From Prochlorococcus sp. AG-442-N07 (GTDB taxonomy: Bacteria > Cyanobacteriota > Cyanobacteriia > PCC-6307 > Cyanobiaceae), in NCBI GenBank assembly GCA_003209675.1, contig QCPX01000008.1:3429-67428 (forward strand): 64,000 nucleotides of DNA. Direction: 5' to 3'. The stretch's first letter is position 1. Each line of letters begins with the position of its first letter. The notes beneath the pieces were generated by a model, which ran no database searches, was not told the origin of the DNA, and saw only the letters and a list, made by a program, of their open reading frames with translations. Positions 1 through 64,000 of this stretch are shown piece after piece. The position numbers and the translations under genes were made by a program.

Positions 1-585
1 ACCATGGGCTTCATCAACTAAAACAGGTAAATTTTTTTGATGACAATAATCTATTAAAGGTTCTAAATCTCCGGAATAACCATGATAAGAGGGATTTACA
101 AGAATGACCCCTGCAATTTTATTCTCATCAAAATTTAATTTTTTAAATACATTTTTCAACCAAATTTTTGTAATCGGTTTGTAATGCCCCGTTCCAGTTG
201 AGAATTCTAGGTCAAAAAATATTGGATTTATATTCTGCATCGCACAGATTTTTATAACACTTATGTGAACATTCCTAGGCATCAGGATATTTTCGCCTGG
301 ATTTGCCATTGCTATTACTGCTGATTGTATTAATCCGGAAGCACCATTAACTCCAAAAAAACATCTTTTAGCCCCAAATTTATCAGAGAATTCCCTTTGA
401 GATTTAGCAATTAATCCGCTTTGGGATAGTGGTGAACCTATTTCTGGTAGTTCGGGCAAGTCCCAATACCCAGGCGGATTTTTTAATAACTTCACTAATT
501 TCTTTGGTAAAGCTTCACCTCTGTTATGAGCAGGAAAGAATAAAGACTTTAAAAACTTTTTAGTTAGAAAAGATGAAATGCTCAT
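1..585 (-). CDS. Orn/Lys/Arg decarboxylase family PLP-dependent enzyme (3' end runs off the window)
   Basis: Manual translation from ATG at 585: MSISSFLTKKFLKSLFFPAHNRG...DLPELPEIGSPL...FGVNGASGLIQSAVIAMANPGENILMPRNVHISV. These are typical motifs of this family. Not in the ORF track. Confidence 0.85.
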   Translation of the reverse strand, partial: MSISSFLTKKFLKSLFFPAHNRGEALPKKLVKLLKNPPGYWDLPELPEIGSPLSQSGLIAKSQREFSDKFGAKRCFFGVNGASGLIQSAVIAMANPGENILMPRNVHISVIKICAMQNINPIFFDLEFSTGTGHYKPITKIWLKNVFKKLNFDENKIAGVILVNPSYHGYSGDLEPLIDYCHQKNLPVLVDEAHG

Positions 586-649
586 AAAGTATTATCTACA
601 TATATAGAATGGATAAAGAGGTAATCTTTTTTGATATTTTTTAACTTTA

Positions 650-2305
650 ATGAAAAAATCTTTTTCGAAATATTCAGCAAAAGATAATTTACTTTGGTTG
701 ATTTTGAGACCATGGATTTTTATACCAAGAGTTTTATATATCCTTTTAACTTTTATTTTTCTTTTTTTGAGAATACTACTTCAAGGTAACAGTAAAAATA
801 AAAATGTACAAAAAAATCTCTCGAAATATCTTTTCGATGTAATAACAGATTTAGGCCCTTGTTTTATCAAATTAGGCCAAGCACTCTCAACTAGACCAGA
901 TCTTGTTAGACAAGATTGGCTTACAGAACTTACAAACTTACAAGATAACCTCCCAGCATTTGATCACAAAATTGCTTTAAAAATCATTGAAGAGGAACTT
1001 GGATCACCTGCTAATGAATTATTTGAAGAGTTTCCAGATAGTCCTATTGCTTCTGCAAGCTTAGGTCAAGTTTATAAAGCAAAAATAAATAATTCTTATT
1101 TAGCTGTGAAAGTACAGCGGCCAAATTTATATTTTCTTATAAGAAGGGATGTTGTAATCTTGAGGTTTTTAGGAACTTTTTTATCCCCACTCTTACCTCT
1201 AAATGTAGGTGTTGGAATTGGGGAAATAATAGATGAATTCGGTAAGGCACTTTTTGATGAAATTGACTATCAACAAGAGGCCGAAAATGCTTTGAGGTTT
1301 GCAAATTTATTTAAAGAAAACCCAAATATTTTTATTCCTAAATTAGAAAAACAGTTTTCTTCCAAAAGGGTAATCACAACTTCTTGGATTGATGGAGTTA
1401 AGTTAAGGGATCGAGCTTTACTAGAGGAAAATAACTTAATACCTGCTTCGTTTATAAAAACATGCGTCATCAGTGGACTGCAGCAATTATTTGAATTTGG
1501 ATATTTTCATGCAGACCCACACCCTGGAAATATGTTTGCTCTCAAAGGAGGAAATGCAGATTGTGGAAATTTAGCTTATGTTGATTTCGGAATGATGGAT
1601 ACCATTACAAATTCAGATAGACTGACTCTTATTAAGGCAATTGTTCACATAATAAACGATGAATACTATCTTCTAGCTGAAGATTTCCAGAAATTAGGTT
1701 TTTTAACCAAAGAACAAGATCTTCTCAAACTTGTTGAACCATTAAAAGAAGTTTTAGGAGGATCTTTTGGCGCTGAGGTTGGTAATTTTAATCTTAAAAA
1801 TGTAACCGACAAATTCTCAAAACTAATGTATTCCTATCCTTTCAGAGTACCAAGTAGGTTTGCCTTAATAATAAGAGCCGTAGTTAGTCAAGAAGGTTTG
1901 GCACTAAGGTTAGACCCTGAATTTAAAATTTTAAAAATAGCTTATCCATATATTGCTAAAAAACTGTTGACCGATAATTCTGAAGAGATTTTAGAAATAC
2001 TTTTAGAAGTCGTTTTTGATAAAAAAGGTCAAATCCAAGTTGAAAAAGTTGAAAGTTTATTAAATATTTTATTTAGAGATTCAGAGAGTATTAATTCAGA
2101 TCTCATACCAGTTGCGAACGCTGGATTGAAATTATTTGTCAGTAAAAAAGGATCTGAAGTTAGGAAGAATCTTCTTTTAAGTCTTATAAAAGATGAAAAA
2201 TTAGAATTTAGTGATGCGAAAAAACTCCTAGCTTTAATTAGAAATACTTTTAGCCCGTTGAATATTGCAAAAAGTGCAGTGCAAAATATTATTTCTACAG
2301 TTTAG
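650..2305 (+). CDS. ABC1/UbiB family atypical protein kinase
   Basis: LGPCFIKLGQALSTRPDL, PIASASLGQVYKA, VAVKVQRP-like, FHADPHPGN and YVDFGMM motifs. Confidence 0.92.
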   Translation: MKKSFSKYSAKDNLLWLILRPWIFIPRVLYILLTFIFLFLRILLQGNSKNKNVQKNLSKYLFDVITDLGPCFIKLGQALSTRPDLVRQDWLTELTNLQDNLPAFDHKIALKIIEEELGSPANELFEEFPDSPIASASLGQVYKAKINNSYLAVKVQRPNLYFLIRRDVVILRFLGTFLSPLLPLNVGVGIGEIIDEFGKALFDEIDYQQEAENALRFANLFKENPNIFIPKLEKQFSSKRVITTSWIDGVKLRDRALLEENNLIPASFIKTCVISGLQQLFEFGYFHADPHPGNMFALKGGNADCGNLAYVDFGMMDTITNSDRLTLIKAIVHIINDEYYLLAEDFQKLGFLTKEQDLLKLVEPLKEVLGGSFGAEVGNFNLKNVTDKFSKLMYSYPFRVPSRFALIIRAVVSQEGLALRLDPEFKILKIAYPYIAKKLLTDNSEEILEILLEVVFDKKGQIQVEKVESLLNILFRDSESINSDLIPVANAGLKLFVSKKGSEVRKNLLLSLIKDEKLEFSDAKKLLALIRNTFSPLNIAKSAVQNIISTV

Positions 2306-2413
2306 TTTTATATTTATTTCTAATTAACTCACTTATGATTTTAATTCGACTAAAATTGAATGTAATGTTTAAAAGTAACAAGTAAAAGGGATTATTTATT
2401 TTTGGAAGATTAA

Positions 2414-2908
2414 ATGAATATTTTGAAAAATCGCTTTTTACTTCACAAAAAATCTGAAAAAAATAAAGACTCTGGTTCTGGATTGGTTGACCAATATATT
2501 GAAATTGCAAAGTTAGTAAAAGAAGCAAGAATACAACAAAACCTAACAATTAAAGATTTATCATATATTTCAAAAATTCCTGAACGAATAATATACTCTA
2601 TTGAAAATAATAATAAAAATATTAGGCCAGAGTATCCTTTTATTAGATCTATATTAATTAAATTAGAGGAATGCTTAGTATTAAAAAAAAATACATTATT
2701 AAAGTTAACAGTTAAAGAAAGAAAAATTTTAAAAAAAGAGGGAAAGGATTTTCTGTTCAGGGAATTCGATCTTATCAATACATGGCAAGGAAGTCTTTTG
2801 TATTTTTTTATATTAGTTCTAACTATATTTATATTGAAGAGATACTTTATTTTAAATGTAAATGTTATAGAGATTCAAAATATTGAAAATCAAATGATTG
2901 ATAAATAA
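2414..2908 (+). CDS. XRE-type helix-turn-helix protein with C-terminal TM helix (RodZ-like)
   Basis: VKEARIQQNLTIKDLSYISKIPERIIYSIE HTH followed by a hydrophobic C-terminal segment. Confidence 0.65.
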   Translation: MNILKNRFLLHKKSEKNKDSGSGLVDQYIEIAKLVKEARIQQNLTIKDLSYISKIPERIIYSIENNNKNIRPEYPFIRSILIKLEECLVLKKNTLLKLTVKERKILKKEGKDFLFREFDLINTWQGSLLYFFILVLTIFILKRYFILNVNVIEIQNIENQMIDK

Positions 2909-2921
2909 TTTTTAATAATTT

Positions 2922-4442
2922 CTACTTTAGAGTTCTCCCAAAATTATTTCCTAGCTCACTAAACATTCTTATATAATCCTCTATTTCTTCTAAAGGAATA
3001 TTTAACTTCCATTTCCAGTTATTTTTTGTGGTGCCAGGTTTATTTAATCTACTTGAATCGTCTAGAGATAATAGATCTTGTAATGGAGCGATAAAGAGAT
3101 TAGCATTTGTTTTCATGCCAATTTCTATTAAATCCCAAGAAGGATTTTCTGAAAATTTATACTCATCTTTTATTCTTTTTTTGGATTCATAATCTAAATA
3201 TTTCCACCATGAAACAGAAGTAGAGTTGTCGTGAGTACCTGTATAAACAACCCAATTTTCTCCTTTAATATTCTTAGGCAAATAAGGATTATCTTCATTG
3301 CCATCAAAAGCGAATTGTAATATTTTCATGCCAGGCAGTTCGAAGTTCTTCCTTAATTTCTCTACATCTGGGGTTATTACTCCCAGATCCTCCGCAATAA
3401 TTGGTAGATAGTTACCCCCTAGATCCTTTTTTACTTTATTCAATAGTGTTTTACCTGGAGAATTTATCCATTTCCCAATAATTGCCGTTTTAGAACTGCC
3501 ATTAACTCTCCAGTAACCCGCTAAACCCCTGAAATGATCAAATCTCAATATATCCACAAGTTCAAATTGTCTTTGAAATCTTTTTCTCCACCAATTAAAA
3601 TTAGTCCTTTTATGTTTTGACCAAAAGTAAGTTGGGGTACCCCATAATTGTCCTGTTGATGAAAAATAATCAGGTGGAACGCCACTTTGAAAGATTAAAT
3701 CTCCACTTTTAAAAATTGAAAATAATGATTTATTACTCCATACATCGGCGCTGTCTCTAGAGACATAAAAAGGCAAATCTCCTATTAACTTAATATTTCT
3801 TGATTTTGCAAAGTTTTTAATAACTCTCCATTGCTCATCAAGATGCCACTGTATTAATTTTTTAATAAGTATCTCTTCACTTTTTTTCTTAATCCACGAT
3901 TTTAAGAATTTGTTATTTTTTATTTTAAATTCTTTAGGCCATTCCCACCAAGGCAACATGTTAAATTCCTCTTTGATAACATCAAATGTTGCATAATCTT
4001 CAACCCAAGAATGCCTACTGACCCATTTGTTAAAATTAATTTTTGTTTCTTCAGATTGTGAACTCCAACCTTGCAAAAGGAGGAGACCTAATTTTTTTGT
4101 TAAGTCATCCGCAATGTCAAAATCAAAATGATCTTTATTCTGATTTATTGGACCTAGATTTTCTTTATTTGAAATGAAGATAAAACCTTTTTCGATTAAA
4201 TCATCTATATCCAAAAACCATGGGTTTAGAGCAAAACTAGATGGGGAACTATATGGAGAACCTGTAGAGTCAGTAGGTGTAAGAGGCAAAAATTGCCAGT
4301 ATTCAATTCCATGCTTATGAAGTTTTTTTATCCATTCTTTAGCTCCTCTACCAAAAGTTCCACATACTCTTCCTCCCGGAATACATGTTGGATGCATAAG
4401 TACGCCTAGTGATTTTCTTGAAATAATTGACTCTATAGACAT
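2922..4442 (-). CDS. malQ: 4-alpha-glucanotransferase (amylomaltase, GH77)
   Basis: GVLMHPT, WQFLPLTP, SPYSS, GDLPFYV, GVPPDYFS, RFDHFRG, IIAEDLG and YTGTHDN motifs. Confidence 0.96.
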   Translation of the reverse strand: MSIESIISRKSLGVLMHPTCIPGGRVCGTFGRGAKEWIKKLHKHGIEYWQFLPLTPTDSTGSPYSSPSSFALNPWFLDIDDLIEKGFIFISNKENLGPINQNKDHFDFDIADDLTKKLGLLLLQGWSSQSEETKINFNKWVSRHSWVEDYATFDVIKEEFNMLPWWEWPKEFKIKNNKFLKSWIKKKSEEILIKKLIQWHLDEQWRVIKNFAKSRNIKLIGDLPFYVSRDSADVWSNKSLFSIFKSGDLIFQSGVPPDYFSSTGQLWGTPTYFWSKHKRTNFNWWRKRFQRQFELVDILRFDHFRGLAGYWRVNGSSKTAIIGKWINSPGKTLLNKVKKDLGGNYLPIIAEDLGVITPDVEKLRKNFELPGMKILQFAFDGNEDNPYLPKNIKGENWVVYTGTHDNSTSVSWWKYLDYESKKRIKDEYKFSENPSWDLIEIGMKTNANLFIAPLQDLLSLDDSSRLNKPGTTKNNWKWKLNIPLEEIEDYIRMFSELGNNFGRTLK

Positions 4443-4688
4443 ATTTTCAATATATTTTGATTCTTTACACTTAACGTGTTTTTAATTCTCTAAATTCAAC
4501 CATATACAAATTTTTTTTAATTGACAAATATCATTCTTGGTTTTTAAGTCTGGATAAATATAAATTCTAATTTTTAATAAGCAATTTTTTGCTTAATTGA
4601 GGTGACTTTTGAAAATATCTAGTCATTATCTTTTGCGAAATTCACATAAACGACTACGATAAGAATATAGTTTTATGGTGCAAATTTC

Positions 4689-5684
4689 GTGACAAGTTTT
4701 ATCACGGCAATGCAGAATAAAGAATCGAACTTTAATCTAACCAATAGTAGATTAAGGTTAGTAAGTGGGACAACAAACCCTAAATTAGCTGAAGAAATTG
4801 CATCATACTTAGGGATTGAAAATGTACCTTTAATATCTAAAAGATTTGCAGATGGAGAACTTTACGTTCAGATTCAGCAATCTATTAGAGGTTGTGATGT
4901 ATTCCTCATACAACCTACATGCGCTCCTGTAAACGATAGTTTAATGGAGCTCATGATCATGGTTGATGCATGCAAGAGGGCGTCTGCAAGACAAATTACA
5001 GCTGTAATTCCCTATTTTGGATATGCAAGGGCGGATAGAAAGACCTCAGGAAGAGAGTCTATAACTGCAAAATTAACTGCCAATTTACTTGAGAAAGCAG
5101 GAGTTGATAGAGTTCTAGCGATGGACTTACATTCTGCTCAAATTCAAGGCTACTTTGATATACCATGCGATCATATTTACGGTTCACCTGTATTAATTGA
5201 TTATCTAGAAACTTTAGATTTAGAGGAAATAGTTGTAGTCTCTCCTGATGTAGGCGGGGTGGCGAGAGCAAGAGCATTCGCGAAATTAATGAAGGATGCG
5301 CCGTTGGCTATCATTGATAAAAGAAGATCTGCACATAATATCGCTGAAAGTCTAACGGTTATCGGTGAAGTTAAAGGCAAAACGGCTATTCTTATAGATG
5401 ACATGATAGACACGGGAGGTACAATTTGTTCTGGAGCAAATTTACTAAAAAAAGAAGGAGCTAATAGAATATTTGCATGTGCCTCACATGCTGTATTTTC
5501 GCCTCCTTCTTATGAAAGATTAAGTACTAAGAATCTTTTCGAACAAGTTATTGTGACTAACAGCATACCAGTTATACATAAAGATAATTTTCCACAGTTA
5601 AAAGTTCTTTCCGTCGCAAATATGCTGGGGGAAGCTATTTGGAGAATCCATGAAGAAAGTTCTGTTAGTTCTATGTTCAGATAA
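4689..5684 (+). CDS. prs: Ribose-phosphate pyrophosphokinase
   Basis: FADGE, PYFGYARADRK, DLHSAQIQGYF, VVSPDVGG and LIDDMIDTGGT motifs; GTG start. Confidence 0.97.
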   Translation: MTSFITAMQNKESNFNLTNSRLRLVSGTTNPKLAEEIASYLGIENVPLISKRFADGELYVQIQQSIRGCDVFLIQPTCAPVNDSLMELMIMVDACKRASARQITAVIPYFGYARADRKTSGRESITAKLTANLLEKAGVDRVLAMDLHSAQIQGYFDIPCDHIYGSPVLIDYLETLDLEEIVVVSPDVGGVARARAFAKLMKDAPLAIIDKRRSAHNIAESLTVIGEVKGKTAILIDDMIDTGGTICSGANLLKKEGANRIFACASHAVFSPPSYERLSTKNLFEQVIVTNSIPVIHKDNFPQLKVLSVANMLGEAIWRIHEESSVSSMFR

Positions 5685-5697
5685 AAGAAATTATTTT

Positions 5698-6132
5698 TTA
5701 CAACCCTTGTAATTTCTTCAGCCTCTCAGTTTCAATCTTAAATTGTTTTTCAATCTTTTCAGGAACATTATCTGGACACACCTTAAGAGCTGATTCAACT
5801 AATTGAAGAGATGCAATAAATTGTAATTGTTTCATATCAACTGTTTGTTCTTTCTTCCTCTCTATTATTTTCCCTCCATGTTTTTGTGAAACTACTGATG
5901 CAAATGTTGCTGATGCAACGTTTAATGTTTTTGGGAAATCCAAATCGAATCCTTTTCTTGTCGCATTACATAGAAATGAAACACCCATCCCATGATATAA
6001 ATCTAAATCATTTTTGTTAGCAGGCGAATTTTTAACATTTGCTTTTAATTTATTAAATTCGTTATTTGTATCAAATAAAAAAGATAAAAAAATTAAGGGA
6101 ATTACAAAAATTTTAAATATTTTTAAACTCAT
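5698..6132 (-). CDS. Secreted hypothetical protein (picocyanobacterial C...KHGG...CP..VP type)
   Basis: Signal-peptide-like N-terminus; two Cys (FLCNA, KVCPDNVP). Confidence 0.6.
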   Translation of the reverse strand: MSLKIFKIFVIPLIFLSFLFDTNNEFNKLKANVKNSPANKNDLDLYHGMGVSFLCNATRKGFDLDFPKTLNVASATFASVVSQKHGGKIIERKKEQTVDMKQLQFIASLQLVESALKVCPDNVPEKIEKQFKIETERLKKLQGL

Positions 6133-6204
6133 ATTTGATTTATTTTTAATTCATATTATTAAAGATAACATTTTTTATTTTTATACTAAATCAACTAACG
6201 GAAT

Positions 6205-6744
6205 TTACTTAATAATTTTAATTTCGTGATGATTCTCAACTATTTTAAGCATATCCTTGTTCCATGAATATATAACCCTAAATCTATAATTGTCAGAATC
6301 TACAAGTCTTGTGTGTTCAAGAATATACCAATCTTTGTAAGAAGATTCAAAAATCATTTCGTGTTCATCGACTTGTTTAATATTTGAAATACCTTCATCG
6401 TTGCTTAAATAAAAATTTCCCCTCTTAAGTTGATGGCCTTTTAAAAATGCATGCATTTCTCCTCGTTCTTTATACTGGGGATTTTCGTCAAAGAAATTAT
6501 ATGTTTTTTCCGGATACCAAGTAAATTTATAATGCGACTCCCATTCAGATTTACTATCTAGAGCCTCAATATTTATATTCATACTTAAATTATAAGTTTT
6601 TTTTGATTCATCGAGAAAGTACGTTCTATTAGATTTCCACAATCCAATATTCCTTGAAAACCACCTTTTTAAATTACTATTTAAATTGATTTCAGGAGGG
6701 TTTTCACCAAAATGTAAATTTTTCTTTGGGTTAATAGCAACCAT
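6205..6744 (-). CDS. CpcS/CpeS-like (lipocalin-fold) phycobiliprotein-lyase-like protein
   Basis: N-terminal WFSRNIGLWKSNRTY resembles the S-type lyase F..S.G.W.S.RT motif; C-terminal EHTRLVDSDNYRFR...HHEIKI fits the family end. Judged by eye. Confidence 0.5.
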   Translation of the reverse strand: MVAINPKKNLHFGENPPEINLNSNLKRWFSRNIGLWKSNRTYFLDESKKTYNLSMNINIEALDSKSEWESHYKFTWYPEKTYNFFDENPQYKERGEMHAFLKGHQLKRGNFYLSNDEGISNIKQVDEHEMIFESSYKDWYILEHTRLVDSDNYRFRVIYSWNKDMLKIVENHHEIKIIK

Positions 6745-6850
6745 TTATAAATAAGTCCTATTTATTTAATAGCCTATCTGTAAAATAAAAAAAAATATCT
6801 TAAGGTGTTTATAAGGATTAACAGCTTTTCAACACTTCTGAGGAATTCAT

Positions 6851-7969
6851 TTGAATGATAAAAAAGAGCTAAAATTAATACTTGTGGCAGCTAGAAATCA
6901 ACTTTCTAGTAATGACATTAAGTCTCTAATAGCTTATTTAGAATCAGATGACTGTGAATTTAAGATATCTCTTCAGATTTCTGAACCTACTGAGCAGCCA
7001 GAATTACTTGAGTTACATAGATTAGTCGCTATTCCTGCTCTTATAAAGGTTTCCCCTGCTCCAAAGCAAATATTTGCTGGAAGTAATATTTTCTCTCAGT
7101 TGCAAAAATGGTTGCCAAGGTGGTCACAAGAAGGCTTAACAAAAAATCTTGGTATTAATTTGCAGCCCTCCAAAATTGATTCAATAAGAACTCAAAAAGA
7201 ATTTCTATTGGAAGACGAACTTCTTGTGTTAAGACAAGAAAATGAGACATTAACAAAAAGAATAGAGTCTCAGGAAAGGTTATTAAGAATGGTCGCGCAT
7301 GAATTAAGAACACCTTTAACTGCTGCTACTTTGGCTGTTCAAAGTCAAAAACTTGGACAAATAGATATTTCAAAATTACAGGAGGTAATTAAAAGACGTC
7401 TTGAAGAGATTGAACTCTTATCTCAGGATCTTTTGGAGGTTGGAACAACTAAATGGGAAGCGTTATTTAATCCTCAGAAAATTGATTTGGGTAATATTAG
7501 TGCTGAAGTAATACTCGAATTAGAAAAATTCTGGAGATTAAGGAATATAGAGATTGATACTGATATTCCATCTGATCTTCCAAGTGTATTTGCAGATCAA
7601 AGAAGAATGAGGCAAGTATTTTTAAATTTAATTGAAAATGCTATTAAATTTTCTAAAGACTCTGGATCTATAAAAATCACTATGATTCATAAGACAAATC
7701 AATGGGTAGAAATAACAATTTGTGACAAAGGTGCAGGGATTCCTTTAAGCGAACAAAAAAGAATTTTTCTTGATAGGGTTAGGCTTCCCCAGACTTCTGA
7801 AGGAACTTCAGGATTTGGCATAGGTTTGTCAGTATGTAGGAGAATAGTACAAGTCCATGGAGGAAGAATATGGGTCGTATCTGAAATTGGTGAGGGTTCC
7901 TGCTTCCATTTCACAGTTCCTGTGTGGCAAGGACAAAACAAAGAGCAACAATACTTGACGAAAGGCTAG
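6851..7969 (+). CDS. sasA: Adaptive-response sensor histidine kinase with N-terminal KaiB-like domain
   Basis: KaiB-like [29 protein letters not shown]; H-box AHELRTPLT; N-box NLIENAIKF; G-boxes DKGAGI and GFGIGL. Confidence 0.92.
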
Positions 7970-8011
7970 CCTTACTCTTAGTTTTTTATAAAGCTGTTAT
8001 GCTAATTTCCT

Positions 8012-8084
8012 GGCCCCATCGTCTAGAGGCCTAGGACACCTCCCTTTCACGGAGGCGACAGGGGTTCGAATCCCCTTGGGGCTA
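8012..8084 (+). tRNA. trnE: tRNA-Glu (anticodon UUC)
   Basis: Full cloverleaf: acceptor GGCCCCA/TGGGGCT, anticodon arm CCTCC-CTTTCAC-GGAGG, T-arm AGGGG-TTCGAAT-CCCCT; CCA not encoded. Confidence 0.97.
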
Positions 8085-8095
8085 TTTATTTAAAT

Positions 8096-8638
8096 TTATA
8101 ACGATCTTTTTGATAATTTTGCTTGCCTATCTACGGCAATTAAATTTTCTGAAAGATCCTTTTTCAGTCTTTTTTCTATCATCCCTATTGGCATCCATTG
8201 ACAACCTTGAACAGTAAGATCGTAAATTAATGAATTTTTTGAAGTATTTTTAATTTTTTGTATTTTCCAACTACCTTCAAATTTCCTGAAATCTCCTTTT
8301 ATCAAATTAAATTTTAAGAGGCCAAGCTCCTTATCTTCAAATAAGTCTATAGTTACTTCAGCTGAAAATTTCATGCCAAGGAAATCCTGAGCCCCAACTT
8401 GTTTAAGGTGTATATTATTTTCCTTCTGAAATATTTTTTTGCTCGATAAAAGATTTGGTATGTAAAGATTTAGTCGATCATAATCTGTTAAAACACTCCA
8501 CAAAGAATCGAAACTAGCAGAAGTTGTAAGTTGAGCTGCTAGTCGTCTTGTTCCGCTAGAAAGCTTTTCCATCGTCTGCTCAATTGTCCTGAAATCATTG
8601 TCTTTATAATGATTCATTGATTCTTGAGGATTGTTCAT
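8096..8638 (-). CDS. SRPBCC/START-like cyclase-dehydrase family protein
   Basis: LWSVLTDYDRLNLYIPNL, LKQVG, GDFRKFEGSWKI pattern. Confidence 0.8.
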   Translation of the reverse strand: MNNPQESMNHYKDNDFRTIEQTMEKLSSGTRRLAAQLTTSASFDSLWSVLTDYDRLNLYIPNLLSSKKIFQKENNIHLKQVGAQDFLGMKFSAEVTIDLFEDKELGLLKFNLIKGDFRKFEGSWKIQKIKNTSKNSLIYDLTVQGCQWMPIGMIEKRLKKDLSENLIAVDRQAKLSKRSL

Positions 8639-8815
8639 ACAATGAATTCTTAATTAGATAAAAATTATTTCTGTGTAACTATACTGATAAAAACAACAAA
8701 AACTGAAAAATAAAAATAATTTCATCTATTTATTCCGATCTCAAAACGTAACCATTTTTGTAAAATCACTACGAATTAAACTACAAATTGATAATCTTTT
8801 ATTAAAGAAATCTAA

Positions 8816-9946
<1,131 letters not shown>

Positions 9947-10056
9947 ATCTTTGATATTTAGCTTTAAGTTTTACTTACTAAATACTTTTTGGTTTAGACA
10001 CAATATGTAGCTAATATTTGAAAAAAAGAGGATTTTAAATTAAGAATACTAAAAAT

Positions 10057-11580
10057 ATGTCTTCAACTTTAAGTAATCCTCTAAGATCAGGTTTACGGCA
10101 GGAAAGAGTCATTTCTCCACAATGCTTAGTAATATTTGGTGCTAGTGGAGACCTTACTCATAGAAAATTAATACCAGCCTTGTTTGAACTTTATTTGCAA
10201 AGAAGAATTCCTAGTGAATTCGGAATAGTTGGTTGTGCGAGAAGACCTTGGACTGATAATGAGTTTAGAGAAAAGATGAAAGTAAAGCTATCCAATCAAA
10301 TATCTGGTAAAGAAAGGGAGTGGGAACAATTTTCTAATTATCTTTTTTATGAACCAGTTGACTTACAACAAAGTGATCATGTTCTAAGGCTTTCTAGAAG
10401 ATTAAATGAAATTGATAAAATACAAGCTACTCATGGGAATAGAACATTTTATTTATCAGTATCTCCGAATTTCTATGCTAGTGGATGTAAAGCTCTTAAA
10501 GCAGCTTGCCTTTTAGATGACCCAAAAAAAAGTCGTTTAGTGATTGAAAAACCTTTTGGGAGAGATTATTCAAGTGCAAAAAAATTGAATAAGATCGTTC
10601 AAAGTTGCGCTGAAGAAAGTCAGATTTATAGGATTGATCATTATTTAGGTAAAGAGACAGTTCAGAATATTCTTGTTTTGAGGTTTGCTAACACTATTTT
10701 TGAACCAATCTGGAACAGAAATTATATTTCAAGTGTTCAGATTACTTCATCTGAAACAGTGGGTGTTGAAGATAGAGCAGGTTATTACGAAAGCTCTGGT
10801 GCTTTAAGGGATATGCTTCAAAATCATATGACTCAAATGCTTGCTGTTACTGCTATGGAACCTCCTGGGAAGTTTGAACCAGAAGCAATAAGAAATGAAA
10901 AAGCTAAGGTTCTTCAAGCTTCAAAACTTGCTGACGAAAATGAACCTTGGAATTGTTGCATAAGAGGTCAATATGGAGAGGGAGGAAATATTTCAAATAG
11001 ACTCAAGGGATATAGGCAGGAAGATGGTGTTAATTGTAATAGCACGACAGAAACCTATATTGCGACAAAAGTTTTTGTTGATAACTGGCGTTGGCAAGGG
11101 GTCCCTTTTTATTTGAGAACAGGTAAAAGACTGCCTAAAAGACTTGGAGAAATAGTCTTGACTTTTAAAGACGTTCCTGTTCATTTATTTGAATCAACAA
11201 TAATAAATCCTGCCCCAAATCAACTTATCCTTAGAATTCAGCCAAATGAAGGTGCTACTTTCAAATTTGAGGTAAAATCTCCTGGTTCTGGAATGAAATC
11301 AAGACCTGTTGAGATGGAATTTTCTTATGATGAATCATTTGGAGAACCCTCAGATGAAGGCTATGTAAGATTATTAGCTGATGCAATGCTTTCTGACCCA
11401 ACCTTATTTACTCGAAGTGATGAAGTAGAAGCAGCCTGGAAACTGTATACGCCATTAATAGAATTGATGGATAATTCTCCTTGGAAGTTACCTATTTATA
11501 ATTATGAATCTATGACGTGGGGACCTCCTGAGTCTGATCAATTAATTTCAAAAGATAATATTTTCTGGCGTAGACCTTAA
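10057..11580 (+). CDS. zwf: Glucose-6-phosphate 1-dehydrogenase
   Basis: IFGASGDL, EKPFG, YRIDHYLGKETVQN and RWQGVPFYLRTGKRL motifs. Confidence 0.97.
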   Translation: MSSTLSNPLRSGLRQERVISPQCLVIFGASGDLTHRKLIPALFELYLQRRIPSEFGIVGCARRPWTDNEFREKMKVKLSNQISGKEREWEQFSNYLFYEPVDLQQSDHVLRLSRRLNEIDKIQATHGNRTFYLSVSPNFYASGCKALKAACLLDDPKKSRLVIEKPFGRDYSSAKKLNKIVQSCAEESQIYRIDHYLGKETVQNILVLRFANTIFEPIWNRNYISSVQITSSETVGVEDRAGYYESSGALRDMLQNHMTQMLAVTAMEPPGKFEPEAIRNEKAKVLQASKLADENEPWNCCIRGQYGEGGNISNRLKGYRQEDGVNCNSTTETYIATKVFVDNWRWQGVPFYLRTGKRLPKRLGEIVLTFKDVPVHLFESTIINPAPNQLILRIQPNEGATFKFEVKSPGSGMKSRPVEMEFSYDESFGEPSDEGYVRLLADAMLSDPTLFTRSDEVEAAWKLYTPLIELMDNSPWKLPIYNYESMTWGPPESDQLISKDNIFWRRP

Positions 11581-11582
11581 AA

Positions 11583-12884
11583 ATGAAACCTCAACTAACA
11601 CTCCAAAGTCCTTTAGAGCTGCCTTATCAGGAAATTTCTAATTACCTCAATAAATTATGGATTTCTGAAGATAAAGATAATAGTGGAGCTAATACTTTTA
11701 CATTAATGGTCTGGCAGCCTGCTTGGCTAGAACAATGTTTGGTTCAAAAAGGATTAGTAAATGGCCCAATTACTGGAAATTTAAGTCCGGAGATAATTGA
11801 AGTTGCAAAAAAATTTATATTAGATCAAGGACTTCCTATCACTACTTCTCTTAATAGTGAAGAATTATTGAACTTATTGAAGGAAAATTTATCTAATAAA
11901 GACTTTGAAGATTTTAGAGGACAATTTTTTGAATCATCAATAAGTACATTGAATCCAAGAAGATTGATAACTCTAGCGCCAACATTAAATAAAAATTCAG
12001 ATATCAAAACTTTTGTATCAGCTTACTGTCCATTAAGTGATACTCCAGCTATGCAACCTATATGTGGGGATTTAGTTGTTATTAGGGGGGACTCTGACTC
12101 CATTTCTAATAAAGGATTAAAAATAATTGATGAATTATCTATTGATGAATTACCTACATGGTTGTGGTGGAATGGAAATTTGGATGAATCGCCTGAAATC
12201 TTCGAATATTTTTCTAACTATGGTCTCAGGTTAATAATTGATACTGCTCTTGGATCGCCTCAAAGATGTTTAAAAGTTTTAGATCAATTAAATAATTCAA
12301 ATAAAGCTATTAATGATTTAAATTGGGTTAGATTGAAAAACTGGCGGGAATCATTGGCAATGATTTTTGATCCGCCTTCGAGGAGATCAATTTTAGATCA
12401 TATTACTGATATTGATATTGATATCGCAGGAAATCATATGATTCAAGCTTTGTTTTTGATTTCATGGATTAGTGATAAACTTGGTTGGTCTTTTCTAAGA
12501 GTTGAAAGGGATACAGAATCAACGAAAATAGAGTTTGAGAGAATTAATGGCGAAATAATTTCTGTATCAATTAATCCCTTATCTCTGGGAAATCCAAGTA
12601 TTCATTTAGGACAAGTTATTGGATTGAGGCTGATTTCAAAAATTAGTGAGGTTCAAAAAAATAACACTTGTGTAATACTTGGCTGTGAATCAGTGGAATG
12701 TATGAGACTTGAAGCAGGGGGAATGGCTAATATGGAATTAATAGAACAAGTTGTTCCAAATTCTTTTTCTACATCAGAGTACGATGTTAGTAAATTATTG
12801 GGAAGTAGTAGAGGTAATACCAGTCCTCTTTTTGAAAATTCTATTAAAATAGCTCTTCAAATATTTAATGGTTTTAACAACTAA
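11583..12884 (+). CDS. opcA: G6PDH assembly/allosteric protein OpcA
   Basis: Directly after zwf; LPTWLWW, RLIIDT and DLNWVRLKNWRESLAMIFDPP motifs. Confidence 0.92.
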   Translation: MKPQLTLQSPLELPYQEISNYLNKLWISEDKDNSGANTFTLMVWQPAWLEQCLVQKGLVNGPITGNLSPEIIEVAKKFILDQGLPITTSLNSEELLNLLKENLSNKDFEDFRGQFFESSISTLNPRRLITLAPTLNKNSDIKTFVSAYCPLSDTPAMQPICGDLVVIRGDSDSISNKGLKIIDELSIDELPTWLWWNGNLDESPEIFEYFSNYGLRLIIDTALGSPQRCLKVLDQLNNSNKAINDLNWVRLKNWRESLAMIFDPPSRRSILDHITDIDIDIAGNHMIQALFLISWISDKLGWSFLRVERDTESTKIEFERINGEIISVSINPLSLGNPSIHLGQVIGLRLISKISEVQKNNTCVILGCESVECMRLEAGGMANMELIEQVVPNSFSTSEYDVSKLLGSSRGNTSPLFENSIKIALQIFNGFNN

Positions 12885-12887
12885 TAG

Positions 12888-14279
12888 ATGCCTTGTGTAA
12901 TATCCTCTCCTTCAACTGATAGTGGGAAAACAACATTATCGCTATTGCTATCTTGTTGGGCGTTCTCAAAAGGTATAAAGATACAAACTTTCAAAGTTGG
13001 CCCAGATTATCTTGATCAACAACAACTTAGTTCAATTGGCCAACCTATTTGTAGGAATTTAGATATTTTTTTAAGTGGTGAGGAATGGGTTCAAGAAAGT
13101 TTTTTTAAATATTCTTTGAAATATGAATTCTCTTTAATTGAAGGGGCAATGGGTCTTTTTGATGGATTAGGGTCAACAACCTATTCCAGTACAGCAAATA
13201 TCTCCAAACTTCTCAATGTTCCAATAATTTTTATTGTTAATGCTAGAGGTCAAGCAGCTTCTCTTTTGGCGACTATTCGTGGTTTTAGAGATTTCGATAG
13301 TGAGTTGTCAATAGCAGGAATTATATTTAACAACGTTAATTCAGATAGACATAAAAAATTAATCAAAGAAGTTTTTCAAAATGAAGATATCGAAATTTTA
13401 GGTTTTTTACCATCTGATTCAAAAATAACTTTAAACAAAGCTAATTTAGGTTTGATATCTCCAATGGATAATGGAAAAGAAATTGATGTTGAATATTTTG
13501 CAAATTTCGCCGAAAGAAATCTTGATGTGTTTTCTCTCATTAAATTCCTGAAGTCTCCTCAAAAGAAAAAACTTAATCCTATCAATTTTAAAGATTTTAA
13601 AATTGATAAAATTAATCCTATCGCAATTGCAGAAGATAAAATTTTCCATTTTCAATACCCTGAAACTAAGGAGTATTTAAGTGAAATAGGTATTCCATTG
13701 ATTTCATGGAGTATTTATGATGATGAGGAAATACCTAATGAGGCTTCTTCTTTGATTATTCCTGGGGGGTTTCCTGAAAAATATGCTGATCATATAAGTA
13801 ACTCTTCAAAAAGCTTAAATTCGTTAAGGAAATTCCGCAAAAATGGATTTATATATGCTGAGTGCGGAGGGATGATGATTTTAGGAGACTCTATAAAAGA
13901 TGAAAATGGTAATAATCATAAAATGTCTGGCATCCTGCCTTTTAGATCAAAAAAAAGTAAACTTTCAGTGGGTTATAGATACATTGAGGGTTTAAAAGAT
14001 ACTCCGATAATTAAACAAAATCAATTAATTAGAGGACATGAATTTCATTACTGGGAAATTGAAAATAATTTATCTGAACTTGATTTTGGAAAAGCTGAGA
14101 GTTACAAGAAACTTAATTCTCCATGGAAAATTAAATCTTGGAAAACTGAATACAAAAATGAAGGCTTTTTTGATGAAAAATTACATGCAAGTTGGATTCA
14201 CTTACATTTGCCAAGTTCTCCGGAAGTCGCAAAAAATTTTATAGATGCCACCCAAATTACTTTTTCAAAGCATTCTTAA
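12888..14279 (+). CDS. cobB: Cobyrinate a,c-diamide synthase
   Basis: DSGKTT, FKVGPDYLD, IEGAMGLFDG, IIPGGFPE, YAECGGMM and GHEFHY motifs. Confidence 0.93.
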   Translation: MPCVISSPSTDSGKTTLSLLLSCWAFSKGIKIQTFKVGPDYLDQQQLSSIGQPICRNLDIFLSGEEWVQESFFKYSLKYEFSLIEGAMGLFDGLGSTTYSSTANISKLLNVPIIFIVNARGQAASLLATIRGFRDFDSELSIAGIIFNNVNSDRHKKLIKEVFQNEDIEILGFLPSDSKITLNKANLGLISPMDNGKEIDVEYFANFAERNLDVFSLIKFLKSPQKKKLNPINFKDFKIDKINPIAIAEDKIFHFQYPETKEYLSEIGIPLISWSIYDDEEIPNEASSLIIPGGFPEKYADHISNSSKSLNSLRKFRKNGFIYAECGGMMILGDSIKDENGNNHKMSGILPFRSKKSKLSVGYRYIEGLKDTPIIKQNQLIRGHEFHYWEIENNLSELDFGKAESYKKLNSPWKIKSWKTEYKNEGFFDEKLHASWIHLHLPSSPEVAKNFIDATQITFSKHS

Positions 14280-14755
14280 TTTATTATAAAATCAAATATT
14301 TTAAGAGGAGAACCTAAAAAATACATTCCTAGCAAAGTGATTAATGGTCCTAAGAAACTCCCCACAATGACCTCAATTTTTGTATGACCCAGGGTTTCTT
14401 TTAATAATAATTTAGATTGAGGGTCTAGTTTTTTTGATAGTTTATTAATTTCTGCAGCTTGAATCCCAGCTGATTTTCTAACACCACTAGCGTCATACAT
14501 AACTATTAGTGCCACAGCAACTGATAATGCAAATATTGAGCTATCAAATCCTAATTCATAACCTATACCAGATGTAGCACCAGTTATTAATGCCGAATGA
14601 CTTGAAGGCATACCACCAGTCTCGAACATAATTCCAAATCTTATCTCTCCATTTGAAAAGAAGTTGAATACAATTTTAAGAAATTGAGCTAGTAAACAGG
14701 ATAATAGGCTCCAGAAAAGTACTGAATTATTAAAAAAGGAAAAATGCTCAGACAT
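14276..14755 (-). CDS. Divergent PAP2 family protein (DUF212)
   Basis: GGMPSSHSA, VMYDASGVR and LGHT..EV motifs. Confidence 0.9.
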   Translation of the reverse strand: MSEHFSFFNNSVLFWSLLSCLLAQFLKIVFNFFSNGEIRFGIMFETGGMPSSHSALITGATSGIGYELGFDSSIFALSVAVALIVMYDASGVRKSAGIQAAEINKLSKKLDPQSKLLLKETLGHTKIEVIVGSFLGPLITLLGMYFLGSPLKIFDFIIN

Positions 14756-14768
14756 AAATTAAAAATAA

Positions 14769-15671
14769 TTAGCTGTCTCTACTTGTAATAAAGTCGGCTA
14801 ATGATATTAAATACTTTGCATCTGTACCCCAAGGTTTAATTGATTTTTTTGCTTTTTCTACTAAATCAAATGCTCTTTTCTTTGACTCCTCCATTCCAAG
14901 TAATTTAGGGTAAGTAGTTTTGTCAGCTAAAAGATCTTTGCCGGCAGTTTTACCAAGCTTTTCACTGCTGGAAGTTAAATCAAGAATATCATCTATTATT
15001 TGGAAGGCTAAACCAATTCCCTCTGCATATGTTGTTAGAGCTTTTAATAGTTCTTCGTTAGCTCCCGCGATCATCGCGCCTGTTCTTACGCAGGCCTTTA
15101 ATAAAGCCCCAGTCTTATGAAGATGAATATATTCGAGAGTTTCAAGGTCGACTTCTTTGCCTTCGCATTCCAAATCAACGACTTGCCCCCCGACTAGGCC
15201 AGGTGCACCAGCAACTAGGGATAATTCACCCACTACATTTAATAATCTATTTGGATCGACTCCAGGGCTTCTTAAAGAGACCATTTCAAAGGCCCTTGTT
15301 AATAAAGCATCGCCTGCAAGAATAGCTATTGCATCTCCATATACTTTATGATTGGTTGGCCTACCTCTCCTCAAGTCATCATTATCCATAGCGGGCAGAT
15401 CATCATGAATCAAGGACATTGTATGGATCATTTCTATTGCTACCGCAGTAGGTACTGCAAGAGAGGGCTCACCTCCAGCCAGTGAGCAAGATGCTAAACA
15501 TAAAATTGGACGTATTCTTTTCCCTCCAGCTAAAAGGGAATATCTCATTGACTCTCTTAATATTTCTGGATTCTCAGGGCCCAAGGAAAAATCAAGTGCT
15601 TCTTCTACAACCTTTTTTGTATTTTTAAGATATTTTTCAAAATCAGAAATACTATTAATAACTTCAGTCAT
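14769..15671 (-). CDS. crtE: Geranylgeranyl diphosphate synthase
   Basis: [32 protein letters not shown] and FQIIDD motifs. Confidence 0.95.
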
Positions 15672-15708
15672 TTTATACCTTTAGTAAAAAAAATTTTCAT
15701 CTTGGAGT

Positions 15709-16605
15709 TTATGGCAAAAGGTCATTAAGAGTTGATGATAAACCAAATTGTTTTTGCCAACTATAAATAGTATTTACAAGTAACATTGTTACTGTCATTG
15801 GTCCAACACCTCCTGGTACAGGTGTGTAAGCAAATACTTTAGAAATGACATCTTCTAATAATACATCGCCACATAATCTGGTTTTATTTTTATCGGAACT
15901 TTTTAATCTATGTATTCCAACATCAATAATTACTGCTCCTTCTTTCACAAAACTAGAATCTACAAGATTGGGTTTTCCGGCAGCCGCAATTAGAATGTCG
16001 GCTTCTTTACAGACTTTATTCAAATTTAATGTTTTTGAGTGAGTAATTGTTACAGTGCCATTTAGATTCACCAACATAAGCGATAGGGGTTTACCAACAA
16101 GCAAACTTCTTCCTATGACAACAATTTTCTTACCTTCAATTGTAATATTTTGGGATCTTAATAAATTAATGATTCCTGCTGGTGTGCATGATCTCATCGC
16201 AGGCTCATTTTTCACTAGTTTGCCTATGTTTATCTCATTTAGTCCATCTACATCTTTGCTTGGATTAATATTGCTGATCAGTTTTTGTTCGTCAAACTTC
16301 TTTGGGATAGGAAGTTGAAGTAGCATTCCATCAACATCCTTATCAGAATTAAGTTTGATTATTAATTGTTCAACTTCTTTTTGCTCTACACTATCTTTTA
16401 GATGAAAGACAAAGCTCTTTATTCCAATCCTTGAACATGCTTTTTCCTTGTTATTAACGTAAACACCACTTGCAGGGTCTTCACCTATTCTTATTACAGC
16501 TAAACCTGGAGCTCTTTTTGCAATTTTTTTATTACTAGAGATATAGTCAGTTAATCTTTCTTCAATTTCAAGAGATAATTTTTTACCGTCTAATTTTAAT
16601 GACAT
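15709..16605 (-). CDS. folD: Bifunctional methylene-THF dehydrogenase/cyclohydrolase
   Basis: [19 protein letters not shown] and [11 protein letters not shown] motifs. Confidence 0.96.
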
Positions 16606-16679
16606 TTAGAAAAACATCTCCTTTTTACACCTAGCATGCCTATAATTTGAAATTATTCAAATAGATTTATATATATTCT

Positions 16680-18152
16680 GTGCAAAACATCACAACTACC
16701 TTAAAGAAATTGTTTTATCTGTGGAGGCGAAGTCAAGTACCAGTAAAACAACCATTTAAAATTTCAAGTATAGATAATCTCATAATTTTTTTAGTATGCA
16801 TTTTAATTTCAATAATTTCTTCTTATAAACTACTTCTTATCTCGCCTTTAAATATCGCAGATATTTTTTCTTGGCTTTTGACATTTACTGAAATACTTAT
16901 TAGTTCCGGAGTTTTGATATTAGTTTCAAAAAAAGAAAATCCCTCCATTTCTTCAAGACAAATCTTCTTGATCATTACTCTTCTTTTAGCAGTACAAGTT
17001 ACGAAATTAGCCTTAGCTTCAACCATAAGTCCATTATCTATAATAATTCCACCAGCATTAATAATATCTCAAGGAATGGGAAGCATAACAGCTTTAACTT
17101 GGGTATCAATAGCGAGTCTTATTTGGCCTGACCCAGAAATTGTTATCAATAACAACTTATTTTTTATTTTATTAGTTTGTGCTTCAATAGTTTCACTACT
17201 TGGAGGAAGAATAAGAAGTAGAGCTCAGCTACTTCAACTATCAATTTTTGTACCCATAGGATCTTTCTTGAGTCAATGGATATTGATAGATAAAGATAAA
17301 ATATCTCTTATTAATAAGCAAGATTTTGTTTTAGCTAATGGGGATATTTTCTCTGATTCCTTGCTTTTGGCTATAGCTATGCTTTTTACAATCTTATTTG
17401 TTCCTATTTTTGAATCGATATTCGGATTATTAACTAAAGCAAGATTACTCGAATTGGCTGATAAGGAGAAACCTCTAATTAGAAGATTGTCTCTAGAAGC
17501 GCCTGGTACTTTTGAACATACTTTACTTATATGTGGTTTAGCAGAGGAAGCAACGAGAATGATTGGTGGTGATATTGATCTAATTAAAACTGGAGCGTTA
17601 TATCATGATGTTGGCAAATTACATGCACCTAATTGGTTTATTGAAAATCAGGATGGTTCAAAAAATCCGCATGACGAATTAGATGATCCGATTAAAAGTG
17701 CAGAAGTATTACAGGCTCACGTTGATGAAGGATTAAAATTTGCAAGAAAAAATCGACTACCTAAACCGATAGCTAATTTTATTCCTGAACATCAAGGTAC
17801 CCTTAAAATGGGATATTTTTTTCAAAAAGCTAAAGAAAAAAATCCTGACATTAATGAATATTATTTTAGATACAAAGGCCCTATTCCTCAGTCCAAAGAA
17901 ACAGCTATTTTAATGCTTGCGGATGGATGTGAAGCAGCACTAAGAGCTATGAATATTAATGCATCCGATAAAGAAGCTTTGGAAACAATTTCTAATATTA
18001 TCTATTCGCGTAAAAAAGATGGGCAATTAGATGATAGTAATTTATCGAAAGGAGAAATTTTTCTAATAAAAAGGGCATTCTTGAATGTTTGGAAAAGAAT
18101 TAGACACAGAAGAATTCAGTATCCAACTAGCAAGAATAATACTTTTTCTTAA
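16680..18152 (+). CDS. Membrane-bound HDIG/HD phosphohydrolase (7TM-HD, PgpH-like)
   Basis: Multiple TM helices, then APGTFEHT, YHDVGK, FIPEHQGT, YKGPIPQSKE and MLADGCEAA motifs. Confidence 0.85.
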   Translation: MQNITTTLKKLFYLWRRSQVPVKQPFKISSIDNLIIFLVCILISIISSYKLLLISPLNIADIFSWLLTFTEILISSGVLILVSKKENPSISSRQIFLIITLLLAVQVTKLALASTISPLSIIIPPALIISQGMGSITALTWVSIASLIWPDPEIVINNNLFFILLVCASIVSLLGGRIRSRAQLLQLSIFVPIGSFLSQWILIDKDKISLINKQDFVLANGDIFSDSLLLAIAMLFTILFVPIFESIFGLLTKARLLELADKEKPLIRRLSLEAPGTFEHTLLICGLAEEATRMIGGDIDLIKTGALYHDVGKLHAPNWFIENQDGSKNPHDELDDPIKSAEVLQAHVDEGLKFARKNRLPKPIANFIPEHQGTLKMGYFFQKAKEKNPDINEYYFRYKGPIPQSKETAILMLADGCEAALRAMNINASDKEALETISNIIYSRKKDGQLDDSNLSKGEIFLIKRAFLNVWKRIRHRRIQYPTSKNNTFS

Positions 18153-18160
18153 TTTCATTT

Positions 18161-18553
18161 TTATAACCTAATACTTCTTCGATGTTTAGGATTACACCAA
18201 TAAAGAAGAGCTAACGTACTTAATAATGTTGTTAAAAGAGTAAACCCACCAACTCCATAAATGTCTTGGAGAGTTATGAGCCTTACAACTGAATAAGGAC
18301 CCATACCAGAAATTACCATTGATAAAGATACCAAAGTTAAAGTTACTCCCCATTTTCTCTCCGCTAAAAGAGCTGCTGAAGAAACTATTCCAACAATTGC
18401 AGAAGGCCATCCAAGACTTATGGCAAGAGTTATATTCGCAACTTTTAGTGGAGGCCCATAACTTATTATTAATGCTATTGTTGGAAGTGCGATTATGTTG
18501 CCGATTAAGCCAATCCACGAAAGTGCCCAATATCCAAGTACCCTTTCTCTCAT
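18161..18553 (-). CDS. Hypothetical 4-TM membrane protein
   Basis: 130-aa hydrophobic ORF filling the gap between the HD gene and leuA. Confidence 0.65.
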   Translation of the reverse strand: MRERVLGYWALSWIGLIGNIIALPTIALIISYGPPLKVANITLAISLGWPSAIVGIVSSAALLAERKWGVTLTLVSLSMVISGMGPYSVVRLITLQDIYGVGGFTLLTTLLSTLALLYWCNPKHRRSIRL

Positions 18554-18635
18554 TATTTACTGCTTTAACTATTAATTTAATCTACAGTATTAAGATACTA
18601 TTTTTAATGCTACTTAATAATCCTAAGAAAATAAT

Positions 18636-20276
18636 TTAACTTGCAGGATTAGATAGAAGTGTACTATCAGAATTCTCTAAATTATCAAATTGTGGATGAA
18701 TTGAATTTTTTTTCTCAGAAAATACAAGTCTATTTAAAGCATTAACGTAAGCATTCGCTGCAGCAACTACAACGTCTGTATCAGCAGAATGACCAGAATA
18801 TATTTTATTATCCCTTCTTATTCTTATTGTTACTTCGCCCAAAGCATCAATTCCTTCTGTTACCGACTTAACAGAAAATTCAATTAGTTCATTAGGAACT
18901 TTAGCTAATTTATTTAAAGCCTCACATACAGCATCAACGGGCCCAGTCCCTATTGATACAGCAGTATCCTCACTATTATCTTCCGTATTTAGAAGCGAAA
19001 TGGTGGCAGTAGGTTTAGAGGCGTTACCACAACTTACTTGTACAAGACTTAATTGAAATTTAGCTTCTGGGAGCTGAACTTGTTCACTAACAATTGCTTC
19101 TAAGTCTCTATCAGTAATTTCTCTTTTCCTGTCAGCTAAATCCTTAAAACGAGCAAAAGCATCATTTAAATCTTCTCGGCTTAAGTCATATCCCATCTCT
19201 TCTAATCTCGCTCTTACAGCACTTCTTCCACTAAGTTTCCCTAAAGATATTTTGTTGTCACTCAAACCAACAGTTTTTGCATCGATAATTTCGTAGGTTA
19301 GTCTATTTTTTAAAACCCCATCCTGATGGATGCCTGATTCATGTGCAAAAGCGTTAGCTCCCACAATTGCTTTATTAGGTTGTACCGTCATTCCAGTTAG
19401 GTTAGAAACAAGTCTAGAGGTTTTTGTTATTTCTTCTGTTCTTATAGCCGTAAGAGGAGTTGGGGAATCTGGATTTCTTTTGAAAAAACTATTAAAAAAA
19501 CTTTTCCTAACATGAAGTGCCATTACTAATTCTTCTAGAGAGGCATTCCCGGCTCTTTCACCAATTCCATTAATAGTACATTCTAGTTGTCTTGCTCCAT
19601 TTTTTACTGCCTCAAGAAAATTGGCTACTGCTAAACCCAAATCATTATGACCATGAACCGAGATTACTGCATCATCAATATTTGGAACATTTTTATTTAT
19701 ATCGGCAATTAGTTTGCCAAATTCACTAGGAGTAGTAAATCCAACAGTATCAGGGATATTTATTGTTGTCGCTCCTGCAGCAATTGCTAGTTGAATCACT
19801 TCGTATAAAAATTCAGGATCACTCCTTGAGGCATCTTCACAAGAAAACTCAATATCATCTACTAATGATTTTGCATAATTAACCATTTCTGGAACTATTT
19901 GAAGAACATCTTTTCTGGATTTTTTAAGTTTATGTTTAAGATGAATATCACTTGTAGCAATAAAAGTATGTATTCTTTTCTTGGGAGCTGGACTTACCGC
20001 TTCGTAACATGCTTTTATATCTCCTTTAGACGCTCTAGCTAAACCACATATTATAGGGCCATTTTCTTTTCCTACAGCACTTGCAATTTTATTAACAGCT
20101 TTAAAATCTCCAGGACTAGCGAAAGGGAATCCAGCTTCAATAACATCTACCCCCAATCTTGCTAATTGATGGGCAATAGCGAGTTTTTCTTCGAGATTTA
20201 AACTGGCACCAGGAGATTGCTCTCCATCTCGAAGAGTTGTATCAAATATCAAAATTCTTCCAGGATCTTTTGACAT
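18636..20276 (-). CDS. leuA: 2-isopropylmalate synthase
   Basis: [34 protein letters not shown] and GTGPVDA motifs. Confidence 0.97.
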
Positions 20277-20500
20277 CAGAAGGAATAATATAAACTTATA
20301 CTAAGCTAATTAAAAAAATTTGACTAGATTTAACTCAATAATATTTGCCGAAAGTTTATAACTTAAATAATATTGGTTAAAATTCTGAAAAAAAAAATAA
20401 AATATTAAGATTTTAAAGTATTCTTTTATGATTAAAGTCTTCTTTTTTTAAAAAATTATTTTCGATTTTTTATAGGATTATAGACATAAATTTAAAAAGT

Positions 20501-22084
20501 ATGAATGGGAAATACTCTGAAAATAATGTTTTAGGCCAGTTAGCGATAGTTTTACATGCTCACTTACCTTATGTCAGGAAAAATGAAAAAAACTCTTTAG
20601 AAGAGGATTGGCTATTTCAGGCGATTTTGGAATGTTATATACCACTACTTCAATCAATAGAATCTTCCAAAAATGAAAATCCTTTAAATACCAAACTTAC
20701 TATTAGTTTGTCTCCAACATTATTATCACTTCTAAATAATAAAAAAATTCAAGAAACATTCCCAAGCTGGATCGAAACAAGAAATGATTTCTTAAAAGAA
20801 CTGCCAAAAGAAGAAAAAAATGCCTCTTCATTTTTAATGAATAACCTCAATGAAAAATACCTGTATTGGCAAAAATGTTCTGGAAATTTAATTGAGAAGT
20901 TTAGAGTTTTAAATAATTCTGGAAATTTGGATATTCTTACTTGTGCTGCTACACACGGATATTTGCCAATCCTAAGGGAGAATCCAGAAACTGTTAAAGG
21001 ACAAATCAATACAGCCATTAGGAACCATGAAAATATTTTTGGAACTAAGCCTCTAGGTATTTGGTTGCCTGAATGTGCATATTATGAGAATTTAGATGAA
21101 ATGCTATTTAATTCCGGAATTAGATATGCAATCTTAGATGGTCACGGTATTTTAAACGCTACGCCACGGCCTAGGTATGGTGTGTACGCTCCAATATGCT
21201 CGAAAAAAGGAGTTGCATTCTTTGGAAGAGATAGTGAGTCAACTTTACCCGTTTGGTCAGCAAAGGACGGATTTCCGGGAGACAAAGTTTATAGGGAATT
21301 TCATAAAGATTTGGGATGGGAATTACCTATTTCCAAACTCCAAAAGAAAGGTATCTCAACTAAAAGACCTTTAGGTTTGAAGTTTTATAAGATTACAGAT
21401 GATAAGGTGCCGTTAGGGGAAAAGGCGTTTTACTTAGAAAATGAAGCCAAAAAGAGGGTTGCAGAACATGCTGATTCTTATCTTCGCGCGAGATCCAAAC
21501 AATTAGAAAAATTAACATTATCCTCTTCCTTTAAGCCCTTATTGGTAGCTCCATTTGATGCAGAGTTATTTGGTCATTGGTGGTATGAGGGACCTTTTTT
21601 TATTGAAAATATTTTAAAAAACTCTAGTAAATATTCAATTAAGCTTACAAATTTAAAAGAATTCTTAATTCAAAAGCCAAATCTTCAGATTTGCGATCCA
21701 TCACCATCAAGCTGGGGACAAGGAGGTTACCATAACTACTGGATTAATGATGCAAATGCGTGGATTGTTCCAGAAATCACCAAAGCAGGGTCTACTTTTG
21801 TTGAATTATGTTCTAAAAATATTAAAAATGACCTATCTCCAAGACTTTTCAAGCAAGCAGCTAGAGAATTACTTCTCTCTGAGTCCTCTGATTGGAGTTT
21901 TATACTAAGAGCGGGAACTACAACTGAACTTGCAAAAGAGAGGATAAAAAGACATTTGTTCAGGTTCTGGAAAATAGTTGAAATGATTAGGAATCATTCC
22001 AATATAAATTTAAAATTTCTTGAAGATATTGAGGAAGAAGATAAAGTTTTCCCAGATATTAATATTGATGATTGGCGAAAATAA
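20501..22084 (+). CDS. Glycoside hydrolase family 57 (branching-enzyme-like, DUF1957)
   Basis: LHAHLPYV, ATHGYLP, GIWLPECAY, FDAELFGHWW and SSDWSF motifs. Confidence 0.92.
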   Translation: MNGKYSENNVLGQLAIVLHAHLPYVRKNEKNSLEEDWLFQAILECYIPLLQSIESSKNENPLNTKLTISLSPTLLSLLNNKKIQETFPSWIETRNDFLKELPKEEKNASSFLMNNLNEKYLYWQKCSGNLIEKFRVLNNSGNLDILTCAATHGYLPILRENPETVKGQINTAIRNHENIFGTKPLGIWLPECAYYENLDEMLFNSGIRYAILDGHGILNATPRPRYGVYAPICSKKGVAFFGRDSESTLPVWSAKDGFPGDKVYREFHKDLGWELPISKLQKKGISTKRPLGLKFYKITDDKVPLGEKAFYLENEAKKRVAEHADSYLRARSKQLEKLTLSSSFKPLLVAPFDAELFGHWWYEGPFFIENILKNSSKYSIKLTNLKEFLIQKPNLQICDPSPSSWGQGGYHNYWINDANAWIVPEITKAGSTFVELCSKNIKNDLSPRLFKQAARELLLSESSDWSFILRAGTTTELAKERIKRHLFRFWKIVEMIRNHSNINLKFLEDIEEEDKVFPDINIDDWRK

Positions 22085-22090
22085 AAAATA

Positions 22091-23302
22091 CTAATTTAAC
22101 TTAAGCATTCCTAGTTTTACTTTTAAAGGTGAATTTATAAACATCTTACTCATCACGTAAATTAGTTTTGGAAGTGGAAGTGTATTTGTAAGAAAACCAA
22201 CCCATTCATTGGTCGATAATCTAAAGAAATTTGAGAAAAAGCTTCTTAATCTACTTTCGTCAAAACTCATCAGTCTTCTTAAACCATATTGGTAAAGTTT
22301 ATGTCTTTGTATTAACTCGTAAGGCCATAGGATCTCCCAACCTTTTGTTGCTAGTTCAATAGAACTGAGATTAGGTTCTTTTAAAAAGATTGCTAATTTT
22401 TCTGCAAGGAGTGGAGCTCTTCTTAATAAAGATCCGATCATGTATCCTGATGCAGGATGTACCATGCTTGCAGACCCTCCAAAACCAAGTACAAATTGTT
22501 TTTTAAATGGGAGGGGTAAATTCATTGGGAAAAGGCAATTCTCTTCATGAAAAATTTCACTTACCTGAATACCCTTGCTATTCAATCTTTTAAAAAGTCT
22601 TTTTTTAAGATTCTCTTGGGATAAGGCAGGATAACTAGCTAATGATGTTTCTTCAACAAAAAAAGTTTCATTTCCAAGATCCATTGCATAAAGAAATGAA
22701 GGAGATGATAACTTTTCTTCATTGTTTAAATGATTTGGACGAAAATCCATTAAAACAAACTGATCCTTATTAACTGGTGGTGATGAAAATTTACCGACAA
22801 TCCCATACGCAGCTTGTTGAGCGATTTCATTTTGGATTGGTCTTTTTATGAAATTACTTTTATGACCACTTGCGTCAATGACTAACCTCGCCTTTATTTT
22901 TAGACCTGAAAAACAAATCACTTCAGATAGTTTATTTTTCTCTTTAATATCTTTTGCTGTCTCATTCAACCATTCAATCCCATTACATTTTTTTAAAAGT
23001 TCATTTTGAAAAGCTTCTTGATTTATCAAACCATAATCGTAATTATGTTTTGTAGGATTATCTCCCTTTTTATTTTCACCATTTCCAAAAAAACTAACTG
23101 TTTTGCACCACCGATGAGATAACAAAGACTCTAATCCTAATTCCTCTAATTCAGAAGCCCAAATACCATATGTATTTTCCCATTTTTCATTTGGAGATTT
23201 AGTTGATATGCCCTTTATATTAAGATCTTGCTTGGCTAATTCTGAGGCCAAGCATAGTGCTGCAGGCCCGGAACCTAAAATTAGAATATCAAGTATTTCC
23301 AT
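22091..23302 (-). CDS. crtL: Lycopene beta-cyclase
   Basis: ILGSGPA FAD motif, FLYAMD, FFVEETSL and VHPASGY motifs. Confidence 0.9.
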   Translation of the reverse strand: MEILDILILGSGPAALCLASELAKQDLNIKGISTKSPNEKWENTYGIWASELEELGLESLLSHRWCKTVSFFGNGENKKGDNPTKHNYDYGLINQEAFQNELLKKCNGIEWLNETAKDIKEKNKLSEVICFSGLKIKARLVIDASGHKSNFIKRPIQNEIAQQAAYGIVGKFSSPPVNKDQFVLMDFRPNHLNNEEKLSSPSFLYAMDLGNETFFVEETSLASYPALSQENLKKRLFKRLNSKGIQVSEIFHEENCLFPMNLPLPFKKQFVLGFGGSASMVHPASGYMIGSLLRRAPLLAEKLAIFLKEPNLSSIELATKGWEILWPYELIQRHKLYQYGLRRLMSFDESRLRSFFSNFFRLSTNEWVGFLTNTLPLPKLIYVMSKMFINSPLKVKLGMLKLN

Positions 23303-23325
23303 ATAATCTAATAAACCATTTTCTT

Positions 23326-25923
23326 TTAATTTTCTTTGTCTTGGTTGAATTTGTCTGTTTCTTCTGTTTGTTCATGAGGAACTAATACAACTTCTGATAA
23401 ATGATCGCCCTCATCCAATCTTTGTAATTTTACTCCAGTAGCGGCTCTAGATTGCTGGGATATTTTATCTGCATTTGTTCTAACTATCACACCTTTTTCG
23501 GTCACAAAAAGTAATTCTTCACCTTCACCAAGGACCTTCAAACAAACTAATACATCATCTTTAATTCTGAATTTTATCGCTCTCAAACCCATACCTGCTC
23601 TTTTTTGTAATCTAAATTGAGTTGCAGGTACTCTTTTACCTAGTCCAAATGCACTGGCTATTAGTACCCAAGGACCTTCTGAAGAGTTAACTTCAAGATT
23701 TTCATCAGACTCTTTCGTGAGATCTTCACTTTTAGCTAATTGATCAACTAAATCAGATGTTAAAACATCCATAGATACAAGATTGTCTCCTTTCCTAAGG
23801 TTCATAGATTTAACCCCCCTGGCTGTCCTGCCTAGTGGCCTTAATTCGTTAATATCTAGTCTGAAATGAATCGCCATTCCTGCTCTTGATCCAATCAAAA
23901 CACTGTCACCTTCCTTTGATAATCTAACCCAAGTTAAAGCATCTCCAACCTCAAGATTTATGGCTATTAAACCATTTGATCGAATTTTTGAGAAAGCACA
24001 AAGTGAAGTTCTTTTTATAAATCCAGCCTTGGTTAGCATTAATAGATAACAATCATTATCAAAAGAATCTACTGCAACTAGCGAGGTAATCTTTTCTTCT
24101 CTTGGTATTGGGAGAAGTTGAACTGATGGAGTACCTTTAGCTGTTCTGCTACTCATGGGAACTCTATATGCTGGCAGAGCATAAGATACCCCTCTATCAC
24201 TAAAAAGCAAAAGAGTATCATGATCATTACAGCTTATAAATAGTTTTACTTCATCATCTTCTTGTGTCTTTGTTCCAGCTTTACCTCTAGACCCACGACT
24301 TGTAGATTCGAATTCATTAACAGGCATTCTTTTTAAATAACCTGCTTCAGTCAATAAAACTACAGATCTGTCATTAGCGATAAGATCAATATCATCTAGA
24401 CCACCGCCTAAATCAAGTATTTCTGTTTTTCTTGGAGAGGAAAATCTTTCATCGATTTTATTAAGTTCATCAAGAATAATTTCAAAAATTCTTTCTTTAC
24501 TATTCAATATTTGCTGATATAAGTTGATTTTTCTGGTTAACTCATCATGTTCCCCTTTGATTTTATCTGCCTCTAGTGCTGTTAATCTTCTTAATTGCAT
24601 TTGTAAAATAGCTTCTGCCTGCGTGGCAGATAATTCATGATCAGTTTGTAATGTTTCTCTAGCTGAAACCGTATCTTTTGCTGATCGTATTAGATTAATA
24701 ATCTCATCCATAGCCCCCAATGCTAATAAAAGACCTTTTACGATGTGATCCCTCTCCTCAGCCTTTTTTAATAAAAATCCTGTTCTTCTCCTTATCGTTT
24801 CCACTCTGAAATCTAGAAATACATCCAACATTTTCCTGAGTGAAAGTGTAGTGGGCTCTCCTTTTACTAATGCAAGGATATTTGCACTAAAGTTATTTTG
24901 TAGAGGTGTTAACTTAAATAAATTATTTAAAACTACTTGTGGGTAGGCATCCCTTTTTAATTCAATAACTATCCTCATCCCGTCTCGATCACTTTCATCT
25001 CTAATATCAGAAATTCCTTCTAATTTTTTTTCATTAACCAAGTCAGCAATTCTTTCTATTAATGCTGCTTTATTAGTTTGAAATGGGAGCTCTGTAATTA
25101 TTACTGCATCTTTTTCTGCTCTACCACTGGATTTAATTTGCTCAATATTTGCTACACCTCTCATGGTTATTGAACCTCTTCCTGTCTTGAAAGTTTCTCT
25201 TATGCCATCTCTGCCTAAAATTTGACCACCTGTGGGAAAATCAGGACCCTTAATTATTTCAAAAAGTTCTCTATCTTCAATCGAAGGATTATTGATGATT
25301 GATTTAAGACCATTAATTAATTCCCCTAAGTTATGAGGTGGAATATTAGTTGCCATTCCAACTGCTATTCCAGATGATCCATTTAGTAGTAGTTGAGGGA
25401 TCCTAGCAGGTAAAACTGTTGGCTCTTGCTGAGAACCGTCAAAATTATCCGCGAAATCTACAGTTTCAGATTCAATATCCTCTAATAAACTCTCATCTGT
25501 AAGAGACTGTAAACGAGATTCTGTATATCTCATTGCTGCTGGAGGGTCGTTATCAACAGAACCAAAGTTTCCATGGCCATCTATGAGTGGCATCCTCATA
25601 GAGAAATCCTGAGCCATCCTGACCAAAGCATCATAAACAGCAGTATCGCCATGAGGGTGGTATTTACCTAGCACTTCTCCAACAACTCTTGCACATTTTC
25701 TGTATGGTCTACCGCTAGTTAAACCAAGTTCATACATTGCATAAAGAATTCTTCTATGAACAGGTTTTAATCCATCTCTTGCATCTGGAAGAGCACGACC
25801 GACTATAACGCTCATTGCATACTCAAGGTATGAGCGCGACATCTCGTTTCTTAGGTCAGTCTGAATAATTCGATCGTTATCTTCGCTTAATCCTGAGTTA
25901 TCAGAATCTAAAATATCAGACAT
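23326..25923 (-). CDS. gyrA: DNA gyrase subunit A
   Basis: [30 protein letters not shown], GyrA-box-like SRGSRGK and C-terminal beta-pinwheel repeats. Confidence 0.96.
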
Positions 25924-26103
25924 ATAAAAATCCTTTTTTTAATAATAATCGCTGATTGTCATAATGAATAAAAAAAAATATTTATTTAATTCCCAAATAC
26001 TCACATTTACACACAAATCAAAATAAAACCTGTTGTTTTTGAATAAACCTTGGCTTATTACCCCTTTAGTTGTTAATTTAATCGAAATAAAAAGAAAAAT
26101 TCC

Positions 26104-27267
26104 GTGAATATTGAACTTGGTTTAAATAAAAAAGTCAGAAGGGCTTATGGCATTGATGAAATAGCTTTAGTCCCCGGTAACAGAACACTTGATTACGATT
26201 TGACTGATCCATCTTGGGCAATAGGTGATATCAAAAGAGAGGTTCCTATCGTAGCTAGTGCCATGGACAGTGTTGTCGATGTAAATACGGCTGTAGAACT
26301 CACAAGATTAGGTTCCATAGGGGTTATTAATATGGAGGGCATACAAACAAGATATGAAAATCCTGATGAAATATTGAATAAAATAGCATCAGTCGGGAAG
26401 AATGATTTCGTTCCGTTAATGCAGAAGATATACAGTGAACCCGTCAAGGAGGGATTGATTTTACAAAGAATTAATGAGGTCAAAGAAGGTGGAGGTATAG
26501 CTGCTTTTAGTGGGACTCCTCAAGCTGCTATTAAGTTTCAAGAAACACTTAATAATTCCAAAATAGATTTATTTTTTCTTCAAGGAACAGTTGTTTCAAC
26601 TGAACATCTTGGTATGGAAGGTAAGGAAACCTTAAATATTAAAGATCTCTGCCAATCTATGAATGTCCCGGTTGTAGCGGGAAATTGTGTTACTTACGAA
26701 GTTGCAAAACTTCTCATGGATGCTGGAGTCTCAGGACTAATGGTTGGGATAGGCCCTGGAGCGGCATGTACATCAAGAGGAGTATTGGGAATTGGAATCC
26801 CTCAAGCAACTGCAATTGCTGATTGTAGTTCGGCAAGAAATGATTACTTTAAAGAAAGTGGTCGTTATATCCCTATTATTGGTGATGGAGGAATTGTAAC
26901 GGGCGGAGATATCTGTAAATGTCTAGCATGTGGAGCAGATGCTGTAATGATTGGATCCCCAATAGCTAAATCCTCAAACGCTCCAGGTAAAGGATTTCAC
27001 TGGGGTATGGCCACTCCAAGTCCAGTATTGCCAAGGGGTACAAGAATTGAAGTTGGTTCTACAGGATCCTTAGAAAGAATAATTAAAGGCCCTGCGTTAC
27101 TTGATGATGGGACACATAACTTATTAGGAGCCATTAGAACCTCAATGAGTACTCTTGGGGCAAAAAATATTAAAGAATTGCAAGAGGTTGAAATAGTTAT
27201 CGCACCATCTCTTCTTACAGAGGGTAAGGTTTATCAAAAAGCTCAGCAGCTTGGGATGGGTAAGTAG
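26104..27267 (+). CDS. guaB: IMP dehydrogenase (cyanobacterial CBS-less GuaB3-type)
   Basis: VGIGPGAACTSR, IGDGGI, MIGS and WGMAT motifs; guaB-Yfr1-trxA synteny. Confidence 0.9.
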   Translation: MNIELGLNKKVRRAYGIDEIALVPGNRTLDYDLTDPSWAIGDIKREVPIVASAMDSVVDVNTAVELTRLGSIGVINMEGIQTRYENPDEILNKIASVGKNDFVPLMQKIYSEPVKEGLILQRINEVKEGGGIAAFSGTPQAAIKFQETLNNSKIDLFFLQGTVVSTEHLGMEGKETLNIKDLCQSMNVPVVAGNCVTYEVAKLLMDAGVSGLMVGIGPGAACTSRGVLGIGIPQATAIADCSSARNDYFKESGRYIPIIGDGGIVTGGDICKCLACGADAVMIGSPIAKSSNAPGKGFHWGMATPSPVLPRGTRIEVGSTGSLERIIKGPALLDDGTHNLLGAIRTSMSTLGAKNIKELQEVEIVIAPSLLTEGKVYQKAQQLGMGK

Positions 27268-27313
27268 TTCATCTACAGCAACACTATAAAACCTTAGTGA
27301 ATTAAGTATTAAA

Positions 27314-27343
27314 TTGAAAAATCTTCTAATTAGGAGTTATTAT
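27314..27343 (+). promoter_or_regulatory. Putative sigma70-type promoter of Yfr1
   Basis: TTGAAA (27314-27319), 18-nt spacer, TATTAT (27338-27343); start expected at ~27350. Confidence 0.55.
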
Positions 27344-27349
27344 TAAATG

Positions 27350-27406
27350 ATGGGGGAAACCCCATACTCCTCACACACTAAATCGCCCGATTAATCGGGC
27401 TTTTTT
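27350..27406 (+). ncRNA. yfr1: Yfr1 small RNA
   Basis: 5' hairpin ATGGGG-GAAA-CCCCAT, the conserved ACTCCTCACAC motif, terminator GCCCGAT-TA-ATCGGGC-TTTTTT; canonical guaB-trxA location. Confidence 0.93.
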
Positions 27407-27497
27407 AGATATTTTGTTACTTATATTATTTTATCTGTAATGAAATCATCACTTAAAAGAATTGCCTGCTAAATTTTCAAAAAGGAATACTTAAATT

Positions 27498-27821
27498 ATG
27501 TCATCAGCTCCAGCCGTAACTGATTCTTCATTTGACAAGGATGTACTGCAAAGTGATCTACCAGTATTGGTTGATTTTTGGGCACCTTGGTGCGGTCCAT
27601 GTAGGATGGTCGCTCCAGTTGTAGAAGAAATCTCAAAAGACTTTGAAGGGAAAATTAAAGTTTTTAAATTAAACACAGATGAGAATCCAAATGTAGCCAG
27701 TCAATACGGAATTAGAAGTATTCCTACGTTAATGATCTTTAAAGGAGGTCAAAAGGTTGATACCGTTGTTGGAGCTGTGCCAAAAGCAACTCTTTCAAGC
27801 ACTTTAACTAAGCATTTATAA
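27498..27821 (+). CDS. trxA: Thioredoxin (m-type)
   Basis: WCGPC active site. Confidence 0.97.
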
Positions 27822-27832
27822 ATTTAAAAGCT

Positions 27833-28450
27833 TTGCATAAAATTGGACTAATAGACTATGGAATGGGTAATATTCATTCTGTAACAAAATCTCTAGAAAG
27901 TCTTGGAGAAGAAATTATATTAATTAAAAACTTTAACGATTCCAGGATTTGTAAGGCGATAATACTTCCTGGGGTTGGAGCATTTGATCCAGCGATGAAT
28001 AATCTTATAAATACTAATTTGATCACTGATTTGAAAAATTGGATTAAAAGTGGAAAGTCCTTTTTGGGGATATGCTTAGGTCTTCAACTCCTTTTTGAAT
28101 CTAGTGATGAAGGAAAAGTTCAAGGTTTGGGGATTTTAAATGGAAAAATACAAAAAATACCCAATATTGTTAATCAAAGAATCCCACATATGGGTTGGTG
28201 CCAACTTTTACCTACAAAACAAAATACATTATTAGAGCTTGAAGAATTAAATAATTGGGTTTATTTTGTACATTCCTATCATGCAATCCCAGATGACTCA
28301 AATATTATTGCAGCTCAGGTTGATTATGGCTCTGAAAAATTAACTGCAATGATTGAATATGATAATTTATTGGCTTGTCAATTTCACCCGGAAAAATCTG
28401 GGAAAACCGGTGAAAAACTTTTGAGAAGATGGCTGAGTAATATTCAATAA
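27833..28450 (+). CDS. hisH: Imidazole glycerol phosphate synthase glutaminase subunit
   Basis: IDYGMGN, LPGVGAF, GICLGLQ, YFVHSY and QFHPEKS motifs. Confidence 0.96.
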   Translation: MHKIGLIDYGMGNIHSVTKSLESLGEEIILIKNFNDSRICKAIILPGVGAFDPAMNNLINTNLITDLKNWIKSGKSFLGICLGLQLLFESSDEGKVQGLGILNGKIQKIPNIVNQRIPHMGWCQLLPTKQNTLLELEELNNWVYFVHSYHAIPDDSNIIAAQVDYGSEKLTAMIEYDNLLACQFHPEKSGKTGEKLLRRWLSNIQ

Positions 28451-28463
28451 CAGATGCTTAGGG

Positions 28464-29063
28464 ATGAAGACTAACTTGAAATTAATAGGTGGTAAAAAAC
28501 TCCAAAGTCCAAATAATTCTTTTACCAGACCTACAACTTTGAGAGTGAGAGAGGCTATATTTAATATATTGAGCAATAGAGTTGAAAATAGTAACTGGTT
28601 AGATTTATTTAGTGGAACAGGGGCTATATCTTGTGAAGCCTATAATCACGGGGCAAGCAAAATACTTGCAATTGATAAAAACAAAATCAACTCAAAAATT
28701 TGCTTAGAAAATATACTCTCGTTGGAGAACATAGAAAATAGAAGAGATGATATCGAAGTTATTTGTAAAGACGTTTTGAAATGGACAAAACCAAATTATG
28801 AGAGAAATTTATCATCTAGAAATATGGATTTAAACGAATTGAAATTTGATTTTGTTTATCTAGATCCTCCTTACGATGTTGATTTCTATGAATTAGTTTT
28901 AAATCAATTATTCAATTGTAATTTATTAAAAAAAGATTCAACAGTTATTTGTGAACATTCTCCAAACTTATTTATTAAAAAAAGTACTTTGTGGGAAACT
29001 ACAGATGTAAGAAATTATGGACAGTCAAGATTAACATTTTTAATCAATGTCCAGCATCCCTGA
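28464..29063 (+). CDS. rsmD: 16S rRNA (guanine966-N2) methyltransferase
   Basis: [20 protein letters not shown] and YLDPPY motifs. Confidence 0.9.
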
Positions 29064-29159
29064 ACCTCTTCTGTATTGATTCCATGCACTTACGAATAAT
29101 CCAAGAAGGGTTATTGGAACTAAACCTAAAACAATTCCACACAGAAGAGGCTCGATCAT
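29040..29159 (-). CDS. petG: Cytochrome b6f subunit V
   Basis: Manual translation [39 protein letters not shown] (39 aa); absent from the ORF track. Confidence 0.96.
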
Positions 29160-29213
29160 TGTTTGCTTTTTTTGAATTTCTTATCCACAATTGTTACATA
29201 GAGACTATTTTTT

Positions 29214-29600
29214 GTGTCAACATCTTCATCAACTGCAGCAGAAACAGACTTTAAAAGAAAATTCATAAAAATATTTTTAATTGTATTTGGATTATTATTA
29301 ATTTGTTTTTCAATATTTTTCGTAAAACATCAAGGAAATAACAAATATATTATTGAAACTCTTGCGATTAATGGCTCTGCTGAGGAAGGAGATGCTCTTT
29401 TTAAGATGAATTGTGTTGGATGTCATGGAATTACAGCAAGAGGATTAGTGGGGCCAGACTTACACTCAATAACTCAACGTTTGAATGATAAAGAGATAAT
29501 AAAACAAGTTACTGGAGGCCTGACTCCTCCTATGCCAAGTTTTGAAATTGATCCTGCAAATATGTCCAATTTATTAAAATATCTTCATAGCCTTGAATGA
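29214..29600 (+). CDS. cytM: Cytochrome cM
   Basis: N-terminal TM helix, CVGCH heme motif, TPPMP axial Met; divergent from petG. Confidence 0.9.
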   Translation: MSTSSSTAAETDFKRKFIKIFLIVFGLLLICFSIFFVKHQGNNKYIIETLAINGSAEEGDALFKMNCVGCHGITARGLVGPDLHSITQRLNDKEIIKQVTGGLTPPMPSFEIDPANMSNLLKYLHSLE

Positions 29601-30349
29601 TTTTGGAAAAAAATTTTTCTAATTTAAAGGTAATATTAGTTGAACCAAATGGCCCTTTAAATGTAGGGAGCATTGCTAGATTATGCTCTAACTTTGAAGT
29701 TGATGAATTAAGAATTGTTTCTCCAAAATGCGATATATTCTCTTTAGAAGCAAAAAAAATGGCTCTTAAAGGTCAAAAATTTCTTAAATATTGTAAGGTT
29801 TTTGATGATCTTCAAAAAGCGATTTTTGATTGTGACTTGGTTCTAGCATCTTGTGGAAGGATTGATGTAAATAAGGATTCATTTTTTGTATCTTCTGAAG
29901 ATATATTTGATTGGACTATATCCTTTAAGAAGATAAATAATTTAGCAATTATATTTGGAAGAGAAGATAGAGGTTTAACTAACAGTGAATTGCTTCTAGC
30001 AAATAAAACTTTTAATATTCCAACTTCTCAGAATAATCCTTCATTAAATCTTTCTCACGCTGTTTCAATAGTTTTGTATGAATTAAATAAGTCTTCTAAA
30101 AGGAATTTAAATAATGAATTAAAAGTTTTTAACTTGGCATCATCGAAAGAAATACATGATACATTTGTTGAGATAGAGGAAATGCTTTTGCGAGTTGGGT
30201 ATCTCTTAAAACACACCTCCAAGGCAAAAATCAGTAAATTTAAGAATTTTATTTTTAGGGCAAATACATCAATGCACGAAATAAATGTTTTAAGAGGAAT
30301 TGTCCATCAAATAAACTGGTTTTTGAACAATTCAAAAAAAAATAAGTAA
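29597..30349 (+). CDS. SPOUT RNA methyltransferase (TrmH/TrmJ family)
   Basis: LNVGSIAR, IIFGREDRGL and SLNLSHAV motifs. Confidence 0.9.
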   Translation: MILEKNFSNLKVILVEPNGPLNVGSIARLCSNFEVDELRIVSPKCDIFSLEAKKMALKGQKFLKYCKVFDDLQKAIFDCDLVLASCGRIDVNKDSFFVSSEDIFDWTISFKKINNLAIIFGREDRGLTNSELLLANKTFNIPTSQNNPSLNLSHAVSIVLYELNKSSKRNLNNELKVFNLASSKEIHDTFVEIEEMLLRVGYLLKHTSKAKISKFKNFIFRANTSMHEINVLRGIVHQINWFLNNSKKNK

Positions 30350-30466
30350 GTATAAATTTGATTAGTTATTAATTTCTTCTTGTTTTAATTTGATAGGAAT
30401 ATTTACTAAAAACATTTTCTGAAGTAGCATCTATTGATTATTTGAATATTCAAGAAAACTAAAACT

Positions 30467-31555
30467 GTGCCTACAACAAAGAAAAGAAGAGTTTTTCCTT
30501 TTACAGCAGTAATTGGTCAAGAAGAGATGAAATTAGCACTCTTGTTAAATGTTATTGATCCAAGAATTGGAGGAGTGATGATAATGGGTGATAGAGGGAC
30601 TGGTAAGTCTACCACAATCAGAGCCTTAGCTGATTTGTTGCCTGCAATCGATGTTGTTAAAGACGATCCATATAATAGTTCACTAGTCGATCCTGATTTA
30701 CAAAGTAAAGAAGTTTTGGAAAAAATTACTCAGGGAGAAAATCTAGAGAGTATGCAAAAACAAGTGCCTATGGTTGACCTGCCTTTAGGGGCTACTGAAG
30801 ACAGGCTTTGTGGAACGATCGATATAGAGAAGGCTTTGAGCGAAGGTGTTAAGGCATTCGAACCAGGTCTATTAGCAAAAGCTAATAGGGGATTACTATA
30901 TGTTGATGAAGTGAATTTACTTGATGATCACTTAGTTGATGTACTTTTAGATTCGGCCGCTTCCGGATGGAATACAGTTGAAAGGGAGGGTGTCTCAGTT
31001 CGACATCCCGCGCGGTTTGTCCTTATTGGTTCAGGAAATCCAGAAGAAGGTGAATTAAGGCCTCAACTATTGGACAGGTTTGGAATGAGTGTTGAAGTTA
31101 AGACAGTTAGAGATGCTGAATTAAGAGTTCAAGTAGTTGATCAAAGAACTTCTTTTGATGATAATCCTGATAAGTTTTCATTGAGTGTTGAGAAACAACA
31201 GGATGAACTTCAACAAAAAGTTATTAAAGCACAAGAAATATTAAATTCTGTTCAAATGGACGATGACTTAAGATTGAATATTTCTGCAATATGCGGCGAA
31301 CTAGATGTGGATGGTTTACGTGGAGATATTGTTACAAATAGGTCTGCAAGGGCAATTGCAGCATTTGAGGGCAGAACTGAAGTGCAAGAAGATGACATAG
31401 CGAGGGTTATTTCTTGTTCTTTAAGACATAGACTTAGAAAAGATCCCTTAGAACAAGTTGATTCAGGTGAAAGAGTTATTCAAGCTTTTTGTAAAGTATT
31501 TGATTTAGATGAAAAAGAAAATCTTTCAAAATTTCAATTGTCTGCCGAAGCATAA
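30467..31555 (+). CDS. chlI: Magnesium chelatase ATPase subunit I
   Basis: [31 protein letters not shown] and LDRFGM motifs. Confidence 0.97.
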
Positions 31556-31560
31556 TAACA

Positions 31561-32034
31561 GTGAGAATAATTGGGATTGACCCTGGATTAGCTAGAGTTG
31601 GTTATGGAATAATTGAGATAGAAAATGAAAGAAAGATATTATTAGATTGCGGCGTTATTGAGACAGGTAAAGATAAAAAAGAAGAAGATAGACTTTATGA
31701 GATATTCCAAGATCTTAATGAATTAATAAATCATTGGAACCCAACCGAAGCGGCAGTAGAAAAATTTTTCTTTTATAGATCAAGCACTACCATTAGTGTG
31801 GTACAGGCCAGAGGCGTGATTATGATGGTATTGGCATCTAAAAAAATTAATGTTAGTGAGTATTCACCTGCTCAGATAAAATTAACAATTGCTGGTTCTG
31901 GAAAGGCATCTAAGAAAGATATTCTTGATGCTGTTATGTATAACTTAGATCTTAACAAACCTCCAAAACCTGATGATTCAGCAGATGCATTGGCTATAGC
32001 ACTCACAAAACTAAATGAAGATGGCTTTAACTGA
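31561..32034 (+). CDS. ruvC: Holliday junction resolvase
   Basis: IGIDPG, AVEKFFF, QARG and [10 protein letters not shown] motifs. Confidence 0.95.
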
Positions 32035-32043
32035 AAATTTAAT

Positions 32044-32601
32044 ATGACGATCTTTGAAAATAAGGAGTTGGAGAGGGATACGTTTAGAAAACTAAGGAAT
32101 GGGATTTCTCTTAATCAAAGAGAAAATGTAGAAAAAAATGTAAGATTATATATTGATTCATTTGTTAAGGGATATAAAAATATTGGTTATATAGCCATAT
32201 ATTGGCCTCTAAAAAATGAAGTTGATATAAGGAGTCTCAAGAAAAAATTTACTTTAGCTTTGCCTAGATGTAAAGATAAAAAAGAGTTGTTATTCTATCC
32301 ATGGGACGAAAAACCTCTTACCAAAGATTCTGAGGGAATACTAAGTCCAAATAACTCTTCCCCATTAAGTCATCTGCAGATAAGCATGATATTTGTACCA
32401 TGTCTTTCCGTTGATAAAAATTTAACAAGATTAGGTTATGGAGGAGGTTATTTTGATAAATTAAGGAGAGATAATGATTGGAGAAATGTTCCATGCATTG
32501 GAGTATTAACTTCTAATTGTGTAAGTACGATTCCATTAACCAAAGCTGATTGGGATATTCCTTTATCGGGCTTTATCACAGAAAAACAAATATTTGTATA
32601 A
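32044..32601 (+). CDS. 5-formyltetrahydrofolate cyclo-ligase
   Basis: IFVPCLSVD...RLGYGGGYFD and WDIPL motifs. Confidence 0.92.
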   Translation: MTIFENKELERDTFRKLRNGISLNQRENVEKNVRLYIDSFVKGYKNIGYIAIYWPLKNEVDIRSLKKKFTLALPRCKDKKELLFYPWDEKPLTKDSEGILSPNNSSPLSHLQISMIFVPCLSVDKNLTRLGYGGGYFDKLRRDNDWRNVPCIGVLTSNCVSTIPLTKADWDIPLSGFITEKQIFV

Positions 32602-32640
32602 TAGGAAATCAATAAAGTGATTAATTTATAGTTTTAAAAA

Positions 32641-33060
32641 ATGGAAAATCAGGAAAAATACAATAATTTATCAATATTAGTAGAAAAGTTGAAGAAATCA
32701 GAAGATCCAAAAAGAAAATATGAATACATTTTGTGGTTAGGCAAAAAATTGAAAGAACCAGATAGTGAAATCCTTGTTGAAGAAAATAAAGTTAAGGGAT
32801 GCGTTTCAGAAGTTTTTGTTAAGGCAACTATTAAAGCCGGTAAATTATTTTGGGAAGGATATTCTGATGCTCTCATAACAAAGGGTTTGTTGGCCTTTTT
32901 AATAAGTGGATTAAATGAATTAACACCAAATCAAGTTGTTGAAATAGATAAGAAATTTATAGAAGATACTGGTTTGAAAGCAAGCTTAACCCCTTCACGT
33001 TCAAATGGTTTTTTAAACATTTTATTGAAAATGAAGTCTCAAGCAAATGAATTTTTGTAG
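32641..33060 (+). CDS. sufE: Fe-S cluster sulfur acceptor SufE
   Basis: VKGCVSEV, SDALITKGL and LTPSRSNG motifs. Confidence 0.93.
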   Translation: MENQEKYNNLSILVEKLKKSEDPKRKYEYILWLGKKLKEPDSEILVEENKVKGCVSEVFVKATIKAGKLFWEGYSDALITKGLLAFLISGLNELTPNQVVEIDKKFIEDTGLKASLTPSRSNGFLNILLKMKSQANEFL

Positions 33061-33104
33061 GCCTAATAATATAAAATTAAACTCAAAGTTAAAAGAAATA
33101 AAAA

Positions 33105-34406
33105 ATGAGAAAATGCAAAATTGGGATTGTAGGATTTGGAACTGTAGGTTCAGGGATTTATAAAATATTAAGTTCTGAAGTTGATTCACATCCAATCCTA
33201 AAAGAAATAGAAATCGCAAAAATAGCAGTTAAAGATCTTAATAAAAAAAGGGATATTGAGCTAGACAATAATTTATTAACTGATGATCCATTTAAATTAA
33301 TTAATGACCCCTCCATAGATGTAATTGTTGAAGTAATGGGTGGAGTTGATTTGGCTAAAGATATTATTTTGCAATCATTAAAATTAGGTAAATCTGTTGT
33401 TACTGCAAATAAAGCTGTCATTGCAAGATATGGAGAAGAAATATATAAAACTGCATCTAAAGAAGGAGTGTATATATTGTCAGAAGCGGCTGTTTGCGGG
33501 GGGATTCCAATAATTGAACCCTTAAAAAGATCATTAAAAAGTAACAGTATAAAAAAAATGGTTGGGATAATAAATGGCACAACAAATTTTATTCTTTCAA
33601 AGATGGCGAATGAAAAAGCTGATTATAAGGAGACTTTAAAATTAGCCCAAAGCCTTGGTTACGCAGAATTTGATCCAACTGCAGATGTTGAGGGGCATGA
33701 TGCTGCTGATAAGATTTCAATCCTTAGTGAACTAGCATTTGGAGGGAAAATCAAAAGAGAGGAGATAAATTCTGAGGGCATTAGTAAAATTAATCTCAAG
33801 GATATCGAATATGCCAATAAATTAGGATTTGAAATAAAACTTTTAGCGCTCTCCGAAAGGGGACAAACAAATAGTAATGATTCACTTGCTTTGAATATTT
33901 GGGTAGGGCCTTCTTTGATTCCAAAATCTCATCCATTGGCAACAGTTAAGGGAGTTAACAATGCCTTATTGATAGAGGCTGATCCTCTAGGAGAGATAAT
34001 GTTGTATGGTCCAGGTGCAGGGAGTGGCCCAACTGCTGCATCTGTAGTATCAGATATATTAAATCTGCATGCCGCCTCGGTAAAAAATAATAATTCAGTC
34101 GATCCATTGTTATCTTTTGATTTCTGGAGAACCTGTCATATTATAGAATCTTCCCAAATAAACAAGAAAAATTATCTTAGAATTATTTGTCTTGATAGTC
34201 CAGGCGTCATAGGAAAGATTGGAGATATTTTTGGAAAGAATAATGTATCAATCGAATCTATTGTTCAACTTGATGCAAGTGAGGACAAAGCAGAAATTGT
34301 CGTTATTACTCATGAGGTGAATAATGGAGATTTTGAGAAATCGAAAGATGAAATAAATTCGCTAAATGAAGTCAAAATTATTGCAAGTCAATTAAGTTGT
34401 ATTTAA
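33105..34406 (+). CDS. hom: Homoserine dehydrogenase with C-terminal ACT domain
   Basis: GFGTVG, VVTANK, GIINGTTN, YAEFDPTADVEG and GPGAG motifs. Confidence 0.96.
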   Translation: MRKCKIGIVGFGTVGSGIYKILSSEVDSHPILKEIEIAKIAVKDLNKKRDIELDNNLLTDDPFKLINDPSIDVIVEVMGGVDLAKDIILQSLKLGKSVVTANKAVIARYGEEIYKTASKEGVYILSEAAVCGGIPIIEPLKRSLKSNSIKKMVGIINGTTNFILSKMANEKADYKETLKLAQSLGYAEFDPTADVEGHDAADKISILSELAFGGKIKREEINSEGISKINLKDIEYANKLGFEIKLLALSERGQTNSNDSLALNIWVGPSLIPKSHPLATVKGVNNALLIEADPLGEIMLYGPGAGSGPTAASVVSDILNLHAASVKNNNSVDPLLSFDFWRTCHIIESSQINKKNYLRIICLDSPGVIGKIGDIFGKNNVSIESIVQLDASEDKAEIVVITHEVNNGDFEKSKDEINSLNEVKIIASQLSCI

Positions 34407-34455
34407 AAAAATAGTTTGCAAATTTCTTTATAGCTTGGTAAACCGAAGAAAGTAA

Positions 34456-34743
34456 GTGTTTGGTTTTAGAACCTTAATGATTCATTCAAAACTATTAGAC
34501 AGTGAAAATAATAATTTAATTTCTTCTGAAAACCTTTATAAAGGTGCTTGTGTAAAAATTAAAAATAGCAATAAGACTTTTCAAGTAATTGGTTTAAATA
34601 TAATTAAAGAAATTTGTTGGGTGAGAGAGTGGCCTTTTGCCTGTAATTCAAAAAAAACATTTGCTTTAGAAATAAATCAAATAACCTTACAAATTTTCTG
34701 CTCAAATAATTCTTCAGAAAAACAAAGTAATTATGAAATATGA
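34456..34743 (+). CDS. Hypothetical protein
   Basis: 95-aa ORF overlapping the start of the ABC binding-protein gene; CWVREWP motif. Confidence 0.55.
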   Translation: MFGFRTLMIHSKLLDSENNNLISSENLYKGACVKIKNSNKTFQVIGLNIIKEICWVREWPFACNSKKTFALEINQITLQIFCSNNSSEKQSNYEI

Positions 34744-36311
34744 AAAAAAAATTTTTTTTATCAATATTTATTATTTTAATTTCTTTTTTGCAGAATTCTT
34801 GTGCCTCAAAAAGAATATCTAAAAAAATCATAGTAGCGAGTTCTGGAAAAATTGAATCTTTAGATCCAGCTAGAGCAAATACTCTTAAAGCAATTCAATT
34901 AATCAGTTCTCTTGGAGACACATTATATGAATTAAATTCTGATGGAGAATTAATCCCTCAATTGGCCTCGGGGATGCCAGCTATTTCAAAGGATAGACTT
35001 CAAATAACTATCAATTTAAGAAAGAATGTTTTTTTTCACGATGGAACTTCATTTAATTCAAATGCTATGAAGTTTACCTTTGATAGATTCAAAAGAATTG
35101 GAACGATGAACTATATCTTAGGAAATAAGATTAAATCAATAGAAACGCCAAGTGAATATTCAGTCATAATAAATTTGAATAAACCATCAAGTTCTTTAAA
35201 TGGTTTACTCACATCAGTAAATTTAACTCCAATATCTCCTACATTTTACAAACAATATTCTGATAAGTTTCTAAATGAAAAATTCGTTGGTACTGGCAAG
35301 TATGTGCTGACTAGTTTTTCTAATGAAGTTCAATCAATTGATCCATATTTGAATTATTGGGGCGAAAAGCCCTTAAATAACGGCGTTAATTTTGTGGGAT
35401 ATTCAAATTCATCATCTCTTTTTGGGGCTTTAAAAAGTAAACAAATTGACGTGCTTTTATCAAATTCAATTGATGATAGTCAGAGAAAAAGTTTAAATAA
35501 TTTAAGCAAAAATAAAGAGTTTAATGAAGGTAATAGCCCTTTCACTGAATTAAGTTTTATAAGCCTAAAAACTAGTTCTTATCCACTAAATAATCTTAAT
35601 TTAAGACTGGCTTTGGCAAAAAGTCTTAATAGAAAATTGATTAGTGAGAAAGTAAGTTATGGATTAAGGAAGCCAACTAGATCAATTATTCCTCCGATAT
35701 TAAAAAAAGATAATCAAGAACTGTGGCCTAAATACGATTATTTAGAAGCAAAAAGGTTATTGCAAAAAGAAAATTATTGCAATGGAAATATTTTAAAAAT
35801 ACCCCTTACTTATAGATCGAATGTACCAGCTGACAAGCTTATTGCTCTGACATGGCAAGAAGAAATTAAAAGTTCTTTGAAAGATTGTATTGATATTGAA
35901 CTTAATGGGGTTGAATCTACAACAGTTTATAAGAATTTAAGTTTAGGAATTTATACGGCAGTTCTTCTCGATTGGACAGGGGCTTATTCAGATCCAGAGG
36001 CCTATCTCACCCCTCTTTTAAGTTGTAATGAAATAGTTGATGGCATATGTAAAAAAGGAGAATCAGTTTACAGCGGTAGTTTTTGGGGATCTAATAAAGT
36101 GGAAAGTTTATTTCTTGAGAGTGAAAAAATAAATGGAATTAAAAGATTAGAAAAACTTGTTGAAATTGAAAAAATAGCAGCACGTTCAATACCTTATATC
36201 CCTATTTGGATATCCTCTCAAAAAGCATGGTCACAAAATAAAATATCAAAACCTATTTTTAATGGTGCAGGAATAATTTCATTGAGTGATCTTGAGTTAA
36301 TTAATGAGTAG
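34740..36311 (+). CDS. Peptide/nickel ABC transporter substrate-binding lipoprotein (family 5)
   Basis: Lipobox-like LQNSC; SLDPA, FHDGT.F and VGTGKY motifs. Confidence 0.9.
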   Translation: MKKKFFLSIFIILISFLQNSCASKRISKKIIVASSGKIESLDPARANTLKAIQLISSLGDTLYELNSDGELIPQLASGMPAISKDRLQITINLRKNVFFHDGTSFNSNAMKFTFDRFKRIGTMNYILGNKIKSIETPSEYSVIINLNKPSSSLNGLLTSVNLTPISPTFYKQYSDKFLNEKFVGTGKYVLTSFSNEVQSIDPYLNYWGEKPLNNGVNFVGYSNSSSLFGALKSKQIDVLLSNSIDDSQRKSLNNLSKNKEFNEGNSPFTELSFISLKTSSYPLNNLNLRLALAKSLNRKLISEKVSYGLRKPTRSIIPPILKKDNQELWPKYDYLEAKRLLQKENYCNGNILKIPLTYRSNVPADKLIALTWQEEIKSSLKDCIDIELNGVESTTVYKNLSLGIYTAVLLDWTGAYSDPEAYLTPLLSCNEIVDGICKKGESVYSGSFWGSNKVESLFLESEKINGIKRLEKLVEIEKIAARSIPYIPIWISSQKAWSQNKISKPIFNGAGIISLSDLELINE

Positions 36312-37326
36312 AAATTTAAATAAACTACTAAATTATTCCCTATTAAAAATTTCATTAATACCCATAATGTTATGGATAATTTCTTCATTAGTTTTTATTT
36401 TATTAAGAGTTGCTCCGGGCGATCCTGTCGATGCAATACTTGGATCTGGTGCAGATGAGGTTTCTAGGGAACTTCTAAGAAATAAATTGGGGTTAAATGA
36501 ACCCTTAATAAATCAATATTTTTCATATATTAAAAATATATTGTTCTTAGATTTTGGCCAATCTCTTAGTACCCAAGAGCCTGTCCTTAATATTATTATT
36601 AAGTCATTGCCTGCAAGTCTTGAGCTTGGATTCTTTTCAATATTAAGTGCCATACTAATAGGATTCCCATTGGGATTACTTGGCTTAATAAATAGAGGGA
36701 AAAAGACTGATTATATTTCGAGAATATTAGGAATTGCCACATATGCGATCCCTCCTTTTTGGGGTGCAATGTTAGCGCAATTATTATTTTCTGTATTTTT
36801 TAATATTTCCCCAATTGGAGGTAGATTTCCAATATTTCAACAACAACCTCAAATTACAGGTTTTCTGGTTTTAGATAGTATTCTTTCAAATAATATTATT
36901 GCCTTGAATGATAGTCTTTATCATCTCGCACTTCCTTCGATTACCCTTGGCTTTTTATTAAGTGGTATATTTAGCCGCTCATTAAGAGTAAATTTGGATA
37001 AGACATTAAAAAGTGATTATGTAAATGCTGCTATATGTAGAGGAATATCAAGGAAAAAAATATTTTTAAACCATGCATTGTCTAATGCTCTATTGCCAAT
37101 TGTCACTATTTCTGGCTTGACTATGGCCTCATTAGCAGGAGGTGCTCTATTGTTCGAGGTAACTTTTTCATGGCCAGGTATTGCTTTAAGATTACATGAA
37201 GCTATTTCTCAAAGAGACTATACCTTGGTTCAAGGAATTGTAATTTTTACCTCTATGCTCATAGTTTCTTTAAATCTCTTCGTGGATATTTTAATCGCAT
37301 ATTTAGATCCACGAATAGAGTTCTAA
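36304..37326 (+). CDS. Peptide ABC transporter permease (DppB/OppB-like)
   Basis: PGDPV, LDFGQS, HLALP, EAA-loop DYVNAAICRG, FSWPG and DPRI motifs. Confidence 0.92.
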   Translation: MSRNLNKLLNYSLLKISLIPIMLWIISSLVFILLRVAPGDPVDAILGSGADEVSRELLRNKLGLNEPLINQYFSYIKNILFLDFGQSLSTQEPVLNIIIKSLPASLELGFFSILSAILIGFPLGLLGLINRGKKTDYISRILGIATYAIPPFWGAMLAQLLFSVFFNISPIGGRFPIFQQQPQITGFLVLDSILSNNIIALNDSLYHLALPSITLGFLLSGIFSRSLRVNLDKTLKSDYVNAAICRGISRKKIFLNHALSNALLPIVTISGLTMASLAGGALLFEVTFSWPGIALRLHEAISQRDYTLVQGIVIFTSMLIVSLNLFVDILIAYLDPRIEF

Positions 37327-38873
37327 TTTTTGGAAATTTCTTTTATTGTTTCAAGATCTAAAAGATGGAAATCAAGTCCTAAATCTCTTTCGTTTTTAAT
37401 CACATTAGGGATCTTTTGTTCCTTAATATTTTTTAAAAATTCAACTATAAATTTAGTAGATAAATCTTGTACTAATATTGGCTCTGAACCAATAAAAGTT
37501 TCATTTATTTTGAAGACGTCATTATTTTCTTCATAGCTTTTATTAATTCTTATTGGAGAGAAATGACTTGCCCCTTCAATAATTAGAAATCTATTTGATG
37601 GATTATTTAAAGCAGAAAAAACTCTAAATTGTTCATTCATTAATGGTGTTATAAGGTCATAAGTACCACCTATTAGAAGAGTTGGTGTTTTAATGCCTGT
37701 ACTATTTTCTTTAGGCCAAATTAAACTGCCAAATGAATTAAAACCTATAATCGCACTGGCCTTATTAGAGTTATTTTTCTTAGGGAATGGTATTTCGCTC
37801 AACTGACATTGAAGTAATTTAGATAAATTTGTTACCGCAAAGTCTTTTAATGCCGAATCACATTTGTCCTCTAGTTTATCAGTAGGTTTATTGCCTTCAT
37901 ATAAAAGTGCTATTAAAGCACCAAGTGAATGCCCCATTAAAATATAAGAATCATTAGGTAACTCAAATTCTCCATTTTTATGAGCTTTTAATACAGCATC
38001 TAAATCTTTAATTCTATATAAGAAAAAGTCTGCACTTCCTGGGATTGTGTCCTTACCTTCGAGTACTTCTATAAATGACTCCAAATTACTGCCACTATGA
38101 TCTATGAATAATATTGGCCAACCTCTTTTAGCCAATTCGTTGCCTATCCATTTGAAATTATTAATTTCGCCTCCAAGCCCTGGCATAAAAATTATCAGTT
38201 CTTTATCTGCATTTGTTTTATTGCTTTTCCATATTTCAATTTCAAAAGGTTTCACTCGGTGAGGAGCATAAATTTTTTTATCAATTTTTATAAGATCTTG
38301 AGTTAATTTTTTTTCAGTATTTTTGAAGGAATTTTGGTTCGTGCTTTCAAGTTTATTTAATTTGGATAAAAGTTCTTGTTGCATTGATAATTCATTTTTC
38401 CAAGATGAAATTATTAAAATTAAATTATCAATATCAAGTGAGATTTCTTCTGATGGTAATGCCTTTATGATTTCTAAAGTTGAAACTTCTTTTTTTTGAT
38501 CTAATAAATTTTCTATAGTGTTATATATTTCTGTTCCATCATTGTCATTTGGTAATTTAATGCTTTTGCTTAATTCCGTAAGAATTTTACGACCTATCCA
38601 ACTTCTTAATATTTCTCTATTTAATCCCTCTTCTTTGAAAACTGGAAATTCTAAAAATTTTGATAATTCAAAAATTCTTATAAATCCAATTTTTTTTAAC
38701 CAATCTATTAATTCTGTTGAATCATCTTTGTATTTTTCTAATTTTGATAATTGTTCTATAGTAAGAGGGATTTCCATCTCTTCAAACTTAATATTTATCT
38801 TTTCAGCAGCCTTTAAACCATTATTAAAAAATAAACCACAAAAACTAAAAAAAATTATAAAAATGTATTTCAC
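37323..38873 (-). CDS. Alpha/beta hydrolase with N-terminal DUF1400-like domain
   Basis: Signal peptide, AAEKI, GHSLG nucleophile elbow, GGTYD and GASHF motifs. Confidence 0.85.
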   Translation of the reverse strand: MKYIFIIFFSFCGLFFNNGLKAAEKINIKFEEMEIPLTIEQLSKLEKYKDDSTELIDWLKKIGFIRIFELSKFLEFPVFKEEGLNREILRSWIGRKILTELSKSIKLPNDNDGTEIYNTIENLLDQKKEVSTLEIIKALPSEEISLDIDNLILIISSWKNELSMQQELLSKLNKLESTNQNSFKNTEKKLTQDLIKIDKKIYAPHRVKPFEIEIWKSNKTNADKELIIFMPGLGGEINNFKWIGNELAKRGWPILFIDHSGSNLESFIEVLEGKDTIPGSADFFLYRIKDLDAVLKAHKNGEFELPNDSYILMGHSLGALIALLYEGNKPTDKLEDKCDSALKDFAVTNLSKLLQCQLSEIPFPKKNNSNKASAIIGFNSFGSLIWPKENSTGIKTPTLLIGGTYDLITPLMNEQFRVFSALNNPSNRFLIIEGASHFSPIRINKSYEENNDVFKINETFIGSEPILVQDLSTKFIVEFLKNIKEQKIPNVIKNERDLGLDFHLLDLETIKEISKN

Positions 38874-38875
38874 TA

Positions 38876-40105
38876 GTGATTAGTCCAAATAGTTTACAAA
38901 TTAGCAAAAATTGGTGGATTCAATTTCCTTATCATTTGAGGTTAATAACCAAGATAAGATTTTTCGCTGCATTTGGAGCAGGAGGTGTTATTTATTTAAC
39001 ATCACTTATTTTTAATAACCTAGGATTATCGGCGACAGATATTGGCCTGGGATTTACCATTTCAGCAATAATTGGAACAGTAACAAGACTCTTTACAGGT
39101 AATTATCTTAATAAAACGGGAAAAATACAATTTCCGATAATTACTTCTTCAATATTAAGTATTGCCTCTAGCTTTTGCCTCATTTTTTCAAGAGATACTC
39201 TTTTGTACATAATTGGACAAGCACTTGTTGGGGCTGCTGCAGGAATATATTGGCCTGCTGCCGAGTTTGGGGTGCCCTATTTTTGTCATCCTATTGAAAC
39301 ACGTAAAGCTTATGCCCTTGTTAGAAGTTCGGAAGCTTTAGGAATATTTCTAGGGGTATTCTTAGGGGGGTATATGACGAATTTTTTGTATTCTAAATCA
39401 ATATTTATAAATGATATATTTTGCATGTTAGTTATCACGAATTTAATATCTAGAAATAGTTCTTCTATAAAAAGAAACTTAGAAAATTTTCAAAAAAAAT
39501 TAGTAGATCCAATTAATCAGGGACAATTGAAATGGAATAAAAATTCAACAATAATAATTTTATCTATTTTATTGATAACTACCTCTTTAGCCTTGATACA
39601 AGTAACTTTGCCTCTGGATCTTGTTAAAGGTGGAGTATATCGTAATGCATTAAGCAAAGAAATTATTAGTCTTATAATTTCTATTCAGTTAATTTTATTG
39701 TTGTTTTTACAATGGCCTGTCGGTTCTTGGATATCTAAGAAAGAAAGATTATTTGGCTTGAAATTTAGTTTAATAAATTTCACTTTCGCTTCATTTTTAT
39801 TATTTATTTCTAGTTATTTAAATATCCCAGCTTTTTATTTAATTTCTTTGGCATTGATTTTAGTAAGTTTAGGGACTGCTTCATTTCTTCCAACATCAAC
39901 AGATGTCGTTTTCAGAATAGCTCCTTCAAATAAAAAAGGTTTTGCACTTGCTCTATTATCACAATGTTTCGCTATGGGTTATTTTTTTGGACCATTTATT
40001 TCAGGACGCATATTAGATATATTTGGTTATGCTTCAATAATCTGGCTTTCAATTTCTTGTTGTTGCTTTATTGCCTTTACAATTCTATTTAAGAGATTAT
40101 TTTAA
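38876..40105 (+). CDS. MFS transporter
   Basis: About 12 hydrophobic helices; G.YLNKTG loop; FGPFISG. Confidence 0.85.
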   Translation: MISPNSLQISKNWWIQFPYHLRLITKIRFFAAFGAGGVIYLTSLIFNNLGLSATDIGLGFTISAIIGTVTRLFTGNYLNKTGKIQFPIITSSILSIASSFCLIFSRDTLLYIIGQALVGAAAGIYWPAAEFGVPYFCHPIETRKAYALVRSSEALGIFLGVFLGGYMTNFLYSKSIFINDIFCMLVITNLISRNSSSIKRNLENFQKKLVDPINQGQLKWNKNSTIIILSILLITTSLALIQVTLPLDLVKGGVYRNALSKEIISLIISIQLILLLFLQWPVGSWISKKERLFGLKFSLINFTFASFLLFISSYLNIPAFYLISLALILVSLGTASFLPTSTDVVFRIAPSNKKGFALALLSQCFAMGYFFGPFISGRILDIFGYASIIWLSISCCCFIAFTILFKRLF

Positions 40106-40473
40106 TTAATCTTTTCTAATTCAATAATTCTTCTCTCTCTTAGAAATAAGAAAAAAGGTGCAGAGAATGCAAAGGCTATAAGAAAAGTCCCAATGTATAC
40201 AACCCACATATTTTTCATATTTAGTTTTTTTGATTCATTTACTATCCATATAAAAATAGCGCTTGCACCTACTAACAAGTCTCTAGAAATTGACTGAGCT
40301 GCAGGGTTTGCATTCGCTAAAGAAATGAAGTTATTTATATCAAAGCTGTTTCCATATTCCCTAGCAAATTCGAAATTTGCCAACATTGGCAGAACAGCTC
40401 CCAAAATTGATAGAAAAAGGTAAAGAAAAGATAGTATCTGTTTATTATCTTTTAAAATGTTAAATGAATTCAC
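40102..40473 (-). CDS. DUF2834-like membrane protein
   Basis: NPAAQSISRDL and AFSAPFFLFLRER motifs. Confidence 0.75.
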   Translation of the reverse strand: MNSFNILKDNKQILSFLYLFLSILGAVLPMLANFEFAREYGNSFDINNFISLANANPAAQSISRDLLVGASAIFIWIVNESKKLNMKNMWVVYIGTFLIAFAFSAPFFLFLRERRIIELEKIN

Positions 40474-40514
40474 TTTTCAAAAATATTTCTTTTAATAATA
40501 GTATTTAAAAGCTT

Positions 40515-41384
40515 ATGGTTGTTGAAAAGAATAATAAAGTTGGAGACTATAAATTTAAAAAAGGAAATTTAAATTTTGCCGTCATTGGTCATGTTGAGTG
40601 GATAAATTTTTTAAAGGTTGATCAATTACCAAAACCCGGAGTTATTTCTCATTCTGAAAAGTCCCTTGAGTATCCAGCTGGTGGTGGATCTATTATCGCG
40701 AAAACACTTTCTGATTTAACCTTAAACCAAATTCATTTTTTTACGTCATTAGGTAATGATGATTATGGAGATAAGTGTTTCAAGATTCTCTCAAATATGG
40801 GAATTAAGTTGCATGTAGCTTGGCGTGATAAACCAACTAGAAGAGGATTTAGTTTAATTGACTCTCAAGGTGAAAGAGCTATAACAGTTATTGGAGAAAG
40901 GTTAGCTCCAACTCATAAAGACAATTTACAATGGAACATTTTAAAAAAAATGGACGGAATTTTTATTACTGCATCTGATTCAGAGATTTTTAAAATGGCT
41001 AGATCAGCTTCAATACTGTGTACAACACCAAGGGTAGGATTAAATACAATTAATAATTCAAATGTTCTTTTAGATGGATTAATAGGCAGTAATCTTGATC
41101 CCGGAGAAGTTTTTTCTTTTTCTGAATTATCGTTAAAACCGAAATATACTGTTAAAACCGAGGGAGAGAAGGGAGGCATAATATTCCCAGGAGGAAGATA
41201 TAAGGCTCTTAAAAACAAAAAATTAAAGGTTGATTCTTATGGATGTGGTGATTCTTTTGCTGCAGGCTTTCTTTATGGAATGGCATCTAAATGGGATATA
41301 GATAAAAGTTTAAATCTTGCTAAAGTAATGGGAAGAGACGCTAGTGAATTTTTCGGACCATATAAAAATAATGATGAAAAATGA
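40515..41384 (+). CDS. PfkB-family carbohydrate kinase
   Basis: PAGGG, GNDDYG and VDSYGCGDSFAAGF motifs. Confidence 0.88.
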   Translation: MVVEKNNKVGDYKFKKGNLNFAVIGHVEWINFLKVDQLPKPGVISHSEKSLEYPAGGGSIIAKTLSDLTLNQIHFFTSLGNDDYGDKCFKILSNMGIKLHVAWRDKPTRRGFSLIDSQGERAITVIGERLAPTHKDNLQWNILKKMDGIFITASDSEIFKMARSASILCTTPRVGLNTINNSNVLLDGLIGSNLDPGEVFSFSELSLKPKYTVKTEGEKGGIIFPGGRYKALKNKKLKVDSYGCGDSFAAGFLYGMASKWDIDKSLNLAKVMGRDASEFFGPYKNNDEK

Positions 41385-41400
41385 TTGAATTAACACTTAC

Positions 41401-41598
41401 ATGAGCAATCTAGATAATAAAAATAAAAATAAAAATATTCTTGTAGAAAACATTATTGTTTTCTTTTTGTTTACTGTTTTTTTGGTTTTTAAATCCTTGA
41501 AAACTTTATCTAGAATTTTTACTTATGGAATCTTAAGAAAAGAAATATTAACTACTAAAAGTAACTTAGGCGTAGATATTAAAATAAAAATTAAATAG
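41401..41598 (+). CDS. Hypothetical small membrane protein
   Basis: 65-aa ORF with one TM helix, in the operon-like run. Confidence 0.5.
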   Translation: MSNLDNKNKNKNILVENIIVFFLFTVFLVFKSLKTLSRIFTYGILRKEILTTKSNLGVDIKIKIK

Positions 41599-41601
41599 TT
41601 A

Positions 41602-41955
41602 ATGAATATATTTTTATTTTTTCTAATTTTAGGAGTTGTTTTTTTGGTCTACAAAAAAATTAGCTTTAAAAAACCAAAGAACTTAAAATTAAACAAATTT
41701 AAAAATAAACTTCAAAGCACGCAAACAAATATTGAAAGAATTTTTTTAAGAGAGGAAGAAAAAATCTTTTCAAACCCTAATATAAATATCTATATTGGGA
41801 GTTATGATAACGAAGAAAATATTAATAGGAAATCTAATATTCACAGAGCAAGGCTTTCAAAATTTAAGAAATCCAAATTAAATGGTGAAATGATATTTCA
41901 AGATGATGAACAAAGGATTTATAAATTTAATAATGGTAAGAAAGTTTACTTATAA
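41602..41955 (+). CDS. Hypothetical protein with N-terminal membrane anchor
   Basis: 117-aa ORF; IHRARL motif. Confidence 0.6.
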   Translation: MNIFLFFLILGVVFLVYKKISFKKPKNLKLNKFKNKLQSTQTNIERIFLREEEKIFSNPNINIYIGSYDNEENINRKSNIHRARLSKFKKSKLNGEMIFQDDEQRIYKFNNGKKVYL

Positions 41956-41963
41956 TTTTAATG

Positions 41964-42482
41964 CTAACTACACTCAAGACTTTCTCTAGTTGAAACGCCT
42001 GTTGTTGGATTGATCCCATCAGCAATTTCACAAAGGTTTCTTTGGTCTTCGCTGTCAAGAATGGCATAAGAAAAATCTGCTCCTTCTATTTGAGCTCCTG
42101 CAAAACTGCTGCCTGATGCGATCATATTAATTAAAACAGCATTTCTAAGATCTGTTTTTTGGAAATTAACTCGATCAGAAAGAGTATCGGTTAGGTCGAT
42201 TCCATTTAGATTAGAACCTTTTAAATCAGATAGGGTTAAGGTTGTCCCATGTAAATCAACACCACTAAAATCTGCGTCTCTAGCAACTGCTCCAGCTATA
42301 GAAGACAAATGAAGATCCTCTCCATGGAAATCAAATCCTGTAATATTAGATCTTACATAACTTGGGACTTCATCTCCTTCGCCCTTAACAGCAACATTCG
42401 CCCCAGCAAAAACTGGAGAGGATAAAACCAAGAAAGAAAATGTTATGCATAAAAAATATCTTAAAAACCTAAAAAATTTCAT
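41964..42482 (-). CDS. Secreted/lumenal pentapeptide repeat protein
   Basis: Signal peptide; A(D/N)LXX repeats; terminal [22 protein letters not shown]. Confidence 0.9.
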
Positions 42483-42565
42483 ATAAAAAAATTTGAGTAA
42501 TTTTATTTTATAACAATTAGATAATTTTTAAAATTGATATATAAATTTGGAACTCCTTTTTAAGA

Positions 42566-43087
42566 TTATTTAACACTATAAATTTTAAATCTAGGTTCTA
42601 GATTGGTTATACAATCTAGAAGCTTTTTGTTATCTTTGCTATTCGTAACCTTGAATTCAGATTCAACTGTACCGCCTTCATCTCTAATGGCTTGATTTAA
42701 AACTATGGAACCATTTTCGTCAGATACCGATCTATGAAAAGTTCCTCTAGGTATCCTTAAAATATATCCGCAAGATTCTAATCTAACTTTATAAAAAGGG
42801 TAATCCCAACCAAAATTGACAAGAAAAAATGTTCTACCCCCAGAGATAGCTAATAGATTATCTTCTTGATTGTGATGTATGTAAAATTGCCAATTGTTTA
42901 AATCTTCATCATTTGGAGGACTAACCGCAGGACCACTGTGAATTACTAGATCTCTATAATTTGATTCATTAACACTAATATCAAAAAATCTGACATCTTT
43001 TGTATCGCGAAATTTTTCATAACTTATCAATTCAAACATTTTTGATTTATTTGATTTGATAACTGGAATTTCTAAACTTGAGTTCAA
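42566..43087 (-). CDS. Cupin-like hypothetical protein
   Basis: FYIHHNQED ... LRIPRGTFHRS, a cupin-type metal-ligand arrangement. Confidence 0.65.
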   Translation of the reverse strand: MNSSLEIPVIKSNKSKMFELISYEKFRDTKDVRFFDISVNESNYRDLVIHSGPAVSPPNDEDLNNWQFYIHHNQEDNLLAISGGRTFFLVNFGWDYPFYKVRLESCGYILRIPRGTFHRSVSDENGSIVLNQAIRDEGGTVESEFKVTNSKDNKKLLDCITNLEPRFKIYSVK

Positions 43088-43212
43088 TTTTCTTTAAAGA
43101 TTAAACAAATGAAAACAGATATATATATCTAAGAACGTATCAATTAACACTAAAAAAGAAACATATTATTATTTAGATTGATTTGTTATTTTAAAAGATA
43201 AAAATTTAGTGT

Positions 43213-44070
43213 TTATTTAATTTCAAGAGGTTTGATTTCCCAGGATAAAGTATTTTCTAGATTATTTTTTCCTATGAAGTTTCCTGTAATTACAGAGGTT
43301 AAATTAGATTTAGAAGAAGATACTAATGTTAAATATCTTTCGTCTATTAATCCTTTTCCGCTTGGATCAAAACCTCTCCAACCAGCACCTGGAATGTATA
43401 ACTCAGCCCAAGCATGTAAATCTAACTCAGAGGGCAATGGATCTTCAAAATGATAACCACTTACAAATCTACTTGGGATACCAATAGACCTACAAGCTTC
43501 AACCATGAGCATTGCTAAATCTCTGCATGAACCTATACGTTCTTTAAGTGTTCTGCTCGCTGGCCATGCAGGACCTGTATGTCTTTTTGTATATTTAACC
43601 CGATCTTGAATAATCTCTATAAGTTGGTAAGTAAATGATAATGCGTTATTAAAACTTCCTGCTAATGCTTCTTGGGCAAGTTCAACTGCAGAGGGATCGT
43701 GCTGTCCATTTGGCATCCATCCCTCTAATGCCCCTTGTAAATCTCTGTTTATGATACTTCTGCAAAAAGGTAATGTTAGATCTCTATTTTTTACCCCATC
43801 AATAATATTTGGATGTTTAATGGTCTCAACTTCGCTTATTGATTCAATAATTAAATTATCTGTTGCTCCATTGAATCTAATTCGATTAATCTCTTCGCCA
43901 CTTGCAGCAAGTAATGGATAAATAATTTCTGGTTCTGGGGTTATTTTTAATTCAAAATTCTTCAGATTTTGGAATCCATTTGACCTTGGCTTTATACACA
44001 ATCTATGCTCGCCTAATTGAACAGGTTCTTCATATTTATATTCAAGTTTGTGAAGGTATTTAATTCTCAT
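43213..44070 (-). CDS. Transglutaminase-like protein with N-terminal bacterial TGase domain
   Basis: Catalytic GSCRD, RFVSGY, HAWAE and GWRGFDPS motifs. Confidence 0.92.
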   Translation of the reverse strand: MRIKYLHKLEYKYEEPVQLGEHRLCIKPRSNGFQNLKNFELKITPEPEIIYPLLAASGEEINRIRFNGATDNLIIESISEVETIKHPNIIDGVKNRDLTLPFCRSIINRDLQGALEGWMPNGQHDPSAVELAQEALAGSFNNALSFTYQLIEIIQDRVKYTKRHTGPAWPASRTLKERIGSCRDLAMLMVEACRSIGIPSRFVSGYHFEDPLPSELDLHAWAELYIPGAGWRGFDPSGKGLIDERYLTLVSSSKSNLTSVITGNFIGKNNLENTLSWEIKPLEIK

Positions 44071-44081
44071 TAAAAAACTTA

Positions 44082-45023
44082 TTAATTGATAAAGTATTTT
44101 TCTTGAATGAGATCATTTAATTTATTCAAATCAATTTGCAATGAATCGATTGCCTCATGTAAACCATCATTAATTATATCTTCAATTCTGATATAACTCC
44201 ACTTTGCTTTGAGCAAGCCTCTCATGCATTCTAATTCGGAAGGATTTTCAGGAGGAGGAGAGGTATCTATCATCTTAAGAGTATTGCTTATCCCATCAAG
44301 ACAGTATCTTATTGATCTCGGGAAAATTGGATCCAGTAAAAGGAATCTTGCAACTGATTCAGGCTTAATAGAATTTTGCTCTGCTTTCCTAAACATTTGA
44401 TAAGCTCCAGCGGAACGTAAAAGAGCGATCCATTGCAACTCATCAAGAACACCTCCAAGTTCATCTAGGCTGGGGAGAAGTAAATAATATTTAACATCTA
44501 AAATTCTCGATGTTTTATCAGCTCTCTCAACTAATCTTCCAAGAATGCTAAATCTCCAAGCAAGGTCTTTGCTTAAAGTCGCATCTGTAATTCCATAAAA
44601 AAGCTGACATGCTCTCCTTATTTCACTTAATTGTTCTTGTCTTGGCTTATTCCATATTGCTTCTCCTTCTTGCATATTCCAATATAAAATATTAATTTGC
44701 TCCCACATTTCTGTTGTCAACACGTCTCTTATTTGTCGTGCGTTTTCTCTAGCTAATTGAATACAAGAAATTATGCTGTTTGGATTTAAACGATCTCTTA
44801 TTAAAAAATTTATAACGTCATCAGGCTTTTTTTCTGGGAATCTTTTATCAAAAGATTCTCTGTCGCTTGAAGCATCAATTAACGGGAGCCAAGGTTCTGC
44901 ACTTCCTGGTGGACAATCTAATGACATTGCTTCACTTACTTCCACAAAACGAGATATATTTTCTGCTCGTTCTAAATAACGATTGATCCAATAAAGAGAT
45001 TCTGCTACACGACTTAAAAGCAT
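44082..45023 (-). CDS. Alpha-E domain protein (DUF403)
   Basis: MLLSRVAESLYWINRYLERAEN, second ERAD repeat, FPRSI. Confidence 0.93.
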   Translation of the reverse strand: MLLSRVAESLYWINRYLERAENISRFVEVSEAMSLDCPPGSAEPWLPLIDASSDRESFDKRFPEKKPDDVINFLIRDRLNPNSIISCIQLARENARQIRDVLTTEMWEQINILYWNMQEGEAIWNKPRQEQLSEIRRACQLFYGITDATLSKDLAWRFSILGRLVERADKTSRILDVKYYLLLPSLDELGGVLDELQWIALLRSAGAYQMFRKAEQNSIKPESVARFLLLDPIFPRSIRYCLDGISNTLKMIDTSPPPENPSELECMRGLLKAKWSYIRIEDIINDGLHEAIDSLQIDLNKLNDLIQEKYFIN

Positions 45024-45024
45024 A

Positions 45025-46467
45025 TTATTTACCTACAACCCATGTATCTTTGCATCCTCCACCTTGAGAAGAGTTTACAACTAATGATCCTTTTTTTAAT
45101 GCTACCCTCGTAAGCCCACCTGGACTAACCCATGAATCTTTTCCTCTCAAGATATATGGTCTTAAATCAACATGGCATGGATATAGTTCTCCATCACATA
45201 ACGATGGTACAGTAGATAATTCTAATGTTGGTTGTGCTACGAAATTTCTAGGATTTTTTCTAATTTTATTAGCAAATTCCTCTATTTCACTGCTTGTTGA
45301 GTGAGGCCCAATTAACATTCCATATCCACCAGCTTCAGCGACAGACTTAACAACAAGTTTTGGTAAATTTTCTAGAACGTATTCCCGATCCTTTTCGTAA
45401 TGACAAATATATGTTTCTACATTTTTAATAATAATTTCTTCATCAAGATAATATTTAATCATTTTTGGAACAAAAGAATAAATCATTTTGTCATCTGCTA
45501 TTCCAGTCCCAGGTGCATTTGCTAAAGCAACATGACCTGCTTTGAAAACATCAAGTAATCCGCTAACACCCAGGCAGGAATCTTTTCTAAAATTAAGAGG
45601 ATCTAAAAAATCATCATCAATTCGTCTGTAAATGACATCTACCCTCTTTAAACCGGAGGTAGTTTTTAAATATACATAATTATCATTACAAATTAAGTCA
45701 TGACCCTGTACTAATTGGATGCCCATTTCTTGCGCTAAATAACTATGTTCAAAATATGCACTATTAAAAATTCCTGGAGTTAGTAGAACTATTTTGGGAG
45801 TGTCTGTCCAAACAGCAAGTTCTTGAAGAGTTTTTAAAAGATATGATGGATATTCATCAATTGGTTTTACTATTCTTCCAGAAAAAAGATTAGGGAAAAT
45901 ATTTTTCATAACTAATCTATTTTCTAAAAAATAAGCAACCCCAGAAGGACACCTTAAATTATCTTCTAAAACATGCCAATCTCCTTTTCTGTCCCTTATT
46001 AAATCAAGTCCCGAAATTTGACACCATTTATTTAATGGAGGTTTGAAACCTATCATTTGAGGTCTCCAACCTTCTGAACTCTCGATTAACTCTCTTGGAA
46101 TTATTCCATCATTAATTATATTTTGAGAATTATAAATATCGTCTAGGAATAAATCAATTGCCTCAAGCCTTTGTTTTAGGCCTTTTTCTAATGTTACCCA
46201 ATCATCTTTACTTATTATTCTTGGCAGTGGATCAAAAGGTAATATTCTCTCAGTACCTTTTAAACCTGTATCGTTTAATCTGAAAGTGGCACCATGTCTT
46301 AATAATAATTTTTTTGCTGCAGAATGATTCCTGTTTAACTCTTCAAGACCCATATTATCTAAAGAGGATAGAAGTGGAATTAATATTTCTCTTGCAGAGT
46401 TGACGTTATCTTTAAAGTATTCATCAAAACTATTTTTTGGACGATAGCTTGAAAACATATATTTCAT
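45025..46467 (-). CDS. Circularly permuted type 2 ATP-grasp protein (DUF404/407)
   Basis: PFDPLPR, VLEDNLRCPSG, RVDVIYRRIDD, NAPGTG, HVDLRPY and VVNSSQGGGCKDTWV motifs. Confidence 0.93.
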   Translation of the reverse strand: MKYMFSSYRPKNSFDEYFKDNVNSAREILIPLLSSLDNMGLEELNRNHSAAKKLLLRHGATFRLNDTGLKGTERILPFDPLPRIISKDDWVTLEKGLKQRLEAIDLFLDDIYNSQNIINDGIIPRELIESSEGWRPQMIGFKPPLNKWCQISGLDLIRDRKGDWHVLEDNLRCPSGVAYFLENRLVMKNIFPNLFSGRIVKPIDEYPSYLLKTLQELAVWTDTPKIVLLTPGIFNSAYFEHSYLAQEMGIQLVQGHDLICNDNYVYLKTTSGLKRVDVIYRRIDDDFLDPLNFRKDSCLGVSGLLDVFKAGHVALANAPGTGIADDKMIYSFVPKMIKYYLDEEIIIKNVETYICHYEKDREYVLENLPKLVVKSVAEAGGYGMLIGPHSTSSEIEEFANKIRKNPRNFVAQPTLELSTVPSLCDGELYPCHVDLRPYILRGKDSWVSPGGLTRVALKKGSLVVNSSQGGGCKDTWVVGK

Positions 46468-46505
46468 GGTTTAATAACTTTTACTTTAGCTTCAAATCTT
46501 TATTC

Positions 46506-46519
46506 GTATTTATGGCTAC
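46506..46519. promoter_or_regulatory. Putative NtcA-binding site
   Basis: Exact GTA-N8-TAC (GTATTTATGGCTAC), 39 nt upstream of the ATP-grasp ATG; the -10 element at canonical spacing is imperfect. Confidence 0.6.
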
Positions 46520-46596
46520 AAAAAAAAACATCTCCTAACTCGATCTATTTCTTTATTTTGATCATTGAAGTATATTTTTTAAAAATCTAAAAAAGT

Positions 46597-46833
46597 ATGA
46601 ATTCTAGTAATTGGCAATTTGTTTTTTTTAGATATTTCGCAAGCTTTCTTTTTATTCTCTCTCACAGTTTGCTTGTTCTTGATCATTTACCTATTGGGGC
46701 GGCACTCCATGGACTTGGGGAAGTTTTTATTGCGCCTTGGGCTTTTAGGGAAAGAGCATGGGATCTTGTTGTAATTGCAGTTTTATTTTTCTTCTTCGAT
46801 ATCTGGGGACTGATAAACACACCTTGGAATTAA
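46597..46833 (+). CDS. Small hypothetical membrane protein
   Basis: 78-aa hydrophobic ORF divergent from the ATP-grasp operon. Confidence 0.65.
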   Translation: MNSSNWQFVFFRYFASFLFILSHSLLVLDHLPIGAALHGLGEVFIAPWAFRERAWDLVVIAVLFFFFDIWGLINTPWN

Positions 46834-46876
46834 CTGATATTATTTATTTAATAATTTTGGGAAAATCATAATAAAA

Positions 46877-47095
46877 ATGAAGTCTTATTTTTATCAAATT
46901 TATAAAATAATATTTCTTATATTACTTTCGAGTATTTCAAATTTATATGCACATAACTTATTTAATGGTGGTTGCAAAGAACATTGTGGGCAAAAAGTTA
47001 AAGTAATAAGTAATAACAAATTAAAAAATATTGATGATCAAATAAATATTGAGAGCAAAAATTCTTGTTTAAATAAATCACTATGTAGAGGTTGA
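46877..47095 (+). CDS. Small secreted Cys-containing protein
   Basis: Signal peptide ending LYA, then HNLFNGGCKEHC...CLNKSLCRG. Confidence 0.55.
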   Translation: MKSYFYQIYKIIFLILLSSISNLYAHNLFNGGCKEHCGQKVKVISNNKLKNIDDQINIESKNSCLNKSLCRG

Positions 47096-47119
47096 ACTCT
47101 CGAGATTTTTTAAATTGTT

Positions 47120-47395
47120 TTATGAAAGTGTTTCTTTGGTAATTATGATTAAAGTACTATTTGCTTGATAATTTTTATTAGGAGGATTTATTTGATTTTT
47201 AATTAAAAAAATAAAAGTATATATCAACGGTAGAAGTAATGATGACGCTGCAACTAAAGCAATTATCTGGTTCAACCTAATAAATGGTTTTTTTACAAGA
47301 TCCTCTCCGCACAAGCCACAAATCAAATTACCTTTTGAGGATTGTTTTTGAAATTGATATTTAGGATTGCAATATGGGCAATAATATCGAACCAT
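47120..47395 (-). CDS. Zinc-ribbon protein with C-terminal TM helix
   Basis: CPYC-x17-CGLC followed by a hydrophobic helix. Confidence 0.7.
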   Translation of the reverse strand: MVRYYCPYCNPKYQFQKQSSKGNLICGLCGEDLVKKPFIRLNQIIALVAASSLLLPLIYTFIFLIKNQINPPNKNYQANSTLIIITKETLS

Positions 47396-47451
47396 TTTAA
47401 AATTTTATTGCTTTAATCATTATCTATAAAACTAGAATAAAGTCATCTTAT

Positions 47452-47483
47452 AAAAAAAAGAGGGCTTATTTAAGCCCTCTTTT
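47452..47483 (-). terminator. Rho-independent terminator
   Basis: Perfect 12-bp stem AAAAGAGGGCTT-ATTT-AAGCCCTCTTTT with a U-tract on the minus strand. Confidence 0.8.
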
Positions 47484-47578
47484 ATCTCTTACTTATATTT
47501 TTTACTGAAGTTAATAACGCACCTGAATCATGGATCCTTGTTGCTAACTTCTATTAAGCTAATGCTCACCAAAATTAA

Positions 47579-47668
47579 CTAATTGTCTTTAACTGGGGCA
47601 AAAACTCTAGAATTAAGCTTGTTTCTTAAAGGGCACCTAAACGATGCAGAAGAAGGAAGCTTAGACAT
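47579..47668 (-). CDS. Candidate 29-aa peptide within a putative small transcript
   Basis: Manual translation MSKLPSSASFRCPLRNKLNSRVFAPVKDN; strong terminator ~95 nt downstream. Confidence 0.35.
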   Translation of the reverse strand: MSKLPSSASFRCPLRNKLNSRVFAPVKDN

Positions 47669-47954
47669 TAATAAAAAATAATTGGAGCAGTTAATTAAAT
47701 TAGTTCGGTTTATTCCGAAATTTCAGGCAGGCTATCGATCATTTTGAAAGACCTCCTATAACTCAACAATATAAAATTAGGAAAATATTTCTCTAAAGAC
47801 AATCCGTTTTTATACGCATTGCTTTTTATTTAAAAATGTCCGAGAGTAGTAATCAATCGTGCTAATTTTTTTGAGATATTTTTAGTAAGTTTTGCTTATT
47901 TCCTTTGATATTTAATTCGTCTATCTTAATTTTAAATAATTGAGGAAATCTTTT

Positions 47955-48110
47955 ATGAATCATTCGAAAGAAGTTAGTAAAACTGATAAATCTAATCCCA
48001 TAGACGAATATTTTCAATGTCTTTCATATTGCGATATTCACCCAAAAGGGATAGATAATGACTGTGAGGTTATTTGTATGGAAAGACATTTAAAAGCTAA
48101 CTATTGGTAA
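47955..48110 (+). CDS. 51-aa twin CX3C microprotein
   Basis: Manual translation MNHSKEVSKTDKSNPIDEYFQCLSYCDIHPKGIDNDCEVICMERHLKANYW; GAGGA RBS at 47942-47946. Confidence 0.7.
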   Translation: MNHSKEVSKTDKSNPIDEYFQCLSYCDIHPKGIDNDCEVICMERHLKANYW

Positions 48111-48128
48111 TTAATAAATTTGTACTTT

Positions 48129-49202
48129 TTACTTAAATCCCTTTGAAAAAAGGTTAGTACGAACTTTAAATTTCCATACATTTACAACACCTTTTGCATT
48201 GACTGCTGCAAGTGCACAATCATCAGGTCTCCAAGATATTGCCCCTACTAAATCTCCTGCGAATGCAGCCCCAACGGGATCACCATTACCGTCATTTTTG
48301 AGAAAACTTGCGACAACAGAACCATCCCTAGATCCTGAGGCTACAAGCATACCTTTATTTGAAAAGGCTAGGCTCGAAATGGGTTCTGTATGGTGACATA
48401 GCTCTCCTGGCATAGTCCCTTCAGGACCATTTCCTATAAAGCTCCATACTGTAATTCTTTCACTGCCACTAGTTGCTAATAATTTTCCGCTGTCATCAAA
48501 AGAAAGATGACTTGGTTTACCAGGATATCCAGTCATTTCAGCATCCATTCCTGATGATCTTCTCCAAAAATGAACTGAATTGTCTTGACTCCCACAGGCG
48601 ACTATATCTCCATCAGGGCTTAATTCCATAGAGACCAATGATCCTTGCCACTCCAGTTTTTGATTCGTTTTATTATTAACAATGTCAAAGAATGTCACTC
48701 TGCCGTAGCATGCAGTTGCGAGCTCATTTTTATTTGACCATGTTATTGCACTTACTGTGCTTGGATGGTCTTCTGAGATCCATTTCTCTTCTCCAATTTC
48801 ATTAAAAACATATACTTTTTTTGAGGAGGCTATCGCTAGAAATAAACCGTTATTAGACCACTTGAGGTGTTCTACCCAACCCTTACCAAGATTAAGTGTT
48901 TTAATTAATTTACCTTCGTGGCAATTACAAATTTGAACATTTCCATCCTGACCTGATGTTGCAAAAATCTCACCCTCTGGATGAATGGCCATTGCTAATA
49001 GACCACCGGAGTGTGTATTTTCTTTTTTCCAAATAATTTTTCCAGTATCTCCTTCGAACGAAAAAAGACCTCCTGATACGTCGCCAACAATAAATTGTTT
49101 CCCTTTAAGAGCCCAGCCACATGCTATGGCGTAATCGTTAACTTCAGCAGTCCATCCTTCATGGAACATGCCTCTTGGGCTAAATGGTTCTATATCAGGC
49201 AT
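48129..49202 (-). CDS. WD40-repeat beta-propeller protein
   Basis: Repeated H...A..GQDG.V.I, SQDNSVHFW, SRDGSV and VNVWK units; overlaps the cobW-like stop by 13 nt. Confidence 0.9.
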   Translation of the reverse strand: MPDIEPFSPRGMFHEGWTAEVNDYAIACGWALKGKQFIVGDVSGGLFSFEGDTGKIIWKKENTHSGGLLAMAIHPEGEIFATSGQDGNVQICNCHEGKLIKTLNLGKGWVEHLKWSNNGLFLAIASSKKVYVFNEIGEEKWISEDHPSTVSAITWSNKNELATACYGRVTFFDIVNNKTNQKLEWQGSLVSMELSPDGDIVACGSQDNSVHFWRRSSGMDAEMTGYPGKPSHLSFDDSGKLLATSGSERITVWSFIGNGPEGTMPGELCHHTEPISSLAFSNKGMLVASGSRDGSVVASFLKNDGNGDPVGAAFAGDLVGAISWRPDDCALAAVNAKGVVNVWKFKVRTNLFSKGFK

Positions 49203-50539
49203 TTATCAAAGCCTTCTTGCATCTCTTTCTCATTTAAATTTCTACCGATAAAAACAAGTTGATTTCTACGAGGTTCGTTACCCCATTCTTTATCAGGTTG
49301 TGCAGTAAATAACATGTGAACTCCCTGGAAAACTATTCTCCTTGGGTTACCTGAGTAACTTATGAAACCTTTAGTTCTGAATATATCCACTCCTTTTTCT
49401 GATAGAAGTCTTCCCATCCAAGTATTTAGTTTTTCTGGGTCAACATCTCCAAAACGCTCTATAGCAATTGAGCCTACTTCATCATCATGTTCGTGCTCTG
49501 CTTGCCAGAATCTTTCAGTATTAAATGAAATCTCTTTATTTTCGTCACTTTTAATGACTTTCATATTGAATTCTTCAGCAGTGTGCTGTGTAAACAAACC
49601 TATTTTTGTTGGTTTTTCTATGTTCAGGATGAAGGATTTATTTCCTTTATCCTCCAATTTGAGATTTATATGTTCTCCATATGGGACGGTATTTCCAGGA
49701 TCTAAACTATTAGCTTTTTCTGCATAAAGTCTCACGGAGGATTCAGCACCATCTTTAAGTTCCTCTTCACTCTCTCCTTGGTTAGCGAGGGCTACTAAGG
49801 ACATTTCTGGATCGGGTCCTTCTTCTAGCATTAATTCATATTTACCTGCATCAAGATCGTAAACACCTGTCCATTCAAAAGGATATTCTGGTTCAAGGAA
49901 TGTTGGCCTGCGTTTAAGGATCTGATCAAGATCAAATGCACTTAGATTTAAGACTGTTTCAATTGGTACTTTGGCATTCTCGGCTCTAATAATTCGGGTC
50001 ATTCGGTTCATATCTCTCAATCTCGATTCAAGAGTATTTAGTGCATCATCAGAGACTAAATCAGTTTTATTAAGGACAAGAACATCTGCAAATGCCACTT
50101 GTTCTGAACTTTCATCACTCCTGCCTAGCTGTTGATCAATGTGGGCAGCATCAACTAAAGTCACAATTCCATCAAGAGTGAATTCAGAACTAATCTCTTC
50201 ATCCATGAAAAATGTCTGAGCAACTGGGCCTGGATCTGCTAATCCTGTCGTTTCTACTAAAACATAGTCAAACTTATCTCTTCTTTTCATAAGGTTGCCA
50301 AGGACTCTTATTAAATCACCGCGAACAGTACAACAAATGCACCCGTTTGACATCTCAAACACTTCTTCATCGGCATTAATTACGAGCCCTTGATCTATAC
50401 CCACTTCACCGTATTCATTTTCAATTACGGCTATTCTTTTCCCGTGCTCTTCACTTAGTATTCTATTAAGCAAAGTAGTCTTCCCTGAACCTAAAAATCC
50501 AGTGAGAATAGTAACGGGAACTTTATCTTGGATGCTCAT
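49190..50539 (-). CDS. COG0523/CobW-type G3E metallochaperone GTPase with an inserted ~125-aa domain
   Basis: TGFLGSGKTT, NEYGE, GCICC metal motif, ETTG, NKTD; CobW_C (FRTKG, QGVH, LVFIGRNL). Confidence 0.93.
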   Translation of the reverse strand: MSIQDKVPVTILTGFLGSGKTTLLNRILSEEHGKRIAVIENEYGEVGIDQGLVINADEEVFEMSNGCICCTVRGDLIRVLGNLMKRRDKFDYVLVETTGLADPGPVAQTFFMDEEISSEFTLDGIVTLVDAAHIDQQLGRSDESSEQVAFADVLVLNKTDLVSDDALNTLESRLRDMNRMTRIIRAENAKVPIETVLNLSAFDLDQILKRRPTFLEPEYPFEWTGVYDLDAGKYELMLEEGPDPEMSLVALANQGESEEELKDGAESSVRLYAEKANSLDPGNTVPYGEHINLKLEDKGNKSFILNIEKPTKIGLFTQHTAEEFNMKVIKSDENKEISFNTERFWQAEHEHDDEVGSIAIERFGDVDPEKLNTWMGRLLSEKGVDIFRTKGFISYSGNPRRIVFQGVHMLFTAQPDKEWGNEPRRNQLVFIGRNLNEKEMQEGFDKCLI

Positions 50540-50591
50540 TTACTGATTTTTACTAAATAAACAATAGTTTAATAATAGTAATAATTAGAAA

Positions 50592-50606
50592 TGAAAACCG
50601 TTTTTA
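50592..50606. promoter_or_regulatory. Putative Zur box upstream of the cobW-like gene
   Basis: 7-1-7 near-palindrome TGAAAAC-C-GTTTTTA flanked by AA/TT, 53 nt upstream of the cobW-like ATG. Confidence 0.5.
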
Positions 50607-50616
50607 TTAGAAAAAT

Positions 50617-52152
50617 TTAATCTGAAAGTTTGTACCATTCAGACTCAAGATTGGAGCCAGATTCTTTATCGCAGCTTCCACCTAATGAATCAACAATTGT
50701 ACAAGTGTTGTGTACAGCTACTGTAATAGTATTACCATCCATCATCAATCCATCAACAAATATTTGATCAGGAGAAATAGGAATAGAACTTTGTCTGCTT
50801 AGATTTCTTAACAGTTTGGAAGCAGGTTTTTGCTCTGGGAAAAGAGCCAAAACATTATCTTCTTTAAGTTCTTTAAGTACAGACTTTATATTTTCCGGTC
50901 TTAAGCTTGAGGAGTCTCCAAGAAAGTCAAGTAAACTAATGGTTTCAAAACCAAAAGCATCACCGTAGTATTCCATCGCCTTGTGTTTAGACACAATTAC
51001 TCTGTTCTCCTCAGGAATGGAACCTACTTGTTCGACGATCCAACTATCCAAGTCTTCCAAGATAGAATCAGCCTTTTCAAATCTTTCATTAATTTGCTTT
51101 CTTATGCTTCTCTTGGAAGCATCCTTCTTTAAACTTTCGTTTATAACATTTCCCATTTTTATAATGTTATGAGGATCATGCCAGACATGAGGATCTAGTC
51201 CTCCATGGTCATGATGATGATGACCCTCTCCTTCATCTGGTACTTGTGCTATCGGCTCTACATCACTATTCAATGCGTCTTTAAAAAAGTGCTCATTTGC
51301 CTCAAACTCAAAAGGCATGTGTTCAGTAAAAAATGTGTACTGACCATCTTCTTTAATTTCAACGTTGAAAACTGTGCTTTCTTTTCGTTGATCAAAGTTA
51401 AGCACAAAAGCTTTATTACTTGCTGTAAGAGTCCCATTATTATTTCTCCTTGTTGAGAATCTAGATCCTAATAGTTCTTTAGCTAAATCTTCCGACCCCT
51501 CTATGTCAATAGATTTTAGAATTACCATTTTCATTGCAGGATCTGCATATTCGCCATCAACTTTTGCGAATGACCATTTGTAGGATCCTTTAGATAACTG
51601 GAATTTACCTGCCCATTCGAAAGCTCCTTCAGCATGGTCATCATGTCCACCATGATCTGAGTGATCATCGTGACCTCCATGATCAGAGTGATCGTCATGA
51701 CCTCCATGATCAGAGTGGTCATCTATCTTAGCTGAATGTTCAGCGTGATCATCATGTCCCGCATGATCAGAGTGGTCATCTACATTTATTGCGCTAACGC
51801 CTATAACAACTGTTTGCTTTTTGCTTTCCCAATTTCTCATACTTGGAGTCATTTCTTTACCAAGAGTGAATACTTTATCGGCGTTATTAAGTAATTGAGC
51901 TTGTCTTGGATTGATCTTAAAGTCATGAACATCCTGCTTTCTATCTACTAAGCATGTAACTTCGTCAGAAGGTAATGCAATTGATTTAACTAAATCACAA
52001 ACTAGTGGTTCTACTGCTACGTATGACTTTCCCTTAGCCAAAACATCTTGCCCAAAACCAGAAAATATTATTGTTCCTGCTATCACGGAATTTTTGATAA
52101 TTGAATTACTTGAACTTGTTTTATTTGTTAAAAGTCTTTCCAAAATTGACAT
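50617..52152 (-). CDS. znuA: Zn/Mn (cluster A-I) ABC transporter substrate-binding protein with His/Asp repeats and an inserted domain
   Basis: QDVHDF, DPHVWHDP and VSKHKAMEYY ligand motifs; long His-rich loop; Zur box upstream. Confidence 0.85.
   Translation of the reverse strand: MSILERLLTNKTSSSNSIIKNSVIAGTIIFSGFGQDVLAKGKSYVAVEPLVCDLVKSIALPSDEVTCLVDRKQDVHDFKINPRQAQLLNNADKVFTLGKEMTPSMRNWESKKQTVVIGVSAINVDDHSDHAGHDDHAEHSAKIDDHSDHGGHDDHSDHGGHDDHSDHGGHDDHAEGAFEWAGKFQLSKGSYKWSFAKVDGEYADPAMKMVILKSIDIEGSEDLAKELLGSRFSTRRNNNGTLTASNKAFVLNFDQRKESTVFNVEIKEDGQYTFFTEHMPFEFEANEHFFKDALNSDVEPIAQVPDEGEGHHHHDHGGLDPHVWHDPHNIIKMGNVINESLKKDASKRSIRKQINERFEKADSILEDLDSWIVEQVGSIPEENRVIVSKHKAMEYYGDAFGFETISLLDFLGDSSSLRPENIKSVLKELKEDNVLALFPEQKPASKLLRNLSRQSSIPISPDQIFVDGLMMDGNTITVAVHNTCTIVDSLGGSCDKESGSNLESEWYKLSD
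51634..51780 (-). repeat. 27-nt coding tandem repeat (DDHSDHGGH units)
   Basis: Three near-identical 27-nt units in tandem plus degenerate flanking copies encoding DDHSDHAGH and DDHAEH. Confidence 0.9.
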
Positions 52153-52176
52153 AAAAAATTATTAAATACTTAAAAA

Positions 52177-52191
52177 TGATAATCATTTTCA
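52177..52191. promoter_or_regulatory. Zur box in the divergent znuA/znuC promoter
   Basis: TGATAAT-C-ATTTTCA, one mismatch from the cyanobacterial TGATAATNATTATCA 7-1-7 consensus, with AA/TT flanks; 25 nt from the znuA start. Confidence 0.8.
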
Positions 52192-52287
52192 TTATTCAAG
52201 GCAAGTAAAGGTATCAAATGTTATGAAAATAATATGAAACTTGTATTATTGGTAAGCTTATAAAGTGACTTTTTTCAAGATTAATTA

Positions 52288-53058
52288 ATGGCTACTTTAG
52301 TCGCTGAAAATTTAACCTACTCATACACAAAAAAAAGTAAGCCAGTTTTAAGTAAGGTATCGGTTGAGATTAAACCTGGTACTCTAACAGCGCTAGTTGG
52401 TCCAAACGGAGCTGGCAAATCTACTCTTTTAAGAATATTGCAGGGACAATGTATTCCGGATAATGGCCAGATAACAATTGATGGGGAGAAGTTAATTAGA
52501 CAAAGATCTCAAGTCTCACTTATGCCACAAAGAAGCTCTATGAATTGGAAATTTCCAATAACTGTAGAAAAACTAGTTTCATTAGGACAAATAAAATACT
52601 CAAAATCAAAAAGTAGTAGTCCTTTTCAAATAAAAGCTCTTCTTGCCAACCCTAATGCATGGATTAATAAATGCTGTGAACTAGAGGCCACAATGCAAAG
52701 AGTCGGCATTGCAAATATTGCTAACAGAAGGCTTGATTCTTTATCTGGGGGACAACAACAAAGAGCTTTATTAGCCAAAACATTAATGTCTCCAGCAAAA
52801 ATTTACCTTCTTGATGAACCTTGTGCAGCTTTAGATCCACCTGCAAAGGAGGATTTTCTAAAAATTGTTCGTCAACTTGCTGATGCTGGTCTTTCTTTAA
52901 TGGTAAGCAGTCATGATTGGGGCACTTCGTTAAATAGTTATGATCAAGTTATTGTTTTGGATAAAGCTGTATTGGCCTCTGGAAGCCCTGATTCTATAAA
53001 AGATAAATTAGAGGATATAAATATCAGCTCAATTGAGGATAATAGTTGTTGTGATTAA
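52288..53058 (+). CDS. znuC: Metal ABC transporter ATP-binding protein
   Basis: GPNGAGKST, LSGGQQQR, LLDEP and SSHD motifs; Cys-containing tail. Confidence 0.88.
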   Translation: MATLVAENLTYSYTKKSKPVLSKVSVEIKPGTLTALVGPNGAGKSTLLRILQGQCIPDNGQITIDGEKLIRQRSQVSLMPQRSSMNWKFPITVEKLVSLGQIKYSKSKSSSPFQIKALLANPNAWINKCCELEATMQRVGIANIANRRLDSLSGGQQQRALLAKTLMSPAKIYLLDEPCAALDPPAKEDFLKIVRQLADAGLSLMVSSHDWGTSLNSYDQVIVLDKAVLASGSPDSIKDKLEDINISSIEDNSCCD

Positions 53059-53072
53059 AAAAATATTTAGTT

Positions 53073-53507
53073 TTAACTTTGTGCTTGATAGCAGTTCTGG
53101 CAAAGTCCAAAATACTCCAGGGTATGAAACAACAATTGGAATTTCTTTGGATTTGTTTTGGGTGTATGAATATCTTTTACAGGGCACCCTTCCATTTTTG
53201 ATGTCTCACCACATTGAACACAAGTCAAATGATGAATGTCTCTGTCTACGGGAGTGTAAAGAACCTCTCCTGTTGGGAGATGTCTAGAACGTATTAAACC
53301 ATGCTTTATAAGAACTTGAAGATTCCTGTAAACAGTTGTCAGTCCCATAGCTTTTCCGCTTTCAATCAATTGTCTATGCAACTCTTGACCGCTCAGTTCA
53401 TCATCACATTTATTAAGTTCTTCAAGAAGTTGTTCTTGTCTTTTGGTAATGTCAGGCTTAGTTACCATTGTTTCCGAAATTTTTTTTTGTTCCGTATTTT
53501 TGATCAT
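53073..53507 (-). CDS. zur: Fur-family regulator, Zur
   Basis: TTVYRNL HTH, HHLTCVQC and GLCQNC; lies inside the znu cluster. The true start could be the internal Met (MVTKPD). Confidence 0.88.
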   Translation of the reverse strand: MIKNTEQKKISETMVTKPDITKRQEQLLEELNKCDDELSGQELHRQLIESGKAMGLTTVYRNLQVLIKHGLIRSRHLPTGEVLYTPVDRDIHHLTCVQCGETSKMEGCPVKDIHTPKTNPKKFQLLFHTLEYFGLCQNCYQAQS

Positions 53508-53521
53508 ACCGAATCCTTAGA

Positions 53522-54310
53522 TTGATGTCTTTTATTAATAGCAGTTGGTGGTTTGTTCCTTTAATAATAACTATTTTTTCAGGAATTCTATGTCCAGCTA
53601 TGGGAACTGTATTAATAACACATAGGAGATTACTGCAAGTAAATTTAATTTCTCACTGCGTTTTGCCAGGGCTTGCTTTAGCATTGGCCCTTGGAATTCA
53701 TCCTTCAATTGGTGGGGTTATCAGTGGTCTTTTAGGTTCTGTAATTGCAGAAAGTTTAACTAATAAAAAGAGTGAAAACTATGAAGCAATAATGAACACA
53801 ATATTAGCCGGAATGCTTGGGTTTGGAGTCCTTATAATCCCTCTACTCGGAATAAGGATTGATTTGGAGGCAGTATTATTTGGCGATTTATTGACAGCAA
53901 ATTTTGGAGATTTACTTAGAACAATAATTGCTTTTTTAGTATTTATACTTTTAATGACTTTTGGATATGAAAAGGTTGTTTATGTTGGATTAGATCCAGA
54001 AGGTGCATCCGCGAGTGGTATAAACGTTTCTTTATTAAATCTTGCTTTGAGTTTTACAACGGCATTAGTAATTGTTAGTTCAATGTCAGCAGTGGGAGTA
54101 ATTCTTGTAATTGCTCTTCTTTCTACGCCAACTTTGTTAGGGCTAAATAAGGCTCATAGTTTAAGAATTGCAATGATGAGGTCTTCATTTTTTGGATTAT
54201 GTATCTCACTTCTTGGATTTATTCTCTCTATAGTCTTTAATCTTTCGCCTGGACCTGCAATTAGCGTTATTTGTGTTGCGTCCCTTTTAATTCCTAAGCT
54301 TCGCAAATAA
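53522..54310 (+). CDS. znuB: Metal ABC transporter permease
   Basis: SHCVLPG, LFGDLL, DPEGASASG and VGVILVIALL motifs. Confidence 0.88.
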   Translation: MMSFINSSWWFVPLIITIFSGILCPAMGTVLITHRRLLQVNLISHCVLPGLALALALGIHPSIGGVISGLLGSVIAESLTNKKSENYEAIMNTILAGMLGFGVLIIPLLGIRIDLEAVLFGDLLTANFGDLLRTIIAFLVFILLMTFGYEKVVYVGLDPEGASASGINVSLLNLALSFTTALVIVSSMSAVGVILVIALLSTPTLLGLNKAHSLRIAMMRSSFFGLCISLLGFILSIVFNLSPGPAISVICVASLLIPKLRK

Positions 54311-54457
54311 TTAAATCTTAAATGTCCAATCAGAATTTAATGCTTGAGCTTTTGGATTGTTTTTTAAAGCTAATTCCATAGCTTCTTTTTTATTATTAGC
54401 TATAACAACTTCATCAAATTCCTTTCCATTTTTTTTGAGACTTACTTTAAAACGCAT
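54311..54457 (-). CDS. 48-aa hypothetical protein
   Basis: Manual translation MRFKVSLKKNGKEFDEVVIANNKKEAMELALKNNPKAQALNSDWTFKI. Confidence 0.65.
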   Translation of the reverse strand: MRFKVSLKKNGKEFDEVVIANNKKEAMELALKNNPKAQALNSDWTFKI

Positions 54458-54540
54458 AAAAATTATTTAATTAATCAAAAGTTAACTACTAAGCAACTAG
54501 ATTTAAATACTTTTAAAAGTTAATTGATGAAATAGAAACT

Positions 54541-54789
54541 TTAGTTATTCTGAAGTTTTTCTACTACAGATTCTTTCTCAATTTTAGCTACATCCTGTAA
54601 TCCATTAGCATCGAACCAAGGAGCGTTTTCCCAATTAAATCCTTCCCCAAAAGTATTATCAGGAGCAGCTACGTACCAGTGACATGATGAATCGGGAACA
54701 TCTACAGCACATTTTGACCAGTCAGCCTCCCACTGTGGAACCTGTACCCACATCACAGATGCTAATAAAAAAGAAAAAATAAAATTCAT
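54541..54789 (-). CDS. Conserved Trp/Cys-rich secreted hypothetical protein
   Basis: WVQVPQW..DWSKCAVDVPDSSCHWYV...WENAPWF. Confidence 0.75.
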   Translation of the reverse strand: MNFIFSFLLASVMWVQVPQWEADWSKCAVDVPDSSCHWYVAAPDNTFGEGFNWENAPWFDANGLQDVAKIEKESVVEKLQNN

Positions 54790-54798
54790 AATTATCAG

Positions 54799-54942
54799 TT
54801 AGCAAAATTTTGAAAGATTTTTTTCACATTCTTTCTTTCTTTTCTTCCAGTAATTTTCAAGTATTTGATATTTATGCTTATTTTTGAATTGACTTAAATG
54901 AATATTATTCTGATTAAGAACTGAAGTATTTTTGATTTTCAT
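54799..54942 (-). CDS. 47-aa basic hypothetical protein
   Basis: Manual translation MKIKNTSVLNQNNIHLSQFKNKHKYQILENYWKKRKKECEKNLSKFC. Confidence 0.45.
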   Translation of the reverse strand: MKIKNTSVLNQNNIHLSQFKNKHKYQILENYWKKRKKECEKNLSKFC

Positions 54943-55019
54943 GACTCAAGCTGTCTATGTAGAACATATTTAAAACACTTTATAGATTTTTTGAAGTGAA
55001 TTTATACCTAATTTTTGTC

Positions 55020-55154
55020 CTACTTTTGTGTAGGTAAGTATTTTTCGGGATTATTTTCAATATAAGTAAGCGAATATTTGACAACACCCACTATTACTGA
55101 AAAAAGAGCAATTGCCGAAATAATAAAAATGATTTTTTTGTAAATGATTTTCAT
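55020..55154 (-). CDS. 44-aa single-TM protein
   Basis: Manual translation MKIIYKKIIFIISAIALFSVIVGVVKYSLTYIENNPEKYLPTQK. Confidence 0.55.
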   Translation of the reverse strand: MKIIYKKIIFIISAIALFSVIVGVVKYSLTYIENNPEKYLPTQK

Positions 55155-55270
55155 GAATTTTTTATGTTTTTATTATTATTTTTCACCAACGTCCAATTTT
55201 TCTTAAAGATTTAAATAAATAGTAATTTATACTGTAGCTTTTTAAATTACCTACGGAGTAAATTAAATAC

Positions 55271-55342
55271 ATCAGAAACTCCTCACACACTTTTTTCTGA
55301 TAACTTTAAAAGTACTCCGACCTTGATGTTTGAGTACTTTTT
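55271..55342 (+). ncRNA. Yfr1-paralogous small RNA (Yfr10-like)
   Basis: ACTCCTCACAC motif displayed in the loop of the ATCAGAAA/TTTCTGAT hairpin; terminator AAAAGTACTC...GAGTACTTTT; -10 TAAATT at 55259-55264. Confidence 0.75.
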
Positions 55343-55419
55343 GTATTTTTTTGAGATGTGACAGTTAAAATAGAGGTCTATTAAACATTACATATTTTGA
55401 ATTTAAGTGTGATATTAAG

Positions 55420-55517
55420 ATTGTGTGTAGGAGGAATTGATTTATTTCAGTGGAAACAAGGAAACACTTGATATAAATCAATTTTAAAAGATCTCTCTTT
55501 GAGGGGTCTTTTTTTTT
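55420..55517 (+). ncRNA. Yfr2-family small RNA
   Basis: 5' GTGTGTAGGAG motif; central hairpin TTGATTTAT...GTGGAAACAAGGAAACAC...ATAAATCAA; terminator AAAAGATCTCTC-TTT-GAGGGGTCTTTT plus T-run. Confidence 0.9.
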
Positions 55518-55645
55518 GGATTATTAGAAATAAATATTAAATTATGAATATAAAAACAAATATGCTTTCTTCCAAAATAATTAGGTCGTCATTACAAATT
55601 AGTAGTTTAATTCGTTAGATTATGAGTCGTTAAATTCTTCTGTTA

Positions 55646-56029
55646 ATGCAAATACTTTTTTTAACAATTTTAATTTGTTCAAGCTTTTTATTCCCTTCTT
55701 CATCATTTGCCTCACATATAGAACTAAAACCTTGTGTAGAGATTGCTCATTGTGTACGAGAAGAATGGGAGGTTAATAATATTGAGAAACCTTTTGAAGA
55801 GATTAAAACATTTATCGAAAACACTCCAAGAACTGAGATTGTAGAAATAGATGGCGATTATCTTCATGCTGAGGCAACCAGTAAATGGATGAAGTATGTA
55901 GACGACTTAGAAGTATCCTTTCTACCTGAATCAAACATTTTATCAATAAGATCAGAATCAAGAGTTGGAGAAAGTGATTTGGGAGTGAATCAAAAAAGAG
56001 TTGATTTATTAAAATCTAAAATGTTTTAA
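55646..56029 (+). CDS. DUF1499 family protein
   Basis: Signal peptide; YVDDLE and IRSESRVGESDLGVNQKR motifs. Confidence 0.88.
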   Translation: MQILFLTILICSSFLFPSSSFASHIELKPCVEIAHCVREEWEVNNIEKPFEEIKTFIENTPRTEIVEIDGDYLHAEATSKWMKYVDDLEVSFLPESNILSIRSESRVGESDLGVNQKRVDLLKSKMF

Positions 56030-56113
56030 GGTATAAAGTAAAAAAAAATAATTTATTTTTATTGTTTTTTGTATAACTTTTTCATTTTTAAAAAAAATTA
56101 GCAGATAAAAAAG

Positions 56114-56128
56114 TGATAATTGTCATCA
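56114..56128. promoter_or_regulatory. Possible Fur/Zur-type box
   Basis: TGATAAT-T-GTCATCA, two mismatches from the 7-1-7 consensus, 42 nt upstream of ORF 56170. Confidence 0.35.
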
Positions 56129-56169
56129 TGCCTTGATAATGGCAAATTTATTAGATTTTCTCTGAAAAG

Positions 56170-56454
56170 ATGATCATAAATTTTATATATTTATTATTAT
56201 CTAGTTTTGTTTTTTTCTGGTTTTATATAAATATTAAAAAAAATGGAGTTAAATGGATAATCAAAGGTCTTTTGCAAATTGGAATATTGGTATTATTCAT
56301 TGGAGGGTTTTTCAAAATATTTTTCGCCTTACCCCCTAATTTATTTATAAAAATATTTTTTCTTATTATTTATACATGGTGCACTGTTGGAATAAATGTA
56401 AATTTCATGATCCCTTTGATTAGTTTGATTGACCAAAAAATAGTAAAAAAATAA
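56170..56454 (+). CDS. Hypothetical 3-TM membrane protein
   Basis: 94-aa hydrophobic ORF. Confidence 0.6.
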   Translation: MIINFIYLLLSSFVFFWFYINIKKNGVKWIIKGLLQIGILVLFIGGFFKIFFALPPNLFIKIFFLIIYTWCTVGINVNFMIPLISLIDQKIVKK

Positions 56455-56529
56455 AACTAAAATTTGCCTTAATTATCAGTACAAAAATAAATCTATTTCC
56501 TTAATCTGCAATATTAAAATATATAGGAT

Positions 56530-56640
56530 TTATTTTTTTCCTTTTGAAAGTCTTTTCCTTGTATACCTAGTCTTTAATGCCAAGTCTGTCATTATACATA
56601 TTCCAAATAAAAGAAGGATTATTCCAATAAAATATTTCAT
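56530..56640 (-). CDS. 36-aa single-TM protein
   Basis: Manual translation MKYFIGIILLLFGICIMTDLALKTRYTRKRLSKGKK. Confidence 0.5.
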   Translation of the reverse strand: MKYFIGIILLLFGICIMTDLALKTRYTRKRLSKGKK

Positions 56641-56670
56641 TATTTTTTATGTAATTACTATGTTTGAGAT

Positions 56671-57078
56671 TTATTCATTATGCCAACTAATTTTAATATC
56701 TATTTCTTGAGATAAATTTCTTGTAACTGGACATTCTTTGGAAGCTTTTTTCAAAAAATCAATAGTTTCATTAGAAGTGCTCTCTGGTATGAAAATATCT
56801 ATTATTAGTTCTTTTATCTTCCTCTCGCAATTTTGTGTCATTAATTTTTCAATATTTAAATATATACCTTTCAAATCAAATCCTTTCGATTTGGCTTTGA
56901 TTGCCATGATGGTTAGCAGGCAAGTACCTAGAGATGTTGCTAATAAATCAGTTGGGGAAAAACTTTCACCTTTACCGCAGTGATCTAAAGGTGCATCAGT
57001 TCTAATAAGACTTCCAGATTGTAGATGAATAGCCTCACAGTTTAAATTTCCTAAATAAGAACATTTAACTTTAGTCAT
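56671..57078 (-). CDS. OsmC/Ohr family protein
   Basis: TDAP..HCGKGESFSPTDLLATSLGTC and CPV motifs. Confidence 0.9.
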   Translation of the reverse strand: MTKVKCSYLGNLNCEAIHLQSGSLIRTDAPLDHCGKGESFSPTDLLATSLGTCLLTIMAIKAKSKGFDLKGIYLNIEKLMTQNCERKIKELIIDIFIPESTSNETIDFLKKASKECPVTRNLSQEIDIKISWHNE

Positions 57079-57205
57079 TTTAAAAAAATTAAATTAGGAA
57101 AATATTATTAATAAAAAATTATGGAACATAACAAGATTATTGATGAGAAATTTTTATTTGCATATTAGTGGAGTATTAAGGAAATTCATCATTCAAGTTT
57201 TGAAA

Positions 57206-57448
57206 TCAGTTTTTATATCCATATTCCTCTAAGCAATACTCAATTAATTCAATTGATTTATTAAGTGTTCTTTTATTTTTATTTTCTAGATCGAAACATT
57301 CATTTAAAACACGTATAGATTCATTTAAGAATGATTCTTCTTTATTTTTTATATCTTTAATTTGATTTATATAAATTAATTTTTTAATCCCAATTAGGGA
57401 AAATATGATTATTGATATTGCAAAAATTGCTATTTTGAATTTATTCAT
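57206..57448 (-). CDS. Hypothetical protein with N-terminal anchor
   Basis: 80-aa ORF with two Cys. Confidence 0.55.
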   Translation of the reverse strand: MNKFKIAIFAISIIIFSLIGIKKLIYINQIKDIKNKEESFLNESIRVLNECFDLENKNKRTLNKSIELIEYCLEEYGYKN

Positions 57449-57512
57449 ACAAATAGTTATTACAAATATTTTAATTTACTTAATATCTAAAAACTTTACA
57501 TAGCTTATAGAA

Positions 57513-57614
57513 CTAAGTAATTACATATGTAGCTGCTGTTATTGCTAAGGCAGTAATTGAAATGAAGATGTATGGAACAACCTTTAAAGGTATATATAGA
57601 TTATTTTTAGACAT
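57513..57614 (-). CDS. 33-aa single-TM protein
   Basis: Manual translation MSKNNLYIPLKVVPYIFISITALAITAATYVIT. Confidence 0.5.
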   Translation of the reverse strand: MSKNNLYIPLKVVPYIFISITALAITAATYVIT

Positions 57615-57729
57615 AACTAGAACCTTTATACAAATAATTACATTCCTTTTAAACTTTATAAGTCTTCAAATATACAAATTAATTTTCTTTGTATAAATTC
57701 AATCCTTTTAAGGATTAACAAATTTATAT

Positions 57730-57936
57730 TCATTGAATTTTCATTAAATAAAGTATATCTAAATCTTGTCTTGAGTCCGATATTTTTCTTTTTAAAAAGA
57801 TTAATTCTTCTTGGCTCATTTTTGATTCTTTTATCATCAATTCTGCTTGTTCAATAGCATGTTCTATATTTCTAATTTTAATTTCTCTTATTGAGGGATC
57901 ATCTTTACATGCTTTTTTAGTATTTGCATCTAACAT
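57730..57936 (-). CDS. Hypothetical coiled-coil protein
   Basis: 68-aa ORF, MLDANTKKACKDDP. Confidence 0.65.
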   Translation of the reverse strand: MLDANTKKACKDDPSIREIKIRNIEHAIEQAELMIKESKMSQEELIFLKRKISDSRQDLDILYLMKIQ

Positions 57937-58048
57937 ATGTACGAAAAAATCACCTTGAATATAATCTAAAATTAAAACTTCATTATGCTACAACCGCAAA
58001 TTTAATTATAATAAATTATTATAAAGTTAAGAACTTTAACCTTAGCTA

Positions 58049-58082
58049 ACCCCCTCTTCAATTGATCGAGTGGGTTTTTTTT
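58049..58082 (+). terminator. Terminator-like hairpin with T-run upstream of ORF 58117
   Basis: AACCC-CCTC...GAG-TGGGTT followed by a T-run. Confidence 0.45.
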
Positions 58083-58116
58083 ATGGTGTAATATACTCCT
58101 AGCATTTACTATTAAT

Positions 58117-58488
58117 TTGGAAGATTCAAAACTTAATCCCGAGGAAAATAATCCAATCGAATCGTCCCCCAATTTGAATGAAGACAATAAAGATCTTAAT
58201 GAGGGGAATAAAAAAGAAGAAAATGTAAAGGCATTTACAGAATTTCTAGAGAAAGCAAGTAATCAAGATTCTTTTGAAAAAGTAAAACTTGATTCTGAGC
58301 ATCAAAAACTAAAAATTGACAAATCACTTTTTAAAAGATTTCTTAATAATGGATTTGATGGCATTTCAACTAATCCAAACTATAAAATGTTGGCATTATT
58401 AATAGTCCTTTTAATTAATCTGTCTCTATTTTTTGTAATTGGCAATATGGGTAAAGCGTTTTTAAGAAATGCAGGAATTATGGGTTAA
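58117..58488 (+). CDS. Hypothetical protein with C-terminal TM helix
   Basis: 123-aa ORF, TTG start. Confidence 0.6.
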   Translation: MEDSKLNPEENNPIESSPNLNEDNKDLNEGNKKEENVKAFTEFLEKASNQDSFEKVKLDSEHQKLKIDKSLFKRFLNNGFDGISTNPNYKMLALLIVLLINLSLFFVIGNMGKAFLRNAGIMG

Positions 58489-58583
58489 AAATTATTTATT
58501 TATTTTTGGATATTCATCTTTACAATTTTGATTCTTCAAATGAAACTGTGATATTTTCTTGTCAAATTAATATTTAAAAAAAT

Positions 58584-58745
58584 TTGGATAATAAAGAGCC
58601 AGAAAATCCAGTAGTTTATCTTTCTAATTTAGTCAAGAAATTAGATGTAAAAAACAGGAATGGTTTAGTAGCTTTAGCAATAGTAAACCTTTTAGTGATT
58701 CTTTTATTTAAATTTTATTTGAAAGGATCTGGATTATTATCTTGA
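58584..58745 (+). CDS. 53-aa protein with C-terminal TM helix
   Basis: Manual translation (TTG start) MDNKEPENPVVYLSNLVKKLDVKNRNGLVALAIVNLLVILFIKFYLKGSGLLS. Confidence 0.5.
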   Translation: MDNKEPENPVVYLSNLVKKLDVKNRNGLVALAIVNLLVILLFKFYLKGSGLLS

Positions 58746-58762
58746 ATTAACTGCTGGTAGTA

Positions 58763-59077
58763 TTATTCAGCATTCTCAAATTGTTTTGCTAATCTAAATG
58801 CCTTCTTAATTATTAGAAAGCCACCATATGCTCCTGCCAGTAAAGGTAATATTATTAAAGGGTTAGGGGAATAATCTGAATAATTTTTCACACCCTCAAC
58901 ATATTCATAACCTGAACATTTAAGAAAGATAAAGCTAAAAAATGTGATACTCCAACCAATGATTGATAAAAAGCCACCTTTTTTATCACCTTCGTAGAAT
59001 CTGTCTAGACCTAAGCCCCAACCTCCTATTAGGAATATTCCTCTAACAACAGAATTTTTTTCTTGATTTCTAAGCAT
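58763..59077 (-). CDS. TM2/NINE-like membrane protein
   Basis: GGWGLGLDRFYEG resembles the TM2 GxxGxHRFYLG motif. Confidence 0.6.
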   Translation of the reverse strand: MLRNQEKNSVVRGIFLIGGWGLGLDRFYEGDKKGGFLSIIGWSITFFSFIFLKCSGYEYVEGVKNYSDYSPNPLIILPLLAGAYGGFLIIKKAFRLAKQFENAE

Positions 59078-59208
59078 AATAAAAAAATGTTCATTATGAA
59101 CATAACCTATTTGTATTTAAGATGTGAGATGTTTTTATTAATTAATCTTTAAAATAAATTTTTAATGGTTTTTTCTATAAATTACAAAATTATTATTCAG
59201 TGTTTTTA

Positions 59209-59979
59209 TTAATCATTAGAGATTGTATTTGAATTCAACAAGGAAATTGAAGGCCTTATATAAATAAAAATAGACCCATACATATCCTGCATAATTCTCA
59301 TATCATCGTCTAAATATACAATTGAAACCTGGCAATTTGGCGATTCTTTATTCCAAGGTAACTTATTCCATACCTCTTTAACTGGATACCATCTATCCAT
59401 AAGTAATTCACTAAATAATGGAATCTTATTAAGACCATCAACTTTGGAAACTTTTGTCTTTTGTAAGTTCATATCAAGTAAATTATTTCTTAAAACTAAA
59501 TCACTTGCTAGGGTTATTACTCTTCCACCAAAAGTAGGCAGTAGTTTGAACCAACCTAAGATAGGAATAGTTGTAAGCCCAAATATTGTAGTGTCAAAAG
59601 TAGATATAAATTCTTTTTTTTCAAAATCAATCTTTTGAGCAATTCTCCCAATAGTTGATATGCCAAATGATCCTACTTGCAATTGATGTAATTTAAAAAA
59701 AAGATTACTTTTAAATTCATCATTTAATGCCTTTTCAATAGCAAGGAAGAAAGGTGAACTTCGAAATAATTCAACATTAGAAAAAATCAATTCCCACTCT
59801 CCAGACAATGACTTTTCTGATATTTCAAAACTAAATTCTTTAAGAGCATCAATCAATTGATCCATTTCATTAGCTTTTTCTTCGTACATAGGAGAAATCA
59901 ATTTATTTAATCTCTGCCCTCTATCTGTAACAGCAGCTATTTTATATATATTTGACTTTATCTCTCCAATTTCTTTCAT
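59209..59979 (-). CDS. PAP/fibrillin family protein
   Basis: AAVTDRG, LSGEWELIFS and IVYLDDDMRI motifs. Confidence 0.8.
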   Translation of the reverse strand: MKEIGEIKSNIYKIAAVTDRGQRLNKLISPMYEEKANEMDQLIDALKEFSFEISEKSLSGEWELIFSNVELFRSSPFFLAIEKALNDEFKSNLFFKLHQLQVGSFGISTIGRIAQKIDFEKKEFISTFDTTIFGLTTIPILGWFKLLPTFGGRVITLASDLVLRNNLLDMNLQKTKVSKVDGLNKIPLFSELLMDRWYPVKEVWNKLPWNKESPNCQVSIVYLDDDMRIMQDMYGSIFIYIRPSISLLNSNTISND

Positions 59980-60064
59980 AACTCCAATACAAGAAATACT
60001 AATTAATCTTAGGAATTTAATTTGATGTTGATGGCAATTTTAATAATGCTGGTAATAAAATCAA

Positions 60065-60247
60065 TTAATATTCTCCCCACCTTTTACCAATATCAAAACC
60101 CCATTCAGTGGTTAATCTAATTACTTCATCATGATTCTTGCATTTTGAAAGGGATAACTTTTTACTAGGATTATTTTTTATTAGCTCAGCAATTTGATTA
60201 AGTTGCTCAATTTTTTTTAGAAAATTACTTAGATCTTTATCTGACAT
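60065..60247 (-). CDS. Stand-alone Nif11-like domain protein
   Basis: MSDKDLSNFLKKI...CKNHDEVIRLTTEWGFDI resembles the Nif11 MS...L..FL...EVV.LA...GF.F pattern. Confidence 0.6.
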   Translation of the reverse strand: MSDKDLSNFLKKIEQLNQIAELIKNNPSKKLSLSKCKNHDEVIRLTTEWGFDIGKRWGEY

Positions 60248-60251
60248 TTAT

Positions 60252-60359
60252 CTAGGAAGTAAATTTTTGATCATAAGTAAATATGTAATAAAGAACCCAG
60301 GCAACACCAATAATAAGAATTGCAATCATTATATTTACTGACCAAACTACTTCTATCAT
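60252..60359 (-). CDS. 35-aa single-TM protein
   Basis: Manual translation MIEVVWSVNIMIAILIIGVAWVLYYIFTYDQKFTS. Confidence 0.6.
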   Translation of the reverse strand: MIEVVWSVNIMIAILIIGVAWVLYYIFTYDQKFTS

Positions 60360-60482
60360 GTAATTTTTTTTATATATTTTTAATATATCCAAAATTTAAA
60401 TTAAATTAACCGTTAAAAATTTAAATCTAGAACAATACACTACTACTAGGTATATAGAATAGTCATAAATAGTCTAAAAATT

Positions 60483-60662
60483 ATGGGAGAAGCTAAGAGA
60501 AGGGAAGAATTAGGCTTACCACCTAGAGAAAAGAAAAAGGAAAAACAAACATCGAAAAATCAACTAAACAAAATTTTAAATAAATATCCTTATTTACCTT
60601 TCATTTTAGGTTTTTCATTACTAGCAATATTAATTATCGATTTAGTTAATTACTACAAATAG
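60483..60662 (+). CDS. DUF2839-like small protein
   Basis: Manual translation MGEAKRREELGLPPREKKK...PFILGFSLLAILIIDLVNYYK; the MGEAKRR start is typical of this cyanobacterial family. Confidence 0.75.
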   Translation: MGEAKRREELGLPPREKKKEKQTSKNQLNKILNKYPYLPFILGFSLLAILIIDLVNYYK

Positions 60663-60694
60663 ATATATAAAAAGGGGATACTTTTAGCAGAAGA

Positions 60695-60718
60695 GAAGAT
60701 TATCTTCGCAATTGCGAA
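60695..60718. promoter_or_regulatory. Overlapping palindromes, candidate operator
   Basis: GAAGAT-T-ATCTTC (60695-60707) overlapping the perfect 14-bp TTCGCAATTGCGAA (60705-60718), 30 nt before the likely ATG at 60748. Confidence 0.4.
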
Positions 60719-60933
60719 ATTATTTTTCCATAATAAAAATAAAACTCATGAAACCGATTAACACCTCATGCGCCTTAATTTTAGGGGTACTAACTTTGTT
60801 TTCAATATCTAATGTAAATGCAGGTGGCTGCAGTTCTCATATTGAGAAGAAGGCAGAAATTGAATGCTTGTCTGATGATAAAAAATGTATAGAAGCGAAA
60901 GAAAAAGAATCACTATACAAAGTTGAGGCCTAA
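60712..60933 (+). CDS. Small secreted Cys-containing protein (likely start 60748)
   Basis: Signal peptide ending VNA, then GGCSSH...C......C. Confidence 0.6.
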   Translation: MRNYFSIIKIKLMKPINTSCALILGVLTLFSISNVNAGGCSSHIEKKAEIECLSDDKKCIEAKEKESLYKVEA

Positions 60934-61239
60934 ATGTTTGATAATCTTGGAACTGCTCTAGTACAGGCATTAGGCTTCTTTGCTGTTTTTGGTTTTTTTG
61001 TATATCAAACTTTATTCGCAGATAGCAAACCCAAAAATTCAAAATCAAATCCTGAAAAAACAAAGATTTCCAACAAAAAAGAATCAATTAAAAAAGAACC
61101 TAAAAACGGCTTATTTAATAGAAAATCTAAAACTGTTGAAGAGAATTTAACAGTCCAAAAAAAGGGATTATTTAGGAGAAAAAAAGAAGTTATTAAAGAA
61201 GAGATTAAACCAAAGAAAAAAGGTTGGTTTAATAGGTAA
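60934..61239 (+). CDS. Lys-rich protein with N-terminal TM anchor
   Basis: Repeated K.GLF.R / KKGWF motifs. Confidence 0.65.
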   Translation: MFDNLGTALVQALGFFAVFGFFVYQTLFADSKPKNSKSNPEKTKISNKKESIKKEPKNGLFNRKSKTVEENLTVQKKGLFRRKKEVIKEEIKPKKKGWFNR

Positions 61240-61321
61240 AGGTATTTAAACTCTTTTTTGATATCTTTTATACAAAAACTTTTTTTAGGAACTTTATAAT
61301 TCATAGAATATAACACTCAAA

Positions 61322-61456
61322 ATGAACCACAGAGAAATCACAAAAAAATATAGCGAGTTAATTAACAAGGCTGAGTTTGCTACTGGCCGTAAGGAAGTTG
61401 TAGGTCTTTTAAAAAAAGCTGCCAAATTGAAATCTCAGATTGAAATCAATTATTAG
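61322..61456 (+). CDS. 44-aa hypothetical protein
   Basis: Manual translation MNHREITKKYSELINKAEFATGRKEVVGLLKKAAKLKSQIEINY. Confidence 0.6.
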   Translation: MNHREITKKYSELINKAEFATGRKEVVGLLKKAAKLKSQIEINY

Positions 61457-61541
61457 ATCGTAAAATTAGTTTAATTCTAAATGTAAAAAATTTTTTTAAA
61501 TAAGTTTTTACATGAGATAATCTGCATAGATTATTTTTCTT

Positions 61542-61721
61542 ATGAATAAAAAAGGTTATACAACTGAAAGCGGTGGTAGACAAAATGGTTTTGCAATTGA
61601 ACCAGAAATTAACCCGATATCAGAAGGCGAATCAAAAAAATCCATATTTTTATTTATTGGAATATTATTACCTTTTCTAATAGGCGGTTTTTATTATTTA
61701 AGGACTCTGAATATATTCTGA
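61542..61721 (+). CDS. Psb34/Ssl1498-like small single-TM protein
   Basis: Manual translation MNKKGYTTESGGRQNGFAIEPEINP...IFLFIGILLPFLIGGFYYL; TT..GGR.N.FA.EP motif plus a C-terminal TM helix. Confidence 0.65.
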   Translation: MNKKGYTTESGGRQNGFAIEPEINPISEGESKKSIFLFIGILLPFLIGGFYYLRTLNIF

Positions 61722-62041
61722 TATTTTATAATCCATTTTTAGCAATATATTCTTCTGAGCTAACTATATCTTGCATTAAGCTCTCTGATGAAGGATTAAA
61801 TCCATTTTGCTCTAAAAAAGATTTAACCTTTTCAAATTTTTGCTGAATTTTTTTTGTATATGGAGTTGTCATCAAATAATCGTCCTTTTCTGTTGAATAG
61901 TTCATTTGATTAACGGATTACTTTTACAATTAAATTTTGCAAAATATGGTATTGCTAGTGAAGTTATAAATATTACATAAATAATTTAATAGGAATAAAT
62001 ACTTATAAATTGTTTGTGTGAGATCGCTATTGGTTGATTTT

Positions 62042-62329
62042 TTAAAGAGTACTTATAGTAACTAGTTCCATTAAGTCTCTGGACCGCAGATATTTTTGAA
62101 ATACTTCAGAATAAAATGCTTTTTTAGCAGCAAATTTTGATTCGAATTCAATTACTAATCCAAGCTGCCCTCCATCCCATTCATTTGAGGTTGATTCTTG
62201 TATTAAATCTCTTTTTACTATTACTCCTCCCACAGATTTAATCCAAGGCAATACTGTCCTTATATATTCCAGAAATAAATCAGCATTTGGAATTGAAATT
62301 TTCTTTAGCCAATAGCTCTTTGTCATCAA
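62042..62329 (-). CDS. DUF1330 family protein
   Basis: WIKSVGG, LVIEFES...AKKAFYSE.FQ pattern. Confidence 0.75.
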   Translation of the reverse strand: MMTKSYWLKKISIPNADLFLEYIRTVLPWIKSVGGVIVKRDLIQESTSNEWDGGQLGLVIEFESKFAAKKAFYSEVFQKYLRSRDLMELVTISTL

Positions 62330-62405
62330 ATCAACATATTCTGGGTAGAATATAGCATATGGAGGTAAGTATTTATCCTTAGCTATATACTTCAGCGTTT
62401 ATTAA

Positions 62406-62948
62406 ATGGAAACCGAAAATGATTTATTAAATTTACTTCTTAAATCTCCAAATTCAGAGAGTATATGTACTATTGCCGAACAACTTGAAATTGATCATAA
62501 TTTTTCCTTTACCAAAGATAGAAATGATTTGCAGGGTGTTTGGGAGCTTAGGTGGAGTAGTTCTAATAGCCCTTTTTTAAAATATTCTCCTTTTATTGAT
62601 AACCTTCAAATTCTTGATCCCTTAAATTTAAATGGTCTAAATTTACTTAAACCTAGAGGAATAAAATCAATTATTGGTACTGGAATTTTAATAAGACTTA
62701 ATTACATAAATGAAAAAAAAATTGGGGTCAAATTTACACATGCTGGTGTTATTGGTCCTAAATTTGGAAGAAAAAATATAAAGGCTATGAGAGAAATAAA
62801 TAATGAACAATTAGGGTGGTTAGAAATAACTTATTTAAGTAATAAGCTTAGAATCTGTAGAGGTGATAAAGGAACTTTATTTGTTTTAAGAAAAATAAAT
62901 TCACCGACTTTATTCAAGAATTTCAAGGAATTTATTAAAATCTATTAA
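62406..62948 (+). CDS. PAP/fibrillin family protein
   Basis: LQGVWELRWSS and GWLEITYLSNKLRICRGDKGTLFVL motifs. Confidence 0.85.
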   Translation: METENDLLNLLLKSPNSESICTIAEQLEIDHNFSFTKDRNDLQGVWELRWSSSNSPFLKYSPFIDNLQILDPLNLNGLNLLKPRGIKSIIGTGILIRLNYINEKKIGVKFTHAGVIGPKFGRKNIKAMREINNEQLGWLEITYLSNKLRICRGDKGTLFVLRKINSPTLFKNFKEFIKIY

Positions 62949-62957
62949 AAAAATAAA

Positions 62958-63251
62958 TTAATTCTTTATCCAAATAGACTTTAATACGAAATAAATTGGT
63001 AAATATTTAAATGATTCTTTAGGTATTTCATAACTTAAGAATTTTAGTGCTTCTTCTAACCAGTAACCAATATCAAATCCTAAAAGAATTTTTTCGACAA
63101 CAAACCAAAATTCTTTATCAAAAATAATTCTGAAGTTTAAGTAAATATATTCCCAATGAAAAGTATTCCAATATTGGTTTAAAAATGAGGATAAAATAAG
63201 CCAAAATGATATAAATAGAAAACTTTTAAGAAATTTATAAAATTTTTTCAT
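62958..63251 (-). CDS. Hypothetical membrane protein
   Basis: 97-aa aromatic-rich ORF. Confidence 0.55.
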   Translation of the reverse strand: MKKFYKFLKSFLFISFWLILSSFLNQYWNTFHWEYIYLNFRIIFDKEFWFVVEKILLGFDIGYWLEEALKFLSYEIPKESFKYLPIYFVLKSIWIKN

Positions 63252-63382
63252 ATACCAGCAACTGTCTTATTTAATTTCAAATATCCCTCATTATTATTTG
63301 GATCAAACTTTATTTCCATGAAATATATTCAAAAAGATATAAAAATATTGAGAAAATAGAAAATTTTCTTGGCATTAATAAT

Positions 63383-63508
63383 CTATTCTTCTTTTTTTAG
63401 ATTCTGTGCCTTTAGATTTTTATTCTTAAGAAAAAATCCTAAAAACAGAAAAGCAAAATATATTAGTAAACTTATGCCAAAAATTAAAACTATCTTTGAA
63501 ATATCCAT
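63383..63508 (-). CDS. 41-aa single-TM protein
   Basis: Manual translation MDISKIVLIFGISLLIYFAFLFLGFFLKNKNLKAQNLKKEE. Confidence 0.5.
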   Translation of the reverse strand: MDISKIVLIFGISLLIYFAFLFLGFFLKNKNLKAQNLKKEE

Positions 63509-63626
63509 AAATGATTTTTTTTTATAAATTACAACATTTTTTGCAAAGTTTTATCTATGGTAATGATTTTTCATTTATCACGATAACGAGCTTCAATTAT
63601 TAAGCTAATAATATTATTTAAATCAT

Positions 63627-64000
63627 ATGCAAGTAGCTTTTGCCTGGAGCCTTTGTCTATCAGTTGGTGTTGTTTTATTATCAATTATTCCATTAACTAT
63701 AGGGAGAGTTAAAGCGGGATATTCTGTTGAAAATATGTCTGCTCCAAGGGCTTTATTCGATGAATTACCTTCTTTTGGAAAAAGAGCAGTTTGGTGTCAT
63801 CAAAATTGTTGGGAAAGTATTTCCCTACATGCACCCGCATGTCTTCTTTGTTTGATTACTTTAACTGACTCTAATATTGCAATAATTGCAGCATTGATTC
63901 ATCCTATTTTTCGTTTTTTATATATTGGTGCCTATGTATTTAATATCCCTACAGCTAGAGGTTTAATGTGGGCCTCAGGAATTTTTACAACTCTTTTGCT
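63627..64000 (+). CDS. MAPEG family membrane protein (3' truncated by the window end)
   Basis: Manual translation ...MSAPRALFDELPSFGKRAVWCHQNCWES...RFLYIGAYVFNIPTARGLMW; RA..AHQN..E motif variant. Confidence 0.82.
   Translation, partial: MQVAFAWSLCLSVGVVLLSIIPLTIGRVKAGYSVENMSAPRALFDELPSFGKRAVWCHQNCWESISLHAPACLLCLITLTDSNIAIIAALIHPIFRFLYIGAYVFNIPTARGLMWASGIFTTLL

Follow-up and report, generated by a model that had tools for sequence, protein, structure and literature searches.

A domain shared by the ZnuA-type protein and the adjacent COG0523 GTPase of Prochlorococcus, and its possible role in metal handling

Results

Genes at the locus

The DNA analysed here, referred to as the window, was a stretch of 64,000 nucleotides from Prochlorococcus sp. 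AG-442-N07. It carries a gene for a ZnuA-type metal-binding protein next to one for a COG0523 GTPase, together with the features collected in Table 1. The ZnuA protein matched Pfam PF01297 with 145.3 bits (gathering cut-off 29, E = 3.1e-42), and the match was split in two by an insert. Alignment with PsaA placed H76, H322, H390 and D467 at the positions of the PsaA ligands H67, H139, E205 and D280, giving a His3Asp set like that of TroA and AztC. All scores against NCBIfam models stayed below the equivalog cut-offs, the best being that for AztC (106.5 against 350). Judged by eye, the N-terminus resembled a Sec-type signal peptide. The COG0523 protein matched PF02492 (206 bits, E = 3.4e-61) and PF07683 (86 bits, E = 1.9e-24), and it was similar to E. 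coli YjiA (E = 7.6e-62). Its Walker A motif (GSGKTT) and CxCC motif (GCICC) were both read in the sequence.

Table 1. Features of the locus, with positions in the window
Feature	Position	Strand	Description	Basis
WD40 beta-propeller gene	48129-49202	-	start overlaps COG0523 gene end by 13 nt	Pfam WD40 families
COG0523 GTPase (P0002)	49190-50539	-	449 aa; cobW aa 8-184, CobW_C aa 356-448	
EHEHDDE acidic/His stretch	49478-49498	-	directly after the COG0523 insert; also in the Pseudomonadales homologue	translation
Whole COG0523 insert relative to YjiA	49490-49897	-	aa 215-350	YjiA alignment
Folded domain copy, type C, in COG0523	49535-49891	-	aa 217-335	own-genome profile match, E = 9.1e-41
znuA-type cluster A-I metal-binding protein (P0001)	50617-52152	-	511 aa	ORF
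HHHHDH cluster in ZnuA	51205-51222	-	aa 311-316; between domain and DPHVWHDP metal-site motif	translation, alignment
Domain copy, type E, in ZnuA	51265-51630	-	aa 175-296	own-genome profile match, E = 8e-36; AlphaFold
DDHSDHGGH His/Asp-rich tandem repeat	51628-51783	-	27-nt period, about 5 copies	Tandem Repeats Finder
Zur-box-like 7-1-7 palindrome, TGATAATCATTTTCA	52177-52191	+	between divergent znuA and znuC	
znuC	52288-53058	+		Pfam ABC_tran
zur/FUR-family regulator	53073-53507	-		Pfam FUR
znuB	53522-54310	+		Pfam ABC-3

The initial annotation, made from the DNA alone, had called this a Zur-controlled cluster. The description agreed with the zur, znuC and znuB genes alongside and with the palindrome upstream of znuA, which was the sole match in the window to TGATAATNATTATCA with one mismatch and the best Zur-box-like sequence there. 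For Prochlorococcus, a Zur box in this place is described in the relevant passages of Barnett, Millard, Ksibe, Scanlan, Schmid and Blindauer (2012, Front Microbiol 3:142, PMC3323870). In Synechococcus WH8102, Zur represses the orthologous cluster, the two genes that follow znuA among them, and low zinc induces it (PMC9337993).

The gene order and the 13-nt overlap between the COG0523 and WD40 genes were the same in two other bacterial genomes, one of them labelled as a Pseudomonadales MAG. The Prochlorococcus and Pseudomonadales COG0523 proteins were 74 % identical without gaps, and the two WD40 proteins 55 % identical.

The two inserts are homologous

The central claim of the initial annotation was that the same domain is inserted in ZnuA and in the COG0523 protein. 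The segments on which it rested were read correctly: ZnuA aa 178 begins at 51621 and reads AFEWAGKFQLSKGSYKW, and COG0523 aa 221 begins at 49879 and reads PFEWTGVYDLDAGKYEL. Both copies contain FEWxG, GxY, DPxM, F..I and FT(E/Q)H...EF in the same order, and these motifs were invariant columns in an alignment of 22 sequences from the two hosts. The insertion points were likewise as described. In the COG0523 protein, the GTPase and C-terminal domains are separated by aa 215-350, where E. coli YjiA has a linker of 5 residues (215-219); in ZnuA, aa 111-312 stand in place of ~28 residues just ahead of DPHxW in PsaA-type binding proteins. The flanking His clusters were present in both proteins, the DDHSDHGGH repeats and HHHHDH in ZnuA and EHEHDDE in the COG0523 protein.

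The local (Smith-Waterman) score of the two inserts was 65, compared with 28.6 ± 5.1 for shuffled sequences (z = 7.2), and 0 of 2000 shuffles scored as well; the end-gap-free global alignment gave z = 6.1. When the alignments of the ZnuA and COG0523 inserts were compared by hhalign, a probability of 97.6 % was obtained (E = 2.9e-12, 100 aligned columns). These results demonstrated that the two inserts are homologous. The copies are only 21 % identical, and the deepest split of the domain tree separates them. They therefore do not represent a recent duplication, which agrees with the initial annotation, where they were judged too diverged for one. It can practically be dismissed that two acidic linkers resemble each other by chance or composition, or that a recent duplication or gene conversion between neighbours made them alike: although pairwise BLASTP covered just the first 35 residues (E = 6e-5), this origin was refuted by the shuffle and profile-profile results, by a single profile that retrieved both hosts and hundreds more, by the identity and tree position of the copies, and by Pseudomonadales that carry the COG0523 copy without any ZnuA copy.

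Predicted fold and absence from catalogues

The domain is ~115-120 residues long and acidic (pI about 4.4). An AlphaFold model of the ZnuA copy, built from a diverse alignment, was a beta-sandwich of eight strands and one main helix with a pLDDT of 96.3 and a pTM of 0.89, which bore out the earlier description of the domain as beta-rich. It is thus predicted with high confidence that the domain folds on its own. The modelled copy is that of ZnuA; a single-sequence model of the whole COG0523 protein had a pLDDT of 32 and was useless.

The domain family has no catalogue entry. Nothing in Pfam-A or NCBIfam covered the insert in either host at E ≤ 1, and when 80 diverse members were scanned singly, no family was matched by more than five of them, with a best E of 0.0047 for the family so matched. 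A profile search of PDB sequences gave no significant match (best E = 1.4). With Foldseek, the best PDB match had an E of 0.041, short of the threshold of 0.001, and none of the matches listed exceeded a TM-score of 0.42; there was no significant match in BFVD either, and a literature search with the motif strings of the domain returned nothing relevant. The possibility raised earlier, that the segment might be an already named domain, was thus not borne out in these catalogues. Two candidate relatives were discarded. A match to a PsaA-type adhesin in the PDB ('TQHTAFSYL') suggested that FTxH..EF might derive from the HxAFxY ligand strand of the binding protein itself, but it was not significant (E = 1.9). 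The diatom protein ZCRP-B (Kellogg et al. 2022) is NikA-like and does not contain this domain.

Hosts, subtypes and conserved residues

A search of 1.84 billion representative proteins with the domain profile returned 522 clusters at E ≤ 1e-3. The hosts were ZnuA, COG0523, ZIP, CDF, CbiM, CbtA and CusB/HlyD-type adaptor proteins, as well as small secreted proteins. The domain had been suggested to be mobile, with a search for other hosts as the check; the profile recovered it from seven or more host families that are unrelated to one another and act on either side of the membrane, and the domain has been inserted or fused independently in ZnuA, COG0523, ZIP, CDF, CbiM, CbtA and CusB-type proteins. 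Every identifiable host was a metal transporter, adaptor or chaperone, save one protein with weak TPR matches. One to three copies were present per ZnuA, and two copies were also seen on ZIP. The ZIP fusions came from the dinoflagellate Prorocentrum cordatum and from an MMETSP transcript. In CDF hosts the domain was at the C-terminus, and the stand-alone secreted forms carried His-rich tails. A 1723-aa PKD/T9SS protein (P0311) was rejected as a host, as its match was remote and confined to profile positions 2-40 in seven short stretches, and a local search gave no full domain. In the genome to which the window belongs, the profile found only the ZnuA and COG0523 copies.

The domain tree consisted of two old branches, with one of the window's copies in each. 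The first branch, marked by 'GPDP', contained mostly cytoplasmic hosts (COG0523, CDF); the second, marked by 'YADP' and an extra conserved EFExxxH tail, contained periplasmic or transporter hosts (ZnuA, ZIP). This split by compartment was not clean, because one CusB-type periplasmic host bears the 'cytoplasmic' subtype.

The conserved residues were E179, W180, G182, G200, Y202, D204, M207, L251, H278, E282, F283, E284 and H288 in the ZnuA copy, and E222, W223, G225, G241, D243, M246, L293, H319, E323 and F324 in the COG0523 copy. Over 144 domain instances, four residues of ligand type were near-invariant: E (97 %), D (87 %), H (98 %) and E (94 %), namely E179/D204/H278/E282 in ZnuA and E222/D243/H319/E323 in the COG0523 protein; the Met was conserved in 85 %. 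All four lie close to the N- and C-terminal ends of the domain.

A His/Asp repeat in place of a domain copy

Other Prochlorococcus ZnuA proteins (e.g. P0003, 612 aa) have two domain copies. Alignment with P0003 and P0115 revealed that the DDHSDHGGH repeat of the window ZnuA occupies the place of the first copy in the 612-aa form. In the 80 most similar loci, all from Prochlorococcus, one domain copy plus the repeat was found in 73 of 73 ZnuA ORFs. Since the His-rich repeat stands where others have the first copy, it is suggested that repeat and domain are functionally interchangeable.

Discussion

Relation to known systems

The COG0523 insert alone was already known. The passages of Barnett et al. 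(2012, PMC3323870) on the insert describe a ~150-aa non-His insert in cyanobacterial COG0523 'branch 1a', with 4-6 predicted strands, 1-2 helices and no InterPro match. The window copy is the same object as far as those passages describe it: it is His-poor, it separates the GTPase domain from the C-terminal one, and its gene stands in a zur/znuABC neighbourhood with a WD-40 gene immediately downstream. The insert is treated there as a peculiarity of one COG0523 branch, and the passages on the insert, ZnuA and the loop draw no tie to ZnuA, ZIP, CDF, CbiM, CbtA or CusB hosts, give no fold and name no conserved residues.

The His-rich loop of Zn-specific cluster A-I proteins (Synechocystis ZnuA, PDB 1PQ4/2OV1/2OV3; E. 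coli ZnuA) has the same insertion point, just before DPHxW; concentrating zinc close to the cleft and regulation are the roles suggested for it (PMC8786288). This loop is a short, disordered stretch with many His residues, whereas the domain is a confidently predicted beta-sandwich of 120 residues, in which carboxylates and a single His are conserved, or two His in the ZnuA/ZIP subtype. In the lineage of the window both stand side by side, the repeat replacing one domain copy.

The ZinT-like domain of streptococcal AdcA (PDB 7JJ9), a protein among the PDB relatives of the window ZnuA body, is likewise a folded accessory metal-binding domain on a cluster A-I zinc-binding protein, but it is a C-terminal fusion and not a loop insertion. 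Neither Pfam nor the search of PDB sequences linked the domain to ZinT, and ZinT was absent from the top 50 Foldseek matches listed. The ZinT fold is lipocalin-like. The CorA/MopE-type surface copper-binding proteins of methanotrophs (PDB 4BZ4) offer a likeness, being beta-rich and used for secreted metal capture. The entry 4BZ4 was the only metal-related one among the 50 best Foldseek matches listed, and it fell short of significance (E = 0.06), with a TM-score of 0.35, an rmsd of about 10 Å and no relation in sequence.

Proposed role in metal capture and hand-off

We propose, with a probability of roughly 0.6, that the domain is an accessory module for the capture or hand-off of metal on metal transporters and chaperones. 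Metal binding by the domain is inferred, and this reading is strengthened by the host range, the four near-invariant residues of ligand type and the natural swap with the His-rich repeat. The insertion points also coincide with the usual His-rich stretches of both hosts, as judged from the alignments, a review (PMC8786288) and the passages of Barnett et al. (2012), and the zinc-related setting of the two genes, with zur, znuB, znuC and the Zur box nearby, fits this reading as well. Because the four residues lie near the domain ends, they would sit beside the His-rich linkers; as the domain is an insertion, with its two ends presumably close together, this placement also suggests that they may cluster in space. 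Glu-Asp-His-Glu would then adjoin the flanking linkers and form a site for Zn(II), possibly Co(II). The same residues could alternatively make up a structural ion site or a hydrogen-bond network.

In ZnuA, metal in short supply would first be bound at such a site and then be transferred to the primary His3Asp site, so that the domain would be the folded counterpart of what the flexible loop does in other ZnuA proteins. In the COG0523 protein the domain is placed exactly between the C-terminal domain and the GTPase domain, which bears the CxCC site. There it would keep metal bound or offer it while the metal is transferred at the expense of GTP, probably in concert with the WD40 protein, whose gene is translationally coupled. 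The association of the domain is not with zinc alone, since it also occurs on cobalt/nickel (CbiM, CbtA) and copper-type (CusB) systems. The metal specificity of the ZnuA-type binding protein is itself debated between Zn and Mn, with Fe-stress and Co effects (PMC8786288).

It is unlikely, though worth weighing, that the domain binds no metal and serves as a protein-protein docking module, tethering COG0523 to the WD40 protein and the periplasmic hosts to another binding protein, a permease or a component of the outer membrane. The insert-bearing COG0523 gene always precedes the overlapping WD40 gene, even where ZnuA is without insert (in the two other genomes and in the passages of Barnett et al. 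2012, PMC3323870); the gapless identity to the Pseudomonadales protein would be expected of a partner-constrained surface, and beta-sandwiches are common interaction modules. However, no common partner is evident for ZIP, CDF, CbiM, CbtA and CusB, the best-conserved polar residues are classic metal ligands, and a docking surface would have to account for the exchange of position with a His-rich repeat. With just two copies, the genome also offers no further candidate to pair through the domain.

A sensor or brake, in which metal occupancy would alter host activity allosterically, appears rather improbable; it is framed by analogy with what has been proposed for the His-rich loop of ZnuA and for CDF exporters, where the cytoplasmic C-terminal domain would act in this way. 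Domains in tandem, of which ZnuA has two or three and ZIP two, and stand-alone secreted forms with His-rich tails resemble extra capacity or capture more than a switch. That exporters carry the domain too, at the CDF C-terminus and on the CusB adaptor, and not importers alone, suits regulation better than capture. A regulatory role has also been suggested for the Synechocystis ZnuA loop (Wei et al. 2007, as cited in PMC8786288).

Returning to capture and hand-off, a broader form can be put forward only tentatively, and we rate it a little below even. The domain may be a fold for metal binding that is new to the catalogues, with Glu, Asp, His and Glu as its site and a further Glu/His in the ZnuA/ZIP subtype, and that acts generally in Zn(II)/Co(II) capture and hand-off on both membrane faces. 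It may have been recruited independently by ABC, ZIP, CDF, ECF, RND-adaptor and COG0523 systems as a common answer to zinc scarcity in marine plankton, Prochlorococcus and dinoflagellates included. A link to scavenging in oligotrophic water is plausible.

Significance

A profile of this family would improve annotation, as hundreds of protein clusters hold the unannotated stretch, and it could mark trace-metal acquisition genes in metagenomes. As a defined, foldable module of 120 residues, the domain can be expressed and lends itself to deletion, to binding assays and to structure determination. Importers, exporters and a chaperone all carry it, and it is found both in a phototroph that ranks among the most abundant in the sea and in the ZIP transporters of dinoflagellates. 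It bears on how zinc is picked up and routed where it is as scarce as in the open ocean, and on the poorly understood metal role of COG0523 chaperones.

Homology of the two inserts

The initial annotation had proposed that the same ~125-aa domain is inserted in both ZnuA and the adjacent COG0523 (CobW) GTPase, and translation of the two genes showed that its residues and coordinates for both inserts were exact. Identity between the inserts was only 21 %. In pairwise shuffle statistics, their Smith-Waterman score was 65, compared with 28.6 ± 5.1 for shuffled sequences (z = 7.2), and none of 2000 shuffles reached this score; end-gap-free global alignment gave z = 6.1. BLASTP matched the first 35 residues (E = 6e-5), and hhalign aligned the profile of the ZnuA insert with that of the COG0523 insert over 100 columns with a probability of 97.6 % (E = 2.9e-12). 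A 22-sequence alignment covering both hosts contained 17 invariant columns, including FEW.G, G.Y, DP.M and H...EF. On the shuffle and hhalign statistics, chance similarity was ruled out, and the observation of a common domain in ZnuA and COG0523 was confirmed.

A recent duplication was ruled out as well. The maximum-likelihood tree of 144 domain instances split into groups of 36 and 108. The smaller one comprised COG0523, the CDF copy and one CusB adaptor, and carried the motif GPDP. The larger one comprised ZnuA, ZIP, CbiM and most unassigned proteins, and was characterized by the motif YADP, a second hairpin four residues longer and an extra conserved tail, EFExxxH. The window's ZnuA and COG0523 copies fell one in each group, which, together with their low identity, bears out the earlier view that they are too diverged for a recent duplication. 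Both are thus ancient members that were acquired separately, and not the products of a local duplication.

Predicted fold and known relatives

With an 80-sequence alignment of diverse domain members as input, AlphaFold modelled the ZnuA copy (aa 175–300) with a pLDDT of 96.3 and a pTM of 0.89. The model comprised eight strands plus two helices, one at model residues 43–55 and a short one at 106–109. The domain is acidic (median pI ~4.4). Foldseek searches with the domain model gave no significant match in the PDB (best E = 0.041, TM-score ≤0.42 among the matches listed) or among viral predicted structures, and the domain profile found nothing in PDB sequences (best E = 1.4). A check for an already named domain was also negative: no Pfam-A or NCBIfam model covered the domain when the two host proteins and 80 members were scanned singly. 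The domain is a real family associated with metal handling, without a solved relative and apparently unnamed.

The COG0523 copy corresponds to the 'branch 1a' insert noted by Barnett et al. (2012), where a beta-rich extra domain without InterPro match was predicted and a WD-40 neighbour was seen. In the searchable literature, neither a link between this insert and ZnuA, ZIP or other hosts nor an analysis of its fold or conserved residues was found. The functionally nearest systems are the His-rich loop of ZnuA and the ZinT-like domain of AdcA, both unrelated to the domain in sequence and fold.

Host range and distribution

Searching the domain profile against 1.84 billion representative proteins for other host architectures retrieved 522 clusters at E ≤ 1e-3, of which 177 reached E ≤ 1e-10. 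The best 150 of the 522 clusters were classified by local searches and Pfam. The hosts were ZnuA-type binding proteins with up to three copies, COG0523 GTPases, ZIP transporters with a single or double copy at the N-terminus, one CDF exporter (copy after the cytoplasmic dimerisation domain), one CbiM (inserted copy), one CbtA, one CusB/HlyD-type membrane-fusion protein, one protein with weak TPR matches, and many proteins of 150–250 aa whose N-terminus is hydrophobic and whose tails are rich in His. Among these best 150 clusters, all identified hosts except the TPR-like protein handle metal ions. ZIP-fusion relatives were found in the dinoflagellate Prorocentrum cordatum and in an MMETSP eukaryotic transcriptome. 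A 1723-aa surface protein with PKD domains and a T9SS tail gave seven matches, all confined to the FEWxG hairpin within the initial ~40 positions of the profile; these stretches may represent a very divergent relative or an unrelated repeat that mimics this hairpin.

The domain was present in 15 of 301 sampled genomes of the phylum. Both the ZnuA and COG0523 copies, the only two in the window's own genome, also occurred in the four remaining genomes sampled from its genus and in one genome each of three other genera in its family; in this sample the domain was absent from six further genera of the family. Same-class genomes outside the family gave no match among the genomes listed (266 further matchless genomes were unlisted). 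A single copy was present in each of seven genomes of more distant families in the phylum; in five cases it lay in an open frame of ~450 aa.

The zinc-type gene cluster

The znuA, COG0523 GTPase and WD40 genes form a tightly packed trio, with znuC, zur (a FUR-family regulator) and znuB divergent from znuA.

Features of the metal cluster and its downstream region in the window
Feature	Position	Strand	Remark
Circularly permuted ATP-grasp gene	43213–46467	minus	PF14403/PF04174, E = 3e-161; first gene of a three-gene minus-strand cluster lying downstream of the metal genes; no relation to the domain finding
ORF, 91 aa	47120–47395	minus	~730 bp downstream of the WD40 gene; N-terminal CxxC...CxxC (weak Zn-ribbon match, E = 7.6e-4), hydrophobic C-terminal segment
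Zur-box-like site	47166–47180		2 mismatches; inside the 91-aa ORF
WD40 propeller gene	48129–49202	minus	start overlaps the COG0523 GTPase gene end by 13 nt
COG0523 GTPase, 449 aa	49190–50539	minus	ORF
znuA-type cluster A-I metal-binding protein, 511 aa	50617–52152	minus	ORF
27-nt tandem repeat, ~five units	51628–51783		in znuA; encodes DDHSDHGGH
Zur-box-like 7-1-7 palindrome TGATAATCATTTTCA	52177–52191		between znuA and znuC; one imperfect position

The palindrome was the sole site within one mismatch of TGATAATNATTATCA in the 64-kb window, and Barnett et al. (2012) place the Prochlorococcus Zur box in the znuA–znuC intergenic region. The orthologous cluster of Synechococcus WH8102, including the two 'uncharacterised' genes after znuA, is Zur-repressed and induced by low zinc (PMC9337993), which ties the hosts of the domain to zinc.

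Two further bacterial genomes, of which one is labelled a Pseudomonadales MAG, showed the order znuC-znuB-znuA-COG0523-WD40. The COG0523/WD40 overlap (49190–49202 in the window) was again 13 nt at these loci, L003 (7359–7371) and the Pseudomonadales locus L004 (7353–7365). Between Prochlorococcus and Pseudomonadales, the GTPases were 74 % identical over the full length without gaps, and the WD40 proteins 55 % identical. The kept order, overlap and identities indicate that the insert-bearing GTPase and WD40 form a conserved two-gene unit, and this conservation together with the patchy distribution suggests horizontal transfer of the pair between phyla. The ZnuA proteins of the two genomes were short (277–297 aa), with Pfam matches to the ZnuA body only; the ZnuA insert has a separate history. 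Just upstream of znuC, L004 carries another COG0523 gene, this one of ordinary length (399 aa, 2200–3399); therefore both forms coexist in one zinc cluster.

A His-rich repeat in the slot of a domain copy

In COG0523, the insert (aa 215–350) takes the position of a 5-residue linker, 215–219, of E. coli YjiA. In ZnuA, aa 111–312 stand in for ~28 residues found in PsaA-type proteins and immediately precede the DPHxW ligand motif, at the point where zinc-specific members carry their His-rich loop (PMC8786288). The top-scoring ZnuA relatives were ~612 aa long with two tandem domain copies (114 of 121 ZnuA-type sequences examined), their rank being inflated because the scores of two copies add up. 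The window's ZnuA lacks the first copy, and the DDHSDHGGH repeat fills its slot. Among the 80 Prochlorococcus loci of highest similarity, with strains MIT 9322, SS51 and MIT 9107 represented, all 73 ZnuA ORFs found had this one-copy form; ORFs not cut by a contig end were 498–542 aa long. Repeat length varied, with 8–18 His in the 70 residues preceding the domain in these 73 ORFs, and the repeat looks like a fast-evolving, slippage-prone tract tuning the His-rich linker. That close relatives carry either a folded copy or a His-rich repeat in the same slot is indirect evidence that the two may do the same job.

Conserved residues and proposed role

The best-conserved polar residues across the 144 instances were Glu (97 %; ZnuA E179, COG0523 E222), Asp (87 %; D204, D243), His (98 %; H278, H319) and Glu (94 %; E282, E323), plus Met (85 %; M207, M246). 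The ZnuA/ZIP subtype had a further Glu and His (E284 and H288, 91 % each). The first Glu lies right where strand 1 begins, and the His-x3-Glu pair just past the final long strand. Since the two ends of an inserted domain have to come together, these residues, judged from their position near the domain ends, are probably neighbours, adjoining the flanking His-rich linkers. Such a predicted clustering of ligand-type residues favours an accessory site for metal capture and hand-off; the interpretation in the initial annotation was supported, with metal binding or hand-off as a probable role.

A pure docking module would fit the WD40 linkage of insert-bearing COG0523; this reading is weakened by the ligand-type conservation and by the lack of a partner common to all hosts. 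The presence of the domain on exporters would suit a metal-sensing brake, a reading weakened by tandem copies and by secreted forms that stand alone. As a capture and hand-off site, the domain of ZnuA would pass metal on to the primary His3Asp site (H76, H322, H390 and D467). The COG0523 copy would lie between the CxCC site of the GTPase and the C-terminal domain, probably acting in concert with the WD40 protein. The occurrence of the domain on CbiM, CbtA and CusB proteins, together with the uncertain metal preference of the window's ZnuA-type binding protein, argues against strict zinc specificity of the domain. Accessory metal domains as such are already known; the novelty lies in this domain family and its host range.
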